The notes under the pieces: model-generated | Seen by the model: only the letters and a program-made list of their open reading frames with translations | What the model was told of the DNA's origin: nothing | Database searches by the model: none | Program-made: the position numbers and the translations under genes | Virus record (IMG/VR): IMGVR_UViG_3300006867_000025 | Span: 1-40,732 of that record | Direction: 5' to 3' (one strand) | From: a virus | Lineage: Duplodnaviria; Caudoviricetes | DNA length: 40,732 nucleotides | Part shown: positions 1-40,732 of the stretch, one piece after another | How positions within the stretch are numbered: position 1 is the first letter of the stretch | How the letters are laid out: every line of letters begins with the position of its first letter

Positions 1-330
1 GGCGAGGGGCTCGAGCCTGGGCGAGCCCTGGGGGCTTCCCTGGCGCGTGCCTGGTGAGAGCTCGAGGGCTTCCCTGGTGCTCGCCTGGTGCGAGCTCCGG
101 GGCCCTGGGGCCTGGTCGCCTGGCGAGCCCCGGGGCTTCAGCTGAGCGAGGGAGCCTCGAGGGCCTGGGGCAATAGGTAGGCACGGGGCCGAGCGTATCG
201 CCCCGCCTCGGGGCATTTTGGGGCCTTCTCGAGGGCCTCGAGCGAGGGGCCTAGGCCTGGGGCCTGGTCCCTTACCCCCTCGAGGGCCGAGGGCTCGGGG
301 CCTGGTCGGGGCCTGGTCGGGTCGAGGCGG
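1..330. repeat. GC-rich low-complexity, probably non-coding terminal region with short reiterated motifs
   Basis: GGGGCCTGGTC at 107-117, 259-269, 297-307 and 308-318; GGGCTTCCCTGG twice; six CTCGAG within 10-284; no convincing ORF. Confidence 0.6.
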
Positions 331-341
331 AAAGCCTTCAA

Positions 342-354
342 AATCAATGACTTA
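342..354 (+). promoter_or_regulatory. Putative IHF binding site near the presumed cos/packaging region
   Basis: AATCAATGACTTA matches the IHF consensus WATCAANNNNTTR exactly; lies downstream of HNH, where cos is expected. Confidence 0.5.
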
Positions 355-408
355 GGGGCCTCACCTCGATTTTTCCGAAAAATCCCGGATTTTCCCCGAA
401 TCCACATG

Positions 409-456
409 CACGGAAACCATCTACACGGAATCCATCTACACGGAAACCATCTACAC
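409..456. repeat. 15-bp tandem repeat CACGGAAWCCATCTA x3 plus a partial copy
   Basis: Copies at 409-423, 424-438, 439-453, then CAC. Confidence 0.9.
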
Positions 457-486
457 AAAATTTTCCGAACGATTTAGTGCAAGCGA

Positions 487-903
487 TCAATCACCTTCTC
501 GGTTAAGTCTTTCGCGTGCTCGCTTTTCGTCTTGAGTTTTGTTGTTGTGGCATCTGTGGCAGAGCGACTGAAGATTCGAGCTATTGAGCCGAAGAGAGTC
601 ATCGTCTTTTCTCTCAATAATGTGGTCAACCACATCAGCTTTTCGAATAAGACCTCGATCAAGGCAATGCTGACAGAGAGGATTGCGACTGATAAAAGAA
701 CGCCGCAAACGACGCCAGTCAGCACTGCTGTACCAATTGTCTCTTTGTCTATCTTCATCTGTGAAATTCCTTCTACGCGCACGCGCCCCCTTTAGCGCAC
801 GGGTCTCACGCACATGCCTCACGCACATGCCCCGGGCGGCCTTTTCATCGACCAACTCGGGGCACCCTGGGTAGCTGCACGGTTTAGGAGCGGCTCTTGG
901 CAT
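487..903 (-). CDS. HNH endonuclease (HK97 gp74-like terminase accessory)
   Basis: MPRAAPKPC..PGC N-terminus, WRRLR..F..NPLCQHC, VVDHI, NLQSLCHRCHN; last gene before the presumed cos and terS. Confidence 0.9.
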   Translation of the reverse strand: MPRAAPKPCSYPGCPELVDEKAARGMCVRHVRETRALKGARARRRNFTDEDRQRDNWYSSADWRRLRRSFISRNPLCQHCLDRGLIRKADVVDHIIERKDDDSLRLNSSNLQSLCHRCHNNKTQDEKRARERLNREGD

Positions 904-1189
904 CTTTGCTCAGGTACTGCTCGAGGTAGCTAGCAAACCATTTGATCTTGGCTGCGTCCTGGTGGGGGTGCGGGTGTTTGTCCATCATGCGCCAGGTGTA
1001 CTTGGCGATGGTGCCACGCAGGTAGCCCAGGAACTGCTCATGGGTCAGCTGCGCTTTGATGGCGTCGATGCACTCGATGCCACCGTCCTGGTTGTAGTGC
1101 GCCGGGAAGTTGACCGGGTCATTCTTCTGGGCGGGCTGACGCTGCCTGTTCCAATCAGCAGGCGTCGCTTGATCAATGCTGTCTTTCAT
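884..1189 (-). CDS. DUF3310 / T7 gp1.7-like protein (putative nucleotide kinase)
   Basis: DPVNFPAHY...IECIDAI...GYLRGTIAKY.WR motif; start moved to ATG 1189 after a GGAGAGG RBS. Confidence 0.8.
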   Translation of the reverse strand: MKDSIDQATPADWNRQRQPAQKNDPVNFPAHYNQDGGIECIDAIKAQLTHEQFLGYLRGTIAKYTWRMMDKHPHPHQDAAKIKWFASYLEQYLSKDAKSRS

Positions 1190-1275
1190 GCGTCCTCTCC
1201 TCATAGGTGCCCAGGGGCTGTGATGTCTTAACACACACGTCTCCCTGGGCGAGGAACGCGTTTCTTAGCAGTTGT

Positions 1276-1300
1276 TCATACTGGCGACATTGGTGTCACA
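1276..1300 (-). promoter_or_regulatory. Dispersed element TGTGACACCA-N7-CAGTATGA (candidate phage RNAP promoter or operator), copy 1
   Basis: Flanks identical to 8119-8143; sits at the exonuclease stop, upstream of DUF3310/HNH. Confidence 0.45.
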
Positions 1301-2117
1301 TCAGCCTGCTAAGGGGTACAAACAGGTCATCCGTAGGATGCCAAAGGCGGATCGACTGGCTGGGCCAGTCATAGTCATAGCTCCGCAGGATTCGAGCGAG
1401 GCGTGCCTGGCGGATCGCACAGGACTCAGCAACGTCGGGGTTTTTGTAGTGCTGCTTATAGGTCTCGAGCACCTCGAACCATAAGCGCTCCAGGAAGACT
1501 GGCTCGTCCTCGAGGTCGTCTACCGGCGGAAGAGCTCTAGCAGCTTTAACTTTTCCGATGCCAGGACAGCCCTGGTACCCGTCCACTGAGTCGCCCATCA
1601 GGGTTTGGAACATCCAGAACCAGTTAGCCTGGTTAGGACTGATCTCATGGAGCTCATCGTGCATCGGGTTGTAGATCACACCAGGAATCGTCCGCATGTC
1701 CTTATCGGAGGAAACGATGATGGTGTTGTTGGGGCTGCGCGTGTGCATCACCCCGAGCATGTCATCGCCCTCGAGGCCGTCCACGCTGATGCTGTTAAAG
1801 GTCGCCCGCAAATGCTTCACCAGGGGCCAGTAGTGCTCAGGCTTAGGCTTAGGGTTACGGTTGGCCTTGTAGTCCTTATCGACCGACTTACGGAAGTTGC
1901 TGCGGTTGTCAGGCGACCACACCAGGATGAACTCCTCAGCATCGAAGAGCTCGAAGATGCGCTTGAGCTCGAGCTCTGCATCGGTGATCACGTCCTCGAG
2001 CGTGATGTCCTGCCGGGGGGTGCCGTCAAAAGGATCAGGCCCCTCGGCCATTGATGCTGACTTGTACGCCACGATGTCGGCGTCAATCAGGACGTAGTCA
2101 ATCTTGCGGTCTAGCAT
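1296..2117 (-). CDS. 5'-3' exonuclease (T7 gp6-like)
   Basis: LIDADIVAY, NFRK..YKANR, LEGDD, SSDKDMRTIPG, QTLMGDSVDGYQGCPGIG; ATG 2117 with GGAGG RBS. Confidence 0.9.
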   Translation of the reverse strand: MLDRKIDYVLIDADIVAYKSASMAEGPDPFDGTPRQDITLEDVITDAELELKRIFELFDAEEFILVWSPDNRSNFRKSVDKDYKANRNPKPKPEHYWPLVKHLRATFNSISVDGLEGDDMLGVMHTRSPNNTIIVSSDKDMRTIPGVIYNPMHDELHEISPNQANWFWMFQTLMGDSVDGYQGCPGIGKVKAARALPPVDDLEDEPVFLERLWFEVLETYKQHYKNPDVAESCAIRQARLARILRSYDYDWPSQSIRLWHPTDDLFVPLSRLM

Positions 2118-2403
2118 TGGATACCTCCGTGGAGCTCCAGACACTGGGTATCTCAGGGAGAGTCCAGCCGAAGTTTTTGCTTGCTTGTCTGATGCGTCGA
2201 TCCGTGTCCGAGTCCCCCGACAGTGAGCGGCGGAAAGCGTCAGCAAGCTTTGCTCGAGCCTTACGGAAGTCGCGCTTATCGTAGGGATCGAAGAGCTCCG
2301 CCTCATTGATTTCAGTCAGAGCTCGAAGTACCAGGGCCAGCTGGCGGCGGGTAAGCCGATCGGTCCCCTTCTGTCTCACATAGGTTGGGTTGTTCTTCGA
2401 CAT
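2098..2403 (-). CDS. Hypothetical protein
   Basis: Strong RBS GGAGGAGG before ATG 2403 (MSKNNPTY...); fills the gap before the exonuclease. Confidence 0.6.
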   Translation of the reverse strand: MSKNNPTYVRQKGTDRLTRRQLALVLRALTEINEAELFDPYDKRDFRKARAKLADAFRRSLSGDSDTDRRIRQASKNFGWTLPEIPSVWSSTEVSNARPQD

Positions 2404-2590
2404 AGTCCTCCTCCCTTCGAGCAAAGTGCCCGAACCCATTGGTCTCAATGTCAGCGTCATGCCACCCGGCAAGCCAAAAGCCTCTGCGGATGAGGTCGGC
2501 ACGGCCATAGGGGCATGCGCTTTCCAATTGACCATTGAAATAAGCAACACGCCCGGCGTGGTAGAGCACGTCGTCGCGTCGGCTAAACAT
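2312..2590 (-). CDS. Ribosome modulation factor (Rmf/CrpP-fold)-like small protein
   Basis: YHAGRVAYFNG..SACPY....RRGFWLAGWHDA resembles the RMF pattern G..A...G....CPY.....W..GW; AGGAG RBS. Confidence 0.55.
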   Translation of the reverse strand: MFSRRDDVLYHAGRVAYFNGQLESACPYGRADLIRRGFWLAGWHDADIETNGFGHFARREEDYVEEQPNLCETEGDRSAYPPPAGPGTSSSD

Positions 2591-2599
2591 AGGAACTCC

Positions 2600-4444
2600 T
2601 TAGTGCGTCTCGGCCCAGCTGCTGCCGATCTGGTAATCCCCAGCGAACGGGACTGGGAGCTCGAGGCGCCTGCCTGCAAGGTTGATAGCCATCGCAAACA
2701 GACCCCCGACCAGTTCCGCTTTATCTGGGACAACTGAGAGTTGTTGTTCATCGTGAACATTGGCAAGGAGAGCAAAGTCCTTACCGTGCTCGAGCCCTTC
2801 ACTGGGCGTGAGCTCATGTAAAAAGAGAGCCAAGGCTTGCTTCATCAGGATCGACCCACTCCCCTGCAAGAGGGTGTTGAGGGCGGTTCGCTGTGCGCTA
2901 GCAGCGCGCCGACCATCAGGCAGTGTGACGTATCCTTTCTCACCAGCTTGTTGCTGGATTGAGGCGATGAGCTCGCCTAGGCCCAAAACGCCCGACTCAA
3001 TACGCTGTCGGGCAAGCCGTCCAAGGGCTGGGAATTTGGCCTTGGACGGGGGGTCTTCACCGGCCTGCTCGAGGTCGTCAGCGACAATGCTGCCGATCTT
3101 CGTATCACCGGCGCCATAAATCAGGGCGTAGTACAGGGTCTTAGCGTTATCACGCGAATGCAGCCCTGCTGCCTTCTGATTGATGGTGTGGGGATCAGTG
3201 CCTTCCTCTTTCTTCCCACGGAGTACCGCCTCGGCATAGGCGCCTTTGTCGTACTTGTGTAGGTAAGAGGCGAGCATACGGAGCTCGAGGGCGTCAGCAT
3301 CGCATCCGACCAGAACGTGGCCTTCATCGGGCAAGAAGAGCGAGCGCATAGCTTTGCTCTTGTCGACCTGGGCCATGTTAGGCCTGGAGTGGGACATGCG
3401 GTGCGTTCTCGAGCCACAGCTGCGGACGTAGCCGTGCATGCGACCACGCTCATGCAGCTTTAGCCAGGCGTTCCTGCCTTCGCTCAGCATCCCCTGCTGC
3501 TTCGACTTGCGGAAGTACTCGCGCAGTAGGCGAGCTTCCGGGTAGTCGAGGGTGCTGAGGGTGCTCTCATCGAGCTTAGGCCTGCCGTCGTCAGTGAACT
3601 CGGTCGGCTTCCAGCCATACTGGGCGTTGAGCCTTCGAGCTACCTGCTGGCGAGACCCTGGGTTGAACATGTCGAAAGAGCACCTCGAGAGAGGGGCGTC
3701 TTTGGTGTAGCCAAGTTTGTTGTTGTTCACCGAGGGGGTCCAGGGCTCGACCGCTATCCAGGTGCGCTTGTTGAAGTCCCAGCGACCGGATTGAGGACGG
3801 AACTCATGGGAGAACACCTTGGTGAGCATCTTCTCGAGGGCACAAATGTCCTCGGTCAGTTTGACGCTCAGCTGCTCAGCAGCCTTCACGTCGAAGCGGA
3901 ACCCGTGCTGCGCCTGGAGCGCTAGGGCTAACTGGACCTGGTGCTCGAGCTTGATGGCTGCGCGGTAGTCATTGCCTTGGCGGTAGAGCTTCTTGAGCTC
4001 GAGCTGCAGGTGATCGTACAGGCGAGCCGTGAGCTCCACGTCACGTTCCATGTAGACGCGCATCTCATCGCTGTAGCGTGAGAAGTCTTTGAAGTCGCCC
4101 TTGGGGAACCCGAACTGCTTACCGAAGGAAGCAAGGCTCAGACTGACTCTCGAGGGTTCGACTAAAGCGGCGACCACCATCGTGTCCCAGTGCTGCTCGA
4201 AGGTGAGCGTGCCTGGGTACAGCTTGTTGATGGCAGGCATGTCGTAACCGATCACGTTATGACCGATCAGTCTCTCCGCCTTCTTCAGCCTCTCGAGGCC
4301 CTCCCTGATCGAGGGAAGGCTCGGGTCTTTGTCCGTGTAGGTTTGAACGATGCTCTCGCCGACGGCGCAGACGCCAATACAGTGAATTGTGCTTAGCTCC
4401 GGCAACAGCCCGTCTCCTTCGATATCGTAGACGAGATGTTCCAT
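2600..4444 (-). CDS. DNA polymerase, family A (T7 gp5-like)
   Basis: Exo motifs YDIEGDG and GHNVIGYD; motif A DADALELR, motif B RDNAKTLYYALIYG, motif C NVHDE; ends GSSWAETH. Confidence 0.95.
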   Translation of the reverse strand: MEHLVYDIEGDGLLPELSTIHCIGVCAVGESIVQTYTDKDPSLPSIREGLERLKKAERLIGHNVIGYDMPAINKLYPGTLTFEQHWDTMVVAALVEPSRVSLSLASFGKQFGFPKGDFKDFSRYSDEMRVYMERDVELTARLYDHLQLELKKLYRQGNDYRAAIKLEHQVQLALALQAQHGFRFDVKAAEQLSVKLTEDICALEKMLTKVFSHEFRPQSGRWDFNKRTWIAVEPWTPSVNNNKLGYTKDAPLSRCSFDMFNPGSRQQVARRLNAQYGWKPTEFTDDGRPKLDESTLSTLDYPEARLLREYFRKSKQQGMLSEGRNAWLKLHERGRMHGYVRSCGSRTHRMSHSRPNMAQVDKSKAMRSLFLPDEGHVLVGCDADALELRMLASYLHKYDKGAYAEAVLRGKKEEGTDPHTINQKAAGLHSRDNAKTLYYALIYGAGDTKIGSIVADDLEQAGEDPPSKAKFPALGRLARQRIESGVLGLGELIASIQQQAGEKGYVTLPDGRRAASAQRTALNTLLQGSGSILMKQALALFLHELTPSEGLEHGKDFALLANVHDEQQLSVVPDKAELVGGLFAMAINLAGRRLELPVPFAGDYQIGSSWAETH

Positions 4445-4459
4445 TGTCTTTCCCCCCGC

Positions 4460-4666
4460 TCACGGTAAGTCAGTCAGAATCAAGTGATCCTCCAGACTGA
4501 GCGTGATTTTTTGTTGAGGCGCTCGCTTCCTGCAGTCCAGGACGAAGCGCTTCATGGCAGCGACTCTCATGCGCTGAGCAATGGCTGAGCCCCTGCGTGC
4601 TTCATAGGCAGCTTCTGCTTCATTGATCAGCTTCAGAGCCTCAGCGGGGGTTAGCTGTGCTTGCAT
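4460..4666 (-). CDS. Hypothetical protein
   Basis: GAGGAG RBS; tightly packed in the operon. Confidence 0.6.
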   Translation of the reverse strand: MQAQLTPAEALKLINEAEAAYEARRGSAIAQRMRVAAMKRFVLDCRKRAPQQKITLSLEDHLILTDLP

Positions 4667-4881
4667 GCGATGCGCTCCTCAATTTCGCGCTCGACGTACA
4701 TGTAGATGAGCCGAGCCAGGGGATGGTTGGGCAGCTTGGTCTGCGGGTCGCAGTCCAGGTCAAACGATGAGAGCTCGCGAGCAATCGACTTGAGCACAAT
4801 GCCGACCATCAGTGATCGGCTTTGCTCGAGGTTAGAATCGATGACTGCGTCTATTTCTGTTTTGAATTGCTTACGGTCCAT
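4651..4881 (-). CDS. Hypothetical protein
   Basis: AGGAGGAGG RBS; tightly packed in the operon. Confidence 0.65.
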   Translation of the reverse strand: MDRKQFKTEIDAVIDSNLEQSRSLMVGIVLKSIARELSSFDLDCDPQTKLPNHPLARLIYMYVEREIEERIACKHS

Positions 4882-4904
4882 AAAGCCTCCTCCTGCTTTT
4901 GGGA

Positions 4905-6524
4905 CTAAAACGGGATGTCCTCGAGGTCGTCAGGGACAGCGTCGAGGGTCTCGTCATAGGGCAACAACCTTCCTGTCTGGCGGTCGTAGCGGGCCTTGCC
5001 TGCTAGCCCGACCACACCGAAGGGTCTGTTCTTGAGAATGCGGAATTGCGTGATGTCTGCCTTGCTTGCGTCTTCTTCCTGCTGATTCCGCTCGCTAGCA
5101 ATCACAACGTCAGAGAGCTGCTCGAGGCCAGACGATCCTCGAAGGTCGGTCAGGGATACCTTGCCGCCTTCGTTAAAGCTGTCTTTGCCTGAGTTACGCT
5201 TTAGGTGACTGACAGCAACGACGCCTACGCCGGTCTGCTCAACAAACTGGCGGAGAGCGGTCATGAGGATGTCGAGGGTCTTGCGCTCTTCGACATCGAG
5301 GCCAGAGACGACCATCGAGACGTGATCAAGGACGATCCAGTCACACTCACAGCCAACCGCCAGGAAGCGCAGCTTGGTCATCAAGGTGTTCACGTCACAG
5401 CTGCCCCAGCTGTCGTAGAAGTCGCTCATGGTGACGAGCTCCTGCATGGACCTATCCCAGTCAGGCTGCTCGAGGCAGTGAGGGTTCTCCATGAGGTCGC
5501 CCAGGGGCACGTTGTTGTCGATAGCCACTAGGCCCTGGATGGTCTTTCGGTAGCTTTCCTCGAGCATCACCCAGCCCACTCTTTGGGAGTGGTTTTTGAT
5601 GAGGTTGTATCCGAGCTCTCGAGCAAGGGTCGACTTACCGATGCCAGAGCCAGCTGACAGCAGAATGAGCTCACCTTTACGCAGACCCCGGAGGGCTTTG
5701 TTGATACCTGGGAACTGGCAATCGAGACCGCGAGGCGTTGCCCGGATGATCTCAGTGAAGTCGACTTCACTACCGCGTCGAATGCCGTCAGGACGGAAAG
5801 GTACGGCGGCATAGACAGCAGCCTTGAGCTCTGCCTCTTTACCGGCCACCAGCATTTCGTTGGCGTCTTTGAGCGGAAGCTGGGCGATCTTAGCCAGGCC
5901 TGGGCGTAGAAGAGCAGCACACTCCTGGGCGGCTTTCTGTCCAGGCTCGTCCTGGTCAAACAGGAAGACGACCTCCTCGAAGGACTCAACGAACTCGAGC
6001 TCCTTGCGAATCGCTTTTGCAGCAGACTGAGCTCCGCTAGGGACGGAGACGACCTGCCACGTCAGCCCGGTGACCTGGGCATAAGACATGGCATCGATCT
6101 CGCCCTCGGTGATCACCAGGCGCTGACCTGGAGACCAGAGCTGCTGACCGAAGAGCCCAGCCTTCTGCATGTCACCGACAGCGTAGAAGTCCTTGTTAGG
6201 GCCTCTCACCTTCTGGGCGACATAGTTACCGTTGCGGTCGAAATACGGGGCGTAGTGCTTACCTTCAGAGATCGTGTACTTAAACTTGCGAAGCGTGCGT
6301 TCGTAGAGGCGGCGGTCAGAAAGGTCCATGTACGCGCCGGTTACGAACTCGCTCACATTAGTTTGCCTCGGTTGTTGAGGTTGGACCTCAGCGTCGAACT
6401 CATCGACCATCGGGACGTGAGTCTGACAGCTGAAGCAAAAGCCATGACCGTCGTCGTAGACGGCAAAGGCGTCGCTGCTAGGACACGCTGGGCATGCCCG
6501 TTTCTCAATGTAGTTGCTCTGCAT
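4905..6524 (-). CDS. Primase-helicase (T7 gp4-like)
   Basis: Zn ribbon CPACPSSD..CFSC, TOPRIM ITEGEIDAMS and FDQDEPG, Walker A AGSGIGKST, LDHVS, DLRGSSGLEQLSD, LKNR. Confidence 0.95.
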   Translation of the reverse strand: MQSNYIEKRACPACPSSDAFAVYDDGHGFCFSCQTHVPMVDEFDAEVQPQQPRQTNVSEFVTGAYMDLSDRRLYERTLRKFKYTISEGKHYAPYFDRNGNYVAQKVRGPNKDFYAVGDMQKAGLFGQQLWSPGQRLVITEGEIDAMSYAQVTGLTWQVVSVPSGAQSAAKAIRKELEFVESFEEVVFLFDQDEPGQKAAQECAALLRPGLAKIAQLPLKDANEMLVAGKEAELKAAVYAAVPFRPDGIRRGSEVDFTEIIRATPRGLDCQFPGINKALRGLRKGELILLSAGSGIGKSTLARELGYNLIKNHSQRVGWVMLEESYRKTIQGLVAIDNNVPLGDLMENPHCLEQPDWDRSMQELVTMSDFYDSWGSCDVNTLMTKLRFLAVGCECDWIVLDHVSMVVSGLDVEERKTLDILMTALRQFVEQTGVGVVAVSHLKRNSGKDSFNEGGKVSLTDLRGSSGLEQLSDVVIASERNQQEEDASKADITQFRILKNRPFGVVGLAGKARYDRQTGRLLPYDETLDAVPDDLEDIPF

Positions 6525-6539
6525 TTCCCCCTCCTGCAG

Positions 6540-6623
6540 TTACTTGCTGGCCCAATGAGCCACAAGGATGTAGACGACTCCGAAGAGCAAAAGCGTGCAG
6601 GCCAATTCAAGAAAAAAGACCAT
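6540..6623 (-). CDS. 27-aa single-transmembrane peptide (MVFFLELACTLLLFGVVYILVAHWASK)
   Basis: Not in the ORF track; GGGAG RBS; fills the gap between RusA and primase; hydrophobic core. Confidence 0.55.
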   Translation of the reverse strand: MVFFLELACTLLLFGVVYILVAHWASK

Positions 6624-6633
6624 CGCGTTCTCC

Positions 6634-7050
6634 CTAGAGAGTGAACACGCGCACCAGGGTGTGCGGCTCCTCTCTTTCTTTTGCGTAGCGCTTATGGGCG
6701 ATCAAGAGCTCGATCTGTGAGTCGTCGTACCAAAAGATTTCGGCACTGGTCATGCAGTCCAGCGGGAGCTTCGACAGGTTGTCGATGTCATAGCTGGGTG
6801 CTGGGTTGACGACCTTCTTTGGCCTGGAGCAAACGAACTCGAGGCCGACGATCAAGCGCTCGTCTTTATCTAAAAACCTCCACCGGGGACGGACGACCGT
6901 CATCCAGGAAGAGAAGTCTCGTACATACTGCTGATGTCGTTTTGAATAGTAGGTGCCGAACCTAGCCACCTTGGGGCGGCTGGCTGGTACTGGGGGGACA
7001 GGAATGTAGAACTCCTGTGGTGGGGCAAGTGCGCTTATGTCTAACTTCAC
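6634..7050 (-). CDS. rusA: RusA-family Holliday junction resolvase
   Basis: PVPASRPKV..GTYY, DIDNLSK..LD....WYDDSQI; GTG start overlaps the upstream stop (GTGA). Confidence 0.85.
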   Translation of the reverse strand: MKLDISALAPPQEFYIPVPPVPASRPKVARFGTYYSKRHQQYVRDFSSWMTVVRPRWRFLDKDERLIVGLEFVCSRPKKVVNPAPSYDIDNLSKLPLDCMTSAEIFWYDDSQIELLIAHKRYAKEREEPHTLVRVFTL

Positions 7051-7610
7051 GATTCGAGCTCCTCCCGAAGCTGGGTCATCAATTCGACTGCTTCGCTTGG
7101 GCTGATCTCGAACCACTCCCCCTGCAACCGTCGACCGGAAAGTTGTGCGTAGACCTTCCGCGACGCCTCCTCGATATTCAAAAACTCATGAGCGAACTCG
7201 AGCCGGTAGGCTCGGTTTGGGCACCCGACCTGATATTGCACCAGGCGACGGCGAACACTACTTGTGATGCCGATCTTGCAGCAGCCCTCGAATGACGGGT
7301 GTGTCATGACGTAAAGCCACTGCTTGGCGCGTGGGACGTACTCGATGCCGTAGTGCGCTAGCACTTCGACCCGAAGCTTGTCTTTCGCGCTCTTAGGTAA
7401 AGCTACAAAGTCAGCAGTAGTCATACCGCTGAGCTGCTTCGCCAGGGTGTTGACGCGATTCCAAAAGGTCTTGGCGTCTTCCTGGCGCAGCTGTGTAGAA
7501 ATGCGCCCAGCGGGGAGAACGTGGGTGCGGGGGTGATCGTCCCCGCCAGGCGACTTAACTGAATCACTAGAAGCTGACGTCTTCTGCTTCTGATGCGACG
7601 AATCCTTCAT
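7047..7610 (-). CDS. GIY-YIG-like T5orf172-domain protein
   Basis: LYVM...CKIGIT....RRL..YQ.G.P...Y....GEWF; ATG 7610 has a GGAGG RBS, start uncertain. Confidence 0.7.
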   Translation of the reverse strand: MKDSSHQKQKTSASSDSVKSPGGDDHPRTHVLPAGRISTQLRQEDAKTFWNRVNTLAKQLSGMTTADFVALPKSAKDKLRVEVLAHYGIEYVPRAKQWLYVMTHPSFEGCCKIGITSSVRRRLVQYQVGCPNRAYRLEFAHEFLNIEEASRKVYAQLSGRRLQGEWFEISPSEAVELMTQLREELES

Positions 7611-8088
7611 CGGGCCCTCCGAAGGGGTCACCCGAACCGTCGTCAGACGAGCGCTTATCGATTAAACGGACAGCGTTCAAATAGAGGGTCACGCCTTTGT
7701 TGCCTGCTGTTGAGTAGGCTTTAGCGTTACCCGCTACCCGAATTAAATCCCCCATACCGATAACCACGTCTGAAGGCAGCGCACTGCCGGTGGCGTCTTG
7801 CGTTGTGGGCTTACTCTTCGATTTGAAGGTCACACGCAGACGACCATCGTCTTGCTGCTTCAACGGGCTCCGAATGCCCTCGATTGAAATACCAGGCCAC
7901 TCAGCCTCAGCTGCCTTCTGCACAGCCTCACGCATTACCCGGATAGTTGCTGCATCCTCGGCTTCATCAAGGAAAGCAGAAACCTCGTACTTGCCCGAAG
8001 GGTACTTCGAGGTCGTATCGGGTTCGTGAATGCTGGGGAAAGACGCACTGAAAGGCTCAGTGGCGAAACGAACATAACCATTTGCCAT
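7567..8088 (-). CDS. Single-stranded DNA-binding protein (T7 gp2.5-like)
   Basis: FPSIHEPDT..GKY, GVTLYLNAVRLID, acidic C-terminal tail ending in Phe; position in the T7-like block. Confidence 0.8.
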   Translation of the reverse strand: MANGYVRFATEPFSASFPSIHEPDTTSKYPSGKYEVSAFLDEAEDAATIRVMREAVQKAAEAEWPGISIEGIRSPLKQQDDGRLRVTFKSKSKPTTQDATGSALPSDVVIGMGDLIRVAGNAKAYSTAGNKGVTLYLNAVRLIDKRSSDDGSGDPFGGPDEGFVASEAEDVSF

Positions 8089-8118
8089 GGGATTCTCCTC
8101 CTGCGTTGGCTCTTTAGG

Positions 8119-8143
8119 TCATACTGTCTACGCTGGTGTCACA
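8119..8143 (-). promoter_or_regulatory. Dispersed element TGTGACACCAGCGTAGACAGTATGA, copy 2
   Basis: 19 bp identical to 11481-11499; flanks identical to 1276-1300; directly upstream of SSB. Confidence 0.5.
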
Positions 8144-8541
8144 GACTCGAGCGCCTGTTGGGTCAGCGTGACTGCTCTCTGATTGGCGATAGGCTTGCGT
8201 GCCCACTCCATAGAGAGAAAGAGCTCCTTATGCTCTTGCGTGTAAGGCTGTAGCCACTGCTCAGAAAAAGTCAGCGTCTCGTCGCCAAACTGCAAGTTGA
8301 TCTCTCGCTCCGACAGCCCAAGCAGACGCGCACACATACGAACGCGCTCGAGGCGCTCATAGATTTGGTCTGCGTTCCTGGGATTGCCGAACTTGGCGAA
8401 AGGTAGGTTGTTGATGTCGATGTATGTGCGGAAGCGGCGGTAGGACCACCCGAGTGCCCGGCACCAGTCAGACCTCGACGCGACTGGGCCGGACTTACGG
8501 ATCACCTCCTCAATGTCAGACGAAGTCAGCGTCGGTGCCAT
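8128..8541 (-). CDS. Hypothetical protein, possible HTH
   Basis: SRSDWCRALGWSYRRFRTY looks HTH-like; GAGG RBS. Confidence 0.6.
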   Translation of the reverse strand: MAPTLTSSDIEEVIRKSGPVASRSDWCRALGWSYRRFRTYIDINNLPFAKFGNPRNADQIYERLERVRMCARLLGLSEREINLQFGDETLTFSEQWLQPYTQEHKELFLSMEWARKPIANQRAVTLTQQALESVTPA

Positions 8542-8875
8542 CGTCCTCGGTCCCCTCTACCGAATCGTCGATGAGTTTAGCGGCCTCTGCTTCCGCTTCC
8601 TTTCGGCTTTTGCGAGTCGACTTTGGAGCAGGTACGGGTTGCTCAGTGAGCACTACCGATACCGACTCAAAGTTGAGCTCATAGGTGGTTTCTTCACCGC
8701 CCAGGTGGGCGATCCCGCGAAGGAGGAGTAAGGAACCGTCTTCCTGCCAGTACTGACCGCCGATCTCTGCGCCTTCAGGCACAGGGGCGATGACCGTGTA
8801 GCAGCCGTCGACGTGGTGGAAGATGCCAATGTCCTTCCCGAGCTCCTCGCGTAGCTTGTTAACTGTAGTGGGCAT
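8516..8875 (-). CDS. Hypothetical protein with acidic tail
   Basis: GGGAG RBS; directly after RNAP. Confidence 0.65.
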   Translation of the reverse strand: MPTTVNKLREELGKDIGIFHHVDGCYTVIAPVPEGAEIGGQYWQEDGSLLLLRGIAHLGGEETTYELNFESVSVVLTEQPVPAPKSTRKSRKEAEAEAAKLIDDSVEGTEDDGTDADFV

Positions 8876-8897
8876 ATACAGTGTCTCCCTGTAGTTG

Positions 8898-11354
8898 TTA
8901 ACTAAAAAAATACCGAGCTCGCGGGAGCTCCTCCCTCACATTGAGATTGCCTTGCTTTGGCGGTGAGGGCAAGTTGAGGTTGTTGGGGATCATCTCGAGC
9001 AGGCCTTGATGCATCGTGTCGTCGAGCCAGTTTCCCGCGAAAATGTCGACGGCGACCTGTCGGATGATGAGGTTGAGCTCATCGAGGTGCTTTGCGTGGA
9101 CAGCGTAGCTGTCATGTACAAAGGCCATATCCTCGATGCCGCGATCCACGAGCTCGAGCGCGACCATGCGGCACATGGCGGCGTCGAGACTGTGGACTAC
9201 GTTTGGTGCTGCAGCCCCTGCGTTCTTTGAGGGGCTCAGCTGATCGGTGCGCTTGCGTAAGCGGCGCATCCAGTTGTCGAAGGTGCGGACGTGCTTCTCT
9301 TTAAGGACGACGTACTTCTGGGTGACCTTGCACTCGTCCGGCGTCGTCCAGGATAAAGGGTAGCCATTCTCCGCCAGCACCTTCGCGCAATCGCGTAGGT
9401 AGTCCATGATGCGAACTGCCTCGCTGACAACCTCCACTCGAGCTTCGATGATCCAGTCACGCATATAGCTGGCTAGCTTGTGCCTGGCCTGGATGACTGG
9501 AAGAGTCATGAGCTCTTGTGGAATTACAAGGTGATCACACATGCGATCATTTACCAGCTGCTCGCGAATTCCTTCCGGTGTAACCCCGTAAGCAGTCGTC
9601 ATGACAGCACGCTTGACCACCTTTCTTGCTAAGCGGTCGTCTTGCATGACCTCGTACCAGCTCTGGGCCACTGACAGTTCCAGGCCATGTCCCTGGGTTA
9701 AGATTTTCTCGATGATCTTCCTCACCGCCACACCTACCTCTAGATAGAGGTCTTTTCGGGTCGACTCGGCTGTGCAGTTTGTTTTTTCCGCGCCGACCCG
9801 ATCTTTTCCCAAGAGCGACAGTATCTGTAGTCCATTGCAGGTACCGTCCACTGCTATAGGGAGGTGGCTGATGTGGTTGGGGTTGTCGAGAGCTGCGACT
9901 AGATCGACCGCAGCTGCATAGAAGGTCATGGGCTCATCCGCTTTCATGATCAGAGAGCACGCGAAGTTGTCGTCGACCGCCAAGCGACGAAGGTCTTCCT
10001 CCATGGCTTCGATCTTCTCAATACGCTGCTCGATGCCCAGCTTATCGAAGCCAAAGGTGTTTGCCGCCTGAAGCTTTAGAGCTCGAAGGCCGCGTTCACC
10101 GACGGGCTTACCGTTACAGAACTCGACCAGGGCCTTGGCGACGTGGTCACCCTGGCTGGTGAGCATCTGGTTTGCCGGGTAGAGGCGCCCACGGAAGTCG
10201 AAGCTGTGGGGCTGCCAAAAGGCGCTCTTCTCGACCAACATCTCGCTCTGTAGCAGCTGCCTTTCGAAGGTCATTGCTTTTGATGTTGTTGAGACGTACT
10301 GCGCCAGGTCGTCGTTAAACTGTTGCTGGACGATACGCTTATCTTCATCGCCCAAAGCTGCCCACTGCTCCGGTGGAAGCTTCTTGGGCTTCTGAATGGG
10401 CATCTGTGGGCCGACGTACGGGTTCCGCAGTAGGAACTCATAGACCTGGCGGTTGATACGCCACGGTGTCTTTTGTATCGAATTGAGAGCATCGAGGGCC
10501 CGCTGAGACGGCCAGAACCCGTGAGGGTGCCAGTCGGTGCGGTAGACCTTCTGCTTAATAAGGTAGTAGCCGCCGGTGATCTTCCCTTCCTCGTCACGCT
10601 TCCATGGCTTGGGCGGTACCAGCATGGGGCGACGCACCGGCTGTGCCAGGGACGCTATGGCGTGGAGGCGGGACACGTCCGCCAGGAACTCATCAGAGTA
10701 GTAGACCGTCTGGGCTCTGATCTTTCCTCGAGGGCCTGTAGCCGTCAGCGTGAGCATGTCGGGCTGAGCTCGACGTACGCAGTCTAGGAGAACAGCACCA
10801 ACACCAAAGAGAGCGTCTCTGCTAAGGTCGTACTGATCGCCGTCCAGGTATTCAGCGATCTTTTTCTCCAGCTTGCGAGCGAATCGAAGATGCTGAGCTT
10901 TAGATGCAAGGGCCTGACTGTTGCGGCGAAGAAAGTGGCTTGCGTAGCCCTTGTCGTTGTCGCGCCATCTCTGGAAGCGTACCTCCCGGACCAGACACTC
11001 CCCGAGCTCGAGGCAGACATGCTGATAAGTCGGTGGCTTACTAGTTGCCAGCGTCGCCATCAGGTTCTGCGTAGCAGCGAAGGCGAGCTCCGTGCTTTCG
11101 ACCAGCCCGATCAAATATTTCCAGGGAAGGTTACGTCGACCTGTCGAATTGTGAATCACCGCGTCCTGTGCTTCACGCTGTCGGACCTGGATATGCTCTT
11201 CGACTGTCGGAGCGATTTCCTGCAGCAGCTGCTCCCCTAGTTTTGTTTCATTCAGTTGTTTGTTGTTGATGCTGTTGAGATAGTGAGCTTGTGCGTCAGT
11301 CACCATACGGTGCTCCCACAGTACCTCCAGCAGCTCAAAATCAATGTGATCCAT
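8898..11354 (-). CDS. Single-subunit DNA-directed RNA polymerase (T7 gp1-like)
   Basis: PMLVPPKPW, DFRGRLY, motif A AVDGTCNGLQ, motif B RKVVKRAVMTTAYG, APNVVHSLDA, motif C VHDSY; start 11354 (or 11369). Confidence 0.97.
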   Translation of the reverse strand: MDHIDFELLEVLWEHRMVTDAQAHYLNSINNKQLNETKLGEQLLQEIAPTVEEHIQVRQREAQDAVIHNSTGRRNLPWKYLIGLVESTELAFAATQNLMATLATSKPPTYQHVCLELGECLVREVRFQRWRDNDKGYASHFLRRNSQALASKAQHLRFARKLEKKIAEYLDGDQYDLSRDALFGVGAVLLDCVRRAQPDMLTLTATGPRGKIRAQTVYYSDEFLADVSRLHAIASLAQPVRRPMLVPPKPWKRDEEGKITGGYYLIKQKVYRTDWHPHGFWPSQRALDALNSIQKTPWRINRQVYEFLLRNPYVGPQMPIQKPKKLPPEQWAALGDEDKRIVQQQFNDDLAQYVSTTSKAMTFERQLLQSEMLVEKSAFWQPHSFDFRGRLYPANQMLTSQGDHVAKALVEFCNGKPVGERGLRALKLQAANTFGFDKLGIEQRIEKIEAMEEDLRRLAVDDNFACSLIMKADEPMTFYAAAVDLVAALDNPNHISHLPIAVDGTCNGLQILSLLGKDRVGAEKTNCTAESTRKDLYLEVGVAVRKIIEKILTQGHGLELSVAQSWYEVMQDDRLARKVVKRAVMTTAYGVTPEGIREQLVNDRMCDHLVIPQELMTLPVIQARHKLASYMRDWIIEARVEVVSEAVRIMDYLRDCAKVLAENGYPLSWTTPDECKVTQKYVVLKEKHVRTFDNWMRRLRKRTDQLSPSKNAGAAAPNVVHSLDAAMCRMVALELVDRGIEDMAFVHDSYAVHAKHLDELNLIIRQVAVDIFAGNWLDDTMHQGLLEMIPNNLNLPSPPKQGNLNVREELPRARYFFS

Positions 11355-11386
11355 CCTCACCCCCGGCATGTCAGCTTAATAATTAA

Positions 11387-11407
11387 TATATAGGCTGTCC
11401 CTATATA
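11387..11407. promoter_or_regulatory. Operator-like palindrome TATATAGG-N5-CCTATATA
   Basis: 8-5-8 inverted repeat overlapping the -10 box of the putative RNAP-gene promoter; same architecture as 14171-14191. Confidence 0.6.
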
Positions 11408-11430
11408 GGTTCTTGCGATACGGGTGTCAA
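11402..11430 (-). promoter_or_regulatory. Putative sigma70 promoter for the RNAP gene
   Basis: TTGACA (11430-11425), 17-bp spacer, TATATA (11407-11402); back-to-back with a + strand TTGACA at 11433-11438. Confidence 0.55.
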
Positions 11431-11447
11431 CATTGACATGCCCTAAC

Positions 11448-11465
11448 GTGTCACATATGTGACAC
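11448..11465. promoter_or_regulatory. Perfect 18-bp palindrome GTGTCACATATGTGACAC
   Basis: Seen directly, in the divergent RNAP/repressor intergenic region. Confidence 0.6.
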
Positions 11466-11480
11466 ATAGGGGCCCCTCTA

Positions 11481-11499
11481 ACTGTCTACGCTGGTGTCA
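11481..11499 (-). promoter_or_regulatory. Dispersed element TGACACCAGCGTAGACAGT, copy 3
   Basis: Exact 19-bp match to 8123-8141. Confidence 0.5.
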
Positions 11500-11648
11500 T
11501 GAAACACCCAAATCTGTAGGGTTTTTTAGGTTTTTTGATTTTTTGCAACAGTTATGTGTACAAAATGTCATGTTTGTGTAAACTCTTATAGAGTATCTCT
11601 ACATATAGGGATATCTACTAAAGACAGACAGGACAATGCGGGGATTGA

Positions 11649-11966
11649 ATGTCAGACAATACACGGCCTAAAAATACAAGGGCCGACCTAGGGAAGCGGG
11701 TGGACTTTGGTAGAACTTTGAAGTCACTTAGGGAGGCTGCTCAACTTACACAACATGACATGGCAAAGCTGGTGGGGCAAAAGTACTTCACCATGATCAG
11801 CCAGATCGAGAATGGCAGGGTTCGAGTGCCACCTGATGACACCGAACTTTGGGCTAGGGTGCTAGGCGTAGACACCCAGGCTTTCGCTAAGGAGTGTGTC
11901 CGTCACTACGAAACGGATGACTACTTCAAAGCGATCTATGGCAAGAACGCTAAGAAAGAGCTATGA
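11649..11966 (+). CDS. XRE-family HTH repressor
   Basis: FGRTLKSLREAAQLTQHDMAKLVG...ISQIENGR; divergent from RNAP; ATGA overlap with the integrase. Confidence 0.85.
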   Translation: MSDNTRPKNTRADLGKRVDFGRTLKSLREAAQLTQHDMAKLVGQKYFTMISQIENGRVRVPPDDTELWARVLGVDTQAFAKECVRHYETDDYFKAIYGKNAKKEL

Positions 11967-13024
11967 AGGTTTACAGCGACCCTCGAGGTCGCGAGGGCTA
12001 CTGGCGCGTTAAGCTCGAGAACGGCAAGTTCAAAACCCTCCAAGCCAAAACCCATGACCAGGCCTGCCAGGCTGCTAGAGCCCTTGTCGCGTCCCTAGAG
12101 GCGCCTGAGAGTCCATGGCTACATCTGGTCAACCGACACATCCATCGGCGCGAGGAAGGCTCTCCTGAGCTCCTGGCGAAGAAGAAGTGGACCAATTCGA
12201 AGTACTGCCTTCGAGCCTTTGCTCGAGACATTGCGGCCATTGCGTCCCCAGCTCGGGTGACCATGGCGCACTTTCTTCAGTACTGGGACAGCCTCACCAG
12301 ACATCAGCAAGACAACCTCAGACCTGAGCTCAATCGTTTTGTGAAGTGGGCAATGCTGTCAGAGCTCTTGGCTCTTCCTTCGAATCCGATACCGCTGCTC
12401 GATAAGAAGGCTCTGCCGATCAAGCAGAGGCGTCGATTGACGATGCCTATGTTGATGAAGGTGATGTCTGTTGCTGAGGAACGTGGGTATGAAGGTCTGG
12501 CACAGGCGTGTCGGCTATCTCTCATCACTACGCTTCGCCGGGGAGACCTGGCGGCGCTTAAGTGGGACGACATCCAGGACGGAGCTCTGTGTGTAACCGT
12601 CTCGAAGAGCGTGGCGTCTCGGGGTGAGGTAGAGGCCACCAGGCTGCGGTGGCTGCTGGCAGATCATCCTAAGCTTCTCGAGGTGCTCAAGGAGTCTCGA
12701 AGACAGGCGATGATGAACAGGGACTGCCCATTCGTGCTCAGTCACTTTGGGGCGAACAGGAGCGGCAAGGAACACCCATGCCAAATGACCCCTGACATGA
12801 TCTCTAAGCAGTTCACAGAATGTGTACGAATTGTGGACCCGAAGCCTGGTCAGCCGACGTTCCATGAGATCAGGTCACTGAGCGCAGCGCTGCTCGAGCA
12901 AGGCGGAGCTCCAGGAGACATGATCAGCAAAATCATGGCTCACACTGACCACGCAACAACGGAGTTGTATCTACACGGACACAAGCGGAATTTCTTCGAT
13001 GTCACCTACAGCGTTACAGCATAG
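11963..13024 (+). CDS. int: Tyrosine integrase (lambda Int-like)
   Basis: Catalytic R in TTLRRGDL, PTFHEIRSLSA (H-x-x-R), MAHT...TELY. Confidence 0.92.
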   Translation: MKVYSDPRGREGYWRVKLENGKFKTLQAKTHDQACQAARALVASLEAPESPWLHLVNRHIHRREEGSPELLAKKKWTNSKYCLRAFARDIAAIASPARVTMAHFLQYWDSLTRHQQDNLRPELNRFVKWAMLSELLALPSNPIPLLDKKALPIKQRRRLTMPMLMKVMSVAEERGYEGLAQACRLSLITTLRRGDLAALKWDDIQDGALCVTVSKSVASRGEVEATRLRWLLADHPKLLEVLKESRRQAMMNRDCPFVLSHFGANRSGKEHPCQMTPDMISKQFTECVRIVDPKPGQPTFHEIRSLSAALLEQGGAPGDMISKIMAHTDHATTELYLHGHKRNFFDVTYSVTA

Positions 13025-13039
13025 ACGCGGTTGTACTCA

Positions 13040-13056
13040 CTACCTTGCCAAGGTAG
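13040..13056 (+). other. Candidate attP core: stand-alone tRNA-Gly anticodon arm CTACC-TTGCCAA-GGTAG
   Basis: 13041-13055 is identical to 13214-13228; begins 16 bp after the int stop; 7-bp centre flanked by an inverted repeat. Confidence 0.55.
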
Positions 13057-13186
13057 CAGGTACACAAGTTGCCTTGAAACCCTTGCAGGTAGGGGCTTGC
13101 TGAGAAGAGATTTTGAGTTTGTGTGCGGTACACACTGTGTACACAAGCGGGGCCGAATTTGTGTAACTACAGTGTGTCCCTATTAC

Positions 13187-13262
13187 GCGGGAATAGCTCA
13201 GTTGGTAGAGCGGTACCTTGCCAAGGTACAGGTCGCCGGTTCGAACCCGGTTTCCCGCTCCA
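13187..13262 (+). tRNA. tRNA-Gly (GCC), complete with encoded CCA
   Basis: GCGGGAA/TTCCCGC acceptor stem, AGCTCAGTTGGTAGAGC D-arm, GTACC-TTGCCAA-GGTAC anticodon arm, GGTTCGAACC T-arm, U73 discriminator. Confidence 0.97.
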
Positions 13263-13286
13263 TAAAAAAGGGGGCCGTAGCCCCCT
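13263..13286 (-). terminator. Intrinsic terminator ending leftward transcription before the tRNA
   Basis: AGGGGGC-TACG-GCCCCCT followed by a T run on the - strand. Confidence 0.8.
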
Positions 13287-13482
13287 AACACTCCTGGACG
13301 AGTTCTTTCTTTAGTAGCGCTGTGTGCGCCTTCACCGACGCAGTGATGTAGCGTGGGATAGGTTTACGCCCTGCCTTCCAGGACGCGTAGCTGCCGGTGT
13401 AATCAACAGCCAATAACCGGGCACACTTGAGCGGCCCTCCTGCGAGCTCCTCGAGCTCCTTAAGTTGGTCAACATCAGTCAT
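13285..13482 (-). CDS. Small HTH/Cro-like protein
   Basis: GGPLKCARLLAV....YASWKAGRKPIP resembles a Cro-type HTH. Confidence 0.55.
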   Translation of the reverse strand: MTDVDQLKELEELAGGPLKCARLLAVDYTGSYASWKAGRKPIPRYITASVKAHTALLKKELVQEC

Positions 13483-13688
13483 GAGTAAGCTCTGTTGTGG
13501 AGGATGTTGAGTGCGGTGTTGAGGTCTTTGTCCGACTCAATGTGGAAAGTGTCCCCGACTCGACGACCATCAACTTCAATCGTGATCGAGAACGAGTGCG
13601 CCCCGTAGCCTGGCATGTAACTAATCCAGGCGTCCTGATACTGGGCTGTTCGCAGCAACGTGCCGCTCATTGGACCAAAGTTCTGCAT
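13479..13688 (-). CDS. Hypothetical protein
   Basis: GGAG RBS; ATGA overlap with the next gene. Confidence 0.6.
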   Translation of the reverse strand: MQNFGPMSGTLLRTAQYQDAWISYMPGYGAHSFSITIEVDGRRVGDTFHIESDKDLNTALNILHNRAYS

Positions 13689-13700
13689 CAAAGTTCTCCG

Positions 13701-13910
13701 CTAAAAATAGACCGGCATAAAGTCCCAGGTGGCTGGCTGCATCAAATGAGAGTCTGATCTCACAACCACCTCCTGCCGCCACTTGACCCGCTCTTCCAGT
13801 TGGTTTTGGTAAGGCTCGCCGTTCTTCAAGCGGCGAATCCATTCCAGCCTACGGTGCTGTAGAGTCATCCCGCGCTCGAGGTAGTGCTGTAGTTCTTCCT
13901 CAAACTTCAT
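13701..13910 (-). CDS. Hypothetical protein (MKFEEELQHYLERG...)
   Basis: Packed in the small-gene cluster; start trimmed to avoid a long overlap. Confidence 0.55.
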   Translation of the reverse strand: MKFEEELQHYLERGMTLQHRRLEWIRRLKNGEPYQNQLEERVKWRQEVVVRSDSHLMQPATWDFMPVYF

Positions 13911-13917
13911 GGGCACT

Positions 13918-14136
13918 TCATGCACCTTTAGGGTCACCACCGAAGTACTCGGGGGCGTACGCCTTCCAGTACGCTTTCTCAGCCGCTTCGAAACCAGCCT
14001 CGATAAGCTGCCGCTTAGCCATGTTGATTTCACCGCGCTGGTCTAAGCCGCGCTTCCATACAGAGTGGTCGTCGCTCATTTCGTAGAACCAATCGTGGCT
14101 CTGGAGCATCCGCGCATAGTCTTCGAGTGTGATCAT
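13918..14136 (-). CDS. Small phage hypothetical protein (HDWFYEMSDDHSVWKRG)
   Basis: AGGAGGAG RBS; first gene after the 14166-14194 promoter. Confidence 0.7.
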   Translation of the reverse strand: MITLEDYARMLQSHDWFYEMSDDHSVWKRGLDQRGEINMAKRQLIEAGFEAAEKAYWKAYAPEYFGGDPKGA

Positions 14137-14165
14137 GTCAGTCTCCTCCTGCAGTGATCACCTCA

Positions 14166-14194
14166 ATGCTACTATAGGGTTTTCCTATAGTCGA
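14166..14194 (-). promoter_or_regulatory. Putative sigma70 promoter with an operator palindrome across its spacer
   Basis: TCGACT, 17-bp spacer, TAGCAT; ACTATAGG-GTTTT-CCTATAGT at 14171-14191. Confidence 0.6.
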
Positions 14195-14616
14195 CCTTCC
14201 GCTATCACTTTTGCGAGACGGGTTGCTCGAGCTCCGACCTGGTCAGCCCAGCGGCTGTCGAGCATCTCCACAGAAGCCTGCTCCCAGTCCTTATCCTCGA
14301 GAGCCTGGCGGAACTTCTCGAACTTCTTGAGAGTTGGTAGGCCCAGGTTAAAGGCCATGTTGATGAGGCAAGCCTGGCGCCACTCGTCTAGCTCCGCCCA
14401 GACATCCTCACCAACAAACTTGCGAGCGTCCTGCGTCGCGACTCGAACGTCAGAGACCAGCATCTGCTCAGCTTCGAACTCACTGATGCCGTTGTCCTCG
14501 AGGTTGCGACCGTAGCCGATAGTGACCTTTCCGGCGGTGCATTGGTAAGGAAAGAGCCGTAAGCCCTCGTCTCGTTTCAGCCATTCAACGGCTATGCTTT
14601 TTGCGGGGTCTACCAT
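14185..14616 (-). CDS. Endolysin, GH24 lysozyme
   Basis: LKRDEGLRLFPYQCTAGKVTIGYGRNL, INMAFNLG, EMLDSRWA.QVG.RA. Confidence 0.9.
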   Translation of the reverse strand: MVDPAKSIAVEWLKRDEGLRLFPYQCTAGKVTIGYGRNLEDNGISEFEAEQMLVSDVRVATQDARKFVGEDVWAELDEWRQACLINMAFNLGLPTLKKFEKFRQALEDKDWEQASVEMLDSRWADQVGARATRLAKVIAEGRL

Positions 14617-15161
14617 CGTTCAATCACGTCCATGCTATATCGAATGAATCCATCGTCCCCGTACTCAATGACAGGGCCGTCAGTGTTCAGGCTGCACTTG
14701 AGCGTGGGCAGATAGCTGCTCCAGGCGCTAAGGCTCAGCGTGCCCGTATCTCGAGCCGGGGGGTCAACGACAGGCGTTGAGCCGTCCAGGCCTAGGTATT
14801 GCATCAGCTGGTTGTTGTTGGTGGCGTCGTTGCGGTTGTAGTACTCGCCGACCGAAAGGCTCGAGTCCGAGTAGTTGGTGTCGTCTCGAAGCAAAGGCCA
14901 CCGCATGGCAAAGATCGTGTGGCGACCGTCGAGCAGCCTAAAGAAGGCAGCGAAGTCTGCGTATTCGCTCTTGCGTAGCGGCGGGAAGGTAAAGGTGGCC
15001 TCGATGCGGACACCGCCGACCGAGCGGCTCTGGCGCCGCTGGCTTCTCGAGTCAGACACCAGGGTCGTCCTGGCGTGTCGAATCTCAAAAGAAGCAGGCG
15101 CAATGGAAGTCGGGAACAGCTGATAGGGTCCGTCCCCGTTCTGAAATGTATAGGTCGCCAT
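14610..15161 (-). CDS. Probable distal tail (Dit-like) protein, displaced from the tail operon
   Basis: TLVSDSRSQRRQSRSVGG.RIEATFTFPPL...F.AFF..L.G....F and C-terminal MDVIE resemble siphovirus distal tail proteins. Confidence 0.55.
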   Translation of the reverse strand: MATYTFQNGDGPYQLFPTSIAPASFEIRHARTTLVSDSRSQRRQSRSVGGVRIEATFTFPPLRKSEYADFAAFFRLLDGRHTIFAMRWPLLRDDTNYSDSSLSVGEYYNRNDATNNNQLMQYLGLDGSTPVVDPPARDTGTLSLSAWSSYLPTLKCSLNTDGPVIEYGDDGFIRYSMDVIERW

Positions 15162-15173
15162 TTAAAACTCCTG

Positions 15174-15203
15174 AAAAGTAAGAGGCCCCAAACGGGGCCC
15201 CTT
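15174..15203 (-). terminator. Probable intrinsic terminator
   Basis: AAGGGGCCCC-GTTT-GGGGCCTCTT followed by ACTTTTC. Confidence 0.55.
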
Positions 15204-15204
15204 G

Positions 15205-15414
15205 TTAGTGCTCAGTTCCCTCGGGCTCGAGGGGCTCTTCCCCCGGCAACTTATCGTCCTTCTGCATAGCCTGTTGCAGCTGCTGCTCGAGGAGGCGATT
15301 ACGCGCCTGTAGGTTGGCGATTGTGATTGCCTGGTTTGCATTAGCGCGGCCCAAGTTCTCTAGGGTCTCGTTAATAACAAACTGGTCGGCAGTCATTTGT
15401 TGTTGCTCTTGCAT
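15205..15414 (-). CDS. Small coiled-coil protein
   Basis: AGGAGGAG RBS before MQEQQQ; heptad-like ANLQARNRLLEQQL. Confidence 0.7.
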   Translation of the reverse strand: MQEQQQMTADQFVINETLENLGRANANQAITIANLQARNRLLEQQLQQAMQKDDKLPGEEPLEPEGTEH

Positions 15415-15454
15415 GTCTCCTCCTGTGTATAGGAATTGCGTATATATGGTATCG

Positions 15455-15940
15455 CTATTTGACTTCAGCGAGAAGCTGAAAAACAAAGTAGGCCATGCCG
15501 TATAGAAGAACGGCCAGGACTAGTATTGCTCCGAGAATTAGGCAGTTATCCAGGAACTCTTTGCGGCGCCTGGTTTGCTTATGAATAGCGTCCTGGCGTT
15601 CCTTGGCTACTTGCCTCCGAATCTGGATCATCTCTCTCCAGGCGTCAGCGCCAAACGCATAGAGCACGATCTCGCGAAGCTCCTTCTCCTGACTTCGCAT
15701 CTTTTGGCGCGCAGCAAATATCTCGATACTTTGGGCCTCGACACTCTTACTGTGAACAATCTTGGCGAAAAGCCCAGGGTTCTTAGCCTGGTGTTCCGCT
15801 TCATTGATGTCGCTGTAGGCCCCGAACCATTGAGACAGCTGTCCGACTGTGTCCTCGAGGTCTTTCCCCGCTGCGATCATTTTCTTAACTGCGCCGTAGG
15901 CTTGCGTTGCGGCGCTCAACGCTACTCCAATTTCGATCAT
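15455..15940 (-). CDS. Hypothetical protein with C-terminal transmembrane helix
   Basis: GGAGG RBS; LILGAILVLAVLLYGMAYFVF. Confidence 0.75.
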   Translation of the reverse strand: MIEIGVALSAATQAYGAVKKMIAAGKDLEDTVGQLSQWFGAYSDINEAEHQAKNPGLFAKIVHSKSVEAQSIEIFAARQKMRSQEKELREIVLYAFGADAWREMIQIRRQVAKERQDAIHKQTRRRKEFLDNCLILGAILVLAVLLYGMAYFVFQLLAEVK

Positions 15941-15979
15941 GAGACCTCCTAGTGTCGGGGTCTCCTCCTGCTGCTGTTT

Positions 15980-17272
15980 TTAGGGTCCGTAGACCGCGAA
16001 GTTGTACTGGAACGTGCGGCTTATGGTGTAGGACGTATAGACCCGATGACGGGCTGTGATGGTGATGGTGCCTACAACGAATGCCTCACTGTTCTGGGGG
16101 GCTGAGACGGTTATATAAATACTTCCCGACCCATAGCTCGAGGTTCGGTCAGCCTGGCTAGCTAGTAAGTCATAGCTGGTGCCATTCATGACCAGTGTGA
16201 CGGAGTTAAGTGAACCTATGTTTTCAGAGAGAACATCAACCTCATGTACGAATTGATATTCGCATAGGTCTTCCATTTCGGGCGCGTAGCCCATGGTCCA
16301 ATCCGTGCCTGGATACCAGGAGACAGTTGCGCTCCCCGCCTGGCCGGTAGTGTTGATGGTGGTGTACTTATTACCTGGTCCGCTCTGGAAGAATATCGAC
16401 GTGAAGCTATCGTAGAAGTTCGACAGCGATATCGTTCCAGAGGTTGGGATGTTGGCGTTGTTGGGGGTTCCCGTTGTTATGTTGGGAACATATGTGCCGC
16501 CGCGATAATAGTTCGACATCGCAGCTGTGCCATAAGTACCAGGCGATCCACCAGAGGGCCCAAAAAGGCGCCTCACGTTGTCCATGGATATAGCGCCGCT
16601 AGATACCCCAATCGGTATCCTGGTGCCTTCAGGTGGGCTTGTTGGGGTGCTTATCGTGGCCGTGTGACTCACCCCGCCAATTGAGATCGTGGCGCTTGTC
16701 GATGTGTTGTAGCTCGAGCTCGAGGTACCGTAGACGTAGATGTAGTCGTTGTTGGTCACCGTCTTTGCAGCGGAGCTCAGCGTTCCGTTGTTGACTCGAA
16801 ACCTGGTGCTTGCTGTTCCTGACGCGGACGCAGTGACCGCGACGTTGATCCCAGTGACCCTGAATTGACCGAGAGCATACTCAGTGCCTGGTATAGCGCT
16901 GCTGATGTTGCTAAAGGAAAAGGCGTCAGGGGTCGAGTCGGTGCTACTGACGATGTTGAGGTAGATCGTGGCAGTGCCATAGCCAGAGATCGACACCGTC
17001 AGGTTGGGCGTTCCGTTGGCAGCGCCGGATTTGATAGTCCGCGTTTGGCTTGAACCTCGAGCAACCGACATTGATGAGGTTGAGGTCCAGAAGCTCGAGC
17101 TAAACGCGTAAACGCTAGCGTTTCCTGTGGAAGGCGGGCTAGCGCTTGAGTGCGTGACGGTTAGGACATCGCCCGGCCCCATATCGAGCCTGTTGTTCGA
17201 AGAGCCGCCTCCGAGCACAAAGATCGTACTGAGCTCTGCGTCAGCGAATACGGTAACCGAGCGATTAGCCAT
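15980..17272 (-). CDS. Tail fibre-associated / adhesin-like virion protein
   Basis: Ser/Thr/Gly-rich beta protein; SGAISM...FG...MSNYYRGG.YVP...IPTSGTISLSNFY motif typical of fibre-tip proteins. Confidence 0.65.
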   Translation of the reverse strand: MANRSVTVFADAELSTIFVLGGGSSNNRLDMGPGDVLTVTHSSASPPSTGNASVYAFSSSFWTSTSSMSVARGSSQTRTIKSGAANGTPNLTVSISGYGTATIYLNIVSSTDSTPDAFSFSNISSAIPGTEYALGQFRVTGINVAVTASASGTASTRFRVNNGTLSSAAKTVTNNDYIYVYGTSSSSYNTSTSATISIGGVSHTATISTPTSPPEGTRIPIGVSSGAISMDNVRRLFGPSGGSPGTYGTAAMSNYYRGGTYVPNITTGTPNNANIPTSGTISLSNFYDSFTSIFFQSGPGNKYTTINTTGQAGSATVSWYPGTDWTMGYAPEMEDLCEYQFVHEVDVLSENIGSLNSVTLVMNGTSYDLLASQADRTSSYGSGSIYITVSAPQNSEAFVVGTITITARHRVYTSYTISRTFQYNFAVYGP

Positions 17273-17286
17273 AACCTACCTCCTGC

Positions 17287-17538
17287 TTAGTCAGCCCAGA
17301 CAGCAGCTGCGATAGTCTGGACCAGGGGGTCGTGACCGGATACGTCCGTGGGCGTTTCCGTCACGTTGCCTTCCTCGTCCGTGGTGCTGGTCATCCTGTT
17401 CAGGTGAACCACACGCTGGGAGGTGTGGGGCAGCTGATCGTCGTCCGGGTCATCGAACACGTCGGTGTAGACCACCATGAGGCGGGTGTCCTCGTACACT
17501 TCCACACGCTGAACAGTCGTCGTCTTAGTGATTGCCAT
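17287..17538 (-). CDS. Small tail fibre-associated protein
   Basis: Directly follows the S74-capped fibre; DVSGHDPLVQTIAAAVW; AAGGAG RBS. Confidence 0.65.
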   Translation of the reverse strand: MAITKTTTVQRVEVYEDTRLMVVYTDVFDDPDDDQLPHTSQRVVHLNRMTSTTDEEGNVTETPTDVSGHDPLVQTIAAAVWAD

Positions 17539-20500
17539 CTTCAAGCTCCTTTAGCTTTACTTTCAAACTATCCACCTCAGCAGACAGCTCCTTAATCGCC
17601 TCGATAGCGAGGCCCATCATTTGCCCATAGCGAACGGCCAGGAACTTCTCGCCGTTCTCGCTCTTGCCTACCTCTGCTGATTCATAGATGACCTCGGGCA
17701 GGACTTCTTGCACTTGCTGCGCGATAACACCAGTAGAACGTGAGCCGTCCTTCTTGTAGTTGAACGTCACCCCGTCCAGGCGCTTAACCTTACCCAGGGC
17801 ATCAGTGATCGGCTCGATGTTCTCCTTCAGGCGAATATCAGAAGCAGACCCGTAAGCCGTGACATTCCCTTCCGCGATGATGTTGCCGTTTGTGGCTAAC
17901 TCAATGGCGTAGTTGCTCGCCGTACCTTGCCCTGACGTACTGGAGTTTAGACCCACATAGAACGGGTTGTATCCTGAGCTAGTTAGGTCTTGTCCCACGA
18001 ACAAACGGATAGCTTGCCCAGACGAGCGAACGTCAAAGATGGACCCGTCTCCGCTTGGGTTTAAGGCAGTCCGTAGGGTGATCCCCGCTCCAGAGGCGTT
18101 TGAGTTGGAGTTGTTCTCAAAGAGGACGTCGCCCCGGCCAACGTTAAAGGTCGTAGTGCCGCCTGATATATTATGGTTCCCGCCATTTACCGTCAGCGTT
18201 CTTGCTGAATTGATAACGTCGGTACCATTTACCTGATAGCCAGCAGTGGCATTAGCAACACCACCATGGGTAACACTAAATCGGCGTGCTGGTGTGCTAG
18301 TCCAGGCCGCAAAACAGTAGGTTGAATCCGCACCTATGGCGCCCCATCCGACGGAGTCAGTAGTACGCTCAAGGGTTAGCTGGATACTTGCGCTTGCTGC
18401 CGCGAAGTTTGATGCGTAGCTTAGGTTCTGGCCGCCGCTAGCCCCCTCAACAGATATGACGCCAGAGGAGATGGTGCCGGTGAACTGCACCGACTCGTCA
18501 GGGTTTATCGTGATCGGCTCGCGCCAAGTGCCGTTCTCTCGTACCGCGAGGACCATCTTTGCTGAGCGGTTAGCTGATACTGAGAAGTCCTCTGTTGCTT
18601 GCGTCCTAATATAAGAGCCAGCAACGTTGTTAGCCGGGGCGAAGTAAAGGTTCGCGGTGTTGCCGGTTGTGGCATTAGAGTTGCGAATGTAGAAGTTTGT
18701 CGTAGTCGCGTGACTTGACGTAAAAAACGCTGCGTCATCGTTAGTCGTTGCGCTAGTAATTGCCCCAGAGGATATGGTGCCGATATTGGTCAGGTTGCGG
18801 CTAGCGTCAATGATCTTAGTCGTTCCTATCTCAAAGGAACCGTCACCCCTAAACCGTGCAATCGCGTTTGATCCGTATTCTGCTTGGCCGCCCGATGCAG
18901 AATAGCCAATTACAAAAGCATCAAAACCACCGTTGTACTGCATACCCGCAAACCACTCCTTGCCAGAGTAGCTCACGTCTTCGTAGAAGGTGCCTATCCC
19001 TCGGCCCTCATAGCCGATCATTTGTATTTGAGTGGTAGTCGCGGGCGCTCCTGCTGTATCACTTGCTTCAATCGTTAGAGTGGTCCCGGTCTGATTGCCG
19101 CCTATCGTTGCTCCGGTTGCGGTTAGGTTTCCACTGGTAGTAATAGCGCCCGATGTAAATGTGCCTGCGTTTATTAATCCAGCCGCAGTGAGGTAAAGGC
19201 GCTGACCAGAAACATTACCTGTCGGATAGAAATAAATTGTATTTGAGTTAGCCGCAATGGTTGGCTTACCGTCGGTGTAGGCACCCCCCCAACTCAAATT
19301 GTAGCCACTGCCTACATGCAAACTATTTGATGTCGTAATTAGTCCGCTCGCAGTGATCGTACCAATGGCGCTGAGGTTGCGGCTGGCGTCGATGACTGTG
19401 GTCGTTCCGACAACGTAGCCTCCGGTGCTTGCAACCTGCCCGGTGTCCCCATTCAGAAAGACGGTAGCGCTACCGTTTGCGGCGACGTACATACCCCAGC
19501 CAGCAGAACCTACTGAGCTTAGGTAGGTCGCATCCCCCTGCTTCGCATACCCAATGCCGTACATGCTGCTCAGCGTGTCTTCGGCAGGGTTGTAGCTGCT
19601 TCCGATTGTGTAGATTGGATTGGATTTGGCTTTGTTGTTGCCGATGTTGTTGTAACCACCTTCAAGATGTCCGCTTTGATGCGTACTTCTTATGAGCGTC
19701 GCACCAGAACCAAGCGTTATGTCTCCGGTAGTCGTAATGTTTGCGGGGGTCAGGTCACGGGCGCTAGAGATCACCTCTGTGCCGTTGATCTTAATACCAA
19801 GGCCGCTCTGGAGATTGAGGTCCGACCGTAATTCAACCTCCGCATAAGGCGTTCCAAGATAAAGTTTCTGTGCGCTATGATCGCGCCAGATAATATTTGT
19901 TATTGCATCAGTACTGTCAGAAACCACAAAGTCGACATCATCAGCCACAACAACTGTTGCGGTTAGATATCCAGATGAGTTGGCTATTCGCGAACCACCA
20001 GCATATAGCTGGTTGCCATAAACATTTCCATCAACATTTAGATTTCCCGCCGCTACAGAATCAATATTGCCATCATTGCTAACGTGAACACCGCCGTCAT
20101 CAGTGATGATCATTCGTAGAGTTGGGCCGCCCTCGCTGTCAGTAGTATAGAAGCCTAATCCAGCGTCTTCAAAAGAGGTTTCACCAGAGCGAGTGTCAAT
20201 GGATTTAATTGCGGCATTTACACCGTTTGTTAAGGCTCCTGAACTGTTTTCAGCGCCTACCACTCCGAATTCTATTCCAGAGTAGACATCTCCTTGGCCT
20301 GTGTTGGATTCTGTTGCGCTTAAAATTCTAAGAATATTTGGAGAAGAATCTGCGGTTCCAGCAGTGCTAGTAATAGCACCTGCGAAGGTTGCGGTATTAT
20401 CGCCGTCCAGCCTTAACGCTGTCGTTACGTTCGATCCATCATAAGTTTGGAATGACAGAGAATAGTTGTTGACTAGCCCCTCAACGATACGAGCGTCGCC

Positions 20501-23500
20501 GTTTGCCCAATCCAACATCCCGCCCGAAGGCAGATCAAATTCGGTTCCATAAACTCTCCCAGAGCTAGTGATAGCCCCAGAGGAGATGGTGCCGATGCTC
20601 GTCAGGTTGCGGCTGGAGTCGATGATCTGAGTCGCGCCAATCTTTATTCCGTCTTCAGCGCGCAGGGTGCCATCAACAAAGAGCCTTTCGTTATAGGTAG
20701 TCGCGTTATCCGAGATCGTTACATACCCATCATCCGTTATCAGCATTTTCGGCTGCTGGACGTCGGTGTGTGCTCCGCTTCGCATCATGAAGTAAAGCCG
20801 ACCATTACCAGAGTTGTCGTTTCTAAGAACGATCCTAGAGCTTGCGGAGCCGCCCCCGTCTGCTCGCATAAATATGGACGACATTTGGTCCGCACTTGTG
20901 GTGCTGTTGCCGTTATACAGCACCAGCGTATCCCAGTCCTGCTCAGTCCAGCTTGGCGTATCTGAATATGAGTCAGACCTATCGTGCTGGGTCTTAATTT
21001 TTCCGCCACCAGAGATAGAGCCGGTAGCAGTGATGTTCGCCGGGGTAAGGTCACGGGAGCTGGAGATCACCTCCGTCCCGTTGATCTTGATGCCCTTGCC
21101 CGAATCCATATCAAGACCGTTCTCGTCGATATGGAAAATGTTAGTCAGATCAACGCTTACACCGTCGGTCACGCCGGACTTAAGCTCAAAGTACATGGTC
21201 GCGCCGGTAGAGGAATCGGTGTTGACCTCGATCCGTGCGGCGTTGCCGTTCTGCTCAGGGATGCCGTCGGCATGGTTAAAGGTGACGTTGGCGTTACCTT
21301 TGCTGTCATTGACGGTAAGGGCTACGCCGCCAGAGCCTTCCCCTGACACGATATTGTCCGAGCTGCGGAACTTGCCGGTGGTTTTGTAGTCCCCGGTGCC
21401 GCCGGTCTTACTGGTCAAGCCGTCAAAAGAAAGACTCGTGAGATAGCCCGCCGACGCATGATTGCCCCAGCCATAAGCCGTGCCCCAATTACTTACGTCC
21501 GTGCTTGAGAAATCAGCGCTATTCCAGAACTTAGTCCACGTCGTGTCCCACGTTCCCCCGGTCCTGCGTCGTGCGTAAAGGTCAACGCGGTTCGCAGCGC
21601 CCCCGTAGGCTCCGACCCACTGTTGAGGCTGGCTTCCGTCGTTGATGTCAAGCATCCACGCATAGTCATCAGGCGCGTTGGTAGGCGCAGAGCTACCCCA
21701 CGCGTAGAAGCCATTGCCGGGACTGTTCGCTGTTCCCGACGCAATGTCGTCGGTGCTATCTAAGATCGTTCGATCAATAGAGGACAGGTCCGCTGTGGTA
21801 AGAATCCGTTCTCCGTTCCACTGTAGCTTGTAGGACGTATTATTTGGGATGAAATTTAAATGCTGGCTAGCGTCATGCCATATCTGCCAGCTTGCCGAGC
21901 CGCTTCTAGTAAACGTAAACAGGGTGCGGTTGCCGTCAGTGTCAGCACTGATGTCGTATCCGTTTGGTTCAAACTTTATCCCCTGCTTAACGTCTAAGTT
22001 GCCGCCTATATCTACGTCTTTGTTCTGATACAGCTCCAACGCAATATCGGAACTATTATCTCCCGGCGAGAAGATCAGGCTGTCATCACCATTTGAGTCC
22101 AGCCACATTTCATACTGGCCGCCGGTAGTCTTGATCGTTATCCCAGCGTCGCGGTCGTTGGTGTTTTCAATCAGAAGGTCATGACGGTATCCGCCGTCAT
22201 AGGAATTCCGTAAGTGGAGAAGCTCGCCCCCAGCAGTAGTCCGATTTATTTGTACCGGATGGCTAAAGTCAAACTCGTCACTCGTTCCATCCCATAGGAT
22301 GGAAGCGTCCGTCGATGCGTTGACTGCATCCTGAATCGTGATGCCTGCCCCGTTCGCAGAGGCAGACGTATCCCCAGCCCCGTAATTTAGGGTGATGTTC
22401 TTGTCCTCAACGTCCAACGTGGCAGTGTTGAGCGTGGTGGTCGTCCCGTTGACCGTAAGGTTTCCAGCGATGACGACGTTACCGCTAGAGTCTTTCCCCT
22501 GGAAGTTGCTAGTTACCCACCCAGTTGTTGCTGAGGTTGATACGCCGTCCGAGACGTTGCCGTTTGAGTCGACCGTGAAGCCTGCCCCTGAAGTGGTGAG
22601 GTTGATCGAACGTGCTTCAGTGGTCGAGGGGATACCGCTAGCCGCTAAGCCCGACCCGCCGTAGGAGACCTGCATGCGGAGGTAGTGCGTGCCGGTCGCT
22701 AGAGACGCTGACACGTTACCGTTTAGGACGTTACCGTCATCGACTGCACCGCCAGGCTGCAGAGAAGCGAAGTACAGGGTGCCGCCACCAAACTCAGAGC
22801 CTAGGTATACGGTTTGCTTCTGCACATAGTACTGAGAGGTGGAAGCCGAGCTGCTGTCCGTCTTATTAAACGTGACAGCACCGAAGGTGCTCCAGGTCGA
22901 AGCGTCCGTGCTCTTTTGGATCGTGACCGTAATGCTGGTTGCGACCTGCCCGTACGCGTTGGCTTCCGAAGAGCCGCTTGCGAACAGATAGTTTAGCGGG
23001 TAGTCGAAGTCGACCGTGATCGTCTGCGTGGAGCTCAGCTGGATGGTCGCGTAGTCAGTAGCGCCCGTGAGCTCGTCGGACACAGAAGAGACTAGAGAGC
23101 CCGTAGAAGCAGCGACCTGAGTCGAAGGAAGCCCAAGAAGACCATCCGTGCTGTCGAAGAGCTTCTGCCCAGTCGTACTGTAGAGGGCGAAGTTGGTCAT
23201 GATGACCTTACCGGCCCGAGTCACCCGGAAGGGAGCGTTCGCGCCGCTTGCCCCACCGTTAGCGTCGAAGTCAGCGCCTGCCCAGAAGGCAAAGTTGTCG
23301 GCAGCACGGCCACTCATAACAGCAGCAGTTGAGCCAGAGCCTGCTTTAACAAACTCATCAACGGTCACGTTACCGTCGACCGATAACGTAGTGCCATCAA
23401 AAGAGAGCTTATCTTTTAGGCTGAAGTTGCCACTGCTGTCGAGATAGAAGCCGGTGTTGGTGTTGTTGTGGGTGCCAGTGCCTTGATAGAGCTTGCTAGA

Positions 23501-26500
23501 CGTAATGATGGTTCCACCTACTGAACCCCCACTGATCGTTCCAGCGTCGGCGTTAATGTCCGCTAGACTAGAGACGTTGATCTTTCCAGCCGTGACTGCA
23601 TTAGCTGCGATCTGGCTTGCGGTGATCGTGCCGTCCACGATCAGGTCGCCGTCAATCTTCTGCGGCAGACCGCCAGCAGGGACTTTATAAAGGGCGCGGA
23701 CCTCAATCGCCGTTAGGGCGCGGTTGTAAGCGCGGACTTCCGTGAGCTTCCCTATAAATACTGAGGCGGCGGTGTTGATGCTGGCTTCAGTGTTGCAGCC
23801 GATAACCACGGGTCGCGAAGAATCGACGGGGGTATAAGACTCCGTGCCGATAAGCTCCCCGTCTAGATACCCGGAGATGGTTCCGTTCCCGTCCTCGCTT
23901 AGACAGAAATGGTGCCACTCATTGGTGGTAACGGTGCCCATTGACTCCGTTCCAGGCTCACCGTAGAGAGTCAGGGTCTGTGAAGTACCGGACTGATCAA
24001 TAATCAGCGCCCATCCATCAGAGGCGTCCCGCCCTATGATTCTGGCTTGACTTTCGCCCGTCGTGGTCTCTGATTTGAACCAGATAGACCACGCAAACCC
24101 ATTAGCTCCCTCTAAGGCGTCCGCGTCTGTGTCATTGAGAAGGGTCCACCCACTTCCTGACGCATTGACCACGGCGTTCCCTGACGGGCTGTCAGTGCTA
24201 AGGGTCGGCGCAGACCCGGAATGAATGCCCGTCTTCCCGGACACCATCTCTTGAAGCTCTTCGTCTCCGTCGCCATCGGTATCTGCTATGGAGTTGCAGG
24301 GCCAATAATAAGTCAAGCCGTCTACCGGGAAGGCGAGATTGATCGCTACGTTTGCGATCTGGCCGTCCGAATCGGTAAGAGTTGCGCCGCTGCTTAGCGT
24401 GAAACTCGCTGCGGTAATGTCACCTGAAACGGTTAGGTCCGTGCCGTCGAAAGATAGCTTGTCCTTCAGAGAGAACTGAGCGCTGTCGTCTAAGTAGAAG
24501 CCAGTATTCGTATTGTTAAACGTGCCGGTACCCAGGTAAATCTTGTCACTGCCGATGGTCAGGCCGCCGATTTCTCCAGAGGTCGCCGTTACTGCCCCCC
24601 GGAATGTGCCGTTCCCCGCCTCAAACGTGCCGTCCGTGGTGAGCTTCCAGCCAGCGCTTCCTGCGCTGTAGTTGGTCGACTGTAGGGTGTCCGCAATCTT
24701 CGCTATGTCGACCGCGTTGTCCTCGATCTGTGGCGTATCTACAGTATCTAGGTCCGCCAAAGCTCCGGTGTTATAGCTAGCGACCTCCTGCCAGGCAGAG
24801 CCGTTGTACCGGAAGAACAGCTGGGTGTCGGTCTGGTACCACAGGTCGCCGGTGCCTTCAGGCGTAGGCGTAGCGGAGCTCGCGGCGTAGAAGGTGGTGA
24901 CCTTACCGTCAGCAGTCGCCTGTGCCGTAGCAGCATCGCTGATAGCAGAGGCAATGCCCGAGTCTCGAGCAGCAACCCAGTCAGTCCCATTGAAGCGATA
25001 AAGCTTGTTACTGTCGTTGGTGTCGATCCAGAGGTCGCCTTCCGAAGAGGAAGCTGCTGCGGGCTCACCGTCCTGATAGAAAGTGACGATCTTACCGTCA
25101 GCGGTAGATTGCGCCGTCGCAGCGTTTGCTAGCGCGTCGGCGATACCGGCGTCTCGAGCTGAGACCCAATCCGTGCCGTTGTAGCGATAGAGCTTGTTGT
25201 CGTCGTTTGTGTCGAACCATAGATCGCCAGTAGAAGATGACGCATCAGCTGGCTCATCGTCCTGATAGAACGTGACAATCTTGCCGTCTGCAGTCGATTG
25301 AGCCGTAGCTGCGCTGGAGATAGCCGACGCGATTCCTGCGTCTCGTACTGAGTCCCAGCTGGTACCGTTGAAGCGGTAGAGTTTGTTGTTGTCGTTCGTA
25401 TCGATCCAAAGATCACCAGTTGAGGAAGACGCCGCTGCTGGCTCGTCGTCCTGGTAAAAAGTGACTACCTTTCCGTCAGCAGTAGATTGAGCTCCAGCTG
25501 CTGCGCTAATAGCAGCTGCAATGCCGCTGTCGCGCGCAGAAACCCAATCTGTGCCGTTGTAGCGATACAGTTTGTTGTTGTCGTTCGTATCGAACCACAA
25601 GTCACCAGTCGAAGACGACGCATCAGCTGGCTCATCGTCCTGGTAGAAGGTCACGATCTTGCCGTCAGCCGTAGACTGCGCGGTAGACGCAGCACTGATT
25701 GCCGAGGCAATTCCAGAGTCTCGTACAGAGTCCCAGGACGTGCCGTTGTAGCGGTAAAGCTTGTTGCTGTCGTTAGTGTCTATCCAAAGATCGCCAGTCG
25801 ATGAGGAGGCATCTGCTGGCTCAGCGTCCTGGAAGAACGTGACTACCTTTCCGTCAGCAGTAGCCTGAGCTCCCGCAGCGTCGGTGATAGCGGTCGCAAT
25901 CCGGGTATCAGCACGGTCGACCCAGGCGCCTCCACTACGGAGGTACATGCGGTAGCCATCGTCAGTATCGATCCAGATATCACCGTCGTTGTAGGTTCCG
26001 CCGGTAGGCTCATCTGCTTGCTGATAGATATTGTTGGCGGTGGCGCCTTCCTCAATCCCCCCTAGCTTGGTGCCCGTAAGGGTGCCGACCGTAATAGTGT
26101 CTGTTGCGAAGTTGGAGGACATCAGCGTGCCCGCAGAGTCCGTAATGAAATAACGAACTCGAACGGCGTAGGTCACGTTGTCCCGTTCAATGGGGACTTC
26201 GACCTGGTTAATGTTCTCCGTATCGAAGACCACCTGGCTGTTGTACTGGTCGGTACCGTTGATGCCCCACTCAACATCGACGTACTGGGCTTGCTCTGGA
26301 ATGTTGCTGAAGGGAACGGTAAGCGTGAGCGCGGTAGAGCCGTCTGCTCGAGTACGCGTGGTGGAGCTCAGCGTGCCAATGACTGGCGTGATCGGGGCAG
26401 CGTTGACCACTTCCTCTTGCCAGCTGAGACCCTCTGGCTCAGTACCTCGAGCATCGTTCCAGGTGTAGACCGAGCTGTCGTATTCCTTCAGCTGTAGGTT

Positions 26501-28057
26501 CACGTTCATCGAGTTCAGGTCGATAGCGACCTGCATGACCCGAAAGTACTTCCCGCTGTACCCGGCGCTGTCATAGGTCAGCGAGACCACATCGCCAGGC
26601 ACTAGACCAAAGCACCGGCTACCAAAGGTACCGGCCACCGTGAGGTTCGAGCGGCTATCGCGGACTAGGAACTCTGCCGTGTCCTGAGCCTGGTAGTAGT
26701 CCGTGCAGCCCTTGATAGTGAAGGTCTTGTGTAGCTTCTCGCCCTGGTCCTCAGTGAGATAGGTGTCGTAGAGCCCGTCGTCCTCATTGCTATCGAGGCT
26801 AGGCCAAGATACCTGGTCTGTTTTGTGTTGTTTGTTGGCATTGATGAATTTAATCGTTGCACGGTTCATCCGCTGAGCGCGGTCGCCGTTGCTGATCTTC
26901 AGGCCGGTGATTATGTCGTCATCGCCAATGGTGAGTACCGGGCTAGCAACATCAGCCATATGGACGCGGTACTTGCCGTTGGCGTAGCTCAGGTTGCCTC
27001 GGAAGACGTTAAGGATTTCTTGGATGTTGTCCAGGAGCTCCTTCGAAGGATCAATAGCAATGTTAAGGCGGAAGCGTTTCTGCTGGGCTGTAGAGCCTTG
27101 CTCTCGTCGGTGATTCGGCAGGTCGTCATCTACTTGGACTGTGATCACCTCGCCCGATTCAGCATCGTAGAACTGATAGCTGCTGCCGGTATCGTTGGTC
27201 AGTCGTCCGGGTATATCAACCAACACATCACACTTATCAGCCGAATCAGCGATGCTCGGTAGATCAATGACACTGAGGGCCAGGCCGCGTCCGTACTCTG
27301 AGTTGGTCATGTAGTCCAGGAGCGCGAGCACCGGGTTGTCCGACCACTCCCAGGTGCTGGGGGTGTCGAAGCGGTGGCTCGAGGTGCCCAGCGTTGCGTC
27401 GTACACGCTCGAGGTCGAGTCCTTCCGGGGGTCATAGAGCTTACGGCCCTTGACCAGGTACTTGGTACTAGGCTCGCCCTGGTAAGCAGGCTTGTCGTTG
27501 TCGAGGTAGAGCCGCTCAATGGCATAGGCCACACCCTTACCCGTGAAGGTAGAGCCCCAGGCGCCGAAGTCACTGCTGAACGACGTACGCATCGCGCTGA
27601 AGTTCTGCCCAGCCGTTGGGCCTAGAGAAACAGAAGCAGCGAAGTGCCGGTCGTCGCCCTGCCCAAAGCGCGAGCTCTGGTAGCCCTCGTCGTCGATCAG
27701 GATGTTCTCGACCGACTGGATGGGGCCCGCACAGAGCGACACAGCACGGTACAGGAAGCGATTCGACTTGAGGTCACGGGTGCCATTGATGAGGTCACCA
27801 GTGCCCCTAGAGAACGTCGTAAAGCCCGTCTGGGTCATCCGGGTCTGCTTGTCGGAGACCTTCTTCCAGACCGTGGTGGAGCCAATGAGGGCCTTACCGT
27901 AGACCGTGTAAAGGCCACGGTTGCTGTCATGGCCGCTTATCTGTACTGCCTTCGCTTCTTGCGCTTGCTTCTTAGCCTGCGCTTCCATCTTGCGTTGTTG
28001 GTAGTAGACGCCGGCAGATGCGGCGACGGCGATGACTGCTGCGATAAGAGCCCACAT
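17525..28057 (-). CDS. Giant tail tip/host-specificity protein fused to fibre modules, a LamG domain and a C-terminal peptidase S74 chaperone (3510 aa)
   Basis: N-terminal VKGRKLYDPR..WEWSDNPVLALLDYMTN.YGRG (gpJ-like tip); LamG WHHF...YLDG...EVRAYNRAL; C-terminal SDIRLKENI...GVIAQQVQEVLPE...VRYG plus coiled coil. Confidence 0.88.
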   Translation of the reverse strand: MWALIAAVIAVAASAGVYYQQRKMEAQAKKQAQEAKAVQISGHDSNRGLYTVYGKALIGSTTVWKKVSDKQTRMTQTGFTTFSRGTGDLINGTRDLKSNRFLYRAVSLCAGPIQSVENILIDDEGYQSSRFGQGDDRHFAASVSLGPTAGQNFSAMRTSFSSDFGAWGSTFTGKGVAYAIERLYLDNDKPAYQGEPSTKYLVKGRKLYDPRKDSTSSVYDATLGTSSHRFDTPSTWEWSDNPVLALLDYMTNSEYGRGLALSVIDLPSIADSADKCDVLVDIPGRLTNDTGSSYQFYDAESGEVITVQVDDDLPNHRREQGSTAQQKRFRLNIAIDPSKELLDNIQEILNVFRGNLSYANGKYRVHMADVASPVLTIGDDDIITGLKISNGDRAQRMNRATIKFINANKQHKTDQVSWPSLDSNEDDGLYDTYLTEDQGEKLHKTFTIKGCTDYYQAQDTAEFLVRDSRSNLTVAGTFGSRCFGLVPGDVVSLTYDSAGYSGKYFRVMQVAIDLNSMNVNLQLKEYDSSVYTWNDARGTEPEGLSWQEEVVNAAPITPVIGTLSSTTRTRADGSTALTLTVPFSNIPEQAQYVDVEWGINGTDQYNSQVVFDTENINQVEVPIERDNVTYAVRVRYFITDSAGTLMSSNFATDTITVGTLTGTKLGGIEEGATANNIYQQADEPTGGTYNDGDIWIDTDDGYRMYLRSGGAWVDRADTRIATAITDAAGAQATADGKVVTFFQDAEPADASSSTGDLWIDTNDSNKLYRYNGTSWDSVRDSGIASAISAASTAQSTADGKIVTFYQDDEPADASSSTGDLWFDTNDNNKLYRYNGTDWVSARDSGIAAAISAAAGAQSTADGKVVTFYQDDEPAAASSSTGDLWIDTNDNNKLYRFNGTSWDSVRDAGIASAISSAATAQSTADGKIVTFYQDDEPADASSSTGDLWFDTNDDNKLYRYNGTDWVSARDAGIADALANAATAQSTADGKIVTFYQDGEPAAASSSEGDLWIDTNDSNKLYRFNGTDWVAARDSGIASAISDAATAQATADGKVTTFYAASSATPTPEGTGDLWYQTDTQLFFRYNGSAWQEVASYNTGALADLDTVDTPQIEDNAVDIAKIADTLQSTNYSAGSAGWKLTTDGTFEAGNGTFRGAVTATSGEIGGLTIGSDKIYLGTGTFNNTNTGFYLDDSAQFSLKDKLSFDGTDLTVSGDITAASFTLSSGATLTDSDGQIANVAINLAFPVDGLTYYWPCNSIADTDGDGDEELQEMVSGKTGIHSGSAPTLSTDSPSGNAVVNASGSGWTLLNDTDADALEGANGFAWSIWFKSETTTGESQARIIGRDASDGWALIIDQSGTSQTLTLYGEPGTESMGTVTTNEWHHFCLSEDGNGTISGYLDGELIGTESYTPVDSSRPVVIGCNTEASINTAASVFIGKLTEVRAYNRALTAIEVRALYKVPAGGLPQKIDGDLIVDGTITASQIAANAVTAGKINVSSLADINADAGTISGGSVGGTIITSSKLYQGTGTHNNTNTGFYLDSSGNFSLKDKLSFDGTTLSVDGNVTVDEFVKAGSGSTAAVMSGRAADNFAFWAGADFDANGGASGANAPFRVTRAGKVIMTNFALYSTTGQKLFDSTDGLLGLPSTQVAASTGSLVSSVSDELTGATDYATIQLSSTQTITVDFDYPLNYLFASGSSEANAYGQVATSITVTIQKSTDASTWSTFGAVTFNKTDSSSASTSQYYVQKQTVYLGSEFGGGTLYFASLQPGGAVDDGNVLNGNVSASLATGTHYLRMQVSYGGSGLAASGIPSTTEARSINLTTSGAGFTVDSNGNVSDGVSTSATTGWVTSNFQGKDSSGNVVIAGNLTVNGTTTTLNTATLDVEDKNITLNYGAGDTSASANGAGITIQDAVNASTDASILWDGTSDEFDFSHPVQINRTTAGGELLHLRNSYDGGYRHDLLIENTNDRDAGITIKTTGGQYEMWLDSNGDDSLIFSPGDNSSDIALELYQNKDVDIGGNLDVKQGIKFEPNGYDISADTDGNRTLFTFTRSGSASWQIWHDASQHLNFIPNNTSYKLQWNGERILTTADLSSIDRTILDSTDDIASGTANSPGNGFYAWGSSAPTNAPDDYAWMLDINDGSQPQQWVGAYGGAANRVDLYARRRTGGTWDTTWTKFWNSADFSSTDVSNWGTAYGWGNHASAGYLTSLSFDGLTSKTGGTGDYKTTGKFRSSDNIVSGEGSGGVALTVNDSKGNANVTFNHADGIPEQNGNAARIEVNTDSSTGATMYFELKSGVTDGVSVDLTNIFHIDENGLDMDSGKGIKINGTEVISSSRDLTPANITATGSISGGGKIKTQHDRSDSYSDTPSWTEQDWDTLVLYNGNSTTSADQMSSIFMRADGGGSASSRIVLRNDNSGNGRLYFMMRSGAHTDVQQPKMLITDDGYVTISDNATTYNERLFVDGTLRAEDGIKIGATQIIDSSRNLTSIGTISSGAITSSGRVYGTEFDLPSGGMLDWANGDARIVEGLVNNYSLSFQTYDGSNVTTALRLDGDNTATFAGAITSTAGTADSSPNILRILSATESNTGQGDVYSGIEFGVVGAENSSGALTNGVNAAIKSIDTRSGETSFEDAGLGFYTTDSEGGPTLRMIITDDGGVHVSNDGNIDSVAAGNLNVDGNVYGNQLYAGGSRIANSSGYLTATVVVADDVDFVVSDSTDAITNIIWRDHSAQKLYLGTPYAEVELRSDLNLQSGLGIKINGTEVISSARDLTPANITTTGDITLGSGATLIRSTHQSGHLEGGYNNIGNNKAKSNPIYTIGSSYNPAEDTLSSMYGIGYAKQGDATYLSSVGSAGWGMYVAANGSATVFLNGDTGQVASTGGYVVGTTTVIDASRNLSAIGTITASGLITTSNSLHVGSGYNLSWGGAYTDGKPTIAANSNTIYFYPTGNVSGQRLYLTAAGLINAGTFTSGAITTSGNLTATGATIGGNQTGTTLTIEASDTAGAPATTTQIQMIGYEGRGIGTFYEDVSYSGKEWFAGMQYNGGFDAFVIGYSASGGQAEYGSNAIARFRGDGSFEIGTTKIIDASRNLTNIGTISSGAITSATTNDDAAFFTSSHATTTNFYIRNSNATTGNTANLYFAPANNVAGSYIRTQATEDFSVSANRSAKMVLAVRENGTWREPITINPDESVQFTGTISSGVISVEGASGGQNLSYASNFAAASASIQLTLERTTDSVGWGAIGADSTYCFAAWTSTPARRFSVTHGGVANATAGYQVNGTDVINSARTLTVNGGNHNISGGTTTFNVGRGDVLFENNSNSNASGAGITLRTALNPSGDGSIFDVRSSGQAIRLFVGQDLTSSGYNPFYVGLNSSTSGQGTASNYAIELATNGNIIAEGNVTAYGSASDIRLKENIEPITDALGKVKRLDGVTFNYKKDGSRSTGVIAQQVQEVLPEVIYESAEVGKSENGEKFLAVRYGQMMGLAIEAIKELSAEVDSLKVKLKELEDGNH
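24790..26040 (-). repeat. 63-aa (189-bp) tandem repeat in the tail protein: 5 near-identical and 2 divergent units
   Basis: ADGK(I/V)VTFYQDDEPADASSSTGDLW.DTND.NKLYRYNGT.W; ADG codons spaced 189 bp apart (25851, 25662, 25473, 25284, 25095, 24906). Confidence 0.9.
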
Positions 28058-28059
28058 AT

Positions 28060-28629
28060 TTAGCTACCCCACTTGAGCGGTATGTCTTCCTGGTGGCTGT
28101 ACTTGAAGAAGTCGTCCCCAGGGTAATATTCCTGCTGACTAGCAGAGTTGGTGAAGCGGCCATTGGTGACCTCGAAGGAGGCCCAGTGGCTGGTGAGCTT
28201 CACGCTGAACTCACTAGTCGTCTTTGTTTCTGTTAAGTCCCAGGTGTCGATGACCCCGGTGTAGAGCTCGAGGACGCTTCCCGAGTCCAGGAGCTCGTAG
28301 TTGTCATCCAGGAACGCCAGGTAAAGCGTGCCGGTCTGGCCGACGTACCTGGCATAGTCAGCTCCTGAATTGGTGTACTCCTGGTAGGCCGAGCGATCAG
28401 CTCCCGCAAACGTGAGCGTGTAGCTGTTGGCTGCAATCTCAGTTGTGCGGTTGATGTTGCTGGTCTTGAGAATGATCTCGCCCGACGTAGCGTAGGTGGT
28501 GCTGTTGTAGGTGATGGGCTTGTGATTGTCCGTCACCTTGAAGCCAGTTCCAGGAAGATGCACCAGCAGTGCAGTCCTGTAGCTGGAAGACGCAAGCGCC
28601 GTACTGACGCTACTCGGGATCGTGATCAT
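28060..28629 (-). CDS. Minor tail / baseplate hub-like protein (DUF2163-like)
   Basis: Between TMP and tail tip; LYTGVID, SHWASFE..NGRFTN.ASQQ..YPGD.FF, LKWG. Confidence 0.7.
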   Translation of the reverse strand: MITIPSSVSTALASSSYRTALLVHLPGTGFKVTDNHKPITYNSTTYATSGEIILKTSNINRTTEIAANSYTLTFAGADRSAYQEYTNSGADYARYVGQTGTLYLAFLDDNYELLDSGSVLELYTGVIDTWDLTETKTTSEFSVKLTSHWASFEVTNGRFTNSASQQEYYPGDDFFKYSHQEDIPLKWGS

Positions 28630-28638
28630 TTAAACCTC

Positions 28639-30930
28639 CTAGAACGGTGCCAGACGCACGTTCTCTGCACTGATAGACCTAATCATGGCCTCAAGTTCAC
28701 CCCGGCGAGAAGCCAAAGCGTTGACGACTAGATCAGGGTCCGACACCCCATTGACCTGGAGCGTGACGTTTTGCGGTCCTTCCATTTTACCGGCGTTGTT
28801 GCGGTCAGCTAGGAATTGAGTCAGGTCGCGGTTAGCTCGAGTGCTTAGAACCCGCTCGCCTTTCTCGAGCATGTAGGTACCCGTGCTGGGTAGGCTGTCC
28901 ATGCCATCGTGTGCCTGGCCCTTCATGATGTCCCGAATGATCAGACCAGTCTGAGCAGTCGTAAGCAGAACACCGGGAAGGTTTGCCGGGAATGGAGCTG
29001 AGTTCCACGCCTTCAGGATGGCAGCCTTACCGTTCATGATGGCTTCTTTGAGAAGCAGAGCTCGACGGAGTGCAGCCAGCTTTTTGGACTTCTCAGCCCC
29101 AGCAGCCAGAACATCGTCGAGGGTCTTATACTTCTCCTTCAGCGTATCAATGGTGGCGCCTGCTCCCGTCTTCAGGCTTTGCCAAGCCTCTCCGAACTTC
29201 TCGAGAGCTAGCTTCCAGCGCTCAGCCCAGGTCAAAGGATCACTCGAGCCTTCGTCAGGAGACCCAGCGCCAGCAGCAGCAGCGTCAGGGTCGATCTCAC
29301 CTTTGACAACTTTCCAGAACTGAGCGATTTGCGGGAAGGTCTCCGCCATCTTGGTGATGATCCCGTCAACCGCGCTGGTAAAGCCCGCACTCAAGCCCTC
29401 GAAGAGCTGCCCACTCATGCTGCCCTCGGGATCAATACCCAAGGACGACATCATCTCCGCAACTTTCGCTTTAATAGCCGTTATCGGGTTTGCGCCATCC
29501 TGCTCGCTGTCCCAGGTGAAACGGAGCGCATTCATGGACGCCGCATTCATCCGGTCAGTTGCGCTCTTTACAAGAGCCTCAGCAGTCGACAGACGACCCT
29601 CGAGCGTTGTTACGCCCTCAGAGGGCATCAGAGCATCAGCCAGGCTATTAGCGCCCAGGGAGCGCAGCGTGTCAGCAACGTCGGTACGAATTCGAGCAAA
29701 GAACAACTTACTCTTTACAATGATCTCTTCGAACTTGGCCTTTAGGGTATCGAAGGCGGCGACAGCGACCTCTTTAAAGTGGCCCCAAATCTTCATGCCG
29801 TTTTCGATGACCTTGAACTTCTCCTGTAGGTAAAGCAACGCAGCGCCGAACGCGAATACGGCAGCGATGATTGCGCCAATTGGGTTGGCTAGCATCGCAA
29901 CGCCAAACCGAATTATTGCTTTTGTTGCTACAACCATAGAGGCGACAAAGCCTCTGACAAGGAACGAGGCCAAGCCCCAGACTGCTTTAAAGAACCCATA
30001 GGTAGTGGAGACTGTTGCTGCTATGGAGACAGCAATCCAGCTCAAGAACCCCCGGACTACCTGGGTGAGTAGTATCGTAGCGAGAGAGCCCGCAGCTAGA
30101 ACAACTAGGTGTACGTTCTCAGCCAGTACTGCCATTACACCTGCAAGCTTGTTGGTAACGCCATAGGTCTGGTTGACCCGGTCGACCATTTCGGTGAATG
30201 CGTTGCTGAACAGTACTCGCGCCTGGCCGAGCGTCACATCCATCTTGCCTACGGCGGCGTTCGTCTCCTCGAGGCGGTCAATCAGCAGAGGCATGATCCG
30301 CTCTGCCGTTAGGCCACCTTCCTGGGAGAAGAGCCTGAGCTCACCGACCGTCATGTTCAGGCCTTCCGCCAGCATGTTGGTGAGCACTACGTTGTTCTCG
30401 GACACCGAGCGGAATTCATCCCCACGGAGCGTCCCGGAAGCCAAGCCCTGCGCGAACTGACGCGCCGAGTTTGCTGCTTCTGATGCTGTTGTTCCTGACA
30501 TGAGGAACGAGTTGGTGACCACCTGGGTCACAGCCGCCACGTCCTCCTGGCTGGTGCCCAGATGCTCTGTGCTCACGGCGATACGTTGGTAGAGCGTACC
30601 CACAGCCGAAATATCAGCACGCGACTCTCGAGCTATTCGCTTGATGTCGAGCATACCTCGAGCAACATCCTCAGAAGCATCGAAGGTAGCGTTCATTTTG
30701 TTGCGGAGGTTGACCATCTCATCCGCTGCTTCCGTCAGGGCAGCGACTCCAAAACCGCTGGCGATGGTTACACCGAGCTGTCCCAGTTGGTTCTGGAACT
30801 GCATCGATGCGCGACGCATGTTGTTAGCCATTTTTTTGAAACGGCGGTCAACCTGATCAATGTCCTTACGAAAAGCCGCCGAGTTCATTCTGAGTCGAAC
30901 GGCTAGCGTTCTTAAAACAGCAGTAGCCAT
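28639..30930 (-). CDS. Tape measure protein
   Basis: LAVRLRMNSAAF N-terminus, SGTTASEAANSARQFAQGLASGTLRGDEFRSV domain, AHDGMDSLPSTGTYMLEKGERV C-terminus. Confidence 0.93.
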   Translation of the reverse strand: MATAVLRTLAVRLRMNSAAFRKDIDQVDRRFKKMANNMRRASMQFQNQLGQLGVTIASGFGVAALTEAADEMVNLRNKMNATFDASEDVARGMLDIKRIARESRADISAVGTLYQRIAVSTEHLGTSQEDVAAVTQVVTNSFLMSGTTASEAANSARQFAQGLASGTLRGDEFRSVSENNVVLTNMLAEGLNMTVGELRLFSQEGGLTAERIMPLLIDRLEETNAAVGKMDVTLGQARVLFSNAFTEMVDRVNQTYGVTNKLAGVMAVLAENVHLVVLAAGSLATILLTQVVRGFLSWIAVSIAATVSTTYGFFKAVWGLASFLVRGFVASMVVATKAIIRFGVAMLANPIGAIIAAVFAFGAALLYLQEKFKVIENGMKIWGHFKEVAVAAFDTLKAKFEEIIVKSKLFFARIRTDVADTLRSLGANSLADALMPSEGVTTLEGRLSTAEALVKSATDRMNAASMNALRFTWDSEQDGANPITAIKAKVAEMMSSLGIDPEGSMSGQLFEGLSAGFTSAVDGIITKMAETFPQIAQFWKVVKGEIDPDAAAAGAGSPDEGSSDPLTWAERWKLALEKFGEAWQSLKTGAGATIDTLKEKYKTLDDVLAAGAEKSKKLAALRRALLLKEAIMNGKAAILKAWNSAPFPANLPGVLLTTAQTGLIIRDIMKGQAHDGMDSLPSTGTYMLEKGERVLSTRANRDLTQFLADRNNAGKMEGPQNVTLQVNGVSDPDLVVNALASRRGELEAMIRSISAENVRLAPF

Positions 30931-30940
30931 AATGATTACC

Positions 30941-31441
30941 TCACGGCAGCTTCCATCTGATGATTCGATTGTTTAGCGCACGGCGCAGCCGATCAGCGAG
31001 GATTATTTCCTCACCGTCGAAGGCTGGGCGCATAAACGGCCTTTCTTGGGTTGGGCCAAAGGCTGAGTCTGTGGTCCCGAACTCGTTTTGCAGGGCGTAG
31101 GCGGGCTTACGATTACCTTTGTTAGCTCCACGTTTGTAGGAGCCTCGCTTATCAGTACCTGCGCGAACGTCACAGACCAGGTCTTGAGGCTTAACGTGTC
31201 CATGCGTGATGCGAACTGAGTTGAGTAGCGAACTGGTGTCGACCATGTCCCAACGTCTGATGTTGTTCTTCACGTTGACCATGACAGGCCTCATCGCGGA
31301 TTCCATAGCTTCTTTGCCCTGCTGCGTCCGCGTTTCCTTCTCCATGCGAAGCAGTTCCTTCTCGATTTCCTTTAAGCCTTCAACTTCAAAGACGTTGTAA
31401 ATACCGCCGTTTCTATGAACGACCTTGAAATCATTTGCCAT
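30941..31441 (-). CDS. HK97 gp10-like tail completion protein
   Basis: VEGLKEIEKEL, DTSSLLNSV, YALQNEFGT...ERPFMRPAFD; start trimmed to ATG 31441. Confidence 0.8.
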   Translation of the reverse strand: MANDFKVVHRNGGIYNVFEVEGLKEIEKELLRMEKETRTQQGKEAMESAMRPVMVNVKNNIRRWDMVDTSSLLNSVRITHGHVKPQDLVCDVRAGTDKRGSYKRGANKGNRKPAYALQNEFGTTDSAFGPTQERPFMRPAFDGEEIILADRLRRALNNRIIRWKLP

Positions 31442-31760
31442 TTTGGAACTCCGCGATTCGCTTGAAGATGTTGATCTGCTGCTCGTTAGACTGCCTCCTG
31501 TTGCTGTGGCGGCTATACAGCGGGAAGAAGTCGGAGGCCTGTGCAGGCTTTCCGCCTTTCTTCCCACCGTTGACGTTCACTAGCGTCGCCGTGATCACAC
31601 CAGCCCGGTAGTCTTCTCGAACTGAACCCCAGGGCTCGAGGCCAAAGAAGACCATCCACTCCTGGAGCTCGGACGCCTGCATCTGCGTCTCGAGCTGCCT
31701 GACTGTCATGCCCAGTGCGAGCGCTAAGCGGAACTTAAAGCGCCTGACTGGGCACTTCAG
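31431..31760 (-). CDS. Tail assembly chaperone, frameshifted (gpT-like) portion
   Basis: Open -1 frame from the slippery site through RLALALGMTVRQL..M.ASEL.EWMVFF.LEPWG. Confidence 0.8.
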   Translation of the reverse strand: MKCPVRRFKFRLALALGMTVRQLETQMQASELQEWMVFFGLEPWGSVREDYRAGVITATLVNVNGGKKGGKPAQASDFFPLYSRHSNRRQSNEQQINIFKRIAEFQNGK

Positions 31761-32095
31761 TTTCCCTCAGCGATACCTAGGTCGTTGTCGGTCATACCCG
31801 ACAGCTTGCGGACCTCTTCGAAGAGACGGTTGATGATGTTGCCGTTCTTCTTGCCGAGCTCCTTTGCTTCGCTCGACTTGAACAGACGTTCCCCGTTCTC
31901 ATCGACCAGGCAGTTGACGACGAGTCGAGCTCGCATGTTGGTAAGGTCTTGGGTCACACCCAGGGACGCCTCGAACTCGTCACGCTCTGCAGCTGACAGA
32001 CCTCGAAGACGAACTGAGCCACCCCACTCAGGAACATCGACCTCAACAAAGTTAAAGTCGGTGGCCCCTAGAATTTGGTCACGGTTAAGAATCAT
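31757..32095 (-). CDS. Tail assembly chaperone (gpG-like)
   Basis: VEVDVPEWGGSVRLRGLSAAERDEFE..LVDENGERLF; AGGAGGAG RBS; ends EGN. Confidence 0.85.
   Translation of the reverse strand: MILNRDQILGATDFNFVEVDVPEWGGSVRLRGLSAAERDEFEASLGVTQDLTNMRARLVVNCLVDENGERLFKSSEAKELGKKNGNIINRLFEEVRKLSGMTDNDLGIAEGN
31760..31766 (-). other. -1 programmed ribosomal frameshift site G GGA AAC
   Basis: X XXY YYZ heptamer immediately before the gpG stop; a -1 shift joins the downstream ORF in frame, as in lambda G/GT. Confidence 0.85.
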
Positions 32096-32112
32096 GGTTT
32101 CTCCTCCTGGCG

Positions 32113-32146
32113 AAAAAAAACGAGACACCCCCGAAGGGATGCCTCG
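32113..32146 (-). terminator. Intrinsic terminator after the major tail gene
   Basis: CGAGGCATCCC-TTCG-GGGGTGTCTCG followed by T8. Confidence 0.9.
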
Positions 32147-32152
32147 CTATCG

Positions 32153-32626
32153 TTAGCTACCGAGCGTGCCGTCGGTATCAAACGTCACTGCACCGTCAAT
32201 GTTGATGCTGACGTTAACCGTCACAACATCTTCCAGAGGCTGCGAAATGCTGTAGCTCTGGACGAAGCCTGCGAATTCGCAAGCTGCAACATTGCCGCTG
32301 GCGTCTGTCCAAACGATCACAAAGTAGACCTTCGCGCCGCTCGAATAGGACGACTGCATCAGTGCGTGGGTTGCTTGAGTGGAAGAGTCAGGAACCCAGT
32401 TGAGAGCGATATCAATCGTCCCACTGTCTTTCTGACCCACTAGTTTGCTTTTGTACGCCGAGCCGTATTTGCTGACCTCGATGATGTTCGCAGAGAGCTC
32501 CATGTCTCCTACGTTTTGAACCTCACCGACGAGGTCACCAGCGGCAAGCGTAGCCAGGGTGTGGCTGCTGCTCTTGGCGTACAGCTTCGTTTCTTGCCCG
32601 GTAAAGGGCGCCGAAATAGCTGCCAT
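32153..32626 (-). CDS. Major tail (tube) protein
   Basis: VGEVQNVG.MELSA..IEV, GQKDSGTI.I.LNW, F.GFV; position; followed by a terminator. Confidence 0.85.
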   Translation of the reverse strand: MAAISAPFTGQETKLYAKSSSHTLATLAAGDLVGEVQNVGDMELSANIIEVSKYGSAYKSKLVGQKDSGTIDIALNWVPDSSTQATHALMQSSYSSGAKVYFVIVWTDASGNVAACEFAGFVQSYSISQPLEDVVTVNVSINIDGAVTFDTDGTLGS

Positions 32627-32630
32627 GTTG

Positions 32631-33023
32631 TTAGCTCTCCTTGACGAGTAAGACTAAATCTAAGGTTGATGAGTAAAGCTGAAGGGTTTCTTCAAAATCA
32701 TTGACGATGTTGTAGATGCGACAGCCTTGAATAAGGTCGCCACTCTGTTCAGCGGTAAGTCCATTGAAAAGCGCGACGAGTGCTTGAGTGATCTCACGCA
32801 TCTCGCTGTACTTTTCAGCGAACACAGTCAGGTCGACTTGGTAGCGTCTCAGAGCCGAAACACCCCCGGCAGTAAGGCTCTCGATGCCATCCATCACCCG
32901 ATAGACAATGGCTGGCTTCGTTACCTCCTGGGGAAGACGTTGAGGGTACACCGCGTTGGAAGCGATGAGAGACGTGACCGAGCTTTCGGCCAGGATCAAA
33001 GAGCGGAGGGATTGGTCGATCAT
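32631..33023 (-). CDS. Tail terminator/completion protein (DUF3168-like)
   Basis: VYPQRLPQ...PAIVY, YQVD..A; start ATG 33023 overlaps the upstream stop. Confidence 0.75.
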   Translation of the reverse strand: MIDQSLRSLILAESSVTSLIASNAVYPQRLPQEVTKPAIVYRVMDGIESLTAGGVSALRRYQVDLTVFAEKYSEMREITQALVALFNGLTAEQSGDLIQGCRIYNIVNDFEETLQLYSSTLDLVLLVKES

Positions 33024-33349
33024 CGCACGTCCTCCGCATATATAACGACGGCTGTGCGTTTTCCAGTTGGGTCTGCACTCGACAGAACCTCTAGGCGTCG
33101 ACCCGCCACGTCGATTTGGGCTCCTGGGTTGAGTAGCTCGAGGTCTTCGCTGTAGCGGAACTGCAGCTCGAACTCGATACGGCTCATCAACTGACCATTT
33201 TCTGCACGCTCCCGAAAGGTGCGTTGTTTGATGCTGCACTTGTGGGTAACAGCCTCAGCAGTCATGGTGTGATCGAGAGCCCCGTAAGCATCGGGAGTCG
33301 ATGAACGCTGGTAAATTGTTGCTGTGTGTCTGAGCGATCCAGCTCGCAT
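33020..33349 (-). CDS. Head-tail adaptor / head closure protein
   Basis: MRAGSLRH..TI, D.YG, FRY; position. Confidence 0.85.
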   Translation of the reverse strand: MRAGSLRHTATIYQRSSTPDAYGALDHTMTAEAVTHKCSIKQRTFRERAENGQLMSRIEFELQFRYSEDLELLNPGAQIDVAGRRLEVLSSADPTGKRTAVVIYAEDVR

Positions 33350-33358
33350 AAGCCCTCC

Positions 33359-33937
33359 TTACGCTACGCGTAATTTGTAGGGCGTGAGCAGATCGTCAGC
33401 AGCTTTAGGGGCTTTCACAAGCGCCAAACCAGCATTATCGATGACCCCGTCCTCACGGTACTCATAGACTGATCCGACCAACAGGAGGATGGCTTGCTTA
33501 ACAGAAGCAGGCACATCTACTGAACCATCGAGAGCGTAAGTCACAGCAATATGCTTGGGCTCGTTAGCGACATCGGTCGGCCATACCTGGCCCATTGCTG
33601 GGAAAAGGTAGGCTCTATCTGAAGCACCCACTAAACGGTAGGCACTACCCGACAGCGTTTGCTGTGAGTAGTCCCCATCGTAATAGGTGACAGAGGTGAT
33701 GCTGCTGATGTTGCCTCCCGGCAAGTAGAGCCCAAGCTTGCTGCGCTCAGCTCCAGCGGGAAACGCATCGAAGTAAACCGTCTTCGATCCTGTAGTCCAG
33801 GACCGATTGGTGAACGACTCCGCGTATTCCGTAGCGACAGAAATCATACGCGTGATCTCTGCCTGCTCATCGCTGTCAATGGTGCTAGGCAGACGCAGGT
33901 GAATCCGCGCTTCTGCAAGTGTCACTGGGTCTGCCAT
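33359..33937 (-). CDS. Head-tail connector (HK97 gp6-like, long form)
   Basis: PVTLAEARIHLR, A.EYAESFTNR, VPASVKQAILLLVG..YEYRE, LL.PYK. Confidence 0.88.
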   Translation of the reverse strand: MADPVTLAEARIHLRLPSTIDSDEQAEITRMISVATEYAESFTNRSWTTGSKTVYFDAFPAGAERSKLGLYLPGGNISSITSVTYYDGDYSQQTLSGSAYRLVGASDRAYLFPAMGQVWPTDVANEPKHIAVTYALDGSVDVPASVKQAILLLVGSVYEYREDGVIDNAGLALVKAPKAADDLLTPYKLRVA

Positions 33938-33960
33938 AGCGTTCTCCTTCAGTCAGTTAC

Positions 33961-35199
33961 TTAGGCGTGAGACACACCCACAACCTTCACGGCCTGCGCG
34001 TCAAGGACCATGGAGCCAACACGCTTCCGGGTGTAGAACATCACGGACCCGGGGTTGGTGTAGGGGTCACGGAGCATGCTCACATCGACCCGATCCACGA
34101 TCTGGAAGGCACGGCTGAAGTCACCGAACATGATCGGAGCAGAAGCTGCTGCCTCGTCGATGTCATCCATGTCTTCGTTGATCACGATGCGGTAGCCGAA
34201 CAGACGGTCTGCCATTGCAGACGTGAGGTCACGCTGCAGGAAGTACTCGCCATTGCCGTCGGTCAGGTTGACCAGCGCGTGGTGCGTAGCACGGTTCATC
34301 ATCCACACAGCACCAGGCAGGTAGCCGGTACGCACAGACTTCACAACGGTGCGAAGGAACTCGATGATCCCTGCATCGGTGGAACCGAGAGCGTTGTTCA
34401 CGCCAGTGTTAAGCACCTGGAAGGTACCGTTGGCGTCAGACGCAGCACCATCAGCGGTCAGCGTGAGGCCGTTGAGGATACCCACAGGCTTGTTGGTGCC
34501 GTTGCCAGACAGGAAGGCCACGCCTTCTGCTTCAGCAAACTGACGAGCCACTTCGCCCAGGAGCCAGTCCTCGACATTGAAGAAGCCATCTTCGATCAGG
34601 TGCTGGTACACGCGGGGACGTGCATACACTTCACCAAAGGTAGCCGTGCGCTGAGCGAGCTCAGGGCTGTTGGTTTGCGAACGAGCGTCCGTCTCACCCA
34701 CCCAACCAGAAGCTGCGTCACCGATGGACACCAGCTGCTTAACGTCGGTGGTAGCGGCAGAAGCCACGGAGCAGACCTGACGCAGCGGGCTGATTTCGTG
34801 CTCGATGCGAATGATCTCCTGACGGAGCTCCTCGGGGAGAGCATACCCACCCTGGGCGTCGGTGCTGATCTGGAGATCAGTGCCCTTGGTGCGGAGACCC
34901 TCAGCGCCTTCCTTAATGAAGGTCTTGAACAGGGATTTGTGTTCCATTTCTTTTTCATCTCCGAGAGATTTGATGAATGCGGGAGCAGCCTGCTTAGCTT
35001 TGACCTCCTCGAGGTCAGCTTTGATAGCTGCAAGTTCTTCAGAAGCCTTGGTGGCTTCAGCTTTGAGGGACTCGTTTTCGGCGGTCACGGCTTCGTTCTT
35101 GGCGACAACCTCATCGATGGTCTTTTCAACGACCTCGAGGCTCACCTCCTCAGCCGCAGCAACCTCGGTCTCCTCGACAGATTTGATTTCTTCCGTCAT
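33961..35199 (-). CDS. Major capsid protein, HK97 family
   Basis: Coiled-coil delta domain, GGYALPEE, WVGE, AFLSGNGTNKPVGIL, FGDFSRAF.IVDR, RDPYT..G.V.FY..KRVG. Confidence 0.95.
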   Translation of the reverse strand: MTEEIKSVEETEVAAAEEVSLEVVEKTIDEVVAKNEAVTAENESLKAEATKASEELAAIKADLEEVKAKQAAPAFIKSLGDEKEMEHKSLFKTFIKEGAEGLRTKGTDLQISTDAQGGYALPEELRQEIIRIEHEISPLRQVCSVASAATTDVKQLVSIGDAASGWVGETDARSQTNSPELAQRTATFGEVYARPRVYQHLIEDGFFNVEDWLLGEVARQFAEAEGVAFLSGNGTNKPVGILNGLTLTADGAASDANGTFQVLNTGVNNALGSTDAGIIEFLRTVVKSVRTGYLPGAVWMMNRATHHALVNLTDGNGEYFLQRDLTSAMADRLFGYRIVINEDMDDIDEAAASAPIMFGDFSRAFQIVDRVDVSMLRDPYTNPGSVMFYTRKRVGSMVLDAQAVKVVGVSHA

Positions 35200-35211
35200 A
35201 GCAGTTTCCTG

Positions 35212-36237
35212 TTACTTGGTTTTGGATTTGATGCTGTTGAGTTTGTCCAGCATCGCCTTGAGTCGTTGACTGTTGTCAGCCTGAAGAGCGTCACGCTCCT
35301 CGAAGTCCTCCTCGATCAACTCCTCGTCAACCTCGAGGGCTTTGAAGCCTTCAGCCAGCAAGGCTTTGGCTTCTCGACGAGACAGTCCTGCATCACGCAA
35401 GACAAGCTCGAGCTCTCGAATGTTGAGTTCCCCGTCAGCGTCCTTCACTGCAGAAACCAGTGCCGAAGCGTTAGCGGGGATGGTCACTAAAGAGACTTCA
35501 TGCAGGTCGATCTCTTTTAGGTGATTAGTTTTGGTCTTCGAGTTGTACTCCTCGTCCCGAACTCGATAACCAATCGACATGCTGTTGATGGCGCCATCCT
35601 TCAGAAGCGCGTAGGCCTCATCAGCATCGCGAACACCAGCAGTCAGAGTGCCGGTCACACGCAAGCCCTTGCCGTCCTCGACCATTGAGGTCCACTTACC
35701 AATGGGACGCTTCAGGTCATGGTGCAGCAGCATGGCTGGCATGGTTTTGGAATCACGGTGACGGTCGAGGCTCTTTGCGAAAGCACCAGCTTCGACAACA
35801 TCACCTACGCGGTCGATGTTTCCGAACGTGCTCGCATAACCCTCGAACTTACGTTCCTCATCGTCCTGGTAGAGCTTGATGTCTTCCAGGTGAAATACCT
35901 TTTTCATAGGAACCTCGTTGGACTTTTCTAGTTCACGTTGTTTGCGCTTGGCCCAGGCATAGCCTGAGTCCGAGCCCCAAAGCAGCCAGGCGATCTTCCC
36001 AGCACTTGGGTAGCCTGGCTCTCCAGCTCGAAAGCCTTCTGCGCGTTTGTCGACCTCATGTCGGGCGAAGAAGGACACCATGCGATTGACGGTTCTCGGA
36101 CTGAGCTCTTTGCGGTTCGCAATGTCTCGAGCTCGAGCAACACCAACAGCTGTCCCGCCACGGTTATATTCGCGACGGAGCTCAAGGCCTCGCCGTGCGG
36201 CTTTCGCCATGGCTTCAGTTGGGACTAGGCTCACCAT
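35212..36237 (-). CDS. HK97-family prohead protease with an extra ~110-aa N-terminal domain
   Basis: FEGYASTFGNIDRVGDVV..GAF, LLHHD..RPIGKW, MSIGY, LHEVSLVTIPAN; in-frame internal ATG 35907 with GAGG RBS. Confidence 0.9.
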   Translation of the reverse strand: MVSLVPTEAMAKAARRGLELRREYNRGGTAVGVARARDIANRKELSPRTVNRMVSFFARHEVDKRAEGFRAGEPGYPSAGKIAWLLWGSDSGYAWAKRKQRELEKSNEVPMKKVFHLEDIKLYQDDEERKFEGYASTFGNIDRVGDVVEAGAFAKSLDRHRDSKTMPAMLLHHDLKRPIGKWTSMVEDGKGLRVTGTLTAGVRDADEAYALLKDGAINSMSIGYRVRDEEYNSKTKTNHLKEIDLHEVSLVTIPANASALVSAVKDADGELNIRELELVLRDAGLSRREAKALLAEGFKALEVDEELIEEDFEERDALQADNSQRLKAMLDKLNSIKSKTK

Positions 36238-37462
36238 CAGGCTGGTCCTCTTGTTGGTTGTTGTTTCCGAAAGTCAGGTTGTTGCTGTCGGAGACGTACT
36301 CGTCGCCACCTTCTCGAGGGTTCATATCGAGACGAGCTCGAACCTCATTGGGCGACATCACGCCGATCTCGAGCAGCTTGGTGTAGGCCTCGACTTCACC
36401 TCTGAAGTCGCCTCGGATGAGCTCCGACACGTCAAAGCGAAACTCTCGAGTGCTGTCACCGAGCAGCTGGAAGTTCATTCGAGACTCGAACGCCTTGAGA
36501 TAAGGCGAGATAGCCGACTTGTAGAAGTCCAGGCCTTGCGCCTCGATGTTCGAGAACGTGGCTCGAGACAGATCAGCGATCATGTGTGGCGGGACGCGGA
36601 ATATTCCACAAATCTCCTCACGCGACAGCTTCCTGGTCTCTATTAGCTGCACGTCTCCGGGACTCATTGAGATTGGCTGGAACTTCACCCCTGCTTCGAG
36701 AAGGGCAACGCGGTTGGCGTTACGCGTCCCGCCGTGAGCGGACTCCCAGCTTTCTTTCAGGTTCTTGTACGCGTCATCGCTGAGCGTACCGTCGACCTGG
36801 AGAACGCCTCGAGGAGTAGACCCATTGGCGAAGACATTATTCGCATGGTCGCGCTGTTCGATGGCGCCACCCAGCAAATGTCCTTGATACGAAATGGGGG
36901 AAATCCCTCGAATACCATCGAGAGTGAGTCCCTTGAAGTGAAGCACCTCGTCAGGCTGGAGCATCATCGTGCGCTCGCGGCCTTTCTCACCAATCGTGAC
37001 TTGATAGGTGATTCGATTCTGAGCCTGGATGTCCACGCTCACCGAATCGACGGGGATAGGATGTAAAGCAACAACACGGCCCGATTCGCCTCGGACGATG
37101 TAGTTGTAGCTGTTACCCCGGAGACACAGGTTGACCACCTGCATCTGCCAGAATTCCTGAGCAGTCTGCCAATCATTAGGCGCCCGGTAGACCAGGCTGT
37201 GCATGATGTCAGTCCACTGGTGAGACCTGCTCGAGCGATCCTGGGCCAGCTTATATAAGTGGCAAGGAAGCGTGCTCACAGTCTCCGACAACACCTTCAC
37301 GCAGGCGTACACCGTCGACAGACGCATTGCCATCTCAGGACTTACAGCGCTCAGCGAGGGCTTTTCGCCACGCATGATGAGCTCCATAAGAGCGGGGCTG
37401 TCGAGGCTGTAGGTGATCGCTTTTTGAGCAGCCGCCTCGGACTTTCGATTCCAAAATGCCAT
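36215..37462 (-). CDS. Portal protein, HK97 family
   Basis: VYACVKVLSETVSTLP, L.GNSY, EVLHFK..DGIRGISPI, ICGIFRVPPHMI, SNIEAQ, MSPNEVR. Confidence 0.95.
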   Translation of the reverse strand: MAFWNRKSEAAAQKAITYSLDSPALMELIMRGEKPSLSAVSPEMAMRLSTVYACVKVLSETVSTLPCHLYKLAQDRSSRSHQWTDIMHSLVYRAPNDWQTAQEFWQMQVVNLCLRGNSYNYIVRGESGRVVALHPIPVDSVSVDIQAQNRITYQVTIGEKGRERTMMLQPDEVLHFKGLTLDGIRGISPISYQGHLLGGAIEQRDHANNVFANGSTPRGVLQVDGTLSDDAYKNLKESWESAHGGTRNANRVALLEAGVKFQPISMSPGDVQLIETRKLSREEICGIFRVPPHMIADLSRATFSNIEAQGLDFYKSAISPYLKAFESRMNFQLLGDSTREFRFDVSELIRGDFRGEVEAYTKLLEIGVMSPNEVRARLDMNPREGGDEYVSDSNNLTFGNNNQQEDQPDGEPSPN

Positions 37463-37470
37463 AGCGACTC

Positions 37471-39147
37471 CTATAGGGTGCGAATGCCGCGAGACTCATA
37501 AGGGCTGGGCTGCAGCCCGGCATGAACTTTCATTCGACCCAAGGCCATGATGATGGCGATGACTGCGTCGATCTTGTTCGCGGCTTGGTCTTTCTTGACC
37601 TTGATGTTGTCGTTAACGTCAGTCCAAATGACTGCATTCGAGGCCATCCAACGGACGACTGGGTCATTGCCATGAACCATGGTGCGGCTCAGCACTGCCT
37701 TCTCGAACTCTTTGGCTGGATCACTCATGTTCATGATGTTCTGAGGGAACTTGACCATGGGTAGCCCTTGCTCGAGGAGCTCACTGACGAGCTCATGAGC
37801 GCCATAAGGGTCGAACGCGATCTGCTTGACGTTGTACTGCTCACAAGCAGTGATGACTTGTTGTTTGATGTAGTTGAGGTCGGTGACTGACCCATCTGTA
37901 GCGATGATGTAGCCCTGGTCGAGCCACTCCCGATACTTGGCGCCCATGGCGCCTGCTTTATCGGTGATGGTGTCCATCGGCAGGTAGTTATATACATACG
38001 GGTATAAATTCCCGCCCTCCTGGAAGAGCAAGGCGACCGACGCAAAGTCATTCACCGACGCCAGGTCTAGGCCGATGTAGCACGGCTGACCTTTGAAGTG
38101 ACTGATCGGAGGACGCGGCTTGTCGCACGCGTCCCAAGCAGCCATCGATAGCCAGGCGCTATTAGTCGAGCACCAGACATTCAGACGCTTGGTCTTGAAG
38201 TTGGTCTCAGCTGACGGCGACTCTTCTGCCTGTTTAGCCAGGCGGGCCAGGTCATCGGGTTGTACCGACACCCCATAGTTGGGGTTGGCTTTTATCCAGG
38301 TCTCGGGCTTACGCCAGTCATCCTCCTCATCAACCCCATAAATGAGACTGAAGAAGGTGTCGTCGTCGACGTGCCCCTCGAGGATTTTGATTGCGTAGTC
38401 GCGGACCTGGTAGCAAATACCTTCTCTGTTGACGCCTGCTGTTGTGATCGTGAACAGCAAGGGCTGAGCTCGAGCACCGGATGCGACGTTCAGCACGTCA
38501 TAGACCTCAGGGGTCTTGTGAACGTGGAGCTCGTCGACCACTGCAAAAGACGGAGACCGTCCCTCGAGGGAACCAGCATCGGCACTTAGAGGCTCGAACT
38601 TCGAGTTCTTTGTCTCGAAGCTGATGCAACTACGGTTGACCGTCAGGTGTTTGCTTAAATGGCTGCTACCCTTTGCCATCGCCTGAGCATCGCCAAACAC
38701 GATGCGCGCTTGGTCGCGGCTGGTAGCAGCCGAGTAAACCTCTGCACTAGGCTCACCATCTGCCATCAGGTGGTAGAGGCTAAGCACACTGCAGAGCGTA
38801 CTTTTTCCTGACTTACGCGGCACCTCGATGTAGACCGACCGACGTAAACGCTTGCCGTCAGCTCGTTTCCAGCCGTAGACCTGGCTGATCAAAAACATCT
38901 GCCAAGGCTCGAACTCAATCGGTTCGCCAGCCTTGGGGCCCTTGAGGTGATGAATGAAGGAGGCAAAACGGATAGGACGCGCTGCAGCGTTAGCATCGAA
39001 CTCGATGTCTTTACGCTTTCGCATATCCAGAGCAGCCTGACAGCTGCGGCGCACATTCATGCATGCCGGTATTTTGCCTTTGACGACTTGCTCAGCGTAG
39101 CCCCAGGCTACCTTTGCGAGCTCCTCGTCGGATATTGCCCAGTTCAT
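37471..39147 (-). CDS. terL: Terminase large subunit
   Basis: EPWQMF, Walker A VPRKSGKST, AVVDELH, ITTAG, WIKANP, GLDLAS, NKIDAVIA. Confidence 0.95.
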   Translation of the reverse strand: MNWAISDEELAKVAWGYAEQVVKGKIPACMNVRRSCQAALDMRKRKDIEFDANAAARPIRFASFIHHLKGPKAGEPIEFEPWQMFLISQVYGWKRADGKRLRRSVYIEVPRKSGKSTLCSVLSLYHLMADGEPSAEVYSAATSRDQARIVFGDAQAMAKGSSHLSKHLTVNRSCISFETKNSKFEPLSADAGSLEGRSPSFAVVDELHVHKTPEVYDVLNVASGARAQPLLFTITTAGVNREGICYQVRDYAIKILEGHVDDDTFFSLIYGVDEEDDWRKPETWIKANPNYGVSVQPDDLARLAKQAEESPSAETNFKTKRLNVWCSTNSAWLSMAAWDACDKPRPPISHFKGQPCYIGLDLASVNDFASVALLFQEGGNLYPYVYNYLPMDTITDKAGAMGAKYREWLDQGYIIATDGSVTDLNYIKQQVITACEQYNVKQIAFDPYGAHELVSELLEQGLPMVKFPQNIMNMSDPAKEFEKAVLSRTMVHGNDPVVRWMASNAVIWTDVNDNIKVKKDQAANKIDAVIAIIMALGRMKVHAGLQPSPYESRGIRTL

Positions 39148-39148
39148 G

Positions 39149-39622
39149 TTATTCCTGCTTCTGCGACGAGCCGAAGTAGAAGCTGATCACGGAGCTCACG
39201 ATGCCGCCAAGATAGCCCAGGACGAGGTTGATCACTGCGTCGCTGTTCTGGTCGGGCGGTTGAATCGTGACCATGAAGATGTAGCCGCCAAACAGGGAGA
39301 GACTAGTCAGAGCAATCGCTCGAGCAGTCCAATCTTGTTTGAAGGCTTTGCGTGCGTCCTGAACATCTGCGGTCTCGAGGGCGAACACATCAACATCGAG
39401 CTCCTTCATCTTCACTTCGAAGTCGAGCTCAGCTTTTTTGATCTCAGCAATTTGCTCTGGGCTAGCCTGGGCAATCGCGTTCTCAATCGCCTTGGGTTCA
39501 GGCTTACAGCCGAGTGCTTGAGCGACCACCTGTGCTGCCGCGCCACCGAGAGGTCCGCCAAGTGCTTGTCCCAGGGTGGGAGCAAGACCGCCTATGAGGC
39601 TTTTGATCTTGTCGAACTTCAT
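39149..39622 (-). CDS. Putative holin (3-TM, GTA-holin-like)
   Basis: LAPTLGQALGGPLGG N-terminus, DVQDAR, two TM helices, SFYFGSS C-terminus. Confidence 0.6.
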   Translation of the reverse strand: MKFDKIKSLIGGLAPTLGQALGGPLGGAAAQVVAQALGCKPEPKAIENAIAQASPEQIAEIKKAELDFEVKMKELDVDVFALETADVQDARKAFKQDWTARAIALTSLSLFGGYIFMVTIQPPDQNSDAVINLVLGYLGGIVSSVISFYFGSSQKQE

Positions 39623-39630
39623 GGTTCCTC

Positions 39631-39891
39631 CTAGGGATTCTTCCCTGTGTTGTTGAGGATGTATTCGCGGATGATCTTTACGTCAGCTTTGATCTCTTGA
39701 AGGTCTTCCTTCATCTGACTAGCACCGGCCTCGAGCACAGCGACTCGGGGCACTAACGGCTGAACACCGTCGACCGCCTTCTGCATGTTCTGTAGCTCTT
39801 GGTGCTGACTGCCTGCCTGGTAAATGGTGCTCAGCAAAACGCAAAGCACAGGCCAGCCGACCATGAACCAGTTTTTGTGATGCTCATCCAT
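39631..39891 (-). CDS. Small membrane protein (N-terminal TM plus coiled coil)
   Basis: ATG 39891 overlaps the terS end; WFMVGWPVLCVLLSTIY, then MKEDLQEIKADVK. Confidence 0.65.
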   Translation of the reverse strand: MDEHHKNWFMVGWPVLCVLLSTIYQAGSQHQELQNMQKAVDGVQPLVPRVAVLEAGASQMKEDLQEIKADVKIIREYILNNTGKNP

Positions 39892-40372
39892 GAAGAAAAT
39901 CCTCGAATGTGTTGATGGGCGACTCCACATCAACTCGAGCATTTAGATGCGAGCGGCTGCTGGCAGTGAGGCCATACTCACGGAGTAGCCGATTGATGTT
40001 GGTGAACGCCTGGTTTAACGGGCCAATGGCGGGATGCGGTTTGATCACCGGATCACCATTGATGTTCTGTGTTTGGATGAGCTCCCCTTCATCGAGGATC
40101 GTGCGACGCAGACGGAGGTACATGGCGACCTGGTCAGCGAGCATGCTGAGGGCCAATCCGTCCACTTTGGTTCCGACCTTCATCTCGGTCATGTACCGAG
40201 TGACCTGATCGAAGAGCTGTGCTGCTAAGGGGTCTTCATCAATCCAGCTTGGCCTGTCCGGTAGCGACACAGGGAGCTCAGGCTCGTTGGGGTTTAGCCT
40301 GTCTGTGCGTAAAGTCCCATTGAGCGCCTTAAGCGCTGTGGGCTTTCTTGGTCTACCGCGTCCACTACTCAT
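39884..40372 (-). CDS. terS: Terminase small subunit, P27 family
   Basis: GRPRKPTALKAL.G, P.W, HPAI, EYGLTASSR. Confidence 0.9.
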   Translation of the reverse strand: MSSGRGRPRKPTALKALNGTLRTDRLNPNEPELPVSLPDRPSWIDEDPLAAQLFDQVTRYMTEMKVGTKVDGLALSMLADQVAMYLRLRRTILDEGELIQTQNINGDPVIKPHPAIGPLNQAFTNINRLLREYGLTASSRSHLNARVDVESPINTFEDFLHG

Positions 40373-40536
40373 TTCGATACCGTCTTCAATCCTATTGCTT
40401 TGACCTCAGCTCGAGGGGTTTCTTCAGGCTCTTCCTCACCGGGGTCGGGGTCGTCTTCCCATTCGTACATTTCGCTTGCGACAACAGCCACAACAGCGAC
40501 CTGCCCTTCCTCTAGTCCCTCGATCACGATCTTCAT
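40369..40536 (-). CDS. 55-aa acidic hypothetical protein (MKIVIEGLEEGQVAVV...)
   Basis: Not in the ORF track; AAGGGGG RBS; ATGA overlap with terS. Confidence 0.6.
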   Translation of the reverse strand: MKIVIEGLEEGQVAVVAVVASEMYEWEDDPDPGEEEPEETPRAEVKAIGLKTVSK

Positions 40537-40732
40537 GTGTCCCCCTTGCTAAGGCGCTGGTTTTGATTCGACCACGCAGGAGGAGAGGGGATGGCCCCGC
40601 TGACCAGCAACAGCGGCTTTACAAAAATTCACTCCTCATCCCGCATGTTGTTGGCTGTTGGCCTACATAGATGCAGACTATCGCATATCCCTATAAATCG
40701 CACCCTTATTTATGACATCGCCGATAAGAAAG

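What the first reader, a model, noticed from the sequence alone, without database searches (positions are those of the whole stretch)
13025..13286. Duplicated anticodon arm plus a complete tRNA-Gly: possible 'cut and replace' tRNA integration system
Seen: 16 bp after the int stop is a hairpin CTACC-TTGCCAA-GGTAG whose inner 15 bp (13041-13055) are identical to the anticodon arm of a complete tRNA-Gly(GCC) 173 bp downstream (13214-13228), in the same orientation. The intervening DNA has reiterated TGTGTA/TACACA boxes. Known: many tyrosine integrases cross over in the 7-nt anticodon loop, and attP normally carries the tRNA 3' portion to restore the gene. Inference: the isolated arm is the attP core. 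It has no 3' half, so integration would break the host tRNA, while the intact phage tRNA lands about 130 bp downstream, possibly under the host promoter. Alternatives: the structure records an aberrant excision that captured a host tRNA and its upstream DNA, or the two cores allow a 173-bp excisable switch.
Basis: partly seen in the sequence, partly recalled or inferred. Interest (0 to 1): 0.78.

Follow-up and report, generated by a model that had tools for sequence, protein, structure and literature searches.

The report
Phage breaks, then replaces, host tRNA-Gly
This aquatic phage has, right after its integrase gene, a short copy of the anticodon arm of a glycine tRNA and a complete glycine tRNA gene 135 bases further on, so it likely splits its host's only such gene when it integrates and would drop the spare into the host's tRNA operon, a likely new layout of a strategy already published for other phages.

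Summary
Observation confirmed. The window is a temperate siphovirus with a T7-like RNA polymerase and a lambda-family integrase. The isolated arm is very likely the attP core. It and the whole tRNA-Gly(GCC) are kept in all relatives that extend far enough (16 of 16 viral, 13 of 13 metagenome loci of this layout). Arm-like motifs sit at fixed distances from the isolated arm in 19 of 19 attPs, not from the tRNA. A sister phage carries an ordinary loop-plus-3'-half attP at the same place, with no whole tRNA. The spare is identical to a chromosomal gene that is single-copy in 152 of 160 genomes of a candidate gammaproteobacterial host family, where it ends a Glu-Gly operon. Modelled integration breaks the host gene and puts the spare last in that operon. 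One relative has the attP inverted plus a one-base loop change that keeps the spare on that side. No real attL/attR junction and no 173-bp deletion was found, so the crossover and promoter capture stay inferred. The strategy is published (tRNA-dependent lysogeny 2024; pelagiphages 2018; Sinorhizobium 2024), and this scan noted it before on other DNA (13 notes).

The parts
11649..11966 (+). HTH (Xre/CI-like) regulator, probable repressor, overlapping the integrase start
   Evidence: Pfam HTH_31 1.6e-11, PHROG transcriptional regulator/repressor; 38% homolog in the G419 prophage
11963..13024 (+). Lambda-family tyrosine integrase, 353 aa; R192, K215, H301, R304, H327, Y336 invariant
   Evidence: PF00589; invariant columns in 20 homologs; profile hits lambda Int in the PDB at 7.6e-22. 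Role of these residues is established knowledge.
13006..13011 (+). Left-arm motif CTACAG at -39 from the loop, inside the last int codons; likely an arm-type or accessory site
   Evidence: Motif or a one-base variant at -39 in 19 of 19 attPs; also at -39 in the inverted, non-coding copy of L109
13032..13064 (+). Predicted attP core: extended dyad around the anticodon-arm copy 13040-13056; 7-nt loop 13045-13051 is the likely overlap region
   Evidence: loop 20 bp after the int stop in 19 of 19; position matches the canonical attP of L187/L189
13128..13143 (+). Right-arm repeats (GTACA at +83 and +94 from the loop); likely integrase arm-type sites
   Evidence: Same offsets in 19 of 19 although the spacer is only 22-46% alike (minimum-median)
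13167..13172 (+). Second CTACAG motif at +122, outer end of the right arm
   Evidence: +122/+123 in 16 of 19, +132 in 3 of 19
13187..13262 (+). Complete tRNA-Gly(GCC) with CCA, the predicted replacement gene; loop 13218-13224
   Evidence: ARAGORN; 76/76 identical to chromosomal genes of G242, G138, G176, G251 and in 26 of 40 loci fetched from the G251 family
13269..13286 (-). Terminator-like hairpin for the leftward genes, between the tRNA and the small ORF
13285..13482 (-). Conserved 65-aa HTH-like ORF next to attP in all three layouts; possibly an excisionase or Cro-like protein (untested)
   Evidence: no Pfam/PHROG hit; ESM Atlas HTH_3 cluster at 0.90 with 24% of members, a lead only

Best explanation
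The isolated anticodon arm after the integrase gene is likely the attP core, where the integrase would cross over in the 7-base loop of the host's tRNA-Gly(GCC) gene and split it, and the complete phage tRNA-Gly is likely the replacement that keeps the lysogen alive. Shown: intact lambda-family integrase; core with no tRNA 3' half; arm-like motifs phased to the core; a spare identical to a host gene. Inferred: the host is a member of the G251 or G242 family (order of Spongiibacter in GTDB); the crossover lies in the loop; the spare is needed. Less certain (about 0.55): the spare has no promoter of its own and in the prophage is read from the host Glu-Gly operon promoter, starting about 204 nt after tRNA-Glu instead of about 31, while int ends up at the other end of the prophage, facing the leftover 3' half.
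For: (1) Both copies are kept: 16 of 17 viral contigs with the core have the tRNA (the 17th ends 42 bp after the stop), and 13 of 13 metagenome loci of this layout. (2) GTACA at +15/+83/+94 and the -39 motif are fixed to the upstream loop in 19 of 19, while distances to the tRNA loop take 4 values and the stop-to-loop distance is always 20 bp. (3) Sister phage L187/L189 (integrase 44-46%, same flanking small ORF and lysozyme) has loop + whole 3' half 25 bp after the stop and no whole tRNA in 1.3 kb. (4) The wider family targets anticodon loops: 55 of 80 chromosomal loci have a convergent tRNA within 2.5 kb, and tRNA homology ends at or just past the loop in L188 and L371. (5) The spare is 76/76 identical to host genes; the gene is single in 152 of 160 matching genomes of the G251 family and follows tRNA-Glu. 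(6) A 45-kb prophage of the same phage group (TerL 62%, capsid 54%) lies in G419 of that family. (7) Modelled attL gives Glu plus the spare only, and attR gives no tRNA. (8) No + strand terminator and no sigma-70 promoter match between core and tRNA. (9) In L109/L185 the attP is the reverse complement of the window type (0 of 200 shuffles reach the score in 7 of 7 comparisons), yet the loop's centre base is changed so the spare again lies downstream of the host 5' half.
Against: No real junction was found. No integrase above 35% identity among the 80 best GTDB loci; none in 202 + 7 candidate-host genomes. The attL pattern gave 0 hits; all 17 flank-pattern hits are unrecombined. No loose ends at the core in 6 DNA runs (24 loose-end rows not shown). 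The host is inferred, and other genomes of the order with a near-identical gene carry two copies (G042, G209 at 2 mismatches; Spongiibacter, Halioglobus at 4), so the spare may not be essential. The G419 prophage uses a different integrase and an ordinary tRNA-Pro site. The promoter scan is crude, and the Fionnbharth spare has its own promoter (PMC10865867). The inverted layout rests on 2 near-identical contigs. The tree leaves the three layouts in an open fork, so the order of events is unknown.
Confidence: 0.8

Rival explanations
1. The site is as described, but the spare is not needed for lysogeny: the true host has two tRNA-Gly(GCC) genes, and the phage tRNA serves lytic translation or counters tRNA-cutting defences.
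For: Two-copy genomes exist in the order and in 8 of 160 genomes of the G251 family (at least one is a contig-end overlap). GGC is the commonest Gly codon in 10 large phage genes, 327 of 707.
Against: The tRNA is on the strand of HTH and int, opposite to all lytic genes. It is the only tRNA and matches the core's anticodon. It is absent from the sister locus that keeps the 3' half. All genomes with the exact 76-mer that I examined showed one copy.
Confidence: 0.09
2. The crossover is in the complete phage tRNA, so integration leaves two intact genes, and the upstream arm is an accessory site or leftover.
For: The whole tRNA is identical to host genes, and modelled junctions give an intact tRNA on both sides.
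Against: Motif offsets from the tRNA loop vary (-83, -86, -90, -101) but are invariant from the upstream loop. There is no conserved non-coding arm right of the tRNA; in 12 of 19 the neighbouring ORF runs straight into it. The canonical sister attP sits at the upstream position.
Confidence: 0.05
3. The region is a relic of an aberrant excision that captured a host tRNA with its upstream DNA, without a present role.
For: The tRNA is plainly host-derived, and its 3' end abuts or interrupts the end of the small ORF.
Against: Host upstream DNA is tRNA-Glu plus a short spacer, not seen in the phage. Core, arms and tRNA are conserved while the spacer has diverged to about 30-40%. The stem of the spare changes by paired substitutions among relatives.
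Confidence: 0.03
4. The two loops are a switch: the integrase deletes the 173 bp between them, removing the right arm and the tRNA.
For: Direct repeats of the overlap sequence; the spare is a perfect attB mimic. PMC10865867 speculates that phage tRNAs can act as attB for tandem integration.
Against: No deletion form among 17 viral contigs with the left-flank pattern, in 13 metagenome loci of this layout, or as a joint in the 4 runs laid across both loops (contigs drop rare variants). The product would lose both arm and tRNA. About 75-80 bp between the last arm site and the second loop is probably too short for a lambda-type synapse (inference).
Confidence: 0.03

Closest known systems
tRNA-dependent lysogeny of actinobacteriophages (Fionnbharth K4, cluster L, Cain, Gaia, Mollymur; Guerrero-Bustamante and Hatfull 2024, PMC10865867)
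   Same: Lambda-like tyrosine integrase; 8-17 bp core over the anticodon region; no rebuilt tRNA; phage tRNA of the same isotype, on the strand opposite to lytic genes; canonical sisters without a spare (Boilgate, Ximenita; here L187/L189). The spare also overlaps the 3' end of an opposite-strand gene (Fionnbharth gene 37; here 12 of 19 relatives).
   Different: Likely gammaproteobacterial host; tRNA-Gly(GCC), not among the positive cases in their Table 2. The spare is identical to a host gene, whereas Fionnbharth's is not close to its host's. It is 135 bp behind the core, in sense, with no promoter match, whereas Fionnbharth's has a tested promoter. Nothing here is tested by experiment.
Pelagiphages HTVC019P and HTVC025P of SAR11 (bioRxiv 10.1101/410191)
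   Same: Aquatic temperate phages with T7-like RNA polymerase; core in the middle of a host tRNA gene, gene split, phage tRNA presumed to replace it; junctions mapped.
   Different: Podoviruses of Alphaproteobacteria; tRNA-Cys and tRNA-Leu. The HTVC019P spare lies far from attP. The position of the HTVC025P spare was not in the passages I saw (Fig. S2 not seen).
Lo5R7ANS-like prophages of Sinorhizobium meliloti AK21 and RU11/001 (PMC11476347)
   Same: Integration in the centre of a tRNA gene, replaced by a prophage tRNA of the same anticodon.
   Different: tRNA-Leu(UAG); spare only 80.6% like the host gene; position relative to attL not stated in the passages seen.
Canonical anticodon-loop (site A) integration with a restoring tRNA fragment (Islander, PMC4383910); lambda Int family
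   Same: Crossover subsite and integrase family; the outgroup prophages and L187/L189 behave this way.
   Different: The window's attP lacks the restoring 3' fragment. Islander rejects internal tDNA fragments, so such elements could be missed or mis-mapped (inference).

Membership tests
tRNA-dependent lysogeny | Phage-encoded tyrosine integrase | tested here: met
   PF00589, intact catalytic residues, lambda Int hits
tRNA-dependent lysogeny | attB overlaps a host tRNA gene | tested here: inconclusive
   15-bp match to the anticodon arm of chromosomal tRNA-Gly(GCC) genes and family habit, but no real junction found
tRNA-dependent lysogeny | Short common core; no tRNA rebuilt at attL or attR | tested here: met
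   12-15 bp shared with the cognate tRNA in 19 of 19; ARAGORN finds no gene at either modelled junction, also at relaxed score. Holds if the upstream copy is the core.
tRNA-dependent lysogeny | Phage encodes a whole tRNA of the same isotype | tested here: met
   tRNA-Gly(GCC) 13187-13262, identical to host genes
tRNA-dependent lysogeny | Disrupted host tRNA is single-copy and essential | tested here: inconclusive
   Single match in 152 of 160 matching genomes of 202 searched in the G251 family, but many are incomplete, the host is inferred, and other lineages have two copies
tRNA-dependent lysogeny | Phage tRNA required for viable lysogens (clear plaques when deleted) | not testable with these tools
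   Needs a cultured host or plasmid assay
Canonical gene-restoring tRNA integration (site A) | attP carries the tRNA 3' or 5' fragment joined to the core | tested here: not met
   No 3' half follows the upstream loop; the sister L187/L189 does meet it
Lambda-type attP | Dyad core flanked by arm-type repeats at fixed spacing | tested here: met
   Sequence level only: dyad 13032-13064; motifs at -39, +83, +94 in 19 of 19. Binding not tested.

The most novel reading that the evidence does not exclude
The spare tRNA is a promoterless cassette that integration itself plugs into the host Glu-Gly tRNA operon, so only correctly oriented integration yields a living lysogen. Because the Gly(GCC) loop is a palindrome but for its centre base, a single base sets the orientation of integration, and relatives with opposite attP orientations have both been selected to leave the spare on the host-promoter side.
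Probability: 0.4. Interest if true: 0.62.

Novelty: new variant of a known kind. Interest (0 to 1): 0.42.

Why it matters
It would extend tRNA-dependent lysogeny to a gammaproteobacterial phage group and to tRNA-Gly(GCC). One clade holds a natural series (canonical attP, spare-dependent attP, inverted spare-dependent attP) that bears on the open question in PMC10865867 of how the strategy evolves. The whole system is a 1.3-kb int-attP-tRNA cassette, so tRNA dependence, host-promoter capture and the one-base orientation rule can be tested on plasmids. It is a known strategy, unproven here for lack of a lysogen, and this scan has seen the layout several times elsewhere.

Tried and rejected
Search for real attL/attR: GTDB scan (270 stretches, 215 relatives, best 80 kept, best 35% identity); metagenome scan (416 relatives, best 80 kept; the 16 loci at 44% or more are all free-phage forms); attL pattern in viral contigs, 0 hits; left- and right-flank patterns, the same 17 unrecombined contigs; integrase alignment against 7 genomes of the G242 family (0) and 202 of the G251 family (2 hits, both 29-30% canonical outgroup types). 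Extra 13-mer matches in G242-family genomes proved to be coding sequence. Reads: 4 DNA runs over 12700-13600 gave no joints and no listed loose end at the core. Two more DNA runs over 11400-13190 gave none; one of them (X15) has a contig gap at 13066-13136 without a loose end. Two RNA runs laid nothing there, so there is no expression evidence either way. Contexts for the intermediate integrases P0012 and P0015 were not found; P0010, P0013, P0014 and P0016 were not tried. The canonical sister's right arm does not align to the window-type attP clearly above shuffles, so its arm sites are unresolved. RNA folding of 13040-13190 gave z -1.95, not pursued. No close cultured phage: integrase best E 1e-11, RNAP about 27-28%, TerL about 42%. 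A conserved TACAG hexamer before the tRNA was considered as a -10 box and set aside: no -35 match and the same motif lies left of the core. Assembly artefact rejected.

Full report
Observation. The 15-mer at 13041-13055 recurs exactly at 13214-13228 on the same strand, 173 bp on. It occurs nowhere else in the window with up to one mismatch, against 0.01 expected. The second copy is the anticodon arm of the window's only tRNA, tRNA-Gly(GCC) 13187-13262. The first sits in a longer dyad, 13032-13064, 20 bp from the integrase stop to the loop.

The element. The window is a virus record, 98% complete by CheckV. It has HK97-type head and siphovirus tail genes plus a T7-like RNA polymerase, primase-helicase, DNA polymerase and exonuclease, all on the minus strand (35 ORFs scanned). 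Only an HTH regulator, the integrase and the tRNA are on the plus strand. The integrase keeps the catalytic residues in 20 of 20 aligned homologs, and its profile matches lambda Int. Cultured phages are distant.

Conservation. Patterns for left flank + core and for core + right flank each hit the same 17 viral contigs. Sixteen carry the whole tRNA behind the core and one ends 42 bp after the stop. Of 16 metagenome loci with integrase at 44% or more, 13 have this layout, 1 an inverted layout and 2 a canonical one; several are the same contigs as the viral set. I aligned 19 attPs (the window plus 18 loci; duplicates L094, L106, L173, L175-L177, L179, L181, L183, L184, L186 and truncated L095 left out). 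Stop-to-loop is 20 bp in 19 of 19. GTACA lies at +15, +83 and +94 and a CTACAG-type motif at -39 from the upstream loop in 19 of 19, while the spacer between them is 22-46% alike (minimum-median) with no indel. The distance from loop to tRNA varies, 128-146. Such fixed phasing is what a lambda-type intasome needs (established knowledge), and it points to the upstream copy as the crossover site.

Natural controls. L187/L189 (integrase 44-46%, same small ORF and lysozyme to the right) has the loop plus the whole tRNA-Gly 3' half 25 bp after the stop, and no whole tRNA in the 1.3 kb that follows. Outgroup prophages are canonical: 55 of 80 chromosomal loci have a tRNA within 2.5 kb downstream of int, all convergent (41 Pro-GGG, 6 Ala-GGC, 2 Gly-GCC, 6 others). 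In two free forms the tRNA match stops at or just past the loop. L109/L185 (44%) has the attP in reverse complement: with the core masked, 0 of 200 shuffles reach the score in 7 of 7 comparisons, and the motifs fall at the same offsets. Its loop differs at the centre base, which is the only asymmetric base of this loop, so it still reads in the sense of the whole tRNA that follows. In both orientations the spare would end up directly behind the broken host 5' half. A tree of 48 chosen integrases puts the three layouts in one clade (100/100) but in an open fork, so the order of events is not resolved. That the canonical form is ancestral is an inference from the outgroups.

Host. Sisters of the clade are mostly integrases of Gammaproteobacteria (Halieaceae, Spongiibacteraceae, Azotimanducaceae; one sits in a Flavobacteriales MAG). 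Among 301 genomes sampled from the order of Spongiibacter, 108 match the tRNA pattern and at least 12 listed ones have the phage's unusual stem. The phage gene is 76/76 identical to genes of G242, G138, G176 and G251, and to 26 of 40 loci fetched from 37 of the 43 matching genomes of the G251 family. There it is the last gene of a tRNA-Glu/tRNA-Gly operon. In that family 160 of 202 genomes match a stem-independent pattern, 152 once and 8 twice. Against this, G042 and G209 (2 mismatches) and Spongiibacter and Halioglobus (4) have two copies. One genome of the G251 family, G419, holds a 45-kb prophage of the same phage group (TerL 62%, capsid 54%, primase 53%, HTH 38%), integrated canonically at tRNA-Pro with another integrase. 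This supports both the temperate life style and the host family, but says nothing direct about the Gly site.

Mechanism. Modelled on G251, crossover at the upstream loop gives an attL with tRNA-Glu and the spare only (starting about 204 nt after Glu, against about 31) and an attR with no tRNA. Integration separates int from the tRNA, so read-through from the HTH-int unit cannot supply it in the prophage. The scan finds no sigma-70 match and no plus-strand terminator between core and tRNA. I therefore think the spare is read from the host operon promoter (about 0.55). The core assignment plus replacement role I put at 0.8. No junction, no deletion form and no RNA evidence was found.

Comparison with what is known. 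PMC10865867 (parts 1-5 of 8 read: abstract to discussion; methods and supplements not read) defines tRNA-dependent lysogeny, proves it in mycobacteriophages and expects it elsewhere. bioRxiv 10.1101/410191 (passages; its Fig. S2 not seen, and it may show an adjacent spare) reports split-and-replace for pelagiphages HTVC019P and HTVC025P. PMC11476347 (passages) reports it for two Sinorhizobium prophages; PMC12429752 (passages) points to that work. PMC4383910 (passages) gives the canonical rule. The strategy is therefore known, also in Proteobacteria. Searches found no paper with the host-promoter-capture layout, and the listings of searches showed none on this phage group; the library lacks most subscription journals. 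The scan's own notes hold 13 findings of this kind in other genomes (8 shown), two claiming real junctions with the spare behind the host promoter; I did not test them, and none concerns this integrase or its relatives.

Verdict. A real, conserved feature. It works like tRNA-dependent lysogeny and is a probable member: no defining feature failed, two are inconclusive and one cannot be tested here. The variant traits are a host-identical spare placed to complete a host operon, and an inverted relative with a compensating loop base. Interest 0.42.

Noticed in passing
whole window; G419:C7 about 264450-309370 (L373, L374, L378): A temperate phage group joining an HK97-type siphovirus virion module to a T7-like RNA polymerase and replication module, with no close cultured relative. 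An intact-looking 45-kb prophage of the group sits at tRNA-Pro(TGG) in G419 with an unrelated integrase.
   Followed up: partly
window 13285-13482 - and relatives: The small HTH-like ORF stops before the tRNA in the window, but in 12 of 19 relatives it reads 65 nt antisense into the tRNA gene, as Fionnbharth gene 37 does.
   Followed up: partly
L109:4054-4335, L185:6062-6343: attP inverted relative to int with the loop's centre base changed. The Ala(GGC) loops used by outgroup integrases (L013, L188, L190, L371) are also palindromic except for the centre base.
   Followed up: partly
window 11370-11648: Divergent intergenic region between RNAP and HTH with several TGTCA/TGACA inverted repeats (about 11425-11470), likely operators of the lysis-lysogeny switch (seen).
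   Followed up: no
window 17525-28057 -: 3510-aa tail fibre/tip protein with a C-terminal Peptidase_S74 chaperone domain.
   Followed up: no
L288 and L293 (G002, Halioglobus MAG): Each of the two chromosomal tRNA-Gly(GCC) genes is preceded, 108 bp upstream, by a copy of its own 5' half; one is followed by tandem repeats of the 3' end. No integrase link checked.
   Followed up: no
L313 (G251) and L353, just after tRNA-Gly: Sequence after the host tRNA-Gly resembles island-junction DNA, suggesting that other elements use this gene canonically.
   Followed up: no
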